Source: an uncultured virus (IMG/VR IMGVR_UViG_3300030060_001311) (Duplodnaviria; Heunggongvirae; Uroviricota; Caudoviricetes). Taken from it: a DNA stretch of 64,000 nt. The stretch is taken from positions 1-64,000 of the IMG/VR virus record IMGVR_UViG_3300030060_001311; one strand, 5' to 3'. A model generated the notes under the pieces. It ran no database searches. It was not told where the DNA came from and saw only the letters and a list, made by a program, of their open reading frames with translations. The position numbers and the translations under genes are program-made. Of the stretch, positions 1 to 64,000 are shown one piece after another; position 1 is the stretch's first letter, and the number at the start of each line of letters is the position of its first letter.

Positions 1-256
1 CGCCTGTTCTACCGATCGTTGCTTCGGCTAACAATGCTGCATCTTTTTCGATTGACATAGGTTCCTCTGTAGGCATTTCTTGACCGCCCATAGGAGGCGT
101 AGCTCTTTGTTCTTCTACTACAGGAGGCATAGTTGGTTTTGTTCCCCCCATAGAAGCTAATCCACCTCGCATAGGGTTCATAGGAGGTCTAGGAGGCACG
201 TTTTGTGTACCACCCATTGTTCTTATGTTCATTAAATCTTCTATTCCGTTCGCCAT
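1..256 (-). CDS. Pro/Met-rich late (probably virion-internal) protein, N-terminal part, truncated by window start
   Basis: ATG at 256 just after the 258..1121 stop; reads MANGIEDLMNIRTMGGTQNVPPRPPMNPMRGG... open to position 1. Confidence 0.75.
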   Translation of the reverse strand, partial: MANGIEDLMNIRTMGGTQNVPPRPPMNPMRGGLASMGGTKPTMPPVVEEQRATPPMGGQEMPTEEPMSIEKDAALLAEATIGRTG

Positions 257-257
257 T

Positions 258-1121
258 TTATCTCCGTGGTCTAAAGCCTGATTGGAACACTTGAGTTAGT
301 GTATCGTTTTGTTGATTCAAAGGCAACCTCGATAAGCCACTATCAAGCATATTATTATTACCCATAGGTACTGCACCGCCTTGATTCATTCCTGGAGCAC
401 TACCGAATTCAGCAGGATCCATTGGTCTTGTATATCCTGCCATAACATTATCTAAAGGTCGTTCGTAAGGTATTACTGTTTCGTATGATCTAGGTGCAGG
501 TGGTGGTATATAAACTTCTGGTGGAGGTGTTCCTGGAGGTCCATCTCCTCCTCCGTCAACAAATCCTGGAGGTAACTCTCCTGTTTCAGGATCTCTAACT
601 ATAACAGGGTTATTAGGATCTCCTGGAACTAAAACTAAATCTCCACCTGTTTCAGGATCAACAAAAGGATAATCAGGTAAGGGGCTATCAGATACAGGAA
701 TATCTACATCGATTACATCACCTATACCAGGATCAAATGGTTGTTGACCTACAAGATTATAAAAATCATTTATATTAAAATCAACCAAGCCTAAGTCTGG
801 AAGATCAAACATAGGAACTGGTTCAGGCGTAGGTGTATTAAATACTTCTGTATATGGATTATTTAAAGGTTGTCCGAATATTGTAGGATTAAAATTTGTG
901 TAATCTATATTTGGTGCTGTTGGTAATGACGCTATTCCTTGCTCTGCTTCAGTTGCTTGTGTATCTTTAAAATCAGCAACGTCTGCTTCATATTGATCAG
1001 TTGCGTTACCTCTAGCAAGGTTCGCTTCTTTACGCATTTCCATAATATCAACTAATTCAGGATTCATAATTCCTGACATATCGAAATCTTCGAACATATT
1101 ATTTGTAAACAATCTATTCAT
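258..1121 (-). CDS. Acidic Pro-rich hypothetical late/virion protein
   Basis: 287-aa ORF coupled to 1121..4414 in ejection-protein block. Confidence 0.6.
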   Translation of the reverse strand: MNRLFTNNMFEDFDMSGIMNPELVDIMEMRKEANLARGNATDQYEADVADFKDTQATEAEQGIASLPTAPNIDYTNFNPTIFGQPLNNPYTEVFNTPTPEPVPMFDLPDLGLVDFNINDFYNLVGQQPFDPGIGDVIDVDIPVSDSPLPDYPFVDPETGGDLVLVPGDPNNPVIVRDPETGELPPGFVDGGGDGPPGTPPPEVYIPPPAPRSYETVIPYERPLDNVMAGYTRPMDPAEFGSAPGMNQGGAVPMGNNNMLDSGLSRLPLNQQNDTLTQVFQSGFRPRR

Positions 1122-4100
1122 TATAAATTACCTCTTATACCGTTAACGATTGGTAAAAAAGCCTCATTAAATTGTAATCGAGATACTTCCTCGGGAGATT
1201 TAACACGTTTTTCTTCTGTATCATAATATTCTAAAGTATTAGCGATATCACTTAAATAAATACTTTCATAACTATTTAATGTTCTAATAAAATTATTTAA
1301 AGTTTTTCTACCAGTTATTGTATCTACGTATGACTTAAATAAATTTTCGTCTTGTAAAACTTTACCCATAAACCTTAAATTTCTTTCACCAATAAGTTTA
1401 TCTAACGCAGTCATTCGTCTACCGAATTGTGTTAAAGGAGGAATAAAAAATCTTCTAGCATATTCAGTGCCTGTATCGGTAATTTCATCTTTCATTTGAG
1501 CTCTTACTGCAGCTTGTCTTGGAGAACCGAAATTATCATATTCTCGCATTGCTATATCACGAATAACTTCTAAGTTTTTAAAGAAAGAATCTGTTTCGTC
1601 GCCTAGTAATCTTCTGTATACACCTTTAAAACTTAAATCATCCCCTACCATACCTGCAGGAGCAAAACCCTCGTTAAATAATCTATCTAATTTTCGTGGA
1701 TCAAATAAACCATCTGTTTGCATTCTTGTTACAAGATATTTTTTAGCACCGTCTTTTATTTGTGATTCTAAAATAACTCTTTCTGCAGGAGTTGCCATTG
1801 ATAATAAATCATCTAAGAAATCTAAATCATCAATTAACTCACCAGACATTTTTGCTGTAGGACTTGAATCTAAAATTTTACTTACAATATTAAATGGATT
1901 TCCCTCACCATATTTTTGTTCCAATAAATTATATTTTCTATTTAATTTTTCTATTGGTTCAATAACAGTTTCGTTAAAAGCTTTACCTGTTTTAGGAAAT
2001 CCTTTTTCAAAAAATTCTTTACCGAACACTGCTTCTAAAGTTGCTTGATTTTGTTCTATAAACTGTTTATAGTTTTTAGCTAACACATTTGGTGCAGCAA
2101 CTGAACTGTCTAAAAAGTTTCTTTTTATATGATCAATTAAACCATTTTGTATTCCTCTTATTTCTGGAACACTTCCTGTTTCTGTAAGAAAATCCATCAA
2201 CTCATCCGCTTTTGTATTTACTAATGGTTTGTTTTTATTTCCTGTACTTAATAAAAAGTTAATAACTCCTTCAGGCTGTTGTTTTGCCATATCTTTAATA
2301 ACTTGTTTATTAGCTCTATCGTATACCATACGTTGAGCATCAAATAAATCTATTAATTTTTGTGCATCTTTTTTAGGTAAATTAGAACGTATCGTTTTAA
2401 ACATTTGATTTTCTATAGCATCTTGTAAATCTTTTGTTAAATTAAAAGTTCTTAAATCTCCTGGACTTTTGCTAGGATCGATACCTGAACGAATACTATT
2501 TATATCTATTCTTAATTGATTAATTTCAGGCAAGGTTAAATCACCCTCACTATATTTAGTAAGTCTTTCTAACGCTTCTTCACCAAATGTTTCTTTATAT
2601 AATTTTCTTATTTGACCTTTTCCAGGACTTGCTAAACTTCCTGTTTTACCTTCAGCCGCTGTTTTAAAATTTAATATTTGTTTTCTGATAGGTCTAGAAG
2701 TAAATGTAAGGTCTGCTATTCCTGAATCTAATAAAGCATCATCAACAACAGTATTTATTTCATCTTTATAAGTTCTACTTATTTCGTTTATACGATTTGT
2801 TAATCTTGGATAAAGATCAGTAGCTGCTTTTTCATCTAATACTTTAGAAAAAATAGGAGTTTCATCACCGACTGTTTTAATATTATCAATTTTTAAAATA
2901 AGATTTTCAATACTTTCTTCTGAAGTTCTAACAAACTCTTCTTTACGTCTACCCATTAAATTTAACAATTCTCTACTAATTGTTGCACCTGTTACGTTAG
3001 GGTCTAGTTTATCAAAAAGTTTACCAAATAATTTTTGTATAACTTCTTCGTTTCCTTTCATTGCTTCGTCATAAAAATTCTTGTACGCAGGATTATTTGT
3101 GCCTTGAATTAACATAGCTTCTATATCAGCGATAACATCTTCTTTTGAAGCTTTAGCTAATGTTGGTTTATAAGTTAGTTGTTCTCCTAAATCGTTAGTT
3201 AATCCTTCGATAGCTTCATCAATATCTAATAACGTAACTTCTTCATCACGACCTGCAAGAGTTGTTACTTTTTCACCTTTTTTACTTGCCCGTTTACGTT
3301 CTATAGCTGCTCTAATTGAAGCTACTTGTTCTGCTCCTAAATCTTTACCTAAAACAGCTCGGTAGAGTTTCGGTAAACCATTCATAAATGCATCAATCGT
3401 TTGATTACCGCCGTAAGCTAATAAAAATGTCCACCCTGTTTCCTCCATCATATCTTCAATAGAACGATTATGAGCACCGTTTGCAGCTCCGATTAAACGT
3501 TGTACAAATCTTGCACCTGCAGCACCACCTGCTAAAAACACATTACTTGATACACTATCAAAAAATTTTCTTGTTATTGGACGATCTGCTAAAAATTTAA
3601 TATCTTCTTTACGTAAAAAAGCATCAAAATGTTTTAAACCTTTTAACCCAAAAGCTACTTCAGTTCCTATGGTAGGAACTTCTTGTTGAGCAAATTCTAA
3701 AATATCTAATGGTCTTACAGTCGGTGAATCAAATATTTGTGGTTCTTTACCTTCTTCTATATACATAGAACCAAGTGAAGGATTAGAGGGATCAATCGGT
3801 ATGAAATTTCCAGGAAGACTTTCAGCAAATCTTCCTCCGTCCATATTTTCTTTTGCATAATTTAGATCAGAAAATATAACATTGGGCGGTGCTCCTCTTG
3901 CTAATTGATTTCTAAAATTTCTAATTCCAGGAAAATCTAATTCATTAAACGGATTCCATCCTAGATCACCTATTTCTTTAGATGCATCGTAACCAAAAGG
4001 TTTAAAAGGTGGTTGTGGTTCTTGTACGCTTTCAGGATAGTTTCCTCTTACGTATTGTATCTGTCTTCGTTCACGTAATTTATCTATGTTTTGATTATAA

Positions 4101-4414
4101 TCTTCTAGTTGTTGAGCGTATCCAGAAAAATAATCGGTGTCTTCATATTGAAAAGGAGCTCTATCGTATGTAGTAATTTTAGGAACAACAATTTGATTAA
4201 AGTTTGTTATTTGTTGATCAATAACATCAGCACCTTCTGATGCAATAAATCTATCACGTAAATACGGAATACTTTTTAAAGCTGCGACTTTTAATTCATC
4301 AGAATTAAGAACATCACCATAAGTTTTATTAGGGTTATTGTCTAATGGTGTTTGACTTACTGAATCAACCCCTCGTGCTAAAAGTTCTTCTAAAGTTGGT
4401 TCTACTGTTGCCAT
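1121..4414 (-). CDS. Large internal virion (ejection) protein, putative
   Basis: 1097 aa, helical composition, last of three increasing-size ORFs typical of podovirus ejectosome genes. Confidence 0.6.
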   Translation of the reverse strand: MATVEPTLEELLARGVDSVSQTPLDNNPNKTYGDVLNSDELKVAALKSIPYLRDRFIASEGADVIDQQITNFNQIVVPKITTYDRAPFQYEDTDYFSGYAQQLEDYNQNIDKLRERRQIQYVRGNYPESVQEPQPPFKPFGYDASKEIGDLGWNPFNELDFPGIRNFRNQLARGAPPNVIFSDLNYAKENMDGGRFAESLPGNFIPIDPSNPSLGSMYIEEGKEPQIFDSPTVRPLDILEFAQQEVPTIGTEVAFGLKGLKHFDAFLRKEDIKFLADRPITRKFFDSVSSNVFLAGGAAGARFVQRLIGAANGAHNRSIEDMMEETGWTFLLAYGGNQTIDAFMNGLPKLYRAVLGKDLGAEQVASIRAAIERKRASKKGEKVTTLAGRDEEVTLLDIDEAIEGLTNDLGEQLTYKPTLAKASKEDVIADIEAMLIQGTNNPAYKNFYDEAMKGNEEVIQKLFGKLFDKLDPNVTGATISRELLNLMGRRKEEFVRTSEESIENLILKIDNIKTVGDETPIFSKVLDEKAATDLYPRLTNRINEISRTYKDEINTVVDDALLDSGIADLTFTSRPIRKQILNFKTAAEGKTGSLASPGKGQIRKLYKETFGEEALERLTKYSEGDLTLPEINQLRIDINSIRSGIDPSKSPGDLRTFNLTKDLQDAIENQMFKTIRSNLPKKDAQKLIDLFDAQRMVYDRANKQVIKDMAKQQPEGVINFLLSTGNKNKPLVNTKADELMDFLTETGSVPEIRGIQNGLIDHIKRNFLDSSVAAPNVLAKNYKQFIEQNQATLEAVFGKEFFEKGFPKTGKAFNETVIEPIEKLNRKYNLLEQKYGEGNPFNIVSKILDSSPTAKMSGELIDDLDFLDDLLSMATPAERVILESQIKDGAKKYLVTRMQTDGLFDPRKLDRLFNEGFAPAGMVGDDLSFKGVYRRLLGDETDSFFKNLEVIRDIAMREYDNFGSPRQAAVRAQMKDEITDTGTEYARRFFIPPLTQFGRRMTALDKLIGERNLRFMGKVLQDENLFKSYVDTITGRKTLNNFIRTLNSYESIYLSDIANTLEYYDTEEKRVKSPEEVSRLQFNEAFLPIVNGIRGNL

Positions 4415-6060
4415 CAGCTTACAATAGATCCTGGTTGTACGGTCAAATCAATATCTTTAAAAATTTTATCTTGTTCTGCTTTTTCTTTTTGTTGTTCTTT
4501 TAAAGATTTACGTCTTTCAAAACCTCTAAATTTATCGACAGAATCTATACCTTGGTTTCTTGTATAAAAATCTATATACGTATTAAAATTATCGTCTGAA
4601 GTATACCAACGTCTCATTAATCTTTGAAAATTAGGATCTTCTTTATATTCTTCTACCTCTGCTTTAATTAAACGACCATAACCTGTTTTAGCTTGTTCGT
4701 CTGCTCTTTGAACTAATTGATCTCCGAAAGCTAATAAATTATCTTTTAAAATTGTAGGATCTTGAGTTGCACCAAAACCAACCATTTGTAAATGGAAAGC
4801 TAAATCTTTATCAGAAAGAGTTCTACCTGTTTGACCGTTTGCAGCAGCAGCTTGATATGCTAAAGATAATAAATTAGCTTGTGCTCTTACGTTTTGATAA
4901 CCAATTTCTTGAAAAAGATTTCTTATACCTAAAGTTTCTAAATAATCAGCATTAGCTTCTTCAAATCTTTTTAATTCTATTTCTATTTGTGTATCATTTC
5001 CACTTTTTATAGCCTCATATAAAGCTTTAGCATTATCACCTGTGCCTTCTCTACCTCTTGATCCACCTATACCGTCTCGTACATCTGTTGCATCGGCAAA
5101 ATAATTATCTATATTTCCTCCGCCGAGCATTGCACCTGCTTGATCAAAATTAGCAAGACCACTATTAGCTATATTAGTTAAGGATGATAAAAAAGAAACA
5201 GGATTCATTTTAGGATCTTTTTCTGCTACTTCAAGTGCATCAACAGTCTCACCTATTGCTACAGTTACTCCTAAAAGAGCTGATTCTTGTGCACGTAATG
5301 TCCCGTCTAATTTTAGATATTCATCATAAGCTTTCTTTTTAGCGTCATCTAAAAACGGATTAGAGTTGCCACCCTCTAGAAATGATTTAGCTTGAACTAA
5401 ATTTCTACCAGACTCAGCAACATCTTCAAACTCACGAGTTTCTTCATTAAAATACTGAAAATTACCTGCAGGATCAAATTGACCCATAAAATACATATTC
5501 GCAGGATCACCAGTTGAGGCAGCATCTTTATCCATTAATAATACACTTTGATTTCTAGGTGTCATTTGTGTTGATATATATGAAGCTTTAGCTGTTTTTG
5601 TTCTAGCATCTTGTGCATCTTTAGCCTTTCTTAAATTAAGGAAAGTACTAGCATAATCTTTAGCACCACGACCCATTTGAGAAGCAGCAACAATATTAGC
5701 TACATCACTTATTCCAAACCCTGGATTTTGTGGTGTTGGTCCATATAATTTATATGCGTCTAATTGTGTTTGTTGTAATTTAGTTGGATCTTCTGGATCT
5801 GCTCCAATACTTACTAAATATTGTGAGTCTGTTAATCTTTCGGGTTGTTTTTGAAGAGCACTAAATATACCTTCCATTAATAAAGGAGCTAGTGGTGCAA
5901 ATGTTTCTTTACTTGTAGGTTCTAACGGTCGTCTTTGTGGAGTAAATCTAGAAGTAGGAAACCTAATTTGTGCAGGATTTAATTGCACAGGCGTAATTCC
6001 AGGACTTTGTTTACCCCCAAACTGAGGAAAAGGATTTAAACTTGGTATTCCGTTTGCCAT
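4414..6060 (-). CDS. Internal virion (ejection) protein, putative
   Basis: 548 aa Ala/Gly/Asp-rich helical; synteny. Confidence 0.55.
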   Translation of the reverse strand: MANGIPSLNPFPQFGGKQSPGITPVQLNPAQIRFPTSRFTPQRRPLEPTSKETFAPLAPLLMEGIFSALQKQPERLTDSQYLVSIGADPEDPTKLQQTQLDAYKLYGPTPQNPGFGISDVANIVAASQMGRGAKDYASTFLNLRKAKDAQDARTKTAKASYISTQMTPRNQSVLLMDKDAASTGDPANMYFMGQFDPAGNFQYFNEETREFEDVAESGRNLVQAKSFLEGGNSNPFLDDAKKKAYDEYLKLDGTLRAQESALLGVTVAIGETVDALEVAEKDPKMNPVSFLSSLTNIANSGLANFDQAGAMLGGGNIDNYFADATDVRDGIGGSRGREGTGDNAKALYEAIKSGNDTQIEIELKRFEEANADYLETLGIRNLFQEIGYQNVRAQANLLSLAYQAAAANGQTGRTLSDKDLAFHLQMVGFGATQDPTILKDNLLAFGDQLVQRADEQAKTGYGRLIKAEVEEYKEDPNFQRLMRRWYTSDDNFNTYIDFYTRNQGIDSVDKFRGFERRKSLKEQQKEKAEQDKIFKDIDLTVQPGSIVS

Positions 6061-7208
6061 TATATATAACTTCCAAACATCGGATTACCATAAAAACTAC
6101 CTATACCACCAAACCTAGGATCTCCACCGTATTGTGTTCCTGTATTTAATGAAGGAGCATACATCGAATTAGTTGTTGGTGTAGCACCTGCATAACCGTA
6201 ACCACCTGCCAACGGTCCAAGAGCCGCAGTAATCGAACCAACGTTTTGTAATGTTTGCATCGGTAAGTTGTATTGACCAACAAAGTTTTGATAACCAAGA
6301 TCCATAAGAGATTGTTGTCTGCCTCTACCTAGTCCACCTAAAGCTAATTGTTGATTAATATCGCTTTGTTGTAATTGTGGTAATGCAGAAGCTAATCCCA
6401 TATAACCTTGACCAATACTTCCTAGCCCTTGCGTAAACTGAGAACCTAATCCTGCTAATCCTTGACCGCCTTGTAATCCCATACCAAACAATCCTTGACC
6501 TAATTGTCCTTGTAATCCTGCAAATCCTGCTTGTCTATTTTGTTGATTTTCAAAAGCATTTTGTGCTCTAGTTGCTGCATCTTGATAACCACCTGAACGT
6601 ATTCCTGCAATAGCTTCTGCTACTCCACGTTCTTGTTCCCTAGCTAGTTCTCTTTGGGCTAATCTACCACGTGACCCACCGAAAGCTCCAGAAGATACAG
6701 CTCTATCTCTAAGAGCCATATCTTGTTGTACTCCTTGTCGGTCTAAATCTGTAAGAGTTTGTTGAACAACAGCGTCTTCAAAAGGATTATAAAAACCACC
6801 TGCTCTTCTTGGATCAAAAGATCTTGTAGATCTTTGACCTGAAATATTAGCTAAATTTGTTAAATTTCTACCCGCAGTTATACCCTCAGATATTTCGTCA
6901 GCACCACGAACAACACCTGCTCTTGATACGTCTGCTGCTTCGTCTAATAATCCTGCTTGTGCACCTAAATATGGTCTATAGCTACCGATAGCTGAATCTG
7001 CCAAATCCATAGCATATCTTTCTCTAGGATCGAACTGAGCTACTCGTGGACCTGTGTAAGTAAACGGACTGCTATCAGGGCTACCTAAATTACTAAACTG
7101 GTCAGTTAAAAATTGTTGTGCGTAAGGAAAAATACCTGTACGTAAAAAATCACCTATATAACCCGCGGGGGCTTGTGACGAAAATTCTTGTTCTTCTCTA
7201 GTTGCCAT
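6060..7208 (-). CDS. DNA-ejection/pilot-type internal virion protein
   Basis: Gln/Gly/Ala-rich; FYNPFEDAVVQQ and SGAFGGSRG motifs seen in podovirus pilot proteins. Confidence 0.65.
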   Translation of the reverse strand: MATREEQEFSSQAPAGYIGDFLRTGIFPYAQQFLTDQFSNLGSPDSSPFTYTGPRVAQFDPRERYAMDLADSAIGSYRPYLGAQAGLLDEAADVSRAGVVRGADEISEGITAGRNLTNLANISGQRSTRSFDPRRAGGFYNPFEDAVVQQTLTDLDRQGVQQDMALRDRAVSSGAFGGSRGRLAQRELAREQERGVAEAIAGIRSGGYQDAATRAQNAFENQQNRQAGFAGLQGQLGQGLFGMGLQGGQGLAGLGSQFTQGLGSIGQGYMGLASALPQLQQSDINQQLALGGLGRGRQQSLMDLGYQNFVGQYNLPMQTLQNVGSITAALGPLAGGYGYAGATPTTNSMYAPSLNTGTQYGGDPRFGGIGSFYGNPMFGSYI

Positions 7209-7211
7209 AAA

Positions 7212-8165
7212 TTATCCGTATCTTAAATTTCCCATTTTATTAAATGCTTCTAAACGTGCTAATCCTTTAGCATGACTGCCGTTACCAGCAGCATCGACTG
7301 CGGCTTTAGAAAGCATAAACTCACCGTTACTAGCCATTACTGGTATCATATCATCTTTAGGACCTCCAGGACCTCTCATCTGTCCTCCGTGAGGCATAAA
7401 CATCGGTCGTTTTAATGCTGTACCTTCGTTAGCAAACGTAACTTTAGAACCGCCAATCGGTTGTATATTCATTTGTGCTGATCTTCTACGTGCTGAATTT
7501 CCTGGAAGTGTTTGTGTTCTAACCATACTACCTTTACGTTCAGGTTGATCAGTCATTAAAGCAGCGAGAACTTTAGTTAATGAACCTACTCCTGTTTTAA
7601 ACAACTCTGGATCTGTTGCATATATATTAGCAAACTTTTGCATATTTGTTTGTTCTTGTCCTACTACAGGAGTTTTAACATCATCAATGGTTATTTTTCC
7701 TATACCGTTTTCACTAGCTTCTTGTTGTGCTATTTGATCTACCATGGTTTCTTCTAAAGGTTTTTCCATTATAGGGTTTGCAAAATTAACTGAATCAGCG
7801 TATTGTTTAAAATCTATTGCTAAGTCTGGGAATAAATCAAAAAGTCCTCCACCATCACTTTTATTTTGAACAGCTCCACCGAATGCAAGACTAACTAAAC
7901 CTTCGGGATCAACTCCCGCTTGTTGTAACATAGCGATTAATTGTTCTTCTTCAGTTAAGTTTTGTGGTTCTGTTATATTTTCAGTTTCAAAATCACCAAA
8001 ATCTTGTACCTCAGTACCTTCGACAGGAGTAACTTGAATAGGAGGTCCAGGATCTAAAGATGGAGCAGTTCCTCCACCGATAGGAGCTTTAGGATCATTA
8101 CGCGTATTACTAGCATATTTTGCTGTTGCTAAAGAAACTAATGCAGGAACAATAATCTCTAACAC
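7212..8165 (-). CDS. Internal virion protein, putative
   Basis: C-terminal GGQMRGPGGPKDDMIPVMASNGEFM resembles the GPGxxxxDxIPAMLSNGEFV motif of ejected virion proteins. Confidence 0.55.
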   Translation of the reverse strand: MLEIIVPALVSLATAKYASNTRNDPKAPIGGGTAPSLDPGPPIQVTPVEGTEVQDFGDFETENITEPQNLTEEEQLIAMLQQAGVDPEGLVSLAFGGAVQNKSDGGGLFDLFPDLAIDFKQYADSVNFANPIMEKPLEETMVDQIAQQEASENGIGKITIDDVKTPVVGQEQTNMQKFANIYATDPELFKTGVGSLTKVLAALMTDQPERKGSMVRTQTLPGNSARRRSAQMNIQPIGGSKVTFANEGTALKRPMFMPHGGQMRGPGGPKDDMIPVMASNGEFMLSKAAVDAAGNGSHAKGLARLEAFNKMGNLRYG

Positions 8166-8272
8166 TAGAATCTACTCCTAGCTTTTGTTTTCTTGCCTTT
8201 AGACGAATAAATTACGAAGTCAGAACGACGACCTTTATTCTTTTTGTATGTCTTTTTATCAACTCCAACCAT
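8165..8272 (-). CDS. Small basic protein (35 aa), not in ORF track
   Basis: MVGVDKKTYKKNKGRRSDFVIYSSKGKKTKARSRF*; GAGG RBS; TAG overlaps next GTG start. Confidence 0.6.
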   Translation of the reverse strand: MVGVDKKTYKKNKGRRSDFVIYSSKGKKTKARSRF

Positions 8273-8367
8273 TGTTTCCTCAGCGTTTATAAACGTTTTG
8301 CGAGTTATAGCTCACCCCGTAAACTGCAGCACATGGCTGAATATTTGATTATATATCAAAGAAAGGA

Positions 8368-8550
8368 CTAATGTAAAACTCTTTTGTAAGAATCCTCGTT
8401 AGAATCAGTGATGATTACGTCAAGCATACCGACTACATTTACAGCGTATAACTCCGCAGTTTCTTCTGCAGCTTCAAATGACTCTGCTATGATGTTAGGA
8501 CCTTCGTACATAAGTCCGTCATGTAAAAACTCTGTAATAAAAACTCTCAT
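8368..8550 (-). CDS. Hypothetical protein
   Basis: 60-aa ORF coupled to upstream stop. Confidence 0.55.
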   Translation of the reverse strand: MRVFITEFLHDGLMYEGPNIIAESFEAAEETAELYAVNVVGMLDVIITDSNEDSYKRVLH

Positions 8551-8900
8551 CAGCCGCTTAAAGGATTATCACTTTTATTTTCTAATTTACTTAAATCTCT
8601 TTCAAGACTTTCTAAATCAGCTTTTATTGTAGCAATATCTGTTTTTATTTCAGTAACATCAGGCACTTGAATATTATCTATTTCTTTTTCAAGAAACTGT
8701 ACAGACGTTTCTATAGAAGCAAAACGTTCTTCGATAATTTTCATCTCGTCTTCTGCTTCATCTACTCCGCCTATTTTAGCTTCTAAATTTTCTATACGAT
8801 TAACATAAGTTGCACCCGTATATCCAAACCCTGCAAGAGTTGATACTATTGTAGCTAATGCTATTAGTTGTCCTGTCTTACTTTGAAACCAGTCCATCAT
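8550..8900 (-). CDS. Membrane-anchored coiled-coil protein
   Basis: N-terminal hydrophobic helix (LIALATIVSTLAGFGY) then heptad repeats. Confidence 0.6.
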   Translation of the reverse strand: MMDWFQSKTGQLIALATIVSTLAGFGYTGATYVNRIENLEAKIGGVDEAEDEMKIIEERFASIETSVQFLEKEIDNIQVPDVTEIKTDIATIKADLESLERDLSKLENKSDNPLSG

Positions 8901-8909
8901 AATTATCTC

Positions 8910-11180
8910 CTATAAAGGTGGTTGTGAATTTATTATATCGTTCATTTTGGTTATATTACTACCTGCTAGTTCATAAAAAGCATTTATATTGTCAGATAAG
9001 GTATTTGTATATATAGTTTTAGACTCATACCACTGATCTTGATCCGTAAGTGCGAGAGTTTGATAAGTATTAAATCCTGGAACAAAACCCATATAAGCAA
9101 TAATTGTATCTTCTGAACCATATTCACCTGTTTCTTCTTGTTGGGCTTCTACTTCTTCTTGTGCTGTTTGTAAATTTTGAGCTATTAAGTCTTCTACCGT
9201 ACTATCTGCATCAGAAGAAGTATCCATAGAACTTATAGAAGTATCTATTTGATCTTGTACTGTATTAGTATTTACCGTAGCTACAACCACTGACGAACTA
9301 ACATCAGTAGAACTTATAGAATCCCCCGTAGAGGAACCAGAAACGGACATAGAACTCATATCCAATACTTGATTAGTTTGCACGGTTGCTGAAGCAAACT
9401 GATCAGACATACTCGGAGAAGAAGTCGTGCTTATACCTGCTGTACTAGAAGAAGCTCCTGTTGAATTCATAGTAATACTATTACCCGACGCAGCACTTGT
9501 TCCACTTGCATGAACACTATTACCTGCTGTTGTGCCACTAACACTTTGTGTGGCTGTAGCTATCGTAGAAGAAACAACTCGTAAAGCTATTTCTCTACTA
9601 ATTGAACTTTCTCCTCGTGTGTTTTCTCTTTCAGCTATTTGAAATTCTTCTTGAAACACTTCTTCAAACTCTTCTACGATTTCTTCTCTTTCAATACGTT
9701 CTTCTTCTATTTCTGCTTCAGCCATACGTTCTTCTATAGCTTCAAATATTTCTTCTACTGCTTCCTCTTCAAATATTTCTTCTATAAATTCTTCTTCAGG
9801 TTCATCGCGTTCTGCAAATTCTTCTTCGTGCCGTTCTTCACGATGTTCTCTAGTTTCTTCTTCAAACCATTCTTCTAATTCTTCTACGTTATTAAATTCG
9901 ATAAAAGTTTCAGGCTCACTATAATCTTCAACTAAAAATGTTTCTTGAAATATAAATTCTTCTATTAGTATGTCTTCTTGATGATGAAACGGTTCGTCAT
10001 GACGAGGGCTAAAATCGTCTATAAAAGGCAAAGGGTCAGGCTCATAAAAAACAATAAATTCTTCTACAAACGGATCTTCAAAATAATCATTAAGGTTATC
10101 TCCAAACTCTTCAAAAGGCGGAAACATTTCTTCTTCGAATATTTCTATAATTTCTATTGGATCTTCAAAACCTAAATTATCGTGCTGTTGATGATGATCG
10201 TCTCTAAATACTCCTGTAGCAAATTGTTCTTGCTCGTCTACGAAACCGTAGTCAACATTTCTGTCATCAAAGAAAGCCACTGATTCTTGTTGTCTGTATC
10301 CAGGACAAAAAGGTGCGTATTGCGGATCTTCATCACATTGTTGGTCATCATATGCCGCCCAGTAATTAGGACATTGTTGACTATAAAGCTGACTTATATT
10401 ACATTGTTGGTTTAATAAAGCATCTGCATAACCTGAACAGCTAGAATCATTTAACGGATCGCTACAATCAACTCCGTTACCTGTGCCTACTCCGTATAAA
10501 CTACCGCCTCCCTCAAGCAAAGTATTAGACGAAGTATTGTTCCAATCAGTATTAACACAGTTATTAGTATTAGTCGTGCCTACATTACATTCATCGTGAA
10601 ATAAATATTGATAAACTTGCGAAGATCCACTACCTACCTCGCCTATAATTACATCATGGTTAATAATATCTAGTTCGTCATACCGATATTCAAAAGTATT
10701 ATTAGACCACAAAATAACTTCAAAACTATTATCACTATTACGATTGTACTCACGCATATCGTACCAACCGAAAATCATTTTACTGTTATCGCCATAAGAC
10801 TTCATACGTGAATTACTGTCTCTAATAAGGTCTGTCCAAAACGGAAACATGGTGTAAGTGTATTGAGAGCCTATGGGATCAGGTGTGTAATCACCGCAAT
10901 AATTATTATAATTTATATTGCCTGTGCCTAAACCGAAATGTAAGCAACCGTTAGTTGCCATTCGTGCAGCGTCAAATGTTTGACCATAAAAAGTAAAATT
11001 AAAAGGTATTGCTATAGTTGTAGAAAGTTGGTCATCCCCAACTTCATAAGCTAGTTCGCCTTCAAAATTACCTGCATTTTTCTGTAATTGAAATAAATCT
11101 TGATTAGCTTCGTAAATATATTGACTAGCTAAATTAAAACTTAATAAAGCAATTAATCCGCAAAATATTCTTTTCTGCAT
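8910..11180 (-). CDS. Secreted multidomain protein (nidogen-like beta domain, Cys-rich repeats, Glu-rich and Ser/Thr-rich tracts)
   Basis: Signal peptide MQKRIFCGLIALLSFNLAS; DDQLSTTIAIPFNFTFYGQTF...TNG...PFWTDL pattern; low-complexity tracts. Confidence 0.55.
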   Translation of the reverse strand: MQKRIFCGLIALLSFNLASQYIYEANQDLFQLQKNAGNFEGELAYEVGDDQLSTTIAIPFNFTFYGQTFDAARMATNGCLHFGLGTGNINYNNYCGDYTPDPIGSQYTYTMFPFWTDLIRDSNSRMKSYGDNSKMIFGWYDMREYNRNSDNSFEVILWSNNTFEYRYDELDIINHDVIIGEVGSGSSQVYQYLFHDECNVGTTNTNNCVNTDWNNTSSNTLLEGGGSLYGVGTGNGVDCSDPLNDSSCSGYADALLNQQCNISQLYSQQCPNYWAAYDDQQCDEDPQYAPFCPGYRQQESVAFFDDRNVDYGFVDEQEQFATGVFRDDHHQQHDNLGFEDPIEIIEIFEEEMFPPFEEFGDNLNDYFEDPFVEEFIVFYEPDPLPFIDDFSPRHDEPFHHQEDILIEEFIFQETFLVEDYSEPETFIEFNNVEELEEWFEEETREHREERHEEEFAERDEPEEEFIEEIFEEEAVEEIFEAIEERMAEAEIEEERIEREEIVEEFEEVFQEEFQIAERENTRGESSISREIALRVVSSTIATATQSVSGTTAGNSVHASGTSAASGNSITMNSTGASSSTAGISTTSSPSMSDQFASATVQTNQVLDMSSMSVSGSSTGDSISSTDVSSSVVVATVNTNTVQDQIDTSISSMDTSSDADSTVEDLIAQNLQTAQEEVEAQQEETGEYGSEDTIIAYMGFVPGFNTYQTLALTDQDQWYESKTIYTNTLSDNINAFYELAGSNITKMNDIINSQPPL

Positions 11181-12259
11181 TGTCTTCTAGTTTTTTGTTT
11201 AGATATAACTACTTTGCTAACAAGACCTACTACGTCTTTTTGTATTTTTTCTCTATTAGGGTTTGAGTCATTTATACAATGTTCTACATATTCATCTAGT
11301 TTAGAACGTTCGTTAATTTCTTCTTTTTCTTTATATTCTTTATAATCTGGTCTATTAGAAGAATTATCTTTCCATGCAACAGTAGCCTCTTTACCTATTT
11401 TACCTTGATAAGGACAAGGAGTACCTGCCATTTCCATAGCTTTAAATACCCTTTCGTCTTGACAAAGTAATGCAACTGATGCTACTTTCATTCCCATGTC
11501 ATATAGATATTTAGATAATTTTAACCTTTCACAATTCATATCTCTTATTGACTTACCACCAGATAAACCAAACACTTGTCCTTGAAAAGCTCCTGAGACA
11601 CCTGTTGTACAGAGGTCTTGTGAGTAAGACATAATACTAGGAGCTATAGCAGAAGCAGGAGGTGCCTCACTTTTTACGTTTTGATTGATTGTTTGCACTG
11701 ATTTCGATTCGTTTATATTTCGATTCGTATTATCAGATTTAGTGTTGTTGTTATTTTGATTAACATTATTAGTTTGTACATTAGAATCTGACGTTGATCG
11801 ATTTACGTTTGTATTAGTGTTCGTATTGTTCGATGTCGAAGTAGAATTATTTGTATTATTAACGTTTTGATTTACCGTTGAATTTACAGTCGATGTCGAT
11901 GTTGAAGTATTTACATTAACATTATTGTTTGTATTGTTTGATGTCGAAGTCGCTGTCGATGTGTTGATATTATTATTCGTGTTGCTGTTGACATTTGTAT
12001 TGCTATTTGTATTTACTGCAGTTGTTGTGGTCGTGTTAGTGTTAACATTAGTGTTTGAATTTGTATTGTTGTTCGTGTTGGTGTTCGTATTAGTGTTCGT
12101 ATTAGTGTTTGTTGTCGTAGTAGTATTCGTTGTATCTAATATATTATTTTCACAATATTGCGTACCGCTATCACATGGAGTCGTGTTATCTTGTTGTGCG
12201 TGAGCATTAAATGCAAAACTAAAAACGAAAAAGCCCAGTAAAGGTAAAATCTTTTTCAT
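11153..12259 (-). CDS. Secreted Asn/Thr-rich protein with Cys-rich C-terminal domain
   Basis: Signal peptide ending AHA; ~150 aa N/T/S tract; APPASAIAP...DLC...NCER...LLCQD...GTPCP domain. Confidence 0.6.
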   Translation of the reverse strand: MKKILPLLGFFVFSFAFNAHAQQDNTTPCDSGTQYCENNILDTTNTTTTTNTNTNTNTNTNTNNNTNSNTNVNTNTTTTTAVNTNSNTNVNSNTNNNINTSTATSTSNNTNNNVNVNTSTSTSTVNSTVNQNVNNTNNSTSTSNNTNTNTNVNRSTSDSNVQTNNVNQNNNNTKSDNTNRNINESKSVQTINQNVKSEAPPASAIAPSIMSYSQDLCTTGVSGAFQGQVFGLSGGKSIRDMNCERLKLSKYLYDMGMKVASVALLCQDERVFKAMEMAGTPCPYQGKIGKEATVAWKDNSSNRPDYKEYKEKEEINERSKLDEYVEHCINDSNPNREKIQKDVVGLVSKVVISKQKTRRQCRKEYFAD

Positions 12260-12642
12260 TAATCTTCTCCTTTAAATTGTTTACTACTGCCTGTTGTCCC
12301 TGCATAAAGCCCAAACCAAGCAGCTCCTGCACCTACAACTATTGAAATAAGTCCTGACTGTTCAAAACTAGGTTGTTCTAACGCCATGAACCATATTGTA
12401 CATTTGTATAGTAATACAATATAAACAGTTAAAAAAGCCCTAGGAAATATTCTCCAAGAATCAACGGCTTTAGCAAGATGAATCCATCTTTGATGAGGGT
12501 TTACTCTTTCATCAGCTTCAAGATCTCTAATTTTATCTTTTAAATCAGAAATTTCTTGTATCATAGCCATAAATTTGTTGAGATCCATTTCAACTTCATT
12601 ACGATCCATGTCCCCGCCAAATCTACCTTGTCCGTCATTCAT
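12259..12642 (-). CDS. Two-TM membrane protein (holin-like)
   Basis: WRIFPR motif followed by two hydrophobic helices. Confidence 0.45.
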   Translation of the reverse strand: MNDGQGRFGGDMDRNEVEMDLNKFMAMIQEISDLKDKIRDLEADERVNPHQRWIHLAKAVDSWRIFPRAFLTVYIVLLYKCTIWFMALEQPSFEQSGLISIVVGAGAAWFGLYAGTTGSSKQFKGED

Positions 12643-12643
12643 A

Positions 12644-13075
12644 TTATTTACCTATTGCGTTTGGGTCAAACTGTCCCAACTCTATTAATTTAAACCTATT
12701 TTCTAAATGTTCCGCTTCAACATCAGTTTTGCTTTGACCATAATATTTAACAGCAAGAAATTTAGTTATCATTTCTTGATTAATATCTACACCGTCTACA
12801 ATAATAGCTCCTAAAACACGTCCATACTTACCTTTAGAATCTTTGAGTTTAGATTGTAAAACAACTACTTCACCGTTGTTAATTGAATCTTCTAAAAACT
12901 TAGCCGCGAGTTTACCTCTAGCTTTTTCGTCTTTATCTCTTGTTCTTGATTCAGGCGTATCAATCCCATAAAGACGTACACGACACTTGTGAAGAATAGA
13001 AAACCCAAGATCAAGGATAACGTCAATAGTATCGCCATCAACCACCCTAGTGACCGTGCAATTATATTCATACAT
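12644..13075 (-). CDS. Thermonuclease (SNase-like) family nuclease
   Basis: RVVDGDT, RLYGIDTPE, GKYGRVL motifs. Confidence 0.85.
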   Translation of the reverse strand: MYEYNCTVTRVVDGDTIDVILDLGFSILHKCRVRLYGIDTPESRTRDKDEKARGKLAAKFLEDSINNGEVVVLQSKLKDSKGKYGRVLGAIIVDGVDINQEMITKFLAVKYYGQSKTDVEAEHLENRFKLIELGQFDPNAIGK

Positions 13076-13381
13076 TTAACATTTCCACCTTCTACGTGCT
13101 TGACGTAGTCTTGAATTAGGATTTTTTGCTGCTTTAGGAAACTTTTTCATTTGTCCTGCAGATCTTGCACAATAAGACTTTCTACGTTTTGCTGCTTTAC
13201 TACCTTTTTTAACTTTACCAGTAACAGCGGTTTTAAGTTTTGATCCAGGATTTTTACGTCTATAAGCTTTTACACCTTTAGCAGTCATTCCCGCACCGCT
13301 TTTAGTCGGTCTGTAGTTAGCTCCCTTGCCTTTCGTAGTGCGTCGTATAGACTTTTCTTTACGTTTCCTAGGTTTAGCCAT
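13076..13381 (-). CDS. Highly basic conserved phage protein
   Basis: K/R-rich; RRKSYCARSAG...NSRL...RRRWKC. Confidence 0.65.
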   Translation of the reverse strand: MAKPRKRKEKSIRRTTKGKGANYRPTKSGAGMTAKGVKAYRRKNPGSKLKTAVTGKVKKGSKAAKRRKSYCARSAGQMKKFPKAAKNPNSRLRQARRRWKC

Positions 13382-13569
13382 TACTTTTTCTTTTTACGCT
13401 TCTTAGCTGTCTTAGCAGAGCGTCTGAAGTCTGCTGCAGTCGGAGCACCCTTAGAACCTTTTTTGCGTGGTTTTTCGCCTCTTTTGCGTTTTTGATTTAT
13501 ATTGTAATATAAACCTTTTTTAGCTGTGCGACCATCTTTAGTTTTGTGGGTCTTTTTTCTATTAGCCAT
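13381..13569 (-). CDS. Highly basic small protein
   Basis: KGLYYNINQKRKRGE...GSKGAPT..DF; K/R-rich. Confidence 0.65.
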   Translation of the reverse strand: MANRKKTHKTKDGRTAKKGLYYNINQKRKRGEKPRKKGSKGAPTAADFRRSAKTAKKRKKKK

Positions 13570-13570
13570 A

Positions 13571-14245
13571 TTAATCCTCGTATAAATTATTAAAAGTTAT
13601 TGCAGGGTCTAAATAGCTTTCATGTCCTTCTGCTGAATGAAGATGTTGTGAAGGAGTAAAATCTGGGGCTCCTTCACCTGTCACCCATAAAGCAGGACTT
13701 GTAGCTCTTACCCTGTTGTTAGGTAAAGCAACTAAGTTACCTTTCCATTTGCAATCTTGTGTAATATATAACACATGAGATTGTTTGTGTTGTGCAGGAC
13801 AATCCGCAATGGCGTTTCCTGTATAGTCCACAGTGAACATATATTTACCAGTATAAAACTTTCCATCGATTTTGCAAAGCCACGGACTAGAACTAACTCT
13901 ATCCATAACTATTACAGAATGATCTCTAGCTTCACAATCCCATGGTTGAGCAATATGATCTTCCATAGGTTCTGCCCATTCTTCAACAGGTATATCAGCA
14001 ATTAAACCTTGTATGGGCATTCTAGCCCACATAGCTCCACCGTGAATATTACCCTCTGTCCAGTCTTCATATTCATTTTCACAACCTGTAAAAACTACTT
14101 GAAATGACAAAGACCTATCAGGTATTGTATTAACAGCGAAAGCTATTGCATGGAGAAACTCTCCATGATAGTTTGTATGATTAGCAGTAAACTCTCTTCG
14201 CACCCAACATTTAAAATGTGGGATATTACTTATAAGAGAAGGCAC
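13571..14245 (-). CDS. Conserved hypothetical phage protein
   Basis: 224 aa, His/Trp/Cys-rich; GAMWARMP and PNNR motifs. Confidence 0.55.
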   Translation of the reverse strand: MPSLISNIPHFKCWVRREFTANHTNYHGEFLHAIAFAVNTIPDRSLSFQVVFTGCENEYEDWTEGNIHGGAMWARMPIQGLIADIPVEEWAEPMEDHIAQPWDCEARDHSVIVMDRVSSSPWLCKIDGKFYTGKYMFTVDYTGNAIADCPAQHKQSHVLYITQDCKWKGNLVALPNNRVRATSPALWVTGEGAPDFTPSQHLHSAEGHESYLDPAITFNNLYED

Positions 14246-14368
14246 TTACTTCTTCTTGCTACTTCTCTTTTTAGAGCTTTTCATCATACGTTTTTTAGAA
14301 CCGCCTTTTTTCTTATATTTAGAACTTTTTAAAGCTCCGCCTTTTCTCATATATTTTGTTTTTTTCAT
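14246..14368 (-). CDS. Small Lys-rich protein (40 aa), not in ORF track
   Basis: MKKTKYMRKGGALKSSKYKKKGGSKKRMMKSSKKRSSKKK*; GGAGG RBS; fills gap exactly. Confidence 0.65.
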   Translation of the reverse strand: MKKTKYMRKGGALKSSKYKKKGGSKKRMMKSSKKRSSKKK

Positions 14369-14370
14369 TT

Positions 14371-14817
14371 TTATTGTCCTCCTTTTAGAACTCTATCTCT
14401 TAATCTAGTCGCACGAGGTCCTACTTGCGTAGCCCATCGACTATCCATCATTTCTTTAGCTGCAGTTTGAAACTCTTTTGCTTCTAATGCTCCTAAAAAA
14501 TTTTTAAATTTTAATAATCTTGTAATACCTAAATTAAAACACATATTAGCCAACACGCGTTTTATATCTTCAGAATGTTCTGCCGCCCAAGGAAGATTAC
14601 GGTCTACATCACTAAATACAGAATCTATATCTTTTTCAAAACACTCAATAACCCTTTCTTTTGAAACTGGAGTTCCTACTGATAATCCCCATTCTGGATC
14701 TTTTTCTGTTATTAAATGACCGATACCGAAAGTAGGATAACCTAAATGATCTCTATAGATTTCATAAATACATCCTTCGTCAAACTCTAACTCTTCTCTT
14801 AATTTATCAATATCCAT
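14371..14817 (-). CDS. Lysozyme/endolysin, T4-lysozyme-like (GH24)
   Basis: DEG..YxD.LGYPTFGIGH, MCFNLG, SRWATQVGPRA; start revised to MDIDKLREE at 14817. Confidence 0.85.
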   Translation of the reverse strand: MDIDKLREELEFDEGCIYEIYRDHLGYPTFGIGHLITEKDPEWGLSVGTPVSKERVIECFEKDIDSVFSDVDRNLPWAAEHSEDIKRVLANMCFNLGITRLLKFKNFLGALEAKEFQTAAKEMMDSRWATQVGPRATRLRDRVLKGGQ

Positions 14818-14819
14818 AT

Positions 14820-15152
14820 TTAGTTCACTCCTAATTGTATTGTAACAACTCCACCAAGGGTGACTGTTACATTTCCTAATTCTGCAGACGCTTGAAAATT
14901 TGTTTCGTTTTCTGAATATAAATTTACCCATTTTTCGCCTGTCCACACCTGTAATTGATTACTTGTTAAATTCCATATAATATCGCCCTTATTGAATTTA
15001 TTTTCATTACGTTGAGTTTCGTTTACTGCAAGTGTTGAATCTACATCAACTCTATTTAAACTTAGTTCTAATACTCTTACTAAACGATTAAATGTTTCAG
15101 AAGAAACTTCACCGATAGAAATAGGTAATTTAGTTTCTAATAATTTACCCAT
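14820..15152 (-). CDS. Virion protein, putative
   Basis: 110 aa coupled to nozzle gene; GDIIWN...LQVWTG..W motif of tail proteins. Confidence 0.5.
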   Translation of the reverse strand: MGKLLETKLPISIGEVSSETFNRLVRVLELSLNRVDVDSTLAVNETQRNENKFNKGDIIWNLTSNQLQVWTGEKWVNLYSENETNFQASAELGNVTVTLGGVVTIQLGVN

Positions 15153-17011
15153 TATCTTCTACCGTCAGGTCTAAAATCTAATCGCATTGCTCCGACTCTA
15201 AAACCAACACCATCGTCGTTAGATTCAATACGAAGAACTGCTTGTCTGCCTCTTACTCTAGTATCTATTTTTGTTGTATTAGATGTACAAGTACTTGTTA
15301 CTGCCGTTGTTAATTCTTCTCCTGGAAAATTTCTACGTTTTAAAACAAGATTAACAGCTTGTCCGTCAGAACCTGTTGCTGCTGTTCCTGTAAATTTAAT
15401 ATCTGGAATAATCCTATTTATAAATTGAAAATCTTCTCCTCCTGGATCAATATCAAAATCACTTGATTCGATAAATACATCAGTCATAGGTAAGCCATCA
15501 TTATCGTTACCTACTTCATGATTATAAACATAACCAATATCAGAAGAAGATGAAACAGCTTTAGGATTATCGAAAACACCTTCGTCTAACCAAGCAGTTC
15601 TAGAAAGGGATCCAATAGTCCAAAGATTTTCTTCATAATTAAAAACTACATATCGATCAATTACTTCAGCACTGCCGCTACAGTAAAACCAACCTACTTC
15701 ATCAAAAGCTTTATTTACAAAACTAAACACTTGATAGCTTTGTGTTTCGTTTATATCACTGAAAACATAATTTTGTACTGTACAAGGTATTTCTTGAATA
15801 GCTCCGTTATAAGCATAAAAACCTTTTTTATCCATCCAAAAAATACCTTTAGGAGTGTTTACCATGCCGTTAGGACTTATCAAACCTACTCCTTCATTTA
15901 TTAAATTCAATCCAAATGTAAAAGGCTGTCCTATAAAAGACATAGAATATAAAGCAATATCAGTCCAAACTAATATTTCTTGTTTAGATCTTAAAGCTCC
16001 TACAATAGAAGATCCAGCAGAAAGTCTAAGAGAACCAGCAGTGTTTGTAGCTAAAGGTTCCCAGACTGCTGCATTTTCTTGATCAGAAAAAGCAATAAGC
16101 ATTGGATCAATAGTTCCTGTTCTTGCTGTACCCGAAGCATTTAAAGGATCCGCTCCAAAACAAATTACGTGTCGATCAATATCAGATACTAAAACTTGTA
16201 AAGCTAATGTAGGAGGAAGGTTAGCTCCTGATAAAGTTGAAAGAGCAACGGCTCTAGTTGTAAGACCATTAGATTCATCCCAGTAAAAAACTCCTCCTCC
16301 TCGAGGATTAATAATTAAATCTTCACCAAAATTATCATGAGACCACAACCTCAACTGATTTATAAAACTTATAGAAGTTATTGAACCCCAAGTACCTGCT
16401 GACCAAGTACCTGCTCCAAAACCTGTAGAGGGCACATAAACATTAATTCCTGTATTTAATTGATAAGCAGCATCGGTAGCACTGCCACCATTACCTGAGT
16501 CACTAGCGTTTGCTGTAGCAGACGCAGTAAACGTATAAGTGTTTGCTGAAGGAATAGCTGTAATTTGATGTTCTTGATTTAAAACTGTTGCAGTAATATT
16601 ACCGCCTAAAGAAACTGCATTAGAAATAGTTACAAAATCATTTACAACAGCACCGTGGGCTGTATCTGTAGCTGTTATAACCGCACTACCGTTAGTAGCT
16701 GAAAACGTTGTAACATTTTCGTCTGTTGATCGTATAGGAGTTATGTCATTAAAACTTGCTCCTTCTAAAATATAATATTTTAAATTAGTGCCTAACCCTA
16801 AATACTTTGTTCCGTCTAAAGCAACCCACCCATGTAAAGCTCTACCCGTTCCTAAAAATGAATTAGCAACACTTTTAGCCCATCCTCCTATTTTTTCAGG
16901 AAAACCTTTTCTAAAACGAACTAAATTAGAATCGAACCAACCGCCTTCATTTGAATAAGCTGTTCCTTCTTTGTTGATTCCAGGTTTAAAAAGGAACTTT
17001 TGTAAAGGCAT
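15152..17011 (-). CDS. Tail nozzle/stabilisation protein (P22 gp10/T7 gp12-like), putative
   Basis: 619 aa beta-rich; FKPGINKE...GGW..RFRKG.PEKIGGW start and GAMRLDFRPDGRR end. Confidence 0.65.
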   Translation of the reverse strand: MPLQKFLFKPGINKEGTAYSNEGGWFDSNLVRFRKGFPEKIGGWAKSVANSFLGTGRALHGWVALDGTKYLGLGTNLKYYILEGASFNDITPIRSTDENVTTFSATNGSAVITATDTAHGAVVNDFVTISNAVSLGGNITATVLNQEHQITAIPSANTYTFTASATANASDSGNGGSATDAAYQLNTGINVYVPSTGFGAGTWSAGTWGSITSISFINQLRLWSHDNFGEDLIINPRGGGVFYWDESNGLTTRAVALSTLSGANLPPTLALQVLVSDIDRHVICFGADPLNASGTARTGTIDPMLIAFSDQENAAVWEPLATNTAGSLRLSAGSSIVGALRSKQEILVWTDIALYSMSFIGQPFTFGLNLINEGVGLISPNGMVNTPKGIFWMDKKGFYAYNGAIQEIPCTVQNYVFSDINETQSYQVFSFVNKAFDEVGWFYCSGSAEVIDRYVVFNYEENLWTIGSLSRTAWLDEGVFDNPKAVSSSSDIGYVYNHEVGNDNDGLPMTDVFIESSDFDIDPGGEDFQFINRIIPDIKFTGTAATGSDGQAVNLVLKRRNFPGEELTTAVTSTCTSNTTKIDTRVRGRQAVLRIESNDDGVGFRVGAMRLDFRPDGRR

Positions 17012-17020
17012 TTAACTTTC

Positions 17021-17203
17021 CTACAATAATTTATCAACGCCTAAAGAAGCAGCTGTTAGACCATATAAACCCCATAAAATAAGTTCAAGTCTTTTAAACT
17101 TAGCAGAGCCTTCGTTAAGACGTTTTTCTATATATTCGTAACGAATAGCACATTCTCTTTCATGTGCTTCTAGTTTTATCAATGCCTCTTTTGTAGTGGT
17201 CAT
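17021..17203 (-). CDS. Small protein with C-terminal TM helix
   Basis: HERECAIRY..I..RL..G...F.RLE. Confidence 0.55.
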   Translation of the reverse strand: MTTTKEALIKLEAHERECAIRYEYIEKRLNEGSAKFKRLELILWGLYGLTAASLGVDKLL

Positions 17204-17206
17204 AGG

Positions 17207-17383
17207 TTATTTATCTTTTGCCTTACCAATATTAATTGCACACCAATCTACTAACCAATACACTTTTGCAAGTATTTGATCATCTTTTGGGGTGGGCGTT
17301 AATGCACAAATAAGTGATGCACCTGATATCACCCAAGGTGCTATTTGGATTAATTTTAATACTAGATCTAACATATATACCAT
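17207..17383 (-). CDS. Small membrane protein (holin-like), not in ORF track
   Basis: MVYMLDLVLKIIQIAPWVISGASLICALTPTPKDD...AINIGKAKDK*; GGAG RBS. Confidence 0.55.
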   Translation of the reverse strand: MVYMLDLVLKLIQIAPWVISGASLICALTPTPKDDQILAKVYWLVDWCAINIGKAKDK

Positions 17384-17392
17384 AATTATCTC

Positions 17393-17929
17393 CTATGAAG
17401 TTGGTTGGGTTGGAAACTCACCTAGTGGTCTTGTTAAAGGATCGCCACTATAAGCATAAAGGGCGGCTAAAGCATCTACATCTGAGACTGCATTTATTTT
17501 TGTTTTCATATCAGTTGCCGCTGTTCTTACTGCCACCCTGTAATCTAACCAATCTGAAGGTATGGCTTTAGAACTTTCTGCATTTCTAACCACCATCCAA
17601 TCATTAGGTTGTAGTAAACTATAAGCTTGATTATCTATTGTTTCACAATGACTTGTTTTTAAGGTGTCTAAATCTCTTGCTGTGGCTGTTCCATAACTTG
17701 CAGTTACCTTATTACTAGCAAATGCAAAACTTTGATCTGTGTTAGTGTAATATTTGCCATCTTTGAAGTTGGTATTATCTACTACGACTTCATAAACACC
17801 TATGGCTTTGAGTTCTGCCTCTGACCAAAGGCTATGAATATTGCTAGGATATTGAATGTCTCCTATGGTTAATTGTGAAGGTTTACTATAAACCTTACTT
17901 ATATTTCCTGATTCTACTAATGCCCACAT
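17393..17929 (-). CDS. Tail fibre assembly/chaperone-like protein
   Basis: L..NDWMVVR...IPSDW..YR.AVRT motif; follows fibre genes. Confidence 0.6.
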   Translation of the reverse strand: MWALVESGNISKVYSKPSQLTIGDIQYPSNIHSLWSEAELKAIGVYEVVVDNTNFKDGKYYTNTDQSFAFASNKVTASYGTATARDLDTLKTSHCETIDNQAYSLLQPNDWMVVRNAESSKAIPSDWLDYRVAVRTAATDMKTKINAVSDVDALAALYAYSGDPLTRPLGEFPTQPTS

Positions 17930-17957
17930 GATTTTATATTACCTCAAATTAATTATT

Positions 17958-19076
17958 TTACCTAGCTGTTGCTGGGATTCCTGTTGATGTCACGAATGGA
18001 TTTTCCGCAAAAGCCATATAGATGTATGGGTTGGTGCTTCCATTTTGACTAGCCTGTGTTCCTCTCATTTTAAAACCATTACTTAAAAAATCTAATTGAC
18101 CACTAACTGTATCTGTTGATTCTAGCTCACTGTTATTTATAAACAATCTTCTACTTGCATCTTGTCTATCAGCAAATCCACCGCCTGCTGATGCTCTCCT
18201 ATTATCAAATAAATTCCAATTTGAACTTCCATTGGTTCTTTTAATTAAAAGAAATGCAGGGGCGAAACCTAGATATACAAAAGTTCCATTCGCATTGCCA
18301 TTGCCAGTATAGGTGCCAAACTTTGAAAATCCTTGCACATCTGTAAAAGCTAAAGCTATGTATTCAGTACTTGCAGTGTTTGTTGAAATATACCCAGCAT
18401 CACCACCTATGTAGTAAACTGAAGATGTTGGAGTAGTGCTACCAAAATCAGGAGAAGTAACAGCCGCAGGTGTAGTTAATGCAATACGCTTTGCAGAGCC
18501 TAGACGTTGATGATAAACATACCAACTAGCTACACTAGATGTTCCATCTCTATCTTTAGAAATAATCATTTTGGGAACAGCACCCAAGCCATGCCCTACA
18601 TTTTTTCCTGATGTACTTCCATCTCCTGTATAAAAAACAAGTGATACTCCTGCTGTCGTATTGGCTTGAACTGTTGTTGCTATATTTCCATCATTGTTTG
18701 TGCTTGTAGTTCCTCCACCAACTTTCCACTGCCAAGCAACAAACTCTGAACCATTTTCATTAAATTTATCATCATTAGTTCCACCTGCATTAACTGTAAA
18801 ACCATCTGTTAAAAAAGCAGTTAATTGACCATATGTAGTTCCTGTTCCTTTTCCATTTGCATTATTAGGTTGTAAATTTTCTTCTGTTCCAGTTCCCATG
18901 GTTGAGTTGTATAACTCAAAATCTGTTCCATTAGTGGTTCTATTTTTTGCAATAACAATATCAGGTTTTAAAGCACTATTACCATCATTGGTTATGCTTC
19001 TTGGTGCAGAGGTATTACCAGTCCAAAGAGCAATCTGAAAATGTGCAGATGGGTCGTCTATTGTTGTATAAGCCAT
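17958..19076 (-). CDS. Tail fibre/receptor-binding protein
   Basis: Repeats of YTGxG, GFAPAFLLIK, DFLSNGFK, YIYMAFAE; start revised to MAYTTIDDPS overlapping upstream TAA. Confidence 0.7.
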   Translation of the reverse strand: MAYTTIDDPSAHFQIALWTGNTSAPRSITNDGNSALKPDIVIAKNRTTNGTDFELYNSTMGTGTEENLQPNNANGKGTGTTYGQLTAFLTDGFTVNAGGTNDDKFNENGSEFVAWQWKVGGGTTSTNNDGNIATTVQANTTAGVSLVFYTGDGSTSGKNVGHGLGAVPKMIISKDRDGTSSVASWYVYHQRLGSAKRIALTTPAAVTSPDFGSTTPTSSVYYIGGDAGYISTNTASTEYIALAFTDVQGFSKFGTYTGNGNANGTFVYLGFAPAFLLIKRTNGSSNWNLFDNRRASAGGGFADRQDASRRLFINNSELESTDTVSGQLDFLSNGFKMRGTQASQNGSTNPYIYMAFAENPFVTSTGIPATAR

Positions 19077-20491
19077 TATCCGTACTCCGCTAAATTTTTT
19101 GAACACAAAGCATAAAAACCAGACGGTACAGCATACTCAAAGTTGCCATATCCGTTAGCATCGCTGTTGCCACTTGATATAGAAATTAAAGTAAACCCAC
19201 CAAAGTTACATTTCCAAGTAATATTACTATAACCAGTTACACCCATTGTTATTACATCAGTCCAAGCATCACCAAGACTAGAACTTGTGTTCCATGTAGC
19301 ACCATTCGCAGGTGTGCCACTATTATCTGATGACATCCAAGTGCCGTTTACAGAAAAATTTATTTTTCTATCATCCATGTTCAAACCAACACCAATAATA
19401 TCACTGGCACTATATGAAGCACCATAAAAATCACCAGTCCTATTTAGCAAAGCTCCATCTGAGCCTCTTAAACCAACTGATCTATTTTGATTGCTCCCTG
19501 CATAACCTAAATAATAACCAGTATGATTTTGTGGTATATAAGCATCTTCTACATCAACTATACCAATAAAAGATGTAGTTGAATCGCAGGTAAATTCTGC
19601 ATACCACTTACCTTTTGATACTGCTATAGATGAAACTGCTGTTTGATAATTACTAGATATATAAAATTGTGCATTACCATTAGCTACATTTGTGCCTGAT
19701 GCTTTAGGGTGTAGTTGATTAAAGGTTGCAAAGTTGTTAGTGCAGGTATCGGTTGCTTGATCTGCCGCTGCTATATTGTTTTCAGTAAAATCGGTGCCAC
19801 CACTTACATCATTACCTAAATTAGAAGAGTCTTCAAAATCTAAATAAAATTTATTAGTGCCTGAAGGTTTGCTTGCTACATCAATAGGCTTCCATATACC
19901 ACTATTGCTATCAAACTCGCCAAACTCGGTAGGTGCTGATGCAGTGCCATCTTGATAACAGATTTCACACATGTAACCATTGTAAGGCTGTCCATTATCA
20001 ACAGAGTTATAACCTATAACTTGTTTTTCAAAATTAATGCCTAAATTATCATTTTGACTTGGATTATTTGTGGTGCTAAAAGAAGTTTCTTGCACTCCAT
20101 TTACATACAATTTAAACCTATCATTAGCTGTGCTTTGTGTTGTATCAAAGGCTATAACAAAGTGATACCAAGCGTTAGTATCACGAAAAACTCTGTTTGT
20201 ATTTCGCCAAGTAGAAGTTCCACCACCTATTCTTAAAGTATCATCTGTTTGAAACCTAGCAAAGGTTCTGCCAGTGTCATTATCAGTATTACCAAAAGTG
20301 AAAAGATATTGTGCTGTAGCATTTTCAGTTTTTTTAGTCCATAAACTAATAGTTCCTTTAGTTCTACTTCCAGCACTACTAACATCTCTTGTCAAATATT
20401 CTGTTAAACCACCTTCAAATTTTACAGAATTAGCCACATCATATCCAGTTGAGACACTTCCTCGATTAGCTGTTCTTTGTAAAGTTTCCAT
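19076..20491 (-). CDS. Tail fibre protein with LamG/ConA-like and SPRY-like domains
   Basis: TISLW, WYHFV, LYVNG; GKWYAEF, IIGVGL, NFGG, PSGFYALC. Confidence 0.7.
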   Translation of the reverse strand: METLQRTANRGSVSTGYDVANSVKFEGGLTEYLTRDVSSAGSRTKGTISLWTKKTENATAQYLFTFGNTDNDTGRTFARFQTDDTLRIGGGTSTWRNTNRVFRDTNAWYHFVIAFDTTQSTANDRFKLYVNGVQETSFSTTNNPSQNDNLGINFEKQVIGYNSVDNGQPYNGYMCEICYQDGTASAPTEFGEFDSNSGIWKPIDVASKPSGTNKFYLDFEDSSNLGNDVSGGTDFTENNIAAADQATDTCTNNFATFNQLHPKASGTNVANGNAQFYISSNYQTAVSSIAVSKGKWYAEFTCDSTTSFIGIVDVEDAYIPQNHTGYYLGYAGSNQNRSVGLRGSDGALLNRTGDFYGASYSASDIIGVGLNMDDRKINFSVNGTWMSSDNSGTPANGATWNTSSSLGDAWTDVITMGVTGYSNITWKCNFGGFTLISISSGNSDANGYGNFEYAVPSGFYALCSKNLAEYG

Positions 20492-20558
20492 TAGTAATCC
20501 TCAGGATTAGGTAATATGAATCCTAGAAAAATCCAAACAGCTAAAAATATTTCAAGCA

Positions 20559-21539
20559 TTAGCTTTGGGTTAAGTTTTGACTAATACCAATATTTTGCCA
20601 TTTAGAACCATTGTATCTAAAGGTGTAGATGTCGGTCTTTGCATCTGTGGCGGTCATGGTTGGAGTTTCATCACCAACAAACTCAAATACTGCGTTCCAT
20701 GCCAAAGTATATGGACCGCTCGAAGAATGTTGAGCCACCTCAATACTAATAATAGCTCCTTCAACATTGTTGGAAGGTGCTGATATAGTTGAGTTTTCTT
20801 CTAGTAATAAAAACGCATTTGCTGCAGCTTTTGCATCCCAGGAGACTGTACCATCAGTTAAAGATACTTGACTAATATTAGCTGAAGTAGAAGCTGTCAC
20901 TATCTGTGGCATGGTAACGTTTTGGTTTTCATCTACTGAGATAGCAGGTGTTGTACCAACTGTTGAGCCTAGCCCTATAACTAAATCATCAGCACTATCA
21001 TCAAGTCCGACATAAAAATCTTGTGCGTTACCATCAAATACTATTTTGGTATCTTCAGCAGTAGCATCACCTATAGTTAGTGTTGGACCGTTTAAAGTTA
21101 GACTGTCAGAAAGCTGTAAATCAGTTAAAACATCTAATACTGCTGCTCCTGAACCTGCTCCATCTAATTGAACTATTGCTACTTTTCCAGCAGCGATAGT
21201 TACATTAGCACCAGAGCCTTGCGATATAATAATATTTTGAGATCCACTTGTTGCATTTTCTATAATCTGCACACGTTTCATTGTGTTAGGACCGATAGTA
21301 ATAGTACAAGCTGAATCTAAAGTTCCAGTGTATTTTAAATACAATGCTCTGCCTGCGTCAGAACTACCGTCTGCTACGGTTGTAGTATGTGTATCTGCGT
21401 TAGTTGTAATAGCTTCAGTACCAATACCTAAAGCTTCTCCGATAAGTTCTAAGTTAGTGTTTGTAGAAGTGCCCCAAGTTCCGCTTTCGTCACCTGTAGC
21501 GATTTCTTTGAGCCTTAGATTATTTACATAAGTTGCCAT
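20559..21539 (-). CDS. Tail fibre/baseplate-proximal protein
   Basis: ATGDESGTWGTSTNTNL N-terminus; Thr/Ser/Gly-rich. Confidence 0.65.
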   Translation of the reverse strand: MATYVNNLRLKEIATGDESGTWGTSTNTNLELIGEALGIGTEAITTNADTHTTTVADGSSDAGRALYLKYTGTLDSACTITIGPNTMKRVQIIENATSGSQNIIISQGSGANVTIAAGKVAIVQLDGAGSGAAVLDVLTDLQLSDSLTLNGPTLTIGDATAEDTKIVFDGNAQDFYVGLDDSADDLVIGLGSTVGTTPAISVDENQNVTMPQIVTASTSANISQVSLTDGTVSWDAKAAANAFLLLEENSTISAPSNNVEGAIISIEVAQHSSSGPYTLAWNAVFEFVGDETPTMTATDAKTDIYTFRYNGSKWQNIGISQNLTQS

Positions 21540-21621
21540 TTTTCACCTCTAAGTAAACATTTATTATGCTGTTTATTATATATTAAACCAAAAAAAGCAA
21601 AGTTTATAGTTTTTAAAATAA

Positions 21622-22257
21622 TTATGCTGCAACCTCTCTCCAATTAGGTGTTTGTTCATCTTGAACAGGAGACCAAATATTTGTCGTACCTACTACACCT
21701 GTAGCAGATACACCTGTAATTGTAACATTAGCTTTACAATTAAATGTAAATGATCCAACAATACCATTAGCATTAAAGTTGACCGTTTCAAACCTATTAT
21801 CAGTTTTAGTGGTTGTAGTACCTAATGCTGATGTTCCAGCTTGTCCTGTTGGGGTTTGATTAGCTTTAGCTGTGATAGTTGGAGTGCCAAGACCACTGGT
21901 TGCCTCTAAACCTGAAGGACTTGCGTTAGCTTCTGCATCAGTTGTTGCAGTTCCTAAAGCAGATGTTCCTGCTAATCCTGAAACTTGTAAAACGTTTTTA
22001 GATTGTGTAGTAGCTGTGCCGAGAGCTGAAACTCCTGCTAATCCATTAACTCCTACTACACCACCAGCATCTACTGCAACACCACCATTAGTAGCTGTTG
22101 CACTTAAACCTGATAAAGTTACGGTTGCTGCTGCTTTTGGAGTTACGGTTCCAAGAGCAGATGTCGCTGCAGAGGGTGCAGTTAGTGTAAGTGGTATGGG
22201 TTCGCCCCACGTAAGTTGACCCCACGTGCCTCGACCCCAACCATTAATAATAGCCAT
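21622..22257 (-). CDS. Ala/Thr/Gly-rich virion protein
   Basis: GWGRGTWG start; repeated G..(A/G)TSALGT units. Confidence 0.55.
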   Translation of the reverse strand: MAIINGWGRGTWGQLTWGEPIPLTLTAPSAATSALGTVTPKAAATVTLSGLSATATNGGVAVDAGGVVGVNGLAGVSALGTATTQSKNVLQVSGLAGTSALGTATTDAEANASPSGLEATSGLGTPTITAKANQTPTGQAGTSALGTTTTKTDNRFETVNFNANGIVGSFTFNCKANVTITGVSATGVVGTTNIWSPVQDEQTPNWREVAA

Positions 22258-22269
22258 ACTAGGCTAAAA

Positions 22270-22698
22270 CTAAGCTATTCTTATAATAGCGGTTGATGCC
22301 GCTGCTGCTGGAAAAACTATAGTAAAGTCTCCTGCAGTTGAAGTTTTATCGCCACCAAAATCTATGGTAGCAACTGATTTATCACTATTAGTATCGTTAT
22401 AAATCATACAACCTCTAGCTGTAACAGTAGCTGTACCAAAAGTTAAATCACTAAAATCACAAAAACCAGTAGTGCCTGAACTAGTTGGTGCTATATTTGT
22501 TAAAGCTGAACCACCCGAAGTGTAATTAGTACCACTTGATTGACCAGTAGTTGTAAATGCAGTTGTGGTTGCACCAAGTGTAGCACTTGATGTGTATAAA
22601 GCTAGTTTAAAAGAATTTCCACCAGAAGCACTAAAGTTATGCACAGCCTCTAATAATTCTTTTTTAAAACTAGTTGTTAATGTTGATGAAATTGCCAT
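22270..22698 (-). CDS. Virion structural protein
   Basis: SFKKELL, FKLALY, DFGGDKTS, IIRIA conserved pattern. Confidence 0.6.
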   Translation of the reverse strand: MAISSTLTTSFKKELLEAVHNFSASGGNSFKLALYTSSATLGATTTAFTTTGQSSGTNYTSGGSALTNIAPTSSGTTGFCDFSDLTFGTATVTARGCMIYNDTNSDKSVATIDFGGDKTSTAGDFTIVFPAAAASTAIIRIA

Positions 22699-22699
22699 A

Positions 22700-22990
22700 T
22701 CAAAGCTCCTTTAAAATTTTAACTAAATCTTTTTGTCCTTGTGTAATTAACGTATTTGAAATCGTACAACGATCACTGTTAATAGCACTTTTAATATAAT
22801 ACAGGATTGTATTATAAATCGCTAGTTTGTATGCTTCTGCTTGTTGTCGTATATGCGGAGCAGCATTTTCTGATATGCCGCATATTCTATTAGTCGCTTG
22901 TTCTGCCCACCATTCAGGATCATGTCCTTTATTAGTTTCGGTTTGAACCTCTATTGATCCTAAAAAAGAATCTACTTTATCATCTAACAT
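22700..22990 (-). CDS. Hypothetical protein
   Basis: 96-aa ORF in structural operon. Confidence 0.55.
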   Translation of the reverse strand: MLDDKVDSFLGSIEVQTETNKGHDPEWWAEQATNRICGISENAAPHIRQQAEAYKLAIYNTILYYIKSAINSDRCTISNTLITQGQKDLVKILKEL

Positions 22991-23724
22991 TAATACCTCT
23001 TTGCCTCAGGCGGTGCATCCATTACAGTTTTTATTTCTGTTATATTACTTAATTGTTTTTCTTGCATAATTTTATTATATTCAGAAAGTTTAACTTGATG
23101 ATACTTTTTTTGACTATCAAGAATTAAAATATCAGGATCATCAAGTCTATGATATCCATATACTCTTTTTTCTATAGGACAGTCTGTATCAAGTAACCCT
23201 GACCTAGCTGCAACATTTACAGTCATTCCTCTTTCTATACATTTAGATAACCAAAACTCACAACAAGCTTTTCCTGCTTCTGCAAAATGTAAATTACCTC
23301 TATAGCTAAAATCTATACCAAATAAATTAATACTAGCTACTTTATTATATAAAGCGAAAGCGAATGAAAAAGGTACGGTATTATTTAAATAAGCACAATC
23401 TGCATCCTGTGCAACTTCTTGTAAAGGATAAAGCACTGCAGAAGGACATCTAGGATCTAGTTCACAAGTATATATAGGCATATCAGCAACAGGTAGCCAT
23501 CGCCTCATAATATCGGTTTGACTTCCTGCATCATCTGTATCCATAAATCTACTTACTGGATCCATCATAAAAACTCTATCACATTTAGTAATAGCTCCCA
23601 TACAGTTTATACCCCAAACTTCATCATAAGTTTTTGAATGTATTAAACTTAAATGAAAGTCAAGTTGACTTTCACCCATAGCAACTATGGCAATATTTTT
23701 ACCTTCGAGTTCTTTTATCCTCAT
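22990..23724 (-). CDS. Rossmann-like putative glycosyltransferase (DUF115/MAF-like)
   Basis: IAIVAMGES, VWGIN, RVFMMD, LFGIDF motifs. Confidence 0.45.
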   Translation of the reverse strand: MRIKELEGKNIAIVAMGESQLDFHLSLIHSKTYDEVWGINCMGAITKCDRVFMMDPVSRFMDTDDAGSQTDIMRRWLPVADMPIYTCELDPRCPSAVLYPLQEVAQDADCAYLNNTVPFSFAFALYNKVASINLFGIDFSYRGNLHFAEAGKACCEFWLSKCIERGMTVNVAARSGLLDTDCPIEKRVYGYHRLDDPDILILDSQKKYHQVKLSEYNKIMQEKQLSNITEIKTVMDAPPEAKRY

Positions 23725-24377
23725 GCCTGAGGCTCTCTCCTTATCTCATCGTATCTGGTTTGATCTCTTGTTGATGTAAGTTGTGTTTCGCCTAGGTTTT
23801 TTAAACTTACTAAAGCTTCTACAAACTTAGACTCATATGCAGGTATTGTTTCATAATTTTTAAGATAAGTACAGGCTTCAACTAAACTTCCATACAATAA
23901 AGCATTAGGAGCATTTTCAGATAACCATGTTGTTTCACTGCCTGAAGTAGTTGTAAGAGAAGGAGGTCTATGGTAATAATGTAATTCAACTTCATAAGCT
24001 GCATCAGGACTAGGAGCAATAATAAAAGTATTATCGTCAAACTCAGCATAGTATTTAGGTAGCCCTGTTGTAGTTGGGTTAGGAGTATAGTCTCTAATAA
24101 AGGAAACATTTTTTAATAATAAATAGCTATAATTACTACTGCTGTCAATTACAGCTAAACTAAAAGGTGATAGATAATCCGCAGGTGTTTCTAAATAAGG
24201 ACCTGAAGCTGTAAGATTACCTACTTGATTTTTTCTAAAATCATTTAATTGAACATTTTTTAAAATACGTTCTTCTGCTGTTGTTATAAATGTAGGTAAA
24301 TTATTTACGAAACTAGTTTCAGTACTATCGAGATAATCTTGTATAGCTGTTTTTAATGTTGTATATGTAAAACTCAT
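23721..24377 (-). CDS. Head-tail adaptor protein, putative
   Basis: GLPKYYA, APSPD, WLSENAP.ALLYGSLVEA. Confidence 0.6.
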   Translation of the reverse strand: MSFTYTTLKTAIQDYLDSTETSFVNNLPTFITTAEERILKNVQLNDFRKNQVGNLTASGPYLETPADYLSPFSLAVIDSSSNYSYLLLKNVSFIRDYTPNPTTTGLPKYYAEFDDNTFIIAPSPDAAYEVELHYYHRPPSLTTTSGSETTWLSENAPNALLYGSLVEACTYLKNYETIPAYESKFVEALVSLKNLGETQLTSTRDQTRYDEIRREPQA

Positions 24378-25105
24378 GTTGTATATATTATACCTCCCAT
24401 TCCACTATGGTTAGTGCAATAATAATATAAAGTTGGTGCTCCTGATGCTACTTCAATTTGGGTATAAGCTCCAGAACTTCCTGGAGTTCCGCTTGTTGTA
24501 ACTCCTGTTGTATATTCAGAGCCTCCACCATGCGTACCGTTTGAAGTGGTTGAAAACCTTAATGGGTGACTACTATTTGAACTATCGGACTGATTAAATT
24601 TATAAATTTGTCCCTCGGTTACTGTTAATGCTGCAGCTCTTGAACCATCAATATAGAAATAATTAGAACCGTAATAACTTGCTACAGTAACTGTATAGGT
24701 GGTTGTAGATGGAGACGGTGTAGGACTTGGACTAGGCGTTACAGCTACTCCTGAAACTGTTATCTCTCCTACACTTCCAGTTGATGGAGGCACAAGATAC
24801 ATAGAACCTATTGTGTCGCTGTTTTCCGCCCACATAATAGGAGCACTTATACCTGCTGGGTTTATCGGATTAGAAACTATAGCATAACCTTGTCCTGTTG
24901 TAGGGGCTGGAACATCTGGTCTAGGTCTCCAAAGAAGTTCTGCGTCTGCTCCAATACTAGGAGGATCTAATTGTGGGTGTTTAGGCTCGTAACACTCTTG
25001 ACAAACTCTGTTGTTTTCCCAAGTGCCTCTTGCTTCTTTATAAGGGTATTTAAACCCGCAAACATCGCAAATGAAGAAAGCATATTTTCCTGATGCGTAA
25101 GCCAT
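24374..25105 (-). CDS. Virion protein: N-terminal Zn-finger plus C-terminal cupredoxin-like domain
   Basis: CDVCG...CQEC; HPLRFS...YYYCTNHSGMGG. Confidence 0.6.
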   Translation of the reverse strand: MAYASGKYAFFICDVCGFKYPYKEARGTWENNRVCQECYEPKHPQLDPPSIGADAELLWRPRPDVPAPTTGQGYAIVSNPINPAGISAPIMWAENSDTIGSMYLVPPSTGSVGEITVSGVAVTPSPSPTPSPSTTTYTVTVASYYGSNYFYIDGSRAAALTVTEGQIYKFNQSDSSNSSHPLRFSTTSNGTHGGGSEYTTGVTTSGTPGSSGAYTQIEVASGAPTLYYYCTNHSGMGGIIYTT

Positions 25106-25776
25106 TAAATATATTCTTGTTTAGGAACTAATCTTATATTAGAACGGTCCTCATCATAACGTAAAGCGTTAGCTAAATCTCTTTCATATAACTCTTGTAT
25201 AACAGGAAGTTTCTGAACATTTTTCTTTATACAAAGATAATAAGCTAATCCAGATACTAAACAAGGCATAAATCTTGTAGGTATGTCTACATCATTAATA
25301 GAGGCTGTAGCATCTTCTATTGTACGCCATACATAGTAAAGGAGTTTGTCCGTTGAGTTCTCGGGCGTTGGATAAAGATGAATAACGGGAGATTTTTTAC
25401 GTTCTAACCAAAATTCTGTAGAACGTGCTTTAGTAGCTTTATTAGGAATACCTACGTATTCGTTTCGATCTATTCTATCTAAAGGATAATCAGTTACAAC
25501 ACCACCAACGGTTCTTTCTACGTAAGCGTCTAAAACATCAATATCGTAAGAATTTAAAGTGTATTCATTAGTACCTGCTGTAAGAGTTAACTCTACTTTA
25601 GTTACTTCCCACATTTGAATACCTCTGTTTGACCAATCGGCAAACATTATATTCATAGAACGACGTGCTGTAACTGCGTCATAAGACGTACGAGCTTCTA
25701 ATCCTGCAAGTTCGTACGCCTCTTCGATTGCGGTCGCTACATCTAAACTAAATGCACGAGTTCCCGAGGTTGCCAT
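25105..25776 (-). CDS. Tail tubular/adaptor protein, putative
   Basis: IEEAYE..G, ARRSMN.MFADWSNRG, PCLVSGLAYYL. Confidence 0.6.
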   Translation of the reverse strand: MATSGTRAFSLDVATAIEEAYELAGLEARTSYDAVTARRSMNIMFADWSNRGIQMWEVTKVELTLTAGTNEYTLNSYDIDVLDAYVERTVGGVVTDYPLDRIDRNEYVGIPNKATKARSTEFWLERKKSPVIHLYPTPENSTDKLLYYVWRTIEDATASINDVDIPTRFMPCLVSGLAYYLCIKKNVQKLPVIQELYERDLANALRYDEDRSNIRLVPKQEYI

Positions 25777-25777
25777 G

Positions 25778-26104
25778 TTAGTTGTAGTATGCTACAAAAA
25801 AGTCGCAGTTAGCTAACACAACATAAGCTCCTGTATCAAATTTTACTCCGTCGTTAGGCAAATAATGGTCAAAAGACTCATTTGCTGCTGAACCGAACTT
25901 AAATTCAATAAGTAGCTTAGTACCACTTGCACCCGTTCCGTCATAGATTTTTATAGAACCGTCTGCAGCACTTGCTTGTGCTTGAACAGACTGAATTCTT
26001 ATGGGACCTAAATTAGTAGCAGTACCTGCACCAGTTCCTATAAAACCCTGTAGTTGTCCTGTTGAAGTTAGAGCTACGGTCGCTTTTACATCTGATGAAC
26101 TCAT
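25778..26104 (-). CDS. Virion structural protein, putative
   Basis: Beta-rich 108 aa downstream of capsid genes. Confidence 0.5.
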   Translation of the reverse strand: MSSSDVKATVALTSTGQLQGFIGTGAGTATNLGPIRIQSVQAQASAADGSIKIYDGTGASGTKLLIEFKFGSAANESFDHYLPNDGVKFDTGAYVVLANCDFFVAYYN

Positions 26105-26124
26105 ATTAATCTCCTATATTAAGA

Positions 26125-26631
26125 TTAAGCGTCAGCAAATGGTGTAACTATAGTTCCTGACCCTAAAATTATTCCCTCTACGGCATACTTAGCTGAGCCC
26201 ATAGCAGTTACTTTTACAATACTACCTGCTAGTCCTCCTTTAGTAGAACCGTTCATTGTGATAACATCGTTAGATGCACCAGAAATAAAAGTTTTACCTG
26301 TAGCGTCATCTTTACCTGTGTAAAGTCCACCTACAAACTTATCTGTGCCATCTGTTAAAATGTCCATGTCAGTTGCTGCAGTTTCTACTACAAAAAAGAA
26401 AGATGCACCTAAATTGTTTGTTTGATTAGGATCATCGTCTCTTCCTGGAGCAGTAGCAACAATACTAGGTAAAGTAAATTTACCATCTGCATCGTTAGTT
26501 GTTAAAATTTTACCTGCGTGTGAAGCTACTGTTAAAGTAGTATCCGCAGTCAAACTAACAACGTTAGCATTACCTGCTGATATAAATCCTGCTAATGATT
26601 TTACAGGACCTGAAAAGGTTGATTTTGCCAT
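26125..26631 (-). CDS. Virion structural protein, putative
   Basis: MAKSTFSGPV start; GGAGG RBS. Confidence 0.55.
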   Translation of the reverse strand: MAKSTFSGPVKSLAGFISAGNANVVSLTADTTLTVASHAGKILTTNDADGKFTLPSIVATAPGRDDDPNQTNNLGASFFFVVETAATDMDILTDGTDKFVGGLYTGKDDATGKTFISGASNDVITMNGSTKGGLAGSIVKVTAMGSAKYAVEGIILGSGTIVTPFADA

Positions 26632-26653
26632 AATTTCCTCCTACGGAAAAAAA

Positions 26654-26709
26654 TCTATCGTCTCGGCTTGTCTGCTAGGTCAGTCGACAGATAAGTTAAT
26701 ATACCTAGT
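26654..26709 (-). ncRNA. Pseudoknotted RNA element downstream of capsid gene (Mu-gpT-DE-like)
   Basis: CUAGGU pairs with loop ACCUAG of CUG/CAG hairpin nested in UCUGUCG/CGAUAGA stem; position downstream of Mu-gpT-type capsid. Confidence 0.55.
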
Positions 26710-26734
26710 GTTTTGATTGTATATGATTAAAAAC

Positions 26735-26762
26735 AAAAAAGAAAGGGGACCGAAGTCCCCTT
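26735..26762 (-). terminator. Rho-independent terminator after major capsid gene
   Basis: GGGGAC-UUCG-GUCCCC followed by U-rich tract. Confidence 0.85.
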
Positions 26763-26781
26763 AAAAATTCACGTAAATGAA

Positions 26782-27690
26782 TTAAGCTCCTGGTGAACCA
26801 AAGATTCCTCTCCAATCGCTAAAACCAAAACTATAACGTTCTCTAGCTTTGTATCTTACGTTACCAGTTTCGAAGTCTCCTTCCATACTAGTAGATACAG
26901 CTGTTCTAACGAAATGTTTAAGTCCGTTAGGAACATCAGTTTTGATAAAGAAAGCGTCGGTGTCAGTCAAATAATGATTTACAACATAGCCTTGTGGGAT
27001 CATTCCCATATTTCTAATTGCGTTAATATCATTATCTGAAGTACTTACCCTTCCTGGAGTTTCCATAAGTCTATCTGCTACGAACTGCAGTGCAGGTGGA
27101 ATAATCAGTTTAGTCGCCTGTGCGTTGACCTTTAGATTTCTTTCATCTTTGAAGTCAGCAATATCAATTAATGCTTGTTCAAGTGAAGTTTCATTAAGGT
27201 CTGCAGAGACGGTTAACTCGTTTTTTAAGTCCACATTACCAACAGTAGGGTGATCAGTTGCACAAAGCTCTTTGCCGTCACCTCCAGGAAAACTGGAGTT
27301 GAAAGCATTGTTCAAAACATTAGCTGCTTTGACTTGCTTTGTTGTTTGCATTGATCTTGCTAGAGCTCTTGTGTATCTGGAAGAAAGTGTGTCATAAAGG
27401 TTATCCTCTATGGCTTCTTCCGTCAACGCAAATGCTAAAGCTACTGTTTCATGCGTATAACGAGATGTAAACGATTCCTGTGCAGTATCATAAATGACAG
27501 CGGCTCCTTCCCCTTTTACGGGTGCTTCCCCAAATCCACTTAACATTACTTCCTCTTCAAACGCCCTTTCGGAAGTTTCAGTGTCGAAGATGTCTTCGTG
27601 TTCATTGTTGTAACGTTCATACTCAAGTCCAAAAAGAGCATGAAGTCCAGGTACAAGTTCCTTTACGAGTTGTGCTCTGTTAATTGCCAT
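26782..27690 (-). CDS. Major capsid protein (Mu gpT-like, HK97 fold)
   Basis: MAINRAQL.KEL.PGL.ALFGLEY, SERAFEE, RYKARERYSFG.SDWRG..GS. Confidence 0.85.
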   Translation of the reverse strand: MAINRAQLVKELVPGLHALFGLEYERYNNEHEDIFDTETSERAFEEEVMLSGFGEAPVKGEGAAVIYDTAQESFTSRYTHETVALAFALTEEAIEDNLYDTLSSRYTRALARSMQTTKQVKAANVLNNAFNSSFPGGDGKELCATDHPTVGNVDLKNELTVSADLNETSLEQALIDIADFKDERNLKVNAQATKLIIPPALQFVADRLMETPGRVSTSDNDINAIRNMGMIPQGYVVNHYLTDTDAFFIKTDVPNGLKHFVRTAVSTSMEGDFETGNVRYKARERYSFGFSDWRGIFGSPGA

Positions 27691-27704
27691 GTTTTATTCT
27701 CCTA

Positions 27705-28244
27705 TTAGACTGCGAATGTGTTAGTTGGGAATGTAAAATATGCTCTAGCATTAGCTCCTATAGAGTTGCTTGGTGCTAAATTAAATCCTACACATAAAGC
27801 GACACCACTAGACGTCGTTGCAGTTACACCCTCTTTTGACCTACCAGTAGTTGTACTACCTGCGGTTGTAGAAAGAGTATATTTAGAGCCGATAAAACTT
27901 ACTGCAGGAGTTCCTGCTGTAAATTGAGCTTCGTAAACGATTCCAGGATCGCTATAGACCAAAGCTTCGGCATCTGCACCGCCTAATGTAGCAGTATCAG
28001 CTGTCCATACTTTAGAAAACGTAGGGGTTCCATCGGTTGCTGTGAAGAATACACCTGCGAATACACCTACAGGAGTACCAGTTGCTGTCCCTTGAATGAT
28101 ATAACCGCTAGATAAATTAACAACATCACCTGAAAAGATAGATGCGTTAGTTCCACTTGCAATTCTCATTCTCGAAGGACGAATGGTACCACCATACATG
28201 TGATAAGCGGGAGTAAACCCTGTTGGTGCGTTTGTATTTGCCAT
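27705..28244 (-). CDS. Capsid decoration/minor capsid protein
   Basis: MAN.NAP.GF.P; IF.GD.V; DP.IVYEAQ; directly upstream of MCP. Confidence 0.6.
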   Translation of the reverse strand: MANTNAPTGFTPAYHMYGGTIRPSRMRIASGTNASIFSGDVVNLSSGYIIQGTATGTPVGVFAGVFFTATDGTPTFSKVWTADTATLGGADAEALVYSDPGIVYEAQFTAGTPAVSFIGSKYTLSTTAGSTTTGRSKEGVTATTSSGVALCVGFNLAPSNSIGANARAYFTFPTNTFAV

Positions 28245-28278
28245 GATTATTTATCTCCTATTAAATACAAAGTTAATA

Positions 28279-28773
28279 TTATTCGTCGGAATTTTTCCTA
28301 CTACCAAATTGAACCTTAGAAGACCTTTGGATATCGCTATCTTTTATAGGCATTCTAGGGTCACTTTCTCGCATATAGTTCTGATCAACTGCTCTTTGTG
28401 CAGAATCTGCTTGATTTTGAAAATAAGCAGTCCGTTCTTCTGCAGTTTCTTCTGGAACTTTTGCGAGAATCAATCCTCCGACTCCGATTACTCCAGTGTT
28501 GCTACCACTATCAATAGTAGGGGCTTCGAATTCAGGATAATCTTCTGCTCTCACAGGTTCATATCCTTCTCTAATACGTTTAGACATATTAGATTTATCG
28601 TCTTGCCCTCTAGTAGCTTCACGAATCCACCTGAATTGATATCCAGGAGGAGCTTTGGGTGCGTCTAACATAGACGGGGGAGCCCAAGGGGTTCTGCGAG
28701 TTTGAGAGGCTCGTGTCTCTGCAGATCGTGAGTTACGATCAGTATTGACTTCTGTTTTAATTTCTTCTGTCAT
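28279..28773 (-). CDS. Conserved head-module protein
   Basis: W.PPS.LDAP..PPGY..RWIR, REGYE; start revised to MTEEIK. Confidence 0.55.
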   Translation of the reverse strand: MTEEIKTEVNTDRNSRSAETRASQTRRTPWAPPSMLDAPKAPPGYQFRWIREATRGQDDKSNMSKRIREGYEPVRAEDYPEFEAPTIDSGSNTGVIGVGGLILAKVPEETAEERTAYFQNQADSAQRAVDQNYMRESDPRMPIKDSDIQRSSKVQFGSRKNSDE

Positions 28774-28774
28774 T

Positions 28775-29674
28775 TTATACTCCTTCAATATGCTTTGCAT
28801 ATTCTTCTAGCGGTACATTTAGTCTTTTAGCTATCGCTACTTGACTAGGTGTAAGCTTAATTTTGCGTGATGATTTTTTACCACTAGCCCCTCGGCTAGA
28901 AGCAGCAACCTGTTGCACGGGGGCAGATTGCTCGTTAGAAAACTTGTGTGGGAAATTTTCAGCCATACGTTTATCGACTTCAGCATAATAATTATCAGAA
29001 GTTGGATCGACTCCTTCTTCTACTAATTCTTTATGTATGCCAAATGCTGCAAACGTCATAGCTTGATCATCTCCAAACCATTTATTCTTTTCAGCCCATG
29101 CTTCAGCTTTTGGATCTGGTCCTGCAGCTTGTTCTGGCTGTAAAGTTGGTTGATAAGGCTCAACAGGAACTTCTTCCTCTTTAGTCTTATCTTTAATTTG
29201 TTGTTGTGCAGAGAGTCTTCTAAGATTTTCTGCCTCAGCGGTAGCACGAGAAAGTACCGTAGTTGCTTCAACCACTGCTTCACTATCTCCTGCTTCTTGT
29301 GCATCTTTTAAAAGTCTCTTTGCTACTTCAATTTCAGATTGTACTCTATTATCGTACTCTTTGAAAAGCGAAGTATCAGAATTTTTTAATTTTTCTTTTA
29401 AATTAGTTGCTGTCTGATTTACGCTTTGTGCATAATTAACAGCTTCATCTCGCTGTCTTTCTGCCTCTCGCATCTTATAAGTTAATTTATCAATACGTTT
29501 TTGTACTGAATCACTTATTTGATCTAACTCATCTTTTTCAGATGGTTTTTCTTCTACTGTTTCAGCTTCTGCTTCTAATTCTTGTATAATTGAATTATCT
29601 ACATCAGCTTCGTGAATATCGACTTCTCCCTCAGGAAGTTCTAATTCTATTTTTTCGGCTTCGTTATTTTGCAT
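28775..29674 (-). CDS. Capsid scaffolding protein, putative
   Basis: Acidic coiled coil; PDPKAEAWA..N.WFG; LTPSQVAIAKRL.VPLEEYAK. Confidence 0.7.
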   Translation of the reverse strand: MQNNEAEKIELELPEGEVDIHEADVDNSIIQELEAEAETVEEKPSEKDELDQISDSVQKRIDKLTYKMREAERQRDEAVNYAQSVNQTATNLKEKLKNSDTSLFKEYDNRVQSEIEVAKRLLKDAQEAGDSEAVVEATTVLSRATAEAENLRRLSAQQQIKDKTKEEEVPVEPYQPTLQPEQAAGPDPKAEAWAEKNKWFGDDQAMTFAAFGIHKELVEEGVDPTSDNYYAEVDKRMAENFPHKFSNEQSAPVQQVAASSRGASGKKSSRKIKLTPSQVAIAKRLNVPLEEYAKHIEGV

Positions 29675-29692
29675 GAGTCCTCCTCAAGTTTG

Positions 29693-30139
29693 TTATGATA
29701 AAATTGCTTCTGGGTCATCAATACACGCTAAGATTTCGTCATCATTTAAAAGACGCATATCGCCACCTTCTATTTGAAAACGAGCTCCTGCATATCGACC
29801 AAAGATAACCCAATCACCTTCTTTACACCAAGGTCCTTCAGGAAACTTATTTGGATCACTATACGCATCAGGTCCTGTAGAAACTACATAACCAACAACA
29901 GTTGATAATCTTTCTTTATCAACAGTTTGTTTTGCTAAATGAATTCCACCTTTAGTAACCGAAGATTGTGTAAAAGGTAATATTAAAATTCGATACCCCG
30001 TTGGACGTGGTAACGAACTTGCATGAGAATCTAAATTTTCAGGAGTAATTACAGGTTCAGCTTTTTCTGCCTTTGCTATATTACTACCAAAATTATCGAC
30101 TCTATCTGGAACAGCTGTTTTTTCGACATTTCTAGTCAT
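29693..30139 (-). CDS. groES: Co-chaperonin GroES (Cpn10)
   Basis: PTGYRILI, TKGGI.L, GDWVIF.RYAG, LLNDDEILA. Confidence 0.85.
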   Translation of the reverse strand: MTRNVEKTAVPDRVDNFGSNIAKAEKAEPVITPENLDSHASSLPRPTGYRILILPFTQSSVTKGGIHLAKQTVDKERLSTVVGYVVSTGPDAYSDPNKFPEGPWCKEGDWVIFGRYAGARFQIEGGDMRLLNDDEILACIDDPEAILS

Positions 30140-30329
30140 TTGCATCCTCCATATTAGAATGTAAGGTTTGAATTTCCTGTTCAGCGAAACTCAACCCTGC
30201 TATTTCACCGACTATCCTTTGGTATTGATCAAAATTTTCAATACTTCCAGCAGCCAACGTTTGCGTAAGAGCTTCTTTTCTCTCACGATATTTACGAAGC
30301 AAATGCTCCGTTGCTAAGATATGATCCAT
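30132..30329 (-). CDS. Hypothetical head-module protein
   Basis: Y..IVGEI.GL pattern; between portal and GroES. Confidence 0.55.
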   Translation of the reverse strand: MDHILATEHLLRKYRERKEALTQTLAAGSIENFDQYQRIVGEIAGLSFAEQEIQTLHSNMEDAND

Positions 30330-30332
30330 TAA

Positions 30333-30545
30333 TTACTTAATGTAGTTATACCAAAGAAGTCCTTTTGTTTGTCCGTAAGCAGCCTTAACTTTAGACTCTT
30401 TACCGACAACTTTACCGTTTGCGTCTGTATTCACTTCACCAGCAGCAACAGTCTGTGTTTTAGTAGTGTCAACCATTGCTGGTTCACTAGGTGCAGCTCT
30501 GTTTACTTTTTTAGAAGGAGACGGGTAATCTCTATTTCTATGCAT
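30333..30545 (-). CDS. Hypothetical protein
   Basis: 70-aa ORF with GGAG RBS. Confidence 0.5.
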   Translation of the reverse strand: MHRNRDYPSPSKKVNRAAPSEPAMVDTTKTQTVAAGEVNTDANGKVVGKESKVKAAYGQTKGLLWYNYIK

Positions 30546-30546
30546 A

Positions 30547-32973
30547 TTATTCTCCGTTTTGTTTTCGAGTTTCTCGAACTGTTTTAACTAATTCCGTATA
30601 GTTCTTTTCTGCATCAACTTTAGCTCTTTGCTCTAGTTCTTGCAATTCTATTGCGGCTCTAGTATCTTGTACACGTAAATCAGCTTCAATTTTTTCGCGT
30701 TTAATCTGTGCATCTAGTTCAGCTTTCATTGCAGCTAATTGTGCATCTCTTTGATCATCGCCTTCTTTTTGCATCAACTGTTCTCTTTCAAGCTGTAATT
30801 GCTGTTCAAACATTTGTCTTTGTGGATCTGGTGTTTGCATCGCTGCTGCCATTGCTTGTGCTTGACCTGTTACTTGTTGTGTTGCCGCTTGTGCCATCAA
30901 CGCAATCTCGTTCATCATTTCAGGCGGCATTTGTCCTGTTTGTATTTCTGGTAACGGTTGTCCCATTGCTTGTTCTATTTGTATTCTATATAACATAGCT
31001 TGGTGTTCTTGTATGTTTGCACCTATTGCTTGTTGAGCTACAGGATTTTGTTGCACCATTGGATTTTGCATAAATGCACTATGTGCGGCTATATAAGCTT
31101 CATGATTTTGAAACTCGTAAGCTCTTATTGGCGTACCTGTTAAAACTGCTTGTTGTTCACTAATAGGATCGCGTGGGGGTACTTCTTGTTCAGGTGGAAG
31201 TAGTGCATCAATATCTTTTATATTTAATGCGATATACATTTTCTTATATGACTCACGTAAATCATGTAATTGTGGTGCTGATTGTGCCATTTGCAACTGA
31301 GTTTGAGCTAATGTGATTCTTTGCGTCATACTAAAGATATTCGGGTCAGAAACAGGAATAACGTCTACAGAACCATCGAAATCTTGTTTAAATACGTTTT
31401 CTGAAGCACCTTGTACTTGATAAGGGTATTCAGGTGGTAAAAACTCACCAAATACTCTTTTTAATATTTTAAATTCACATCTTTGTGCATAATGTAATCT
31501 TTTATGGATTGCGGACATAACTCGTTGTCCTTTTTCCATTAATGCTACGGTTGTACCTACAGGAGCTTCAGAATTACCATCGCCTGTTGGATCTTCTACT
31601 GTTGCTGCAAATCTTTTTCCTGAATCAACTAAAGCACCTAATAAAGTAGCTAATGTACCACTTGGTTCTTTGTAGGGTAGTGGTAAAAACGCATCTTGTA
31701 GTCTACCTCCAGGAGCATCGACATCACGCCACTCTCCAGGTTGTAACGGATCATCATGACGCTGTATATTTAGTCCTCGTGATTTAAATCCTGCTGGTAA
31801 ATTAGAAAGCGTACCTGCATCAATCAACTGACGTAAAATTGAAGTTACTGATTTAGTTAAACCGCCCATCATATGAATTAAACCAAAACCATAAAAACCT
31901 AATCCTGGAAGAAATTTATAATGTGTAAAATATTCAATCTTTTTACGCATTGGATCGTTTTGATCGTAGTTAGGTCGGATAGCTAATACTTTATTATTAT
32001 CTTTACAAATAGTAACAATATAAGGTAACGCTAATCCTGTTTCTTCACCGTTAGCGTCTACATCTTCGAACCCTTCAAGGTCTAAATTGACATGCATTTC
32101 TAATAAAGTAAATTCTTCGTCGCTTATTGTTCTAGTTAAGCCTTGAAGTTCATCAATTTTATCATCTACCTCTGTTAAATCAAGATTACTTGCTGGAGAC
32201 ATCATTTCAGTGTCTTTATAAAACCCAGAAAGTTGTAATTTACGTAATTCGTTCTCATTCATATGAATAACGTGAGTAATTCTAGGTGCAGTAAGTAAAT
32301 CTACTGCGTAATACGGCACAACAAGGTGTTCTGACTTAACAAAACGTGCAACTGCACGTCCTAACGCAGGATCATAGTAAACTTTTTTGAAAGCGGAGCC
32401 AGAAAGCGGTAAATAAAAAAGTAATTGATCCATTTCAGGGTCATATTCTTCCATTTTGTAAGTAATTTGGTAATTCATGAAGTTTTTTACCCGATTTGCC
32501 TTTTCCATCTTAGCATTATCGGTAATTCCTAAAACTTCTGTATCTACAGGTCCACCTGCAGGTAACATTTCTTTATAAGCTTGAGCTTGGAACTGAGTTA
32601 CTGCTTCTGCAAGGATCGGATGGTGTACTCCTGAGGCTCCAACGAAAGGTTGTGATCTAGAATCAGAACTAATTCCTAATAATTCTAAACCTTCACTGTA
32701 TGTTTGAAACCAATCATCTCTAGAATCTAAATCTTCTTCGTAAGATGCAACTAATTCTGAGGCTATTGTGTTTAATTCACGGTCATCTAAAACTTCTGCT
32801 AAGTTTTCACCAAACTTAGAAGGCATTTCTTCTTCCATCTCGCTACCGCGAACTATAGAACCGTCAGGTTGAACAAAAAGTTCAGTTTCTTCCTCGGGTT
32901 GTTGTACTATTTCCAGCTCGATTGGGTCTTCAGAACCAGAACGCATAGGAATTGCTTGTTTTTCAATAGCCAT
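30547..32973 (-). CDS. Portal protein
   Basis: 808 aa following TerL; GSAFKKVY, GFYGFG, Gln-rich C-terminal barrel. Confidence 0.85.
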   Translation of the reverse strand: MAIEKQAIPMRSGSEDPIELEIVQQPEEETELFVQPDGSIVRGSEMEEEMPSKFGENLAEVLDDRELNTIASELVASYEEDLDSRDDWFQTYSEGLELLGISSDSRSQPFVGASGVHHPILAEAVTQFQAQAYKEMLPAGGPVDTEVLGITDNAKMEKANRVKNFMNYQITYKMEEYDPEMDQLLFYLPLSGSAFKKVYYDPALGRAVARFVKSEHLVVPYYAVDLLTAPRITHVIHMNENELRKLQLSGFYKDTEMMSPASNLDLTEVDDKIDELQGLTRTISDEEFTLLEMHVNLDLEGFEDVDANGEETGLALPYIVTICKDNNKVLAIRPNYDQNDPMRKKIEYFTHYKFLPGLGFYGFGLIHMMGGLTKSVTSILRQLIDAGTLSNLPAGFKSRGLNIQRHDDPLQPGEWRDVDAPGGRLQDAFLPLPYKEPSGTLATLLGALVDSGKRFAATVEDPTGDGNSEAPVGTTVALMEKGQRVMSAIHKRLHYAQRCEFKILKRVFGEFLPPEYPYQVQGASENVFKQDFDGSVDVIPVSDPNIFSMTQRITLAQTQLQMAQSAPQLHDLRESYKKMYIALNIKDIDALLPPEQEVPPRDPISEQQAVLTGTPIRAYEFQNHEAYIAAHSAFMQNPMVQQNPVAQQAIGANIQEHQAMLYRIQIEQAMGQPLPEIQTGQMPPEMMNEIALMAQAATQQVTGQAQAMAAAMQTPDPQRQMFEQQLQLEREQLMQKEGDDQRDAQLAAMKAELDAQIKREKIEADLRVQDTRAAIELQELEQRAKVDAEKNYTELVKTVRETRKQNGE

Positions 32974-32999
32974 GGTTGTACATCATAGTATGATTTTCC

Positions 33000-34526
33000 T
33001 TAATAATAAACCCTTTCTCCATGATAGGGTTCTTCTTCCTCAAAATAATCGCTAGAAAGCGTTAAAAAACCACCTTCTCTGAATCTAGCAAGGGCTAAAG
33101 TAGTAGCATCGACTAAGTCATCGTTTTCGCCGTTAGGAAAATCAGAAACTTCGTCCATTAATTCTTCGCCCCATCTATTATCGGGGACCCATACTCTTCC
33201 ATCTTGAAAAATAGGGGAAACAGAATTTAATCTAGCTATTTTATCTTGTCCTTTTCCAGGAGAAAAAGTGTTTACAGGTATGCCCATTCTACGTAATTCT
33301 TGTACTAGTGGTAAACCACTAGCTTTTGCTTCAATAATTACTGTATCTGGATCCCAATAATCATATAAACGTAAAGCTTCAGCTTTTAATTCAGGAAAAT
33401 CGTAACGTTCTTTTACACAATCAATCAAAATTAAATGAGCTTCGTTGCCGTGATAGTATTCTTCGCCTATTTTACCTTCAGGATAAAAAACTCCCCACGT
33501 TGTTATTGCAGTATAGTCAGCTCTTTCTGATTTTAAAAACGCTGTATCAAAACTTTGTATCAAATAATCGCATTGCGGAGGTTTTTCTTCGTCCCAAACC
33601 ATAAACCAGTCTTTAGGTATAATCGAAATACCTTCACCTGTGGGTCTTTGCATATATTGAGCCGCCCATTTTCCTGGACTAACTGATGCTTTTATACTTT
33701 CGAGTTCTTCTAATTTCCAAAAATTATCCCATAACGGTTTACCGCTTGGTAATATTGCAGGAAACTCAATAACTTCCCATTGGTCTGCTCCAGGATCTTG
33801 TGCCATTTTCTTAATTAATCGTCCTGTAAGATCTTTTTTATTCCAACGGGTCATCACAATAACGATCGCACCTCCAGGCTGTAACCTTTGTCGTGGACCT
33901 GCCATAAACCATTCATAAGCTTCGTCCATGGCTTTATCGGACATAGCGTCTTGTTCTGAATGTGGATCGTCAATAATAAATAAATCCGCACCTCTTCCTG
34001 CTAATGCACCACCAATACCTGCTGCGTAATATTCACCGCCTTTATTTGTTAACCATTTACCTGCAGAACGGCTATCTGCTTTTAGCTCTGTTTCAGGAAA
34101 TAAAGCTGCGTATTCTTCGCCGTCAATTAAATCCCTAACTTTACGACCGAAGTTCACTGCAAGGTCAGCGGTATGGGTTGCTTCTATAATTTTTAATTTA
34201 GGATTTTTACCTAAAAGATACGCAGGGAACAAATGTGATGCAAACTCAGATTTAGTATGACGAGGTGGCATATTAATAATTAAACGTTTGAGTTTACCTG
34301 TAGCGATATCATCAAAAGCTTTTGCCATTTTAACGTGATGATCGCCGTTTATAAATTCAAGCCAAATAGATTTAACAAAATCTAAAAACGTACCCGTAGC
34401 TTTTTCTTGGAATTCACGTTTTTCTAATTCTTCTAAAAGAATAGTAAATTCTTTAGCTTCTGCTTTAGATAAATGGGAAACATCTATTTCCCGTAAAGCT
34501 GCTAACTTATTTGCGTTAGATGTCAT
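33000..34526 (-). CDS. terL: Terminase large subunit
   Basis: NMPPRHTKS Walker A, IIDDPH Walker B, MTRW, DDLVDA nuclease motif. Confidence 0.95.
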   Translation of the reverse strand: MTSNANKLAALREIDVSHLSKAEAKEFTILLEELEKREFQEKATGTFLDFVKSIWLEFINGDHHVKMAKAFDDIATGKLKRLIINMPPRHTKSEFASHLFPAYLLGKNPKLKIIEATHTADLAVNFGRKVRDLIDGEEYAALFPETELKADSRSAGKWLTNKGGEYYAAGIGGALAGRGADLFIIDDPHSEQDAMSDKAMDEAYEWFMAGPRQRLQPGGAIVIVMTRWNKKDLTGRLIKKMAQDPGADQWEVIEFPAILPSGKPLWDNFWKLEELESIKASVSPGKWAAQYMQRPTGEGISIIPKDWFMVWDEEKPPQCDYLIQSFDTAFLKSERADYTAITTWGVFYPEGKIGEEYYHGNEAHLILIDCVKERYDFPELKAEALRLYDYWDPDTVIIEAKASGLPLVQELRRMGIPVNTFSPGKGQDKIARLNSVSPIFQDGRVWVPDNRWGEELMDEVSDFPNGENDDLVDATTLALARFREGGFLTLSSDYFEEEEPYHGERVYY

Positions 34527-35599
34527 TTATTAAAGTTTAGATAAGCTCGTATAAAATCATCAAGTTGATCAGCAGGTATTTCTCCTGTAATATTTAAAGC
34601 TTCAGGGTTTAAAGCTAAAACCGTTTCTCCTTCGCCTTTAAAATTTCTAGGTGGAAACAATATAGAATCGTAATCTTTTTTGATTAGTTGATTAGCTATG
34701 TCTTCAGAAAATTGTGCAGGTGTTTTATTTACACTTCCTGCTCCGCCTTCTAACATCGTATCTAATTGATATTGCATTCGTCTAAGCGGCATATTAGTTC
34801 GGATTGCATCCCTATTTGGTCTTTTTGTGTCTCTACTTGGTCTAGATATATACTGCAACATATCATCTAACGAACCTCGAACGTCAGAAGGCATATTTTC
34901 TATATCTAAAGTTCTATTAAAATTAGGGGTGATTCTATACGCAGAACCTTTTTCAGAAAATGATTTAAGTCTAGGATCAGCAGGATTTACAACAGAATAA
35001 ATACCTCCTGAAGAAGGATAACGTTGTCCTGTTTTAAGATGTCCTGGATGATTTAATTCTTTAGGTAATTTTAAAGATCCAAGACCTTTTTCAATACCTG
35101 TTACAGGGCTACCGTGAAAAATACTTATCGTACTTAGTTCTGCGGCTTTTCGTTCTCCTGGATCTTTGATATTACTAATAGCTTTATCACGTTTACTTGT
35201 TAACGTTTTAATTTCGCGTTCTATTTTATTTGCAGCATTGACAGCAAACTGTCCGTCGCCACCGTCTGCATTACGCATTTCTCTTCTGTAATCAAATCTA
35301 AGTTTTTTAATTTGATCGTTTAATTTAGCGACTGCAGGAATAACCGCCATTTTTAATCCTGCTCCCGTAGGTCCAAGGAGGTCTAAATACGATAAAGCCT
35401 CACCGAATTTATCACCACGACGTTTAGCTAGTTCGGTAGAAATTCCAGGAATAAATTCAGATATACCACGAAGGGCTTTTTTCAACGGATCACCGCCTGA
35501 AACTTGTTGGGCTGTTAGATCACCTTGAATATAATCAAGGTATCGATCCATCAAACTTTGGTTTTCTATAGGTGCTGCGATGGATTCAGGGGTAGCCAT
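34523..35599 (-). CDS. Protein with putative C-terminal ADP-ribosyltransferase-like domain
   Basis: IFHGS...GIYS...YDSILF...GETVLALNP. Confidence 0.4.
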   Translation of the reverse strand: MATPESIAAPIENQSLMDRYLDYIQGDLTAQQVSGGDPLKKALRGISEFIPGISTELAKRRGDKFGEALSYLDLLGPTGAGLKMAVIPAVAKLNDQIKKLRFDYRREMRNADGGDGQFAVNAANKIEREIKTLTSKRDKAISNIKDPGERKAAELSTISIFHGSPVTGIEKGLGSLKLPKELNHPGHLKTGQRYPSSGGIYSVVNPADPRLKSFSEKGSAYRITPNFNRTLDIENMPSDVRGSLDDMLQYISRPSRDTKRPNRDAIRTNMPLRRMQYQLDTMLEGGAGSVNKTPAQFSEDIANQLIKKDYDSILFPPRNFKGEGETVLALNPEALNITGEIPADQLDDFIRAYLNFNK

Positions 35600-36219
35600 T
35601 ATTTAGTAGGTGGTTCTAATAACTTTCTTAGGTGTGCTTTTGTTTCTTCATCAAGGTTATCATAAATCATCCCCGCAGTCGCGTATGCTCCTACCCCCGC
35701 ACCTGCACCTCCAAAAATATTCATTGCTGTATCTGAAATGCCTAATTGTTTATAAAGAGGGTCAGCAACAGGTTGAAGGAGAAATCGATCTACACCAGAG
35801 GGAGAAGGATAGGTTGGTCCACGTTCACCTCGTTTAGCCATTGCGGCATGGTTACGAACTAAGAACTTATGAAGCTTGTCCGCCTTAGCTTGTTTTAATC
35901 TTAGTCTTTCGATCTCTGGATTAGGTAGTCGTGGTGATACTCGTGGTGCTCCTGATCGTGTAGTAGTTTTTCTTGCTATTTCATCTACAGGTAACATAAA
36001 TCTTTGCCGTCCTACATTGATTGCACTTCTAGCTGCATTTTTAGGCAGCATTGCCATAGTCATCAAAAAATCATCTTGAGCTTTTTGGTTAGCTATCATT
36101 TGGTTTAAAGGATCTAAGGTAGGTTCGGTATCTGACGCATTTTCTAACATAGAATAATAAACGTCAGGCATTTCTTCGTCTGATAAAAGCAATTCGGTTA
36201 TACGATCGAGATCCGCCAT
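35599..36219 (-). CDS. Hypothetical protein
   Basis: ORF with C-terminal Gly/Ala hydrophobic segment; possibly leaderless from second ATG. Confidence 0.5.
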   Translation of the reverse strand: MADLDRITELLLSDEEMPDVYYSMLENASDTEPTLDPLNQMIANQKAQDDFLMTMAMLPKNAARSAINVGRQRFMLPVDEIARKTTTRSGAPRVSPRLPNPEIERLRLKQAKADKLHKFLVRNHAAMAKRGERGPTYPSPSGVDRFLLQPVADPLYKQLGISDTAMNIFGGAGAGVGAYATAGMIYDNLDEETKAHLRKLLEPPTK

Positions 36220-36274
36220 CATCGAAGTATAAGCTAACTACCAACAGAATGTAAAACGAATTAAAGTAAAGCGG

Positions 36275-36592
36275 TTAGGGCGATGGGTGGGAACCTTGGT
36301 TCGCGGTAGCTTTTTTCTTAGCCCGTCGTTCCCTAGCCTTAAAATTTAGACTATCTTTTGTATTGCGTATTTCATCTTCCATGTCTGACCAAAAGGCATC
36401 CCTGAACAACTGTTCGTGGTCCGCGGATAATTTAGTATGAATAATTAAATCTTTTTCTTTAGGAATCCAATCTTCCCAAAACTGTTTACGTTGATCTGAC
36501 CATTGCCATTTGATTTCACCTAACTCAGGTTTTGCGTAAATGTGATAACCGAATATTAATGGTTCTTTAAATTTTGGTACTGTTTTTGGCAT
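36275..36592 (-). CDS. Hypothetical protein
   Basis: 105-aa ORF adjacent to spanin stop. Confidence 0.5.
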   Translation of the reverse strand: MPKTVPKFKEPLIFGYHIYAKPELGEIKWQWSDQRKQFWEDWIPKEKDLIIHTKLSADHEQLFRDAFWSDMEDEIRNTKDSLNFKARERRAKKKATANQGSHPSP

Positions 36593-36973
36593 TTATTTTT
36601 CTTGCGGCATAGTTACTTTTCTATAATATACAACCACATCTTTAAGTTCCGTTATATAACGTTTTATTTCTTGCATATTATAAGCCATAACTTCGTAATC
36701 AGGAATTGTCATAGCCAAGAAGACTAGTTCACCCTCTTGTTCTTCTATCCTTGCTAATTGGTCTTCCCAGTTATCAGGAGTTATTGCAATCCACTGTAAT
36801 TCTTTTAAATCTATTTCTCGCGGCATAATAGGTTGTACTATTTGCCGTTCCATAGGTTTTGCAGTTATTTGTATCGGATTAGTTGGTAGTAGGCTGCAAC
36901 TGGAGCCCATCATCAAGACTGTCAACAGTGCCGCTGACTTTCTCGATATCTTCCATGATATGTTTTGTACCAT
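36593..36973 (-). CDS. Outer-membrane spanin-like lipoprotein (start uncertain)
   Basis: Hydrophobic stretch plus Cys (LLTVLMMGSSC); overlaps 3' end of i-spanin-like gene. Confidence 0.55.
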   Translation of the reverse strand: MVQNISWKISRKSAALLTVLMMGSSCSLLPTNPIQITAKPMERQIVQPIMPREIDLKELQWIAITPDNWEDQLARIEEQEGELVFLAMTIPDYEVMAYNMQEIKRYITELKDVVVYYRKVTMPQEK

Positions 36974-37274
36974 TATTTATCTTCCTTTCCATTTCTACTG
37001 GATCGTTTAATATTTTAGAAGCTAATTCATAGTTTTGTATAAACTGCGTGTAACGATTTAGTTCTCTTTGTGCTTTTTGACTTTTTACACTTAAGTCTTG
37101 TAACTGTTGAGTTTGTAATTCGAAGTCTGCTTTCATTGATTGAATCGCTTCTTCTTGTGTTGCGACTGCACCTTTTAGTGCGGCGTTGTTAGTTACTAAT
37201 ATTTGATTTTGAGAATAAAAGTAATACGTTGCTAAACTTAATATAAGTATTACACCAATTAATATTTTAGACAT
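36879..37274 (-). CDS. Inner-membrane spanin-like protein
   Basis: N-terminal TM helix plus long coiled coil. Confidence 0.55.
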   Translation of the reverse strand: MSKILIGVILILSLATYYFYSQNQILVTNNAALKGAVATQEEAIQSMKADFELQTQQLQDLSVKSQKAQRELNRYTQFIQNYELASKILNDPVEMERKINNGTKHIMEDIEKVSGTVDSLDDGLQLQPTTN

Positions 37275-37794
37275 CTTTTGTTACTACGTTTTGAAACAGA
37301 TCAAATAAGTCTCTAGGATATATTCCGTCGTGTTGTTTTTGGTATTGTAAAACAGAAGGCATTATTTCTCGGGCAAAAGGAGATAATGTTCGAGAGCCAA
37401 TAATATCGTTGAACTTTGGTTTTTTAACATTTTCTATAAAGAAGTTAATAAAATCTTTATATTCTTTATTAACGAGTTCTGGATTAAGGTCTGTTTCTAC
37501 ATCAGGGTCGTAACCTTCTGAAAAGAAACTATATGGACTTTTTTGATAATCTTTTTGTAGTATGTAGTCAGGGGTAAATCTTTTTCTATCTTCTTGTCTT
37601 AGTTTTTCTAAAAAATCAAGCTGTGCAGCAGATTGTCCTATAGGTTGATCGGGATCTGCGAGTTCATCCATAATCTCATTTATTCGATCAACACGAGGAG
37701 AAGTTTTAACCTCAGGTTCGACTATTAAAGGTCCAGGAAACTCACCTTCCTGTTTCGAAATAATATAATTAGTAAGACCATCTAACAAATCCAT
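37267..37794 (-). CDS. Hypothetical protein, first gene of late block
   Basis: 175-aa ORF; TATACT 6 nt before ATG. Confidence 0.55.
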   Translation of the reverse strand: MDLLDGLTNYIISKQEGEFPGPLIVEPEVKTSPRVDRINEIMDELADPDQPIGQSAAQLDFLEKLRQEDRKRFTPDYILQKDYQKSPYSFFSEGYDPDVETDLNPELVNKEYKDFINFFIENVKKPKFNDIIGSRTLSPFAREIMPSVLQYQKQHDGIYPRDLFDLFQNVVTKDV

Positions 37795-37879
37795 CTCAAA
37801 AGTATAATCGTAAAAAATTTTTTCGCAAAATTTTTTTTCATAGGGACTTATTTGTAAAGTACTTGCAATCGGAAGGCTG

Positions 37880-38013
37880 AACCCAAGGAGCGGCGGAGGG
37901 TGAGGACGTAGATAGCGGCTAGGGGGGTATAGGGGGCGTTGTAAGGGTAGCTATATGTGGGGTAAGGGTAGAGGTAGTCTTGGCAATACTAAAGGCTAGG
38001 GCTAGGGCTAGGG
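37880..38013 (+). repeat. G-rich strand-skewed tract with GGGCTA repeats
   Basis: Multiple runs of 3-6 G; ggctagggctagggctaggg. Confidence 0.7.
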
Positions 38014-38027
38014 TATATCGTAGACAT

Positions 38028-38053
38028 AAAAAAGGGCTACGAATGTAGCCCTT
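38028..38053 (-). terminator. Rho-independent terminator
   Basis: AAGGGCUAC/GUAGCCCUU stem plus U tract. Confidence 0.8.
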
Positions 38054-38071
38054 AGGTAAGGTAGCTAGAGG

Positions 38072-38482
38072 TTAGCTAACTAGTGGTTTAATACCGTTGG
38101 ATTTGTTCCATGCATCAAGACCTTTCATTTTCTTAATGTATGTACACATAATCTTTTGCGGTGTTTGATCGTACAGATCGCCGTTAGCTCTGCACCATGT
38201 CATATCACCTGTAGCCTTTTCTGCTACTTCATTAATCTGTTTTACAGTAGCAGTACCGCCTAGATCATGTATATAACCCAAGACTAGTTGTACTTGTCTA
38301 GGGGCTACTACAAAGTCAGCTAAAGCATTATCAGTCAATGACAATGTCATAGTTAAAGGAACACCACCATTACCACCTTTGCCAGTAGGTGTGAAAGGGT
38401 TAGCACTTATTTCAGCTTTTCTTTTATCTACATTAGCGGTAGCTGTTTTGACCGCTAATCTATCTTTTGCTTTGTTATCCAT
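38072..38482 (-). CDS. Winged-helix-like protein (paralogue 1)
   Basis: PRQVQLVL...ATVKQI...QTPQKIMCTYIKKM. Confidence 0.5.
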   Translation of the reverse strand: MDNKAKDRLAVKTATANVDKRKAEISANPFTPTGKGGNGGVPLTMTLSLTDNALADFVVAPRQVQLVLGYIHDLGGTATVKQINEVAEKATGDMTWCRANGDLYDQTPQKIMCTYIKKMKGLDAWNKSNGIKPLVS

Positions 38483-38652
38483 GTTGGATACCTCTTAGGC
38501 TATTAGTTAGTTAAGTATTAATAAGTTAGCCTATTGCCTTATTAAGTACCTATTATATAACTAAAGTACTTTACTTGTATATAAATAAACCTATTTATTT
38601 TAATTATTTATTAATTAAGATTTTACGGATTTTAGGGATTAAATAACTATAA

Positions 38653-38696
38653 GAATCGCACGAATCTTTTTTATTTTTAAACGAATCGCACGAATC
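38653..38696. repeat. Direct repeat GAATCGCACGAATC x2 (third, palindromic copy at 39252-39265)
   Basis: Exact 14-mers at 38653 and 38683. Confidence 0.85.
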
Positions 38697-38709
38697 TATT
38701 TATTATGTA

Positions 38710-38791
38710 TAGAGTGGAAGGGAAGGGTTGAGTAGAGCGACGGATAGAGTGATAGAGTAGATTAAGTGATAGAGTAGAGCGTAGAGTAGAG
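38710..38791 (+). repeat. Purine-rich TAGAG array (8 copies)
   Basis: TAGAG at 38710, 38733, 38745, 38753, 38770, 38775, 38782, 38787. Confidence 0.8.
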
Positions 38792-38798
38792 CGAGCAC

Positions 38799-38821
38799 AA
38801 AAAAGGGGACCGAAGTCCCCT
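38799..38821 (-). terminator. Rho-independent terminator (same hairpin as after MCP)
   Basis: GGGGAC-UUCG-GUCCCC-U6. Confidence 0.85.
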
Positions 38822-38837
38822 CGTTCGTTAACCGTGG

Positions 38838-39131
38838 TTAGCTGACAGTAATCAGCTTTTCCTTGATCAAACGTTTTCTATAATGAGCCCAAATATCATT
38901 CGGCTCTTGGACTGTTTGCAGTCCCGCTTTGACCAATGCACTCTCGGTCGAACCGTCAGTGCCGATCAGCTCACCCACCGTCATGGTGTGATCTTTCGCA
39001 GCGATTAACGCTTCGATGATCTTCCCTGCTTGAGGTGGGAACTTTCCTTTTGGCGTAGCAATCAAAGTAATCACTGCGTCGTAGTTAATTGACCCTCTTT
39101 GGGCTCCTGCTTGATAGTTTTTATCTATCAT
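38838..39131 (-). CDS. Winged-helix-like protein (paralogue 2)
   Basis: PPQAGKII...MTVGEL...LQTVQEPNDIWAHYRKRL. Confidence 0.5.
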   Translation of the reverse strand: MIDKNYQAGAQRGSINYDAVITLIATPKGKFPPQAGKIIEALIAAKDHTMTVGELIGTDGSTESALVKAGLQTVQEPNDIWAHYRKRLIKEKLITVS

Positions 39132-39185
39132 AATAATTCTCCTTTCTTTAGTTAATTCTTAAATAACCTTTATTTAAGATAAGTA

Positions 39186-39220
39186 TATTATTGCTCAGAT
39201 ACAAGCGAAAGTAAAGCACT
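39186..39220 (-). promoter_or_regulatory. Early-type sigma70-like promoter (GTGCTTTACT box)
   Basis: AGTGCTTTACT-N17-AATAAT; one of ~12 copies. Confidence 0.7.
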
Positions 39221-39265
39221 ATAAAGAGTCCAGGATTACGCCACCAGGAGCGATTCGCACGAATC

Positions 39266-39796
39266 TTAATCCGCGGCTATCTCTCCTTCAACAACTTTTG
39301 CATCCAAAGTTCTTTTCTTAATAAGGTTTTCGAGTCGATCGAGTATGTCGTCCTTTGACATCAGATCGATTTTCGCGGTTAATATTTCACGTCTATCAAT
39401 GTAGAGTCCACCAGCTTTCCCTCGATGGACCTCGGCTGTGATGGCTGCGGATATTTGACCTTGGTCCTTTGCCTCCTCTCTGAGGTCGTGTAGAGTAGAG
39501 AGGTGTGTCTCCAGGGAAACTGCATCTCTCTCCGAAGCTGCGATTTCCAAGTCGATCAAGTAGTTTCGTACAACAGGGTTATGGTTTAGTAATACGCTGC
39601 CTTGTGTCTTCGCACCCTTGCGATCCTTTGTATACCCTGCTTTTATCGCTGCTTCAGTGGCTGTCTGTCCTTTGAAGTACTCTTTACAAAATTTCTTTTG
39701 TTTAGAGTTGAGTGGCTGCCAAATCTTACCCTTGTCGTCAACAAATGATTTACCGTCTTCTGTTGGCATCAATGATGTATAAGTGAGTTGTTTCAT
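39266..39796 (-). CDS. terS: Terminase small subunit
   Basis: LNSKQKKFCKEY...ATEAAIKAGY HTH; AE..RGKA.GLY. Confidence 0.8.
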   Translation of the reverse strand: MKQLTYTSLMPTEDGKSFVDDKGKIWQPLNSKQKKFCKEYFKGQTATEAAIKAGYTKDRKGAKTQGSVLLNHNPVVRNYLIDLEIAASERDAVSLETHLSTLHDLREEAKDQGQISAAITAEVHRGKAGGLYIDRREILTAKIDLMSKDDILDRLENLIKKRTLDAKVVEGEIAAD

Positions 39797-39851
39797 TCTA
39801 CCTCCGAGCTTCGCATAAAGTTATTACAATCATATTAGTTTTATTATCAAA

Positions 39852-40032
39852 TAAATAGTTTTCTCATGCCCTCTAGGTAATCTTACCATAGTTTCTAATA
39901 GACTAATAGAATTCTATTAGTTTTGCAGAACTAAAGAATAGAGTAACCAAGAGACTTACAGAACGAATCTATTAGTTTATTAGAGATATTAGTACATTTG
40001 AAAAACTTTTTTCAAAAACTTTTTTAATTTCT
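39852..40032. repeat. Left arm of ~180-bp imperfect inverted repeat (partner 62044-62213)
   Basis: 39852-39875 is exact reverse complement of 62190-62213; further matching blocks. Confidence 0.85.
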
Positions 40033-40121
40033 CAGATAACAATACACATAGATTAATAGAATGTGATAGACATAAAAAACCCCCGACCAACACACCGCTG
40101 ACCGAGGGCAAAGATTAGATA

Positions 40122-40733
40122 TTAATAACTAAAGTTTAATAAATCGGCAATATCAACTCTTTCGGTTAAGTATCGCATCGCTGATTCTAGATGATCTCCT
40201 TCAGGATTATCGTATACAAAATGCCTAATATTAGCAGTCGTATCTTGATCATGAATTGAAATAATAATATGTATAACCTCATCATCGTTAGCTAAAAACT
40301 TATCGTAAGCTTCTTTCCAATGATCATCTTTATAAGTTTCTTTCATAAACTGTATAAACATTTTCTGTAACTTTCCAATCTCAAACTTTTTAAACTGTTT
40401 CGAAGTTAAAGTTAACATTCCGCTACCTATAGTTTCGTCTTCTTGCCAGTCGGTGTAGATGTATTCATGTTCATCTACTGGTCTCGACACAGCAGTTTTA
40501 TCCCAACTTTCGGTATTAAATACTGGATATAAATCAAAATAATATCTCGGCTCCACTACTATATTATGGTTAATATAACTATTAGTGGCTCTATACCAAT
40601 CATCTTTGATTTCTATCTTACTTCCAGCTAACCAAATGTTATGTTTGGTCATCTGTATAAATTCAGGATCACCCGCTGCTTTCAACAGTTTGTTAATCCT
40701 GGTAACATTTTCTTTTATTAGTTTTTCTAACAT
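40122..40733 (-). CDS. Early hypothetical protein
   Basis: 203 aa; AAGGAG RBS. Confidence 0.6.
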   Translation of the reverse strand: MLEKLIKENVTRINKLLKAAGDPEFIQMTKHNIWLAGSKIEIKDDWYRATNSYINHNIVVEPRYYFDLYPVFNTESWDKTAVSRPVDEHEYIYTDWQEDETIGSGMLTLTSKQFKKFEIGKLQKMFIQFMKETYKDDHWKEAYDKFLANDDEVIHIIISIHDQDTTANIRHFVYDNPEGDHLESAMRYLTERVDIADLLNFSY

Positions 40734-40746
40734 TTCTTTCTCCTTT

Positions 40747-41151
40747 TTATTTATAAGTTATCGTTAACGGTCTTCTCGTAATACTCCATGCACTGTAATT
40801 TTGCATGTCTCGTATATGCTCAGACACAATCGTATAAGCGTAATCTTTGTAAACAAATATCTTTACATCACAATCCCAAGTAGTTTTGTCAGTGTAGTTA
40901 TCAAGTGAAACATTTGTTTCGGTTTTTTCAAACGTTATCGTTTCGCTCTCCTTATACTCAGTGAGATCTTCAAGATCTTCTGTATCAAATAACGCTGCTT
41001 CATTACCGTAAAAGTCTTTCGTAAAGGTACATATTTCAGTTTGCATCGGGCAATTCGTCTTTTCCCAATGGTCAGTGTTATGTACACAATCTAACCAGTT
41101 ATCAAACTGGTCTTGATGTTTTCTATATTCTTCGTAAGTTATTCTATTCAT
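40747..41151 (-). CDS. Early hypothetical protein
   Basis: 134 aa; AGAAAGGAGAAA RBS; promoter at ~41210-41244. Confidence 0.6.
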   Translation of the reverse strand: MNRITYEEYRKHQDQFDNWLDCVHNTDHWEKTNCPMQTEICTFTKDFYGNEAALFDTEDLEDLTEYKESETITFEKTETNVSLDNYTDKTTWDCDVKIFVYKDYAYTIVSEHIRDMQNYSAWSITRRPLTITYK

Positions 41152-41331
41152 ACTATTTCTCCTTTCTTTGTAGTTAAAATCGCTAAAACCTTTTTAGCGT
41201 ATAGGTATATTATAACCGCGATTTTACACGCGATTAAAAGCAGTATTCGAGCCTTCGATTCGCCCGACTGCTCACAACCGAACATAAAAAACCCCCGCAT
41301 AAGCGAGGGCAACGCTCGAGGGAGTCGAGCC

Positions 41332-41886
41332 TTAATTAAGTTCCCAACCATGATCATAGAGTAGATCATCAATCATTTCATTAAGGTAAGTTAAACCTAG
41401 ACGTTGAGTGATATGACAAAGACCGTCACCAAGATAACTAGTAATTTGATCGCAATCATTAGAAAGCTCGAAACCACTATCACACATATAATAACGATGA
41501 TCCATACAAAAGTAGACCGTTTGATCAGCAGACTCTTCCCAAGTACGGATAAACTCGATATCACCTTGTTCACCACGATCACATAGAACATCAACGACGC
41601 CACTACTTAACGAAGCACGAACTTCGGGAGTTATTTCTAACAATAGAGCCGCTCCAGTTTCTTCACCGAACTGAGCATAGATAGCATTGATAGGACCGTC
41701 GAAATCTTCGGGATTATATTTGTTATCTTTTATATAATCAATCACTCCACTTTGCTCATATAAATCCTCGGGACTAAATGCAAAGTACTCTAATCGAATA
41801 AATTGATTATGTACTCGTTTAATCTCCTGGATCACTGGCTGAGCTTTATCTACAAAAGCTCTCATTGTATCTTTAGTTTTATGCAT
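41332..41886 (-). CDS. Early hypothetical protein
   Basis: Start revised to MHKTKD, 2 nt after upstream stop. Confidence 0.55.
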   Translation of the reverse strand: MHKTKDTMRAFVDKAQPVIQEIKRVHNQFIRLEYFAFSPEDLYEQSGVIDYIKDNKYNPEDFDGPINAIYAQFGEETGAALLLEITPEVRASLSSGVVDVLCDRGEQGDIEFIRTWEESADQTVYFCMDHRYYMCDSGFELSNDCDQITSYLGDGLCHITQRLGLTYLNEMIDDLLYDHGWELN

Positions 41887-41888
41887 GA

Positions 41889-42158
41889 TTATGCCCACGC
41901 TGATTCGTAATAAGCGTCTTCTGACATCAAACACTCTTCATACTCTAATTCTACTACGGTAGAATCATTCTCAGGGTATCTAGTATGTAACTTGATCCCT
42001 GCTTCTGCTGCTGTATAACCGTCATAGTAATCGTTGACATACTTTCCGTAGTAAGTCGCGGTTACTCGTGTTGACGATGCGTCACAAGGTAATCCTGCTT
42101 TCGCATCTCTAATGCCTTGGTTATAAGCATCAATCTCTTCTTTAGTTAATATTCTCAT
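41889..42158 (-). CDS. Early hypothetical protein
   Basis: AYNQG..DA...Y.DGY; AGAAAGGAGAAA RBS. Confidence 0.6.
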   Translation of the reverse strand: MRILTKEEIDAYNQGIRDAKAGLPCDASSTRVTATYYGKYVNDYYDGYTAAEAGIKLHTRYPENDSTVVELEYEECLMSEDAYYESAWA

Positions 42159-42308
42159 ATCTTTCTCCTTTCTTAGTTAATCGCTAAAAAGTTATTTTTT
42201 AACTATATATAGTATAGCTAGGATTTAGCGGAAATAAAGCAACGTACGACGCTATTACTAAAACGACTAAACCGAACAAAAAGAATAATAACATATTGTC
42301 TGGGTCTC

Positions 42309-42614
42309 TCATTTGTTCACCTTCTCTAATATTCCGTCACCTAAGTAATAATAAATCGTTTGAGTTTGTAGATCGATTGCTTCTATATCACAACCTTCCC
42401 ATTGTAATAATATGGGATCGTCCGTTAGTGCGTCAGCTTGATAACCATGTCTATCAAAATTAAGTAATCCGAGTTGGTTATCAATCACGTTACACCACAA
42501 CTCTGCATAAAGCTGTTCTACTTTTTGAAATGCTGATAGTGTTCCTTTAAACATAAGTATCGGTTTGCCTCCATTAGTGCTCAAATAAAAATTGTAAATT
42601 GTATCTTCTTTCAT
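42309..42614 (-). CDS. Early hypothetical protein
   Basis: ATGA-coupled ORF. Confidence 0.55.
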   Translation of the reverse strand: MKEDTIYNFYLSTNGGKPILMFKGTLSAFQKVEQLYAELWCNVIDNQLGLLNFDRHGYQADALTDDPILLQWEGCDIEAIDLQTQTIYYYLGDGILEKVNK

Positions 42615-42913
42615 ACTGCCCTGCTATTGATATTGTATAAATCGACAGTCCCTGTATAGACTGTACCACCGTCGTGGACTGGTTTTGCCTCAACATCTTC
42701 CTGGACTACAAATTTCCAATCACCGTGGTTATAGATTCGTATTATAAGATCACAAATACCACCGAAGCCATAATCGATACGACCAGCATTTATAATACCA
42801 ACAGGCGATAGATGGGTAGCGAGTACACTCAAAGCCATTCCGCCATCCTCACCAACTAATCGACGTTCGTTTTTATTCAACATATCGATAATTTCTTTTA
42901 GTTCTTTTTCCAT
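42611..42913 (-). CDS. Early hypothetical protein
   Basis: AGAAAGGAGAAA RBS; own promoter. Confidence 0.6.
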   Translation of the reverse strand: MEKELKEIIDMLNKNERRLVGEDGGMALSVLATHLSPVGIINAGRIDYGFGGICDLIIRIYNHGDWKFVVQEDVEAKPVHDGGTVYTGTVDLYNINSRAV

Positions 42914-43002
42914 TGCTTTCTCCTTTCTAAATAATGGTTAGTTTTTAACTATATATAGTATAACCGCGACCAAGCCGAATTAAAGCAGTAATAGAGTTAA
43001 AA

Positions 43003-43278
43003 TCACACATACTCCTTTACAAGTTCTAAATGTTCTTTGGTGATAGAGCTAACCTTTCCGATATATGCTGTCACATCGCCAATCCAATACTCCTCTGTAT
43101 GTGCTCGTCGATAAGCCACACGATCGGTATCTTCTAACTCGGTTCCAAAGAAATCGTAGAGTAAATCTTTATCTGTTAAATTACCGTTTTCATAATCTTC
43201 GTAATGATGATCCATGTAATCCCACTCGGTATACTCACGCTCACCGTCTTGTATTTCTATTGTATAAATAATCGCCAT
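43003..43278 (-). CDS. Early hypothetical protein
   Basis: GGAGG RBS; acidic 91 aa. Confidence 0.55.
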   Translation of the reverse strand: MAIIYTIEIQDGEREYTEWDYMDHHYEDYENGNLTDKDLLYDFFGTELEDTDRVAYRRAHTEEYWIGDVTAYIGKVSSITKEHLELVKEYV

Positions 43279-43280
43279 AG

Positions 43281-43475
43281 CTACCTCCCGATAGTCTCTA
43301 AATCGTTTTCAGTTATATATTGATAAGCTCCTTTGTTATACGCTGGAGCAATCTGTTTTTTACGCTGTTCAGTTAATCTATTGGCTGCGGCTTCACCACA
43401 ACCTAAACAAGTCATATAGCCAAGGCTTCTTCGTCCTTGGCTAATAGGTTCGTCACATAGAGTACAGTCGGTCAT
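43281..43475 (-). CDS. Small C4 zinc-finger protein (DksA/TraR-like finger)
   Basis: CTLC.EPI...R...GY.TCL.C; YNKGAYQ. Confidence 0.55.
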   Translation of the reverse strand: MTDCTLCDEPISQGRRSLGYMTCLGCGEAAANRLTEQRKKQIAPAYNKGAYQYITENDLETIGR

Positions 43476-43633
43476 GGTGAACCGCTCTCAAGTTTCTTTA
43501 TAAACCATCTGAACTCAGCGTCTGTTAGTTCTTCTCGAACTACTTTCAACACCGCGTTGATCTTATCGAAGTCAATATTCGGATAAGGGTCAGCAGCCAT
43601 CACTCCTGCAACTAGGTTATTGTCATCACTCAT
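43472..43633 (-). CDS. Small hypothetical protein (53 aa), not in ORF track
   Basis: MSDDNNLVAG...ESGSP*; AAGGAG RBS, ATGA overlap. Confidence 0.55.
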   Translation of the reverse strand: MSDDNNLVAGVMAADPYPNIDFDKINAVLKVVREELTDAEFRWFIKKLESGSP

Positions 43634-43705
43634 AGTAAATCTCCTTAGTTATTTTTTACTATATATAGTATAAAGCCGAGTATAGCGAATAAAAGCAGCC
43701 TTGCA

Positions 43706-44143
43706 CTACCACCAGCACAACATTACCGCACCACGCTCACTCGCACAACGTAATAACAATTCAAGGTCTTTGACTTCTTGATAATTATATTCATACGGTG
43801 AAGCATGATGTGTTTGATAAATAATAGTTTCAGGCAATAGAGTACGTTCTTCTTCTTTAGCGTCTGATTCAATCGCATGTAATAAATCAGCTAGAGCTTG
43901 AGCTTGTTCTTTTAACTCTTGAGCTGTAATATGAGCGTCTTCGCCATCGATATGCCAAATACAATCTTCTTGCATTAATTCATCTACTAAAGGTTCATAA
44001 TACTTACCTCGAAACGATCCGTCGGCACCATAACCACTCAGCATACCACCGCATAAATTAATATCTTTAATACGTGGTTCGTCTTCGTGCGTAAAATCTT
44101 TTTCGCGGTCATTACCGTGTACAACATAACAATCTAATCCCAT
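43706..44143 (-). CDS. Early hypothetical protein
   Basis: MGLD start; SFRGK.Y. Confidence 0.6.
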   Translation of the reverse strand: MGLDCYVVHGNDREKDFTHEDEPRIKDINLCGGMLSGYGADGSFRGKYYEPLVDELMQEDCIWHIDGEDAHITAQELKEQAQALADLLHAIESDAKEEERTLLPETIIYQTHHASPYEYNYQEVKDLELLLRCASERGAVMLCWW

Positions 44144-44532
44144 TAGTGCACCTCCTTTTCATCTGGTATTGGTATAAACTTCATATAAGGTTCTTCGACA
44201 TGATCTTCAGGCATCCACTCGATAGTTTCTATATAACTATCTAAAGTACCATCATAATCAAAACTAATAGTCTCACCATCTTCATCATAACCAACAACAA
44301 TGGCTCGACCTGCTAATGGCTGATGATACTCTGATAATTTAAAATATCGCATATCGTTTTTAAGTAATCCTTCATCGTCAACAATGACCATCGTATTATC
44401 AGTTAATGTAACAATATCAATAGGTCCATCAAGTTGCATAAAAAACTTAGCATCTTTAAGAGTAGAATTATCACCTAATCCTACTCTTGTAACACTTTTC
44501 TCGAACGGGTCGATAAGTAGTCCGTGTATCAT
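44143..44532 (-). CDS. DUF3846-like protein
   Basis: LIDP, VDDEGL, PLAG.AIVVG.D.DGE. Confidence 0.6.
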   Translation of the reverse strand: MIHGLLIDPFEKSVTRVGLGDNSTLKDAKFFMQLDGPIDIVTLTDNTMVIVDDEGLLKNDMRYFKLSEYHQPLAGRAIVVGYDEDGETISFDYDGTLDSYIETIEWMPEDHVEEPYMKFIPIPDEKEVH

Positions 44533-44861
44533 TGTGCGTACACATCCACGTCAGCTCGGAAATCTGTATTTCTAATTTCCGTTGAGACAATTTCTTCGAT
44601 CTGTTCTTCAGTCCACATAGTACTTTCTATTTTATCGATACGAGCAGTTAACTCTGATAGTAAGTTTAGTACATGCTGCTCAGCTCCTTTTTCTAAATCA
44701 GCAGGATCGATTATTCGAGGTTGTAAGCTATCTAAGACGTTAGCAATCTCGTGTAATGATCTTATCAAATCTGAGTTGAAGTCGTTTGCATAAGACTGTT
44801 CTAAAAGACTGACGTTAGTTTTAAGGTCAGCCACCTGTTGTTGGATTTTTTCCATATCCAT
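44529..44861 (-). CDS. Early hypothetical coiled-coil protein
   Basis: AGAAAGGAGAAA RBS; own promoter. Confidence 0.55.
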   Translation of the reverse strand: MDMEKIQQQVADLKTNVSLLEQSYANDFNSDLIRSLHEIANVLDSLQPRIIDPADLEKGAEQHVLNLLSELTARIDKIESTMWTEEQIEEIVSTEIRNTDFRADVDVYAQ

Positions 44862-44965
44862 ATCTTTCTCCTTTCTAGTTAATGTTATTAAACCTATTTA
44901 ATAACTAATACCATTATGCCTAAGACTACCGCGAAGTAAAGCAGTAGTAGAGGGCAAGATTAGGG

Positions 44966-45157
44966 TTGGAATCAAGTAAGTCACGGTCGTCTCTCGACTG
45001 GTATATTTTTAAATTAATACACAGCCTGATTTGATAGGTCCTGTGCAACCATTGTGGTGGTTGCTTTTACAGTCCACACTACAAGTCATGTGTAAACCTT
45101 TTCAAACACAAAATACAACTCCTCCACACAGGAGTAAATATTTCTTTCTGATTCCAA
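44966..45157 (-). ncRNA. Candidate structured ncRNA (~190 nt, multi-hairpin, two possible pseudoknots)
   Basis: 10-bp closing stem and six internal hairpins in an intergenic gap; G-U pairs favour minus strand. Confidence 0.6.
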
Positions 45158-45166
45158 AATTAAACT

Positions 45167-45505
45167 TTATACTTGAAAATGTTTTATATCTTTGTCTTTT
45201 TTCCATAATCCATCTTCTAATTTACCTGTTCGTTGAGATATCTCATCGTAAGCAGCTTTCATGCAATCCTCAAGCGTTAAACCTTTTTGTTCAGCTAAAA
45301 CGATCAAACATACAACACAATCTCCTATGCCGTCTATTAATCCTTGTTTATCACCGTAAGCAAGTGCTCGAGCTGTTTCACCAACTTCTTCTACAAGTTT
45401 CAACATCTGTTTTTCAGGCTGTATATCTTTTCCGTAGATTAATCCACGTACTTCCGCCCACTCAACGATATCATCAACTACTTTATAATAATCATTCCGA
45501 TTCAT
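45167..45505 (-). CDS. mazG: MazG-like NTP pyrophosphohydrolase
   Basis: KL.EEVGE...DGIGD; AYDEI..RTG. Confidence 0.8.
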   Translation of the reverse strand: MNRNDYYKVVDDIVEWAEVRGLIYGKDIQPEKQMLKLVEEVGETARALAYGDKQGLIDGIGDCVVCLIVLAEQKGLTLEDCMKAAYDEISQRTGKLEDGLWKKDKDIKHFQV

Positions 45506-45743
45506 CTAATACATCTCCCCAACTTTTTGGCGGCTCAGACGGTGGCATAGTTAATTCGAACGATAGTTCTTTTTTATCCATCATTCTACGTAGAGCTTCG
45601 TGTACGTGAAACATTTCTAATCTAAAGTTTTCGCCTTTAGGTACTTTAAATGCTATTTTGATAGTCGCAATCGGATAATCTTGCGACTCATCTAAATACG
45701 ACATTCTATAACCTACAGCACCCATCATACTAAAATCACTCAT
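45492..45743 (-). CDS. Hypothetical protein
   Basis: 83-aa ORF; GAGG RBS. Confidence 0.55.
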   Translation of the reverse strand: MSDFSMMGAVGYRMSYLDESQDYPIATIKIAFKVPKGENFRLEMFHVHEALRRMMDKKELSFELTMPPSEPPKSWGDVLDESE

Positions 45744-45909
45744 CTTTACCTCTCAAGTCTATTGTAACTATTTTACCGCTTTGATATTTAAGCTGACGAT
45801 AATGTGATGTCTCGCTTTTTTGATAGTAATAAGATATCAATTTATTATTAGCTTCTTCCTCTGCAATTTTTTTGCGTTGTTGCTCAACGACTGCCTTATG
45901 TTGTGTCAT
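45736..45909 (-). CDS. Small hypothetical protein (57 aa), not in ORF track
   Basis: MTQHKAVVEQQRKK...DLRGKDE*; GGAGG RBS. Confidence 0.55.
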   Translation of the reverse strand: MTQHKAVVEQQRKKIAEEEANNKLISYYYQKSETSHYRQLKYQSGKIVTIDLRGKDE

Positions 45910-45918
45910 AAGTCCTCC

Positions 45919-46173
45919 TTACTTTTTTAGTTCATCGTCGCGTTCTTTATTAAAACGGTCAATCATATTTTGGAATATATCATTAACACCTGCACTTTCG
46001 TTAGTCTTGACTACGTTAGCTTCGACTTCGAGTTTTTTAATACGTTGTATCAACAATTTATTCACATTGAGCTGTTCTTGCATAAACTCTTGTGTTTTAC
46101 GTTGCGTATCAACTAATAAATCGAGACTTTTAGTAACCGTATCGATCATTTGTAGTATTTCATTCTTTTCCAT
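45919..46173 (-). CDS. Small coiled-coil protein
   Basis: AGAAAGGAGAAA RBS. Confidence 0.55.
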   Translation of the reverse strand: MEKNEILQMIDTVTKSLDLLVDTQRKTQEFMQEQLNVNKLLIQRIKKLEVEANVVKTNESAGVNDIFQNMIDRFNKERDDELKK

Positions 46174-46207
46174 TTATTTCTCCTTTCTTATTAATAAACT
46201 GTTAAGG

Positions 46208-46473
46208 TGTGGTGACGAGAGGAACTCGGTTTCCGCATATACCTCCGTTCATCCTAACCGACTCTAAAGTACTGGCTTTCATAAGGATCGGGACATCACC
46301 ACATTGAAGGTCTAGTAGTTTTGAGTCACTTCTCGGGATAACCTTCTCGCACCCGATGGCTGACTTTTGTGCCAGAGAGATGAGCGGTCTAACTAAAAAA
46401 CCCCGCTCGGAATCATTATTTAATGGAGTAACTATATGACTCTCTCTTTCTGGGCTTATCAAACTTGTTCTAG
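46208..46473 (-). ncRNA. Candidate structured RNA (~270 nt, two multibranch domains) directly behind a promoter
   Basis: Nested stems 46208-17/46294-303, 46251-55/46284-88, 46324-28/46361-65, 46333-37/46352-56, 46372-76/46449-53, 46382-87/46403-08. Confidence 0.5.
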
Positions 46474-46486
46474 TAAACATACTTAT

Positions 46487-46521
46487 ATTATAAAGTACGA
46501 AAATTAGCAAAGTAAAGCACT
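46487..46521 (-). promoter_or_regulatory. Early-type promoter
   Basis: AGTGCTTTACT-N18-TATAAT. Confidence 0.75.
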
Positions 46522-46522
46522 A

Positions 46523-46726
46523 TTAAGAACCTTCGATTTGTGCCATACATTTTGACCATTCGTCTCGTTTAATTTCTTCGGAATAATTTATATAAAACAA
46601 TCCCTTACATTTTTCAAACTGTTTACGCCAAGCCGCAGGATCATATTTATCATTCCATTCTTTAGTTTCAGGAATATATGTTGTACAGCTTGTGATTATA
46701 AGCATAATTAATAATCGATAAATCAT
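46523..46726 (-). CDS. Small lipoprotein
   Basis: MIYRLLIMLIITSC signal and lipobox. Confidence 0.55.
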   Translation of the reverse strand: MIYRLLIMLIITSCTTYIPETKEWNDKYDPAAWRKQFEKCKGLFYINYSEEIKRDEWSKCMAQIEGS

Positions 46727-47040
46727 AACTCGTCAGCTTCTATATTATCAGGCAACTCTACGCTAGGTAGATTATTATAATCTTCGTACTCCATATCTAA
46801 AAAGAACCTTTCGTTTTGTTCTGGATCTGGTCCAGGAATAACAAACATTGCTCTAACTTCCATACCGTTATGGTCCATTGTAAAAGTTATCGGTAGTTTT
46901 ACTTGATCTAAATCGTAGCCTAATTTGATTAAATCTTTTTTTACTAAATCAATAAGCGGATATCTATTTTTATCTGCTTTTTCTGCTTTTTCTGTAAGAT
47001 TTTCTAATATATCCACGGTTGCATATTTAACTTGTCCCAT
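46723..47040 (-). CDS. Hypothetical protein
   Basis: 105-aa ORF with GGAG RBS. Confidence 0.55.
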   Translation of the reverse strand: MGQVKYATVDILENLTEKAEKADKNRYPLIDLVKKDLIKLGYDLDQVKLPITFTMDHNGMEVRAMFVIPGPDPEQNERFFLDMEYEDYNNLPSVELPDNIEADEL

Positions 47041-47230
47041 CTTTTTCTCCTATAAGATTATCGATTGCTTCATACATGACGTTATGAAATGCTTTTTCAA
47101 AAAATTCAGCGTCTGTATTTTTAATTTCAATAAACGGATCATTTAACATTGCATGTATTACGTGTCGTGCTAAAACTGCTACGTTGGTTTTACAAACAAG
47201 TCCGCTTTTCTTAGTTATTTCTATATCCAT
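47027..47230 (-). CDS. Hypothetical protein
   Basis: 67-aa ORF. Confidence 0.5.
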   Translation of the reverse strand: MDIEITKKSGLVCKTNVAVLARHVIHAMLNDPFIEIKNTDAEFFEKAFHNVMYEAIDNLIGEKDGTS

Positions 47231-47240
47231 AATTTTCCCC

Positions 47241-47280
47241 TAAAAAATAAGTGCACAACGATCATCGCTGTGCACTTAAT
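47241..47280 (-). terminator. Putative terminator
   Basis: UAAGUGCACA/UGUGCACUUA stem plus U tract. Confidence 0.6.
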
Positions 47281-47283
47281 AGA

Positions 47284-47655
47284 TTATACCTTTGCAAAGT
47301 AGCCTTCGTCAACAAGTCTTTTTGCATAAAATCTAAAGATTCTAAGCGGGTCTTGACCTGTAGTCAGATTGCCTTGCTTTACTGCAAGAGATACTAGATC
47401 TTGTGCAGTAAAACTAGCAGAGTCTAATTCGCTCTTTTTAGCTTCACTAACGGTCAAGATCAAGGCTCTCATCTGCGGAGTAAAACCTTTGGCTTCAGGA
47501 ACTTTGCCTATGAACTTATATAAAGTTCTAGAAGCTCCTTTGCCTGTTGAACTAGGCTTCGGGACTGCTGTCACTTTAGCTTTGCTCAAAGGTTTAGTTA
47601 CTGCTTTCGCAGGAACTCTCTTTGCAGAGGTAGGTGTAGATGTTGCTGTTTGCAT
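47284..47655 (-). CDS. Winged-helix-like protein with Lys/Pro/Ala-rich N-tail (paralogue 3)
   Basis: TPQMRALI...FTAQDL...LTTGQDPLRIFRFYAKRL; start revised to MQTATS. Confidence 0.55.
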   Translation of the reverse strand: MQTATSTPTSAKRVPAKAVTKPLSKAKVTAVPKPSSTGKGASRTLYKFIGKVPEAKGFTPQMRALILTVSEAKKSELDSASFTAQDLVSLAVKQGNLTTGQDPLRIFRFYAKRLVDEGYFAKV

Positions 47656-47773
47656 ATCTTTCTCCTTTCTTATGGTTAACAAATTCTAACTTGCGTTAGA
47701 ACAACTTTTATAAGTATGCCTACGAAATACGCGAAAGTAAAGCACTATTACGAGCACCGCATAGGCAGACTGT

Positions 47774-48034
47774 TTACAAGCTACGCCAAACGCGGACGCC
47801 TGAGATTTCGTCTTCTAAACGATATCTTATAACAAACTTCCACTCGGGTTCTTGTTTTTTGCCAAAGCCTCTACTGGCTTGAGCTAAACGATTTTTCATT
47901 CGCTGTGAGTTATCGTCTGCCCTTAGTGGGAAGAAGATAGAGTCTCCTACTTCCATCTTAGCGAATGGATAGCTTGTCTGCGAACGTTGGTCCTCAGGTA
48001 GAGGAATACCTTTTTCTATAATAGGTTCATCCAT
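47774..48034 (-). CDS. Small conserved phage DNA-binding-like protein
   Basis: IEKGIPLP...YPF..MEVGDS...GVRVWR. Confidence 0.6.
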   Translation of the reverse strand: MDEPIIEKGIPLPEDQRSQTSYPFAKMEVGDSIFFPLRADDNSQRMKNRLAQASRGFGKKQEPEWKFVIRYRLEDEISGVRVWRSL

Positions 48035-48273
48035 TAATGTATCTCCTTTTTAGGTTCAGAAAACTTGACTAGATTTTTTTCTTCTAAATAGTTTTTCCAG
48101 AACATTAAAATTAACGATTGATCAGTAATGCCGTGTAGTTCTTCACAGCCTTGAGCGATCATGGTATCACGTATAACGGAAGCCAACTCATCGTTGGCTC
48201 CCTCAAACAGTGCTGACCAGACCATGGCTAAAACTTCACCATCAACTAAATATGATTTAGGGTCTTTCGGCAT
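48034..48273 (-). CDS. Hypothetical protein
   Basis: TAATG-coupled ORF. Confidence 0.55.
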   Translation of the reverse strand: MPKDPKSYLVDGEVLAMVWSALFEGANDELASVIRDTMIAQGCEELHGITDQSLILMFWKNYLEEKNLVKFSEPKKEIH

Positions 48274-49307
48274 TATGCAACCTCTGCGTATTTTATAGCT
48301 AAGTCTAGAGCTTTGGCTTTACGATTAGCCGCAGCACCAAACCATGAACTATGTAGAGCATTGCCTTCGGTTACAGACTCACGTAAATGGTCTTCAACGT
48401 AGGTGACAGCATTTAATGCTCCCCACCACGTACCTTTGGCAGACTTCAGGTTTGCACCTGGAGACTGTTCTAGTGCATCAACAGCTAGAAGCGGAAACTT
48501 GTTAAATTTCTCAACAAGAGGTTCTTGCATACCTATCAACTTACCTTCAGCTTTGAGCTGTTGGTCATGTCTATAAGCGGCGATCATATCAGGTTGATAA
48601 ATATCACCAACAAACTCAAGAAACTGAGAATGTTTAGCTTTCTTCTTAGATAGTAAGTTTGCAGCTTCTCTAAACTCTGTCATACGCTCAGCAGATAGCC
48701 CTAGAGCTTCTTCTGCGATCTGTATAACATCGTCATCGAATGCTTTAACGTGTGGCATACGGAAAGACGCTGTCCCGCCATGTTGTAAAGCCATGGTTAA
48801 AGTGTTGTTGCAAACAACTCGAATAGGTGTCAACTTAATAGTCATTGCTCGACCAACGATATGTGGTTGGTTGATAAGCAAATAACCTTTAATAAGGTCG
48901 TCACCCGCTAGTTCGAAGTCTTCTGAGATTTTAGCTAAACCCCAAATTTCTCCACCATCTTTTAAACTACCTGCGGTTTCCATGGTCATATGACCAGCAT
49001 CCGTAAAGCGTTTAAAGAATTTGAATACGTCTTCATTTTGTATAGGGACATAGTCTCTACCACAATGCGATAGTATTCGGTTATCGCTATCTCGAACAAC
49101 GTGGAAGGTATTTTCCGCTTGGATAAGACCAACATCGTCATTCCACTCAGGAGCGTCTATAGTATAACTAGGACGTTTGCTAACTGTCCAGTCTAACTGA
49201 GCCGCTTTCTGCATTTCCGATGGTTTTAGATTCGAATCTACTTCGACACCTAATCCGTGCCAAGGTACATCACCTGTCCAAGCCATCGTTTCTACTTGGT
49301 GTGCCAT
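48273..49307 (-). CDS. DUF932/DUF945-family protein
   Basis: PWHGLG, ETAGSL..G, TPIRVVCNNTL, GT.WGALNAVT.Y.DH; start revised to MAHQVE. Confidence 0.8.
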   Translation of the reverse strand: MAHQVETMAWTGDVPWHGLGVEVDSNLKPSEMQKAAQLDWTVSKRPSYTIDAPEWNDDVGLIQAENTFHVVRDSDNRILSHCGRDYVPIQNEDVFKFFKRFTDAGHMTMETAGSLKDGGEIWGLAKISEDFELAGDDLIKGYLLINQPHIVGRAMTIKLTPIRVVCNNTLTMALQHGGTASFRMPHVKAFDDDVIQIAEEALGLSAERMTEFREAANLLSKKKAKHSQFLEFVGDIYQPDMIAAYRHDQQLKAEGKLIGMQEPLVEKFNKFPLLAVDALEQSPGANLKSAKGTWWGALNAVTYVEDHLRESVTEGNALHSSWFGAAANRKAKALDLAIKYAEVA

Positions 49308-49373
49308 AATTTTCTCCTTTCTAATGTGCATGGCTGCACTGGTTAATCACGTAGCCTATTAGCTACCTTTATC

Positions 49374-49407
49374 ATTATAGGTACGAAAACTACGAAAGTA
49401 AAGCACT
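49374..49407 (-). promoter_or_regulatory. Early-type promoter
   Basis: AGTGCTTTACT-N17-TATAAT. Confidence 0.8.
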
Positions 49408-49779
49408 AGTAAGAGCGTCCCAATCGTAAGGAATCGTAAGAGTCACAAGAGCTTTTGATTTATATCCAGTTTTTACGAGGTCTTGAATACCTGTAAGACT
49501 GTCGATATGGTAGAGCTTAATCTCATCGTTTTTACGAGCCATAACGAAAACTTGACCACCAAACGATGCACGTTTCGCTAACCATGATATTTGCATTGGT
49601 CGTAGAGTAAGAGTATTACCTGAATGTATTTCTTTGAGCTCGATCCAAAACTCTTTACCTTTAGCACACCCGTTGATGTCAGGAACACCTGCTCCTGTCA
49701 TACCTGTTTCAATTCTTTGTAAATGTATATTAGGTAGGTTTGACCTTAACAAGAGCCAAAGATTTTTTTCTTTTGCCAT
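49390..49779 (-). CDS. VRR-NUC/Holliday-junction-resolvase-like PD-(D/E)xK nuclease
   Basis: RIE...GVPD...FWIELK...RP.Q..W. Confidence 0.75.
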   Translation of the reverse strand: MAKEKNLWLLLRSNLPNIHLQRIETGMTGAGVPDINGCAKGKEFWIELKEIHSGNTLTLRPMQISWLAKRASFGGQVFVMARKNDEIKLYHIDSLTGIQDLVKTGYKSKALVTLTIPYDWDALTSALLS

Positions 49780-50416
49780 AATATGTTTTTGTTAAAACAC
49801 TCCACTTTCTTTCACGCCACCATCTATTTTTACGATGTCTATTTAAATTATGTCTTCTATGCCACCAAGTATTCGGATCCATTCTTAATTTATGTGCTAA
49901 CGGATCTGGTTTGTACTGAGAGCCGTCTGCATATTTTGCTGGTGTTTGTTCTTCGCGTAATACACGTTCGAGCCACTCCATATCTTCTTCTACATAAGGC
50001 TCATCGGTCGCCAAATATTCTATATGGTTTAAAACATCATTATCTATAACCGCTTCATCGTAAGAACATTGACACCATATTTGATAATGGTTATATCCAC
50101 TGGTAGAAGTAGAATTTTTTCTTTTACCCGAGCCATAAGTTGACATAGGGTCTTTATGGTCTTCATATATTTTTTGTTGTCTACATTCTTTAGAACAATA
50201 ATTTAATAATCCTGATTGACTTTTAAAAAACTCAACTGAACAATTTACACAAGATCGAGGAGCTTCTACGGGTGCTCGTTTACCTTCGGCGTTATGAAAC
50301 GTATCGGAACATTTTTTACTACAAAACTTTCGTCTTTGTCCGTATAAAGGGTTTGAACATACCTTACAATTTCCATTGGTTTGTATTGATATTACTGTAG
50401 CACTTGTTAAAAACAT
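49730..50416 (-). CDS. Protein with two treble-clef Zn fingers
   Basis: CKVC...KFCSKKC; CVNC...YCSKEC. Confidence 0.55.
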   Translation of the reverse strand: MFLTSATVISIQTNGNCKVCSNPLYGQRRKFCSKKCSDTFHNAEGKRAPVEAPRSCVNCSVEFFKSQSGLLNYCSKECRQQKIYEDHKDPMSTYGSGKRKNSTSTSGYNHYQIWCQCSYDEAVIDNDVLNHIEYLATDEPYVEEDMEWLERVLREEQTPAKYADGSQYKPDPLAHKLRMDPNTWWHRRHNLNRHRKNRWWRERKWSVLTKTYYGKRKKSLALVKVKPT

Positions 50417-50459
50417 ACCTTAAATATAAAAGGCATTTTTAACAAAGTAAAGCACTCCT

Positions 50460-50804
50460 CTAGGCTGACCAGTCCCAACCAGTATGAGGAGCAGTTTTTT
50501 GATTATCTTTAGCAATTTTTATATCGCGTTCTTTTAACCACTCATCGAAAGCGTCTCTAGTTTGATCTATATCACCATGCATTGTTTTTAATTCAGACCA
50601 TACACTACGAGCCACTTGAGTTCCATAGTAATAATCTCCGTCACCAAGTTTACAACGTGTAATAATTTGCCATACTCGTTGTTTTGTTAAATTGTAATCC
50701 TTGCCTAGTTGTTCTAAGGTAGTAGAGTCAGTAGACCATTGTTCGTACATCTTTCTATACCTAATCGAGTTTTCTTTAGCTTTTTCTTGTGAGATACCTT
50801 TCAT
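50460..50804 (-). CDS. Sigma70-region-4-like HTH protein
   Basis: TLEQLGKDYNLTKQRVWQII; start revised to MKGISQ. Confidence 0.65.
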   Translation of the reverse strand: MKGISQEKAKENSIRYRKMYEQWSTDSTTLEQLGKDYNLTKQRVWQIITRCKLGDGDYYYGTQVARSVWSELKTMHGDIDQTRDAFDEWLKERDIKIAKDNQKTAPHTGWDWSA

Positions 50805-52666
50805 TTTATTTCCTTTGTTTCGCCCCATGAACTACCAAGTTCCTTATCCACTAGCAGGGGTACTGCAAGTTCTACACAAGTTTCCATTATTTCTGTAATC
50901 TTGTTAGCTTGTTCAGTGTTCTCTACTGAGATATCAACCTCATCGTGGACTTGTAGGTGAGGAACAATTCCTTCCTCCCACAGACCGAGCATAGCTAACT
51001 TCGTCATGTCAGCAGCCGATCCTTGAATCAATCGATTCAGAGCCTTATATGTATATGATCTTTTTAAATTATCACCGTATTTTTCTTGTGCTTCTTCGTA
51101 CGGTAGAGGTAGAGTTCGTTCATATCTATCTTCCCATAGATTAAACCTACAACGCCTACCTGCAAACGTTCGTATATAGCCACGTTCCATGGCTACCCTT
51201 GCACACTGATCTTGTAACCCTCTTATAAAAGGAACTTTATCATGATACTGCTGAAATAAAATCTCAGCTTCTGTATCATCTATACCTAGTTCATTAATAA
51301 GTTTTTCTTTTCCCATTCCATAACTAAGTCCTAAATTAATCGTCTTAGCTTGTTTACGCGGTATGTTAGCCATATCTGCAACGATCTGGTGAAAGTCCGC
51401 ATTCTTTTCTGTGTACTCCTTCACAGCATCTTTAGCTCCTGTTAAGTTCATTCGATCAGCATAATGAACTGTAAGTCTAGGTTCTTGTTGTGAATAATCG
51501 AACACACCCCACTGACAACCGTCCTCTGGGATAAACAAAGAGCGTATTAAATTACCGATCTCTGGATCTCTTGCAGGAACTTGTTGTAGATTAGGATTGC
51601 TATAACTAAATCGACCACTAACCGTGCCTCCACGATCGTTACGCATAGCATGAGCCTCTGCATGTATACGACCATTGAAACAATGTTCTTTAATCATTTT
51701 ATCAATAAATGTAGTTCTAGCTTTATTAAGTTTCCTTGCTCGAACAATAAGTTGTGGTAACTCGTGTTCGTGTCCTTCTAACCAGTCTTTTTGAAAACTA
51801 GCCATACCTTTTGCAGTTCTAGGAAACCATATATTGTTCTTTTCGAAAATATCTTGTAACGATGCATTAGCCCATAGATTAACTTCTGCACCATATTTAC
51901 GTTTTATCTCGACCTGTAGCTTTTGTTCTTCTAATGATAACTTTTTACTAACATCATCAGCTTTTTGTTCATCAATACGAACACCTCGCCGCCGCATTTC
52001 TAATAGTAGAGGAATAAGTCGGCATTCCATGTCGAGTATTTTTTCTAACCCTTGTTCTTGAACTTCGATCTTTAATTTTTGCCAAAGTTTTAGAGTTAGT
52101 GCTGCATCTTGTTCACCATAAGGTCCAACGAACTTAGAAGGTAGTTTATACATTTCTGATTTAGGATTTACCCCAAACGATAAAGCAGCATTTTGTAATA
52201 ACGATTCATCTTTCTTTTCGTTACAGTAAAACTCACCGAGGTTATCTAAAGAATAAGAATACCTATTCTCGTTTACTAAGGGAGCCGCTACGATCGTATC
52301 TAAAATTTTACCACCTACGTCTACTCCTTCTTTACGGAGCCACCCTACGTCGTATAAGGCGTTATGAAATATAACGTCTCGTTTTTCCGATGCTAGAGTG
52401 TTGCGTAACCAACGTAATACAATATCTTCATCAAGATTACCTCCGCCTTGATGACGGATTGGGAAGTAACCTTTCCACCCTTCTGTCGCAACACCAACAC
52501 CCACGATATGTCCACGACCTGTAGCCCATCCTGGACCACAAGTCATAAGATGTGGATCGTAAGTTTCTAAGTCTACAGCTATTGTTTCTGTCTCAGAAAA
52601 CTGAGGAAAAACTTCTGGAATAGACCAGTCACTTGTTGGAGCAAACATAGGGTTTTGTAAAATCAC
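50801..52666 (-). CDS. polA: Family A DNA polymerase with 3'-5' exonuclease
   Basis: DLET, HNA.YD exo motifs; DYSQQEPR (A), KTINLGLSYG (B), QVHDE (C). Confidence 0.95.
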   Translation of the reverse strand: MILQNPMFAPTSDWSIPEVFPQFSETETIAVDLETYDPHLMTCGPGWATGRGHIVGVGVATEGWKGYFPIRHQGGGNLDEDIVLRWLRNTLASEKRDVIFHNALYDVGWLRKEGVDVGGKILDTIVAAPLVNENRYSYSLDNLGEFYCNEKKDESLLQNAALSFGVNPKSEMYKLPSKFVGPYGEQDAALTLKLWQKLKIEVQEQGLEKILDMECRLIPLLLEMRRRGVRIDEQKADDVSKKLSLEEQKLQVEIKRKYGAEVNLWANASLQDIFEKNNIWFPRTAKGMASFQKDWLEGHEHELPQLIVRARKLNKARTTFIDKMIKEHCFNGRIHAEAHAMRNDRGGTVSGRFSYSNPNLQQVPARDPEIGNLIRSLFIPEDGCQWGVFDYSQQEPRLTVHYADRMNLTGAKDAVKEYTEKNADFHQIVADMANIPRKQAKTINLGLSYGMGKEKLINELGIDDTEAEILFQQYHDKVPFIRGLQDQCARVAMERGYIRTFAGRRCRFNLWEDRYERTLPLPYEEAQEKYGDNLKRSYTYKALNRLIQGSAADMTKLAMLGLWEEGIVPHLQVHDEVDISVENTEQANKITEIMETCVELAVPLLVDKELGSSWGETKEIK

Positions 52667-53019
52667 TTTTTCTTGCTATAAGTAATTACCTTAGTTTTCT
52701 TTGCTGTTGGCTTTTTAGCTTTTGCCTTTTTTGTAGGTGCTTTACCGCCTTCCCAAGCTTCGTTAATATCTGGAGTAGATTTATCGTCTGCGACATATCT
52801 ACCCTTTTTAGTCCTTGCTCGTTTAGGTGCTTTTTTAGATACTTCATAAAGTTTTTTAACTTCGAGTTCTTTATCAAACTTTTCTAAAACAACTTCAGCA
52901 TCTTTAATTGCTTTTTCTAGAACTTCTTCCTTTACAGCTTTCTTAGGTTGTAGTTCTTCCTTTGGTAACGGTGTAAAAAATTTAAGAACTTTTTTCCACC
53001 AACTATCTACCTTACTCAT
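52663..53019 (-). CDS. Basic conserved phage protein
   Basis: RARTKKGRYVADDKSTPDINEAW motif. Confidence 0.55.
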   Translation of the reverse strand: MSKVDSWWKKVLKFFTPLPKEELQPKKAVKEEVLEKAIKDAEVVLEKFDKELEVKKLYEVSKKAPKRARTKKGRYVADDKSTPDINEAWEGGKAPTKKAKAKKPTAKKTKVITYSKKK

Positions 53020-53375
53020 TAATAATCCTCCTTGCCGTCTTCAGCAGCATAATTAACATCTTCAGCTTCAACATAAGTTTCACTGACCTCATTAGTATTA
53101 GCTAAAATATATTCTTCAACTAATAATAAATATCTACGTAAGTCTCGAATATCATCGAGTAGACCTGCCTCACCTTTGTAGACCTCACCTGCTTCGAAAA
53201 CATCCCACCCGTGCTTTTCAGACTGGTGTTCTATACGATCGAACTTACGTGCCAACATCATAAAAGCACCTACACCTCCACGACGTCTCCAAGAATCACC
53301 GTACGAAGTCTCTGCTCGTTTAAGAGCTTCAAGATCGTTTTGGGCAACTTCTTTCATATTTTCCCATTTGCTCAT
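53019..53375 (-). CDS. Nucleotide-modification-associated (Nmad1-like) all-alpha pyrophosphatase-fold protein
   Basis: YGDSW..RG..G....ARK.DR...DDI.DL.RY. Confidence 0.6.
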   Translation of the reverse strand: MSKWENMKEVAQNDLEALKRAETSYGDSWRRRGGVGAFMMLARKFDRIEHQSEKHGWDVFEAGEVYKGEAGLLDDIRDLRRYLLLVEEYILANTNEVSETYVEAEDVNYAAEDGKEDY

Positions 53376-54463
53376 TTATTTTCTCCTATTTCCGCATTGT
53401 TTAAAGTATAGGCAGTGTCTCTTTTGCGGATCCAATCAAAACAAGCCTCCATCCAGTCGCGAGATTTTATTTTTTGAACCTCTCGATAAGAATTTAAATA
53501 ATCTTTTTGTTTATGATAATAAAAAGCTTTAACCATAGGAATAGCTACATTTGGAAAAATATTGTTTCTCCAGTCAATATCATCGGTTTTTTCTATAATT
53601 TGTTTTGAGTCATACCTAAAAGAATCGAAGTAATCAAAAAAGAATCTAACTTCTCTATTAAAAGAATCAATATCATCAACAATAGGTACAGGTTCATACT
53701 CATCTACCAGATCATAATGATTTTTTATATATTTATAAGTATAAACATTTAATTCAAGGTCTTTAACTTTTTTCCATACAGGAGTATTAGGATAGATATG
53801 AAAACTATCGCTAATTTGAGTATAGTCTCCCATCGGTAGATTTAGATTAGTAGCAATAAATTCTTGTAACATAGACATATGTACAACGTTTGCACCATAA
53901 GCCCCCCAAAGCATATCATTAGAACGATTACAAACAGTCATACATAGTTTGCCATCACGTACCTTAAAATAAATATTCGTATTACAAGGCACATCTTTTC
54001 TTTCAATCTTTTTATTACATGTTCTTGCTAAATCGTCTTTCGGATCCCACATCTGTAAAACTGCTCGTCTTTCATAAGGATTATCTTTTAATAACCCAAT
54101 AATTGCATCGATCTGATCTTTATTCCAATAACTTCTCCATCGCCAACCGTAAGCCCCCCATAAAGTTTTGCCATCGTCTGAAAAATCTTCCATAGATTTA
54201 ACAAAATAGGTTAGTGGTTCTAGGTCGTTACGACCATCGAGCATCCATAGCCCCTCTATAAAATGAAAAAACGGATTAGCATCTCGTTGTTTGATTAAAC
54301 AAACTCTTTCCCAAGGTTTTTTATAAATCGTAGTTACTGGTGTATTAGCTTCATAAGTTACACCATTGCGGCTTTCTTGTACCCTGTATTCGGTAGGGTC
54401 TTGAAATAAATCGATACCTCTTTCTAACGCGTCGTTTACGTTTCTTACATTAATTACTTTCAT
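53372..54463 (-). CDS. Thymidylate-synthase homologue, probable dUMP hydroxymethylase
   Basis: RDANPFF, GAYG.R, catalytic PCN, NRSND.LWGAYGAN (Asn indicates dUMP specificity), SFHIY. Confidence 0.8.
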   Translation of the reverse strand: MKVINVRNVNDALERGIDLFQDPTEYRVQESRNGVTYEANTPVTTIYKKPWERVCLIKQRDANPFFHFIEGLWMLDGRNDLEPLTYFVKSMEDFSDDGKTLWGAYGWRWRSYWNKDQIDAIIGLLKDNPYERRAVLQMWDPKDDLARTCNKKIERKDVPCNTNIYFKVRDGKLCMTVCNRSNDMLWGAYGANVVHMSMLQEFIATNLNLPMGDYTQISDSFHIYPNTPVWKKVKDLELNVYTYKYIKNHYDLVDEYEPVPIVDDIDSFNREVRFFFDYFDSFRYDSKQIIEKTDDIDWRNNIFPNVAIPMVKAFYYHKQKDYLNSYREVQKIKSRDWMEACFDWIRKRDTAYTLNNAEIGENK

Positions 54464-54681
54464 AAAGTATCTTGATAGCCTCCTACAATTTCGCTAATAA
54501 CATAACGTATATCGTCATGACTTAACATCGGAAGTTTTCTTTTTATAAAAGCTATTGCAATTCGTTCATCTGCGGCTACTTTTAAAAAGAACGAAACTTC
54601 TAAAAACTGTGTGTAATGTATATCTATTACATCACCATACTCTTCTAATAACGTTATCGCTCTATCGCTCATTCTACCCAT
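54460..54681 (-). CDS. Hypothetical protein in modification cassette
   Basis: 73-aa ORF overlapping both neighbours. Confidence 0.55.
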   Translation of the reverse strand: MGRMSDRAITLLEEYGDVIDIHYTQFLEVSFFLKVAADERIAIAFIKRKLPMLSHDDIRYVISEIVGGYQDTL

Positions 54682-55600
54682 ACTTACTTTCTCCTTCTTC
54701 TAAATCTTCTATCATTGGAAGATTATTATGTTTATAAACTGATCTTGTTCTGCCTTCTTTTTTATATATTCGAGAATATTTATCAAACTCACATAAACCG
54801 CCTTCTATTTCACGCATTTCATAATTAAAACCATTTCTAAAAATAATAGACGGCGGTAATCTTTTCTTAACTTGCTCAAATAAATCTTGCATTTCTTCAC
54901 ACCACGGATGACTTTTACGACAATAATCTAATGGTCGTCCTGTTAAACGATTTAATCCTCGCATGGCTCCTGGACCAGCATTAGCCCATGTCATAATATC
55001 TTTTGCATTTTCTAATAAATAAGTGTGTCTTAAATCAGTAACAACTTCATACGCCATGAAAGGTCCCATGTAAGGATAATCTCTAAGAATCACCCAAGCT
55101 TCTTCTAATGAAGCTTCATCTTTAGCTAGAGACTCGTGCAGTCTAGATAAAATAGATTCTTTAGCTTTCCATATATGTGAAATACACTCAGCGACTCCTG
55201 TTACTTTATCCATACCGTTTGGTGTTTTAATAATATAAGCACCTGTAATCCATTTAGGTTGTTTAGTTATAATACTAATTGCTTTCTTTCTGTTCCATCT
55301 TTTTAACAAATCGTAATTTATTAATGTTCTCCCTGTTTCTATTAAATTAAACCAACGAAATATAATCGTAGCCATAAGAACATCTTCATCGTTTCGCATC
55401 GGCTCTCTTATATGCGTTCTAAACCAACGTGTTGTACGATCATCTTCTCTAAACACTTGGCAAAACTTGAATTCCTGCAGAATTGGATCATCGGTCCAAG
55501 GAGAAGGAAGAAGCTGTGCTTCTTTTTTATAACGTATTGACTCACGTTCAGTTTGCCAATAACAATAACGATCCAACTCTGCTGGAATAAACTCAGTCAT
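54674..55600 (-). CDS. aGPT-Pplase1 / 5-hmdU DNA kinase helical-domain protein
   Basis: PWTDDPIL..FKFC.VFREDDRTT, FR.FN...T, G.F.AYE...DL, GPGA.RGL, E..LCEFDKY. Confidence 0.8.
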   Translation of the reverse strand: MTEFIPAELDRYCYWQTERESIRYKKEAQLLPSPWTDDPILQEFKFCQVFREDDRTTRWFRTHIREPMRNDEDVLMATIIFRWFNLIETGRTLINYDLLKRWNRKKAISIITKQPKWITGAYIIKTPNGMDKVTGVAECISHIWKAKESILSRLHESLAKDEASLEEAWVILRDYPYMGPFMAYEVVTDLRHTYLLENAKDIMTWANAGPGAMRGLNRLTGRPLDYCRKSHPWCEEMQDLFEQVKKRLPPSIIFRNGFNYEMREIEGGLCEFDKYSRIYKKEGRTRSVYKHNNLPMIEDLEEGESKYG

Positions 55601-56442
55601 TACTTTTTACGCAACACCCAAGAACAATTATTAGCGACTTCAGGATAAAACGTAGCGGCAACAACTCGTAAAAACTGTCTACCGTATCGGTTTTGTAGTT
55701 TATGAAACTGTTCGGGCGTCCACCCTGTTTCAGAATCTTCTTTCATCGCTTTCTTTAAATTAGGTAATTGTATAAACGTTCCTGTAACATCTATTATCTC
55801 GAAGTTTCTTTCTAGTTCTTCTTTTAGTTCTTGAAAACCCCACTCGTAAATATGATCCTCAGGTAGCTTGTCGTTAGAACCATCGTGGTTAGGAGTAGAT
55901 ACAAAAGCTAAACCGTTCGGTCTTATAACTCTAGTCGCATCGTCTAACCATGCCGCAATAAACTCTCTACCCATGTGTTCTATAACTTCGGTCGTCCAGA
56001 AAAAATCTACGCTTTCATCTGCTAGTTTAAATACGGGATCAACAGTCAAGTCTTGTATACGTATTTCACCGTTAAAGTTCTGAAACCACGTAGAATCAGC
56101 TAACTCACCACCTGCGTTAGACCAAAAAGGATTTTCTAACTCACAAGCAGGATCAATATCGTAACCATAATATGATCTAATAATATCTGATTTTTTAACA
56201 ACGTATGCTTTATAAAGATTTCTGAGAGTCCAACACTCACCGCAACCAACTTCAAACGTATCAAGAGGTCGTCCTAGTCGTTTAGCTTCAGCTATACACA
56301 TAGAAGCAATTTTATCGAACCGACTCATATGAGCTATCTCATCAGGTCGCCAATTTGCTAATACACCTGCACTAGCTATATCCATTCTTGTATTTTTACT
56401 ATCGTTTTCATTGACAGTAAGTTTCTTTCTTATCGATGACAT
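55600..56442 (-). CDS. Class I SAM-dependent methyltransferase
   Basis: EVGCG, GYDID, TEVIEHM, RPNG...VSTPN. Confidence 0.8.
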   Translation of the reverse strand: MSSIRKKLTVNENDSKNTRMDIASAGVLANWRPDEIAHMSRFDKIASMCIAEAKRLGRPLDTFEVGCGECWTLRNLYKAYVVKKSDIIRSYYGYDIDPACELENPFWSNAGGELADSTWFQNFNGEIRIQDLTVDPVFKLADESVDFFWTTEVIEHMGREFIAAWLDDATRVIRPNGLAFVSTPNHDGSNDKLPEDHIYEWGFQELKEELERNFEIIDVTGTFIQLPNLKKAMKEDSETGWTPEQFHKLQNRYGRQFLRVVAATFYPEVANNCSWVLRKK

Positions 56443-56469
56443 TTATTTTCCTCCGTAATTATAAATACC

Positions 56470-56504
56470 TTTATACTTTACTTTAGTGTGCAAAGTAAAG
56501 CACT
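56470..56504 (-). promoter_or_regulatory. Early-type promoter heading the modification cassette, with internal inverted repeat
   Basis: AGTGCTTTACT-N18-TATAAA; ctttacttt-N7-aaagtaaag. Confidence 0.65.
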
Positions 56505-56505
56505 T

Positions 56506-58002
56506 CTAGATTTGATAGCAGCGTGTTGTTTTTGGCTCAATCAAATATAAATTTTCTTTTGATCTTGTAATCCCTACATAAAAAACTCTATTTTCTTCGT
56601 CTGGATTTTTTTGATAATTTTTATAAACTCTTGTAGTTATGTCTGTTAAAAGAACAACATTGGTAGATTCTCCACCTTTTGCAGCATGAATCGTAGATAG
56701 TTTTATTCGTGGTTGTTTAGTTATTTTTTCTCCACGTCTTAACATAGCCCTTACATAACTAATTTCTTTAGCACTTAATAAGGTAAAAACATCGTACCAA
56801 CGACCTTCAGGCAAGTCAGGAAAATGACTTTTAAGATCTTCGTATTGCAGTATTAAATCTGTATCTAATAAATCTAGTTTCTTTGGTGTTTGTACTTTTA
56901 CATATTTTAAAATATTTGCACATTCAGCCAATGTAATAGTCTCGCCTTTTAGTAATCTTTCCCAATAAATAACAGCTCTTACTTTTGCTTCTGATATACT
57001 AGGTCTGCCTTTTACTTCAAAAAACCATCCTTCATTCCTACAATACTCATCAACGTCTTCTAATAAATAATTTGTTCTAGCTAATACTAACCATTCACCT
57101 TGATCCATATTAATTAATTCAATCGTCGGTTCCCACCGTACCATACCTTCTTCTTTTCTAGGTTCCCATTCTTTATAAATACGTGAGCCAACTTGTCCTA
57201 TACATTGACTAGCCACTTTATGCACTGAAGACGGAACTCTATACGACTGTTTTAACACCATTGCGTCTGTTGAGTTATCAATTAGATAATCTACATCGGC
57301 TCCTGCCCAACGATAAATAGCTTGGTCGTCATCTCCTGCTACATAAATTTTGTTGGCTTTTTCTGCTAACTTACGTACGACCGCCCATTGCAAAGGAGAA
57401 AGATCTTGTGCCTCATCTACAAACATAACATCTAATTTAGGAATATCACCGTCAACTAAAAAATTTTGTAACATATCTGTATAGTCAACAAGCAATCGAT
57501 CTTCTTTAAATAATTTTAATCCTCTAGCAAAACGTTCTAACTCAAACCAACCGACTGCATCTTCAACCTCATGCCATTGTTCTTTTAAAGATACGTTTCT
57601 CATCCTAGCAAGGTTTTCTATAAACGCAAGACGATCATCATGCGTCATACCAAATAAATGTCCGTCATCAGAAGTTGTCCTACCTGTAAGTTTTAAATTA
57701 AGTTTTTCATTTAAATCAGATATATCTGAATTACTTACTACACTTTCTCTAGTAAGTCCTAGTTGTCTAAAAGCCAATGAATGTAATGTACGGAAAAAAG
57801 GTAGTTGTTTATTAGTAATACTAAAACGACTCATGGCTCTTTCTTTACCCTCGTTTACTGCTTTTTTAGTAAACGTAAAGAAACCAATACGTTCAGGTTC
57901 AGTGCCGTTTTCTAATTCGTCTTCTATTAAACCAAGAAGTGTACTGGTTTTTCCTGTTCCTGGAGGTCCAAGAATCACTTGCGTATGGCTAGGTAAGGTC
58001 AT
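56506..58002 (-). CDS. UvrD/Rep-like SF1 helicase
   Basis: GPPGTGKT, VDEAQD, GDDDQAIY, STIHAAKGGE, YVGITR. Confidence 0.9.
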   Translation of the reverse strand: MTLPSHTQVILGPPGTGKTSTLLGLIEDELENGTEPERIGFFTFTKKAVNEGKERAMSRFSITNKQLPFFRTLHSLAFRQLGLTRESVVSNSDISDLNEKLNLKLTGRTTSDDGHLFGMTHDDRLAFIENLARMRNVSLKEQWHEVEDAVGWFELERFARGLKLFKEDRLLVDYTDMLQNFLVDGDIPKLDVMFVDEAQDLSPLQWAVVRKLAEKANKIYVAGDDDQAIYRWAGADVDYLIDNSTDAMVLKQSYRVPSSVHKVASQCIGQVGSRIYKEWEPRKEEGMVRWEPTIELINMDQGEWLVLARTNYLLEDVDEYCRNEGWFFEVKGRPSISEAKVRAVIYWERLLKGETITLAECANILKYVKVQTPKKLDLLDTDLILQYEDLKSHFPDLPEGRWYDVFTLLSAKEISYVRAMLRRGEKITKQPRIKLSTIHAAKGGESTNVVLLTDITTRVYKNYQKNPDEENRVFYVGITRSKENLYLIEPKTTRCYQI

Positions 58003-58147
58003 CTTCTTCCTTTGGTAAATATACTATTACTTCTGATTTGCATTTTGGACAACTTAAATTAGTTTCCATAATGTATTCATAATTCTCATCTTCTATGTCG
58101 TGATCACCGCCCCATGTTAAAGGTGTTTTACAGTGCCAACAATTCAT
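57989..58147 (-). CDS. Small Zn-ribbon protein (52 aa), not in ORF track
   Basis: MNCWHC...LSCPKC; ATGA overlap with upstream gene. Confidence 0.6.
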   Translation of the reverse strand: MNCWHCKTPLTWGGDHDIEDENYEYIMETNLSCPKCKSEVIVYLPKEEDDLT

Positions 58148-58746
58148 AACCCACTCCTAAAAGTTAAATTAATTCTTTCACCTGCACCGATTAATTCTGG
58201 AATAGAATGGGTAGAAGTCATCTGACTATGCCCATCAAACATGATGGCATCGCCGTGTTCTAATAGATACCAACTTGTTCCCATAGGCGGGTTAGAATAA
58301 GATTTCCAAGGGCTGTTTTTTAGATAACTATCACTTGTATTAGTATGGTCTTTAATAACATACTCATAAGTAGACCACTCAAACACTCTAGGTGCACCAA
58401 AACTAACAGAAAAAACTACATCTTTTAATTTAGGAACTGTATCTGTATGATGTGGTATACCTTCGCCTTGATCAGAATAATAACCACAAAGACAAAAAGT
58501 AAATTCAATATCTCGTTTAAATTGTTTACTTGCTATTTTTTCTGCGGCTATTTTTATTAATTTTATTTCATGCGACCATGGTTCAGGCTCGTATAATTTA
58601 CCAGCATATTCAAAACTAGCATCACCAAACCCACGAGTCGGTCGACCTTTAACCATATTACCTTCAAACAAACGTTCTCGAGGTTCGTCCCATTTATCTA
58701 TTCCGTGTTCAAACTCTGCAAATATATGTTTTATGTGTTTAATCAT
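58144..58746 (-). CDS. AlkB-like 2OG-Fe(II) dioxygenase
   Basis: HTD, SVSFGA.R.F, L.HGD...F, H, RINLTFR. Confidence 0.8.
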   Translation of the reverse strand: MIKHIKHIFAEFEHGIDKWDEPRERLFEGNMVKGRPTRGFGDASFEYAGKLYEPEPWSHEIKLIKIAAEKIASKQFKRDIEFTFCLCGYYSDQGEGIPHHTDTVPKLKDVVFSVSFGAPRVFEWSTYEYVIKDHTNTSDSYLKNSPWKSYSNPPMGTSWYLLEHGDAIMFDGHSQMTSTHSIPELIGAGERINLTFRSGL

Positions 58747-60266
58747 AGTAAGTTATCGTTAAAATCTGGTAAGTCATGTGATTCGTCTTGTGCTTTAAAT
58801 TCTTCTATATACCAAACGTTTACTCCTCGTCCTTTTATATTAAAGAAATGTGGTTCTCCATGCAACTGTTTTAGTTTAGATGTTAATTTGTTTCTTTGAT
58901 AATCTTTAAAGTTATGTCGATGTAAATATTCCATTAAATCTCCTAGCCTGAAATAAGTTTTACCCTCATCTGTCCATGGTTTATGTAATAAAAGCTCATC
59001 ACGTTCTCTCGCAGGTCTTTCTGTACAAAAATTCTCTAATAGTTCTAAAAAATGCCCCTCTGTAGAACTTTCTTTAGGAACTTCTACTACGGTTAACGCG
59101 TCTAAGAGTTGCTGGATAATCTGTCTCCAGACGTTTTCCTTAACCTTCTGAGGTATCTTATTTAAAGAATCCATACATTTTCTTTGAAATCTATTTTGAT
59201 TTAATAAGTCATCGGTCTCTAATTCTAACCTTCCGCCCTCAACATCTAAGAACCAAATAGGTGGTTCACTATCTTGTTTAGTTAAATTACTAAATAACGG
59301 TGTGCCACCGTTAGCTCCAATTCCATATTTACGTGTTCGGCATAACGGACTATTACAATGACTAGCTATCGGCTGATCATTACATTTATAAAAATAATCT
59401 TTACGTTGTACTTGCTTACCAACAGTCAAAACTTCTTGTGCTCCTAACGGCGGTTGCATATACGTAATATTAACATCTTCTAATCTTTTTTCCCAATCGT
59501 CTGGATATTTCTTTCTAAGAAATACTCCTACATTAAATAATCCTGAGTTACGTGTGCCTTTAGGAAACCCTTGTACAATCAAATGTTGTATACAAGGCGG
59601 TGCTTGATCTAGCCATTCTATAGACTCGTTTAGAGGACTAGCTTCTAATTTTTCTAAAGCACTAGTTGTAAGTGTTAGTTCAGATGCATAGTTTAAAAAT
59701 TCTTCTGGACTTAATGCTCCACCGTCTTTACCATAGGCGTAACGTGTAGAGTTCTCTCCTCCAAAGTAAGGCATATTTAAGGTGCTGCCTCTATCACCAC
59801 GTTCTAATAACAGTTGTGTTTGTTTAGGAAATATTTCTGCTTGACCATAACCGATTGCCGCGGCTAGTTGTCTAAGCTTTCGTTGTAGCATTGAAGCTGC
59901 AACAGGCTCTTGTAGAAATATATAAATATGTGCTCCTCCACTTTTACTTCGACAAAGTATTAAAGGTAATTCTTGTTTAGCTAATTTTTTAGCTAAGTCT
60001 TTAAGATCAAGTTGATATTCATCAACATCAATCGCTCCCCACACACAGCTATTATTTTCATCAATCGCTACAATCCCTACGCTTTGACGACCAAGCAAAT
60101 GATCTTCCCATAACTTCAAAAGATCTGTATCAGATAACTCTTTTGATATAGTTATGTTTTTACCATTTGCCTTGCCATCTTCTCGAGTTTCATCACTTGC
60201 GGTAAACGTACCGTAAGCTTTTCGCAATCCAGCAAAGCGTGTAGCAAATTTCTCTGCTAACGACAT
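58743..60266 (-). CDS. DNA primase (AEP-like with C-terminal PriCT/Cys cluster)
   Basis: WGAIDVD, SKSGGAH, EIFPKQ, PPC, RNSGL, YKC...C...C. Confidence 0.75.
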   Translation of the reverse strand: MSLAEKFATRFAGLRKAYGTFTASDETREDGKANGKNITISKELSDTDLLKLWEDHLLGRQSVGIVAIDENNSCVWGAIDVDEYQLDLKDLAKKLAKQELPLILCRSKSGGAHIYIFLQEPVAASMLQRKLRQLAAAIGYGQAEIFPKQTQLLLERGDRGSTLNMPYFGGENSTRYAYGKDGGALSPEEFLNYASELTLTTSALEKLEASPLNESIEWLDQAPPCIQHLIVQGFPKGTRNSGLFNVGVFLRKKYPDDWEKRLEDVNITYMQPPLGAQEVLTVGKQVQRKDYFYKCNDQPIASHCNSPLCRTRKYGIGANGGTPLFSNLTKQDSEPPIWFLDVEGGRLELETDDLLNQNRFQRKCMDSLNKIPQKVKENVWRQIIQQLLDALTVVEVPKESSTEGHFLELLENFCTERPARERDELLLHKPWTDEGKTYFRLGDLMEYLHRHNFKDYQRNKLTSKLKQLHGEPHFFNIKGRGVNVWYIEEFKAQDESHDLPDFNDNLL

Positions 60267-60277
60267 ATAACTTCTCC

Positions 60278-61066
60278 TTATATTGCGTCGTCAAACGTAG
60301 TTTCTTTTACGTCATCTCTTTGCTGTTCCTCTTTTACTTGAACTTCTCCAGATCTAGCCGCAGACATAAAGTCTTTAGCAATCATTGCTATTGACATATC
60401 TGTTGCTCCCTCTTGATTAACTGAATAACCATTCCAACTACCTTTATCATTAGACTGAGTAGTTGTAGTAAGTCTATAAGTATACGCAAACATAGGAGCT
60501 TCAACAGAATCACCTTTGCTATTTTCTACTCTAGCCATTCTTAACATAGTTAGCCATTTCCTAGCAACACCTAATTGTGTAGAAGTAAATGTAACTACTG
60601 CTTGTTGTGGAGAGTCGCCACCTAATACTAAGACGAAAAACTGTGCAGTTTCTACAATCTCATTACCATCAGAAGTATAAGAACGTCTTGTTTCGGGATC
60701 TTTAGTGCATTTCGATAATATAGATATATCGTGGTTAGCGTTAACTAAACCACCGCCTTTTTCTCTAGGAACCCATTCGATATACTTTTTATTATAAGCA
60801 CACGGAACTATAACAATTCCTTTTTCTCCGTCATAAGATTCACCTGTAACAGTGTTATACAGATCACCTGCACTAGCACCTTCAACATAACTACCGTGTT
60901 GTTTTTGTAGTTGTGGTGACATTGGTTGAAGAACTCTTATGAAGGGGATCGCAAAATCCTCAGTTGTAGTATCTTCAAGTCCTGTACCGCCTGACAATAA
61001 AGTATCGTCAAAGGTACTGATCGCTGTAGCTTTAGTTTCAGCTACTTCATTTTTATTTTCTGCCAT
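60278..61066 (-). CDS. ssDNA-binding/annealing protein, putative
   Basis: Acidic C-tail TFDDAI; LQ.MSPQ, YIEW..R..GGG, NDKGSW. Confidence 0.55.
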   Translation of the reverse strand: MAENKNEVAETKATAISTFDDTLLSGGTGLEDTTTEDFAIPFIRVLQPMSPQLQKQHGSYVEGASAGDLYNTVTGESYDGEKGIVIVPCAYNKKYIEWVPREKGGGLVNANHDISILSKCTKDPETRRSYTSDGNEIVETAQFFVLVLGGDSPQQAVVTFTSTQLGVARKWLTMLRMARVENSKGDSVEAPMFAYTYRLTTTTQSNDKGSWNGYSVNQEGATDMSIAMIAKDFMSAARSGEVQVKEEQQRDDVKETTFDDAI

Positions 61067-61068
61067 AA

Positions 61069-61641
61069 TTAATCCTTTTTAATTGTTGCTTTAGTACCTA
61101 TATAGATACCAAAGGGCTCGGTTGGTATATCGTTACCCGATACGAATTGCTCTTTAACAAAAGCTTTTAACGTACTAGGGTGAACACTTTGACGCACTTC
61201 AGGTGATAGTCCTCTAGATTGCAGAGCCGAAACTGTTTCGTCTACGACTACGCTTTCCTCACGACCGAACTTTAAAAGAACTTCGTTCTTTATAAGCCCC
61301 TCATGACCGTTTTCTATTAACCACTGATATGCTACTTCTTGGTTTGCCTTCGATATGTGAGCGTTATAGAACTCAGCAATAGAGATTTTTTCTCCTGTGC
61401 TTAATACTATCTGATTTAAACCTGCGGATTGCATCGCGTCAGGTAATTCTTGCTCCGAAGTTAAACGAAGTTCTTCTTTCTTAGCTTTTAATTGTGCTTC
61501 TAAATCAGCTACTTGCGTAGCTAACTGAAGTTGTTTATTAGCCAAGGAAGAAACAAGAGAGAGTTCTCCATCGGTAACATTGTTTGTCCATTCCTGAACA
61601 GACTCCGTGCCGACTAAGTCCTCAAACGTTGGTTTTTTCAT
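61069..61641 (-). CDS. Conserved replication-module protein
   Basis: LPDAM..AG, WL.ENG...LIK, VHPSTLKAFVKE. Confidence 0.55.
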   Translation of the reverse strand: MKKPTFEDLVGTESVQEWTNNVTDGELSLVSSLANKQLQLATQVADLEAQLKAKKEELRLTSEQELPDAMQSAGLNQIVLSTGEKISIAEFYNAHISKANQEVAYQWLIENGHEGLIKNEVLLKFGREESVVVDETVSALQSRGLSPEVRQSVHPSTLKAFVKEQFVSGNDIPTEPFGIYIGTKATIKKD

Positions 61642-61960
61642 CTATTTCTCCTTTCTGGTGTAGATCGATATCAACAGGATAATATAACCTATCCTGCCTA
61701 TCCCACTTTAATATACTATATCTACCTCTGTTATAAAATGCAGCGATGGAACACGCTACGCCAATGGCGGCAGGATCGCCTATTAATAATAAATAATCTC
61801 CTTCTTTAAAATCCTGTAAGTATTTTTTCATCCTACGAACAGAAGGAGCAGCACTTAACATTATTTGTGTATTAGAAGGTAACAAAACTTCAAAATCACC
61901 ATAGCTTCTAGCTTGGGCGATATTGCGTCCTGGAACTTCTTGCACGACATATACTGTCAC
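61622..61960 (-). CDS. Conserved hypothetical protein
   Basis: VYVVQE, A..YG, DYLLL.GDP, LKWD. Confidence 0.55.
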   Translation of the reverse strand: MTVYVVQEVPGRNIAQARSYGDFEVLLPSNTQIMLSAAPSVRRMKKYLQDFKEGDYLLLIGDPAAIGVACSIAAFYNRGRYSILKWDRQDRLYYPVDIDLHQKGEIDEKTNV

Positions 61961-61991
61961 ATTTTTCTCCTTTCTTATTTCTAGAACTTAA

Positions 61992-62024
61992 ATAATATCT
62001 ACCAATTAAGACAAAGTAAAGCTA
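61992..62024 (-). promoter_or_regulatory. Early-type promoter heading replication operon
   Basis: GCTTTACT-N17-TATTAT. Confidence 0.65.
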
Positions 62025-62043
62025 TTAGTTATATAGTAGTTTT

Positions 62044-62213
62044 TAGAATTAAAAAGTTTATCGGAAAAATTTTTCAAAAACTACTAATATCGGTAATAAT
62101 CTAATAGATTTTAGAATAAATACAGTATTTCAGAGGGTTACAGTCTATTAGATTGTACGATTCAATCTATTAGAAACTAAGAATTCTATTAGAGGGCATG
62201 AGAAAACTATTTA
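62044..62213. repeat. Right arm of ~180-bp imperfect inverted repeat
   Basis: Reverse-complement match to 39852-40032; CTAATAG/CTATTAG heptamers. Confidence 0.85.
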
Positions 62214-62273
62214 GTTTGGGGCTTTTTATAAGTAAATTGTAATATATAATGGGATTAGAAATTAGAAAGATAT

Positions 62274-63716
62274 ATGCAGTATAAATTTAAAACAAAGCCT
62301 TATGAGCATCAACTTGAGGCGTTAAAAAGATCTTGGAATAAGAAAGAATACGCTTATTTCATGGAAATGGGAACAGGTAAATCTAAAGTTCTTATAGACA
62401 ATATCGCACTTCTATATGATAAAGGTGGGATAAACGCGGCTATCATCGTAGCACCCAAAGGTGTCTATCGTAACTGGTCTGGAAAAGAAATACCTGCTCA
62501 TATGCCTAACCATGTAGAACGACACCTAGGTGTATGGAATCCAGCACCCACAGTTAAACAAAAAACAGAGTTGTTAAAACTATTCGAAGTATCATCTGAA
62601 TTAAAAATATTAATTATTAATGTAGAAGCTTTTAGCACTAAAAAAGGCGTAGCTTTTGTTGAAAAGTTTATACTTGCTCACAACACACTAATCGCGGTTG
62701 ATGAATCTACGACTATTAAAAACCCAAAAGCACAACGAACTAAGAATTTATTAAAATTAGCAATAAATACCAAGTATCGTAGAATTCTTACAGGCTTTCC
62801 TGTTACTCAATCACCGTTAGATTTATATAGTCAAAGTGCATTTCTATCTACACAGTTATTAGGTTACTCATCGTTTTACTCATTTCAAAATAGATATGCG
62901 AAAATTATTAATAGAAGTATGGGGCAAAGAACTTTTAGACAAGTTGTTGGTTATCAAAATTTAGAAGAACTTACAGAAAATGTAAATGAGTTCTCTTACA
63001 GGGTGCTAAAGAAAGAATGCTTAGACTTACCCGATAAAGTATATCAACGCAGAGAAGTTGAACTTACACCTGAACAAAAGAAAGTTTATAAACAATTAAA
63101 AGATTATGCTATCGCACAATTAGAATCTAGTGAATTAGTAAGTGTTACTTCTGTTCTAACTCAGATTCTTAGATTACATCAAGTTGTTTGTGGTTTTGTT
63201 AAACACGATCAGGGTGAAGAAGTAGAAATTAAAAACAATCGTTTAGATAGTTTATTAGATGTATTAGCAGAAACTCAAGGCAAAGTTATTATATGGGCTA
63301 ATTATCAATACGATATTAAACGTATCTTAAAAACATTACACGATACTGTAGGCACAGAAGCAGTAGCAACCTACTATGGTGAAACGTTAGACGAAGATAG
63401 ACAACAGATAATTAAATCATTTCAAGATCCTAACTCACCACTTACTTATTTAATTAGTAATGTACAAACAGGTGGTTATGGTATTACGCTCACCGAAGCA
63501 AGTACCGTAATTTATTATTCTAATAATTATGATTTAGAAAAACGTTTACAATCGGAAGATAGGGCTCATCGTATAGGTCAAACAAACAAAGTTACTTATA
63601 TTGATTTAGTTGCTAAAGGTACGGTTGATGAAAAAATCGTAAAAGCTCTCAGAAATAAACTTGACCTAGCACAAGAAGTATTAGGTGATGAAAAGTGGAA
63701 AGACTGGATCGATTAG
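62274..63716 (+). CDS. SNF2-family (SF2) helicase
   Basis: EMGTGKS, VDES, LTGFP, GYGITL, QSEDRAHRIGQ. Confidence 0.9.
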   Translation: MQYKFKTKPYEHQLEALKRSWNKKEYAYFMEMGTGKSKVLIDNIALLYDKGGINAAIIVAPKGVYRNWSGKEIPAHMPNHVERHLGVWNPAPTVKQKTELLKLFEVSSELKILIINVEAFSTKKGVAFVEKFILAHNTLIAVDESTTIKNPKAQRTKNLLKLAINTKYRRILTGFPVTQSPLDLYSQSAFLSTQLLGYSSFYSFQNRYAKIINRSMGQRTFRQVVGYQNLEELTENVNEFSYRVLKKECLDLPDKVYQRREVELTPEQKKVYKQLKDYAIAQLESSELVSVTSVLTQILRLHQVVCGFVKHDQGEEVEIKNNRLDSLLDVLAETQGKVIIWANYQYDIKRILKTLHDTVGTEAVATYYGETLDEDRQQIIKSFQDPNSPLTYLISNVQTGGYGITLTEASTVIYYSNNYDLEKRLQSEDRAHRIGQTNKVTYIDLVAKGTVDEKIVKALRNKLDLAQEVLGDEKWKDWID

Positions 63717-64000
63717 TTTTTCTGCATATTAAAAGCACGAGAGTTTTTAAACACTTCTCTTAACTCATCTTTATCAGTCATAGTTCTGCCGCTCATGTTA
63801 TAACCCATAGGACTGATTGATTTTACAGATTCACTATTAAGAACAGGGTTTTCTTTAATACTGTTCATAATCATTTGTTTCATAGTTTCAGTATCTGATA
63901 AAGGCATACCGTCTTGAGCATATAAAGGTCCACCCATATACAGATCTTTGGGTATGGGTTTGCCTGTAATTTGTTCAACTACATCTGGATTTGTTTTAGC
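63713..64000 (-). CDS. C-terminal part of a late gene truncated by window end
   Basis: Frame of 63713..63937 stays open to 64000 (AKTNPDVVEQITGKPIPKDLYMGG...). Confidence 0.65.
   Translation of the reverse strand, partial: AKTNPDVVEQITGKPIPKDLYMGGPLYAQDGMPLSDTETMKQMIMNSIKENPVLNSESVKSISPMGYNMSGRTMTDKDELREVFKNSRAFNMQKN

Follow-up and report, generated by a model that had tools for sequence, protein, structure and literature searches.

What kind of object is the block of about 190 nt that stands between a MazG-type pyrophosphohydrolase gene and a small gene of no assigned family in a marine viral genome: a gene for an RNA, the folded end of a message, or a piece of mobile DNA? A preliminary description of the locus, which had drawn six hairpins and two candidate pseudoknots on the minus strand, took it for a compact structured non-coding RNA, possibly new, and saw in its size and phage context a resemblance to the manA class of marine phage RNAs. 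To our knowledge, almost nothing is known about the non-coding RNAs of phages akin to those of SAR11, which are among the most abundant marine viruses. The comparisons reported below indicate that the element probably belongs to a new structured RNA family that is rare and cassette-like. Its nature as a presence/absence cassette was missed by the preliminary description and changes what kind of thing the element is.

Genomic setting

The window, that is, the whole stretch of 64,000 nt analyzed here, makes up the first 64 kb of a viral record that is 67,621 bp long and rated complete. Its minus strand carries nearly every gene, its G+C content is about 36%, and Pfam searches identify DNA polymerase A, a UvrD-type helicase, an AEP primase, a terminase, a DUF932 protein, and the MazG-type pyrophosphohydrolase. 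The DNA polymerase shares 53.5% identity with that of “phage 023Pt_psg01” and 48% with those of Pelagibacter phages HTVC023P and HTVC027P, and the public runs containing the stretch are labelled marine or seawater metagenomes. The best explanation is that the carrier phages are marine and distantly related to the HTVC023P-type pelagiphages, which are described in PMC9599517. The element is housed in a 305-nt spacer on the minus strand with the MazG gene upstream and an ORF of 110 aa downstream (Table 1). In Pfam searches of 40 window ORFs and PHROGs searches of 15, neither the neighborhood of the element nor the genome-specific segments yielded a transposase, HNH, RT, or RNA-binding family.

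Table 1. Features of the element and its surroundings in the window
Feature	Position	Strand	Basis or remark
Structured element, 192 nt	44966..45157	-	End-to-end match to covariance model R1
P1 5′ arm UUGGAAUCAG	45148..45157	-	Partner of 44966-44975; 70/70 cells paired; 3 pairs with two-sided changes
P1 3′ arm UUGAUUCCAA	44966..44975	-	Outer edge is the boundary of the indel versus relatives
P2 hairpin	45110..45144	-	Outer GAAAUAU/GUAUUUU, inner ACUCCU/AGGAGU, loop GUGUGG (45124-45129)
Linker UUUGA	45102..45106	-	Complement of UCAAA in the 45025-45038 loop
P3 hairpin UUACAC/GUGUGG, 10-nt loop	45074..45095	-	6 pairs, 95.2% paired
P4	45041..45072	-	Outer CUGU/ACAG, inner GCAACCA/UGGUUGC, loop CCACAA (45052-45057)
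CCU/AGG 3-bp stem, loop AUCAAAUC	45025..45038	-	Unchanged in 5/7 variants
Variable 3′ region	44976..45022	-	Hairpins GUGUAU/AUAUAC and GUCG/CGAC in the window copy
3′ trailer CCCUAA	44960..44965	-	ACCYWA in other copies; accompanies the element at both sites
Leader AGUUUAAUU between MazG stop and P1	45158..45166	-	Belongs to the inserted segment at site 1 (junction alignments vs element-less alleles)
MazG-type nucleotide pyrophosphohydrolase, upstream gene	45167..45505	-	Pfam PF03819, E 2.4e-07
Downstream gene, 110 aa, no family	44529..44861	-	ORF and Pfam/PHROGs searches
Conserved promoter and 5′-UTR block of next gene	44862..44959	-	88-94% identity, 20 viral contigs
Promoter word copies	39187-39218, 44913-44943, 46487-46519, 49374-49405	-	Word search of window

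Homologues and known families

Homologous loci were collected through relatives of the MazG protein (54 viral loci) and of the downstream ORF (8 loci), and in a blastn search of the spacer against these the ~195-nt element matched a single contig (L022/L057, 78%). Pattern scans of IMG/VR with conserved words found L066, L096, and L099. Apart from the window's own record, six such scans returned four contigs only, three of these scans, targeted at other parts of the element, giving the same four again, and 12 of the 14 IMG/VR matches to a 16-mer pattern were chance. A scan of metagenome contigs gave nine matches, eight of them real and one (L090) due to chance; these contigs supplied a twin of the window copy (L083), a near-twin (L089), and a fourth type present identically in L084, L086, L087, and L091. 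The known family consists of seven distinct sequences of about 176-192 nt with pairwise identities from 64% to 98%. Among the 185,579 species representatives of cellular genomes, none of 42 pattern matches is the element (best E to the covariance model R1 0.77, 12 bits), and blastn of the 305-nt spacer against GenBank phages gave no match. The window copy itself matches R1 from model position 1 to 187 of 187 in cmsearch (223.8 bits, E 1.7e-51).

The Rfam comparison proposed in the preliminary description gave zero matches at the gathering thresholds over the whole 64-kb window. Even at E ≤ 10, positions 44700-45400 show only four chance-level matches on the plus strand (snoRNA, frnS, lncRNA; E 0.6-4.2) and none on the strand of the element, so that the supposed manA-class resemblance finds no support. 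Six homologous loci (L084, L085, L088, L089, L096, L099) likewise gave no relevant match at E ≤ 10 or E ≤ 1, and ARAGORN reports no tRNA or tmRNA in the window or in L085, L094, L095, L096, and L099. The broader claim of a compact structured non-coding RNA, possibly new, fares well by comparison: the stems covary, G-U pairs favor the sense strand, two different sites both have the element in sense where a transcription unit ends, and it falls in no Rfam family.

Covariation and secondary structure

The seven sequences were fitted to R1 (alignment A6), and the model tested consists of P1, the outer and inner stems of P2, P3, the outer and inner stems of P4, the 3-bp stem, and two loop contacts, 53 pairs altogether. 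Of its 369 cells, 96.5% are paired, versus 36-46% with the partners slid by one to three columns, and 14 pairs change on both sides, a number that 0 of 500 shuffles reach; the earlier drawing as a whole has 91.4% of cells paired. The double changes are distributed over P1 (three), P2 (four), the outer (one) and inner (five) stems of P4, and the helix made by the linker (one). A MAFFT-based alignment of five sequences gives the same picture, which matters because the seven-sequence alignment is biased to its own fitted model. The variants number only seven and fall into three clades, several of the “double changes” being single events inherited by two or three sequences. P4 offers the clearest case, with GCAACCA/UGGUUGC in the window and GUUGUU/AACAAC in L022 around an unchanged CCACAA loop. 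Among the core columns, 35 of 86 paired positions vary compared with 18 of 71 unpaired ones (Fisher p 0.06); at a p of only 0.06, such higher variation in paired columns would be the pattern of an RNA whose loops are important. Together, these comparisons make it highly likely that an RNA structure is under selection here.

All stems listed in the preliminary description can be read in the minus strand where it had placed them, and they differ in how far the variants bear them out. The closing stem of 10 bp, P1, is sustained throughout (Table 1). The ACUCCU/AGGAGU hairpin, now lengthened by its outer extension to the 13 pairs of P2, has 93.4% of its cells paired and four pairs changed on both sides; its inner part is degenerate in two of the seven variants (L022 and L084), and the UGUGG of its loop does not vary in any of them. 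GCAACCA/UGGUUGC stands firmly as the inner stem of P4, with five pairs changed on both sides and a CCACAA loop that is invariant in all seven. The stem drawn as GGUUUACAC/GUGUGGACU holds for its inner six base pairs, which form P3; of the pairs drawn further out, U62-A85 is formed in only 2/7 variants, and G61-C86, although formed in 6/7, gives way to C86-G117, an outer pair of P4 that is formed in 7/7 (GC in four variants and CG in three). P3 has no double change, and its closing pair is broken in two variants. The CCU/AGG stem, which closes the AUCAAAUC loop, has one pair broken and a loop 2 nt shorter in L096 and L099, and the outer ACAG/CUGU stem drawn around it is paired in only 3-4 of the seven. 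Across the seven variants, neither P3, the CCU/AGG stem, nor the UGUGG:CCACA contact covaries.

The 3′ part of the element is far less constant, with 32 of 38 alignment columns variable in 44976-45022 and both of its hairpins lineage-specific. GUAU/AUAC is real in the window and its near-twin L089 and is confined to these two, lying within a 14-nt indel present in them only, while GUCG/CGAC occurs in four of the seven variants and is missing from the others. The two proposed pseudoknots stand on different footings. UGUGG and CCACA are complementary in 7/7 variants, which is compatible with a contact, but both loops are invariant and therefore offer no covariation. UUUGA:UCAAA is exact in five variants and kept through G-U pairs in the other two, L096 and L099, in which the loop is altered; in L099 a U-to-G change stands opposite an A-to-U change, the one double change in a helix of five pairs with 97% of its cells paired, although the minimum free energy (MFE) structure draws a nested helix here instead. 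Three ACAC-type and three GUGU-type words in the central region permit alternative pairings and leave the central fold ambiguous.

Strand and RNA character

On the minus strand, the 192 nt fold with an MFE of −57 kcal/mol, compared with −40.3 ± 3.9 for 200 dinucleotide shuffles (z −4.24, 0/200 as good). This is clearly better than the shuffles against which the preliminary description had asked the fold to be judged. The opposite strand reaches −53.5 (z −4.79); both strands fold far better than shuffles, and energy alone therefore cannot choose between them. The sense MFE lies below the antisense MFE in six of seven variants, by 3.5 to 12 kcal/mol, with similar z-scores. The base pairs themselves are more telling: 35 of the 369 cells are G-U on the sense strand and would appear as A-C mismatches on the other; among them are invariant pairs at the P1 and P2 ends and two neighboring pairs in P3. 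Variants differ by 1-nt indels at three places and by the 14-nt indel, which excludes a shared reading frame. Judged from the alignment, compensatory changes combined with strand-specific G-U pairs would place the element among structured non-coding RNAs by the general criterion for that class.

Presence and absence at site 1

The position behind MazG, hereafter site 1, is usually empty. Of 20 viral contigs with conserved site-1 flanks, 19 are without the element, and in those the MazG stop codon runs directly into the conserved promoter block. Carriers and non-carriers can be very close relatives: over the 300 nt preceding the element, L022 shares 97.9% identity with L020 and L021, both without it, and L084 shares 96.8% with L006, another contig lacking the element. 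Two complete relatives that match the window at 79-88% identity over long collinear blocks leave window positions 44963-45167 and 44960-45188, respectively, uncovered. A search with R1 of 58 related viral records located a single copy in each of G000, G001, G004, G005, and G007; the remaining 53, including 19 with a completeness of 90% or more, gave nothing better than E 0.5 (~10 bits).

Compared with L005, which is the nearest empty allele, the additional DNA comprises a 9-nt leader, the element, and a 6-nt trailer. At the six types of junction read, there is no flanking direct repeat or target-site duplication and no shared target word. The junctions are not simple, as carrier alleles also differ in the last MazG codons. 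The MazG C-terminus has at least three tail alleles, of the types ...KKQEDL*, ...KKDEN*, and ...KKDEDLKHRQV* (45167-45200; L005, L006, L021, L022), which share one switch point, the word GGAAAAAA. Recombination mobilizing the cassette apparently begins within these last codons. We consider it likely that the element is a cassette that has been gained, lost, and transferred.

A second site and transfer between sites

In G001, G004, G005, and the metagenome contig L085, the element occupies a different position, site 2, behind an unrelated small gene and facing a convergent gene of 136-139 aa; in L099, also at site 2, it starts 4 nt after the stop codon. At both sites its orientation is that of the upstream gene. 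The structural genes of G001 share 65-78% nucleotide identity with those of the window, and relative to them the G001 element lies on the opposite strand, so orientation follows the local transcription unit and not the genome. The convergent neighbor was found only in three of 43 records searched, all three of them carriers, and there is consequently no empty site 2 for comparison.

Sequence relationships cut across the two sites. The window copy, at site 1, is 85.5% identical to L066 at site 2 versus 70.6% to L022 at site 1. A metatranscriptome contig of 216 nt from run X15 covers 44966-45158 with two differences in 193 nt and no gap, and includes the 14-nt block that L066 lacks; it continues 21 nt past the element, and 20 of these 21 positions equal the upstream flank of site 2. 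The cross-site identities and the X15 junction require at least one transfer between sites, one of which looks recent.

Other small blocks were noticed around these loci. Downstream of the element at site 2 (L066:314-385; L099, minus strand), a 6-bp hairpin, AUGCCA/UGGCAU, comes first, followed by a 9-bp GC-rich hairpin, UAGCCCAAG/CUUGGGCUA, with a T-run, likely a terminator between the convergent genes. Directly upstream of the element at site 2 lies module A, a block of ~125 nt closed by GACUCUCU/AGAGAGUC (L085:770-904, minus strand, equal to L066:1-132). Module A, absent in L099 and without an Rfam match, also has its end represented in the RNA contig from X15, and it could be another structured cassette. 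Module B, a block of ~62 nt closed by GGGUUUUG/CAAAACCC and followed by GCC, occurs in L096 (95-155) and L009 (996-1057, equal to G006:6069-6130). Its two copies occupy different sites and share 97% identity, both differences between them preserve predicted pairs, the L009 copy is an insertion at the point matching window positions 46202-46206, and the 58 related records contain two full copies. Elsewhere, window segments 36593-37274 and 17958-19106, encoding two Rz-like spanin genes and a DUF7483 protein, share ~75% nucleotide identity with the carrier G001 and have no blastn match in the two complete relatives without the element; on these segment comparisons, carriage of the element may track host-interaction modules.

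Transcription context and RNA data

The word TGCTTTACTT-N14-18-ATAAT occurs four times on the minus strand of the window, compared with 0.01 expected, and the 9-mer GCTTTACTT occurs exactly nine times, on the minus strand only. The repeated word probably represents a promoter family of the phage's own that marks its transcription units. One copy (46487-46519) lies upstream of the MazG gene block and another (44913-44943) just downstream of the element; with promoters on either side, the element is the tail of one transcription unit and not the leader of the next. The ~100 nt before the 110-aa gene (44862-44962, minus strand) are 88-94% identical over 20 contigs, at least as conserved as the flanking proteins (72-88% and 75-87%); they include the promoter word and two hairpins, one of 7 bp and one of 9 bp, the latter immediately ahead of the ribosome-binding site, and their last 46 nt recur with 81% identity ahead of another gene (42159-42205). 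Another spacer, 46174-46522 (minus strand, 349 nt), begins with the promoter word and is 86-87% identical to L009; it is overlapped by a 102-aa ORF with a TTG start, whose counterpart in the relative carries an indel. Considered as a further RNA, this spacer shows no unusual structure (z −0.17) and has no Rfam match.

The inner stem of P2 together with the following UGUAUUUUGU was flagged as terminator-like in the window and in L066, an assignment that concerns only ~35 of the 192 nt and keeps a cis-acting role at the 3′ end alive. Coverage by metatranscriptomes, which the preliminary description had suggested as a check, is partial. Presence in RNA comes from the one assembled X15 contig (depth 6.5), which spans the element and gives neither ends nor strand, from a library that may contain DNA; runs X17, X18, and X19 have no cover over the element. 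Contigs from X17 and X18 join across the position with the short MazG-tail allele, come therefore from cassette-less relatives, and are silent on expression. No antisense match to the two big loops was found elsewhere in the window with up to three or up to two mismatches, respectively.

Proposed function and alternative explanations

The reading that we prefer, and to which we give an even chance, is a new, rare, horizontally exchanged structured RNA in the 3′ tail of an operon, stable as an RNA and binding a partner through its invariant loops. The RNA would be made on the gene-sense strand at the end of the upstream operon, following MazG in the window and an unrelated small gene in another phage lineage. 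The 10-bp helix P1 would isolate the domain, within which stand the hairpin with the UGUGG loop, a central junction with two hairpins, one of them bearing the CCACAA loop, and the variable 3′ region. The invariant single-stranded loops are presumably the working parts: UGUGG and CCACA probably pair with each other and so make the fold more compact, and the remaining conserved loops are probably binding sites for a factor of the host or the phage. We picture a discrete, stable, accessory non-coding RNA, moron-like in character, that would benefit the phage in particular hosts and would be gained, lost, and exchanged between phages as a unit.

The same position, always directly behind a stop codon and in sense, would also suit a cis-acting 3′-end element of the upstream mRNA, that is, a terminator or a block to 3′-to-5′ exonucleases that stabilizes the MazG operon message and has no role in trans. 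Folded intergenic repeats in bacteria are known to stabilize message 3′ ends, P2 is terminator-like in two copies, and the cassette-less relatives have no hairpin between MazG and the next promoter; moreover, an efficient terminator at the U-run of P2 would cut transcription short of most of the element, which counts against a stable RNA. A stabilizer, however, needs only a stable stem, and here loops of 10, 6, and 8 nt are invariant in 5-7 of the seven variants and it is the stems that change; two variants have a degenerate inner P2 stem, and site 2 already has, beyond the element, a long GC-rich hairpin of its own with a T-run. We regard this reading as unlikely, though worth keeping in view. 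That the block is selfish DNA of the hairpin kind, an insertion element (MITE-like or palindromic) or the relic of one, with the closing stem as terminal inverted repeats and the folding as a by-product, strikes us as improbable. Like a MITE, it is present or absent at the same site in carriers and non-carriers whose flanks are up to 97.9% identical. In favor of this reading are also its two unrelated sites and its 10-bp inverted termini; both strands fold well, and module B, a second small stem-closed block, behaves likewise. A MITE would be expected in several copies and in either orientation with a target-site duplication, but each of the five carrier records holds one copy, always in sense to transcription at both sites, and the six junction types show neither duplication nor common target word. 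The 40 window ORFs encode no transposition enzyme of the kinds searched with Pfam, and the G-U cells favor one strand. Three of the ten terminal pairs change in step at both ends, which fits base-pairing better than protein recognition, as protein-bound transposon ends need not do so.

Rather more remote is a processing signal that separates the operon message from its tail, either a new self-cleaving ribozyme or a tRNA-like helix with RCC cut by RNase P or Z. In all seven variants and at both sites P1 is followed by A/C-C-C, the X15 contig ends 2 nt after P1, and invariant unpaired nucleotides surround a multi-helix junction. Against this, no ribozyme or tRNA-like family matches at E ≤ 10, ARAGORN finds nothing, and the end of a contig is not the end of an RNA, the 5′ side of the same contig running 21 nt past P1; we think it very unlikely. 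A riboswitch or 5′ leader for the downstream gene, or a known family such as manA, was suggested by the resemblance drawn in the preliminary description and by the intergenic, multi-hairpin, phage-borne, and marine nature of the element. The element and the downstream gene have the conserved promoter between them, relatives express the conserved leader of that gene without the element, Rfam offers no match, and at site 2 the next gene is convergent, leaving nothing downstream to regulate; the promoter and the convergent gene rule out a role of the riboswitch type for practical purposes. A wider and decidedly speculative proposal, doubtful in our estimate, is that marine phages trade a class of stem-closed RNA cassettes, including modules A and B, between operon 3′ tails. 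The closing helix with R-C-C, found in the element and in module B, would then be a tRNA-like processing handle releasing a stable RNA, and the invariant loops would be decoys or sponges for a host factor, for example a defense nuclease or an RNA-binding protein. Decoys of this kind would account for a carriage that follows host-interaction modules (spanins, tail protein) and not the phylogeny of the phages.

Under the preferred reading of a stable, exchanged RNA, the locus is a clean case in which selection keeps an RNA fold while the cassette that carries it comes and goes between near-identical genomes and unrelated sites. Such a pattern suggests an accessory function, for example host takeover, anti-defense, or message stability, and natural pairs of phages with and without the cassette exist. 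The case also cautions that intergenic indels in phage genomes can be RNA genes and need not be junk or transposon scars. The rarity of the family (seven variants, five of 58 related records) limits the weight of the finding.

Comparison with known systems

The manA motif lies in the 5′ leader of the gene that it regulates. It was rejected as an identity for the element, which does not match its Rfam model and has no 5′-leader position at either site, a promoter intervening at site 1 and the next gene being convergent at site 2. Marine phages and metagenomes have furnished orphan structured RNA motifs such as manA and wcaG (Weinberg et al. 2010, PMC2864571), and candidate structured RNAs from IMG/VR are given in the available text of PMC10690425 with lengths of 29-151 nt, shorter than the element. 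As those accounts present them, such RNAs are like the element in being phage-borne, intergenic, multi-helix, found by covariation in marine metagenomes, and without an assigned function. The element is unlike them, as far as the same accounts go, in standing behind a gene and not in a 5′ leader, in being a presence/absence cassette, and in matching no Rfam model. Four words of the element had no match in six of the supplement files of PMC10690425.

The literature searched contained no published description of the element. Repeats of the ERIC and Correia type are present in many copies per genome, usually with target duplications. The element is unlike them in being single-copy, without detectable duplication, and in combining invariant loops with covarying stems. 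A review of small mobile repeats that lie between genes and fold once transcribed, among them ERIC, Correia/NEMIS, RUP, and BOX, is PMC2229807. What the element has in common with repeats of this kind is the form of a short non-coding block with inverted ends inserted between genes, absence from the same site in close relatives, and transcription within neighboring messages. In T4-type phages, promoter-early stem-loop cassettes border insertions, deletions, and replacements between close relatives, as the available text of PMC2839356 describes. The element is similar to these mobile regulatory cassettes (PMC2839356) in abutting one of four repeated promoter copies and differs from them, within what that text covers, in not being the promoter block itself and in having no such promoter adjoining it at site 2.

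The preferred reading, a stable RNA in an operon 3′ tail, invites a last comparison. Morons are accessory units placed between conserved genes, and stable RNAs can be cut from the 3′ tail of an operon. Unlike phage morons and small RNAs derived from 3′-UTRs, the element yielded neither a promoter nor a terminator belonging to it, and its processing is hypothetical; like both, it is an inserted accessory unit at the 3′ tail of an operon.
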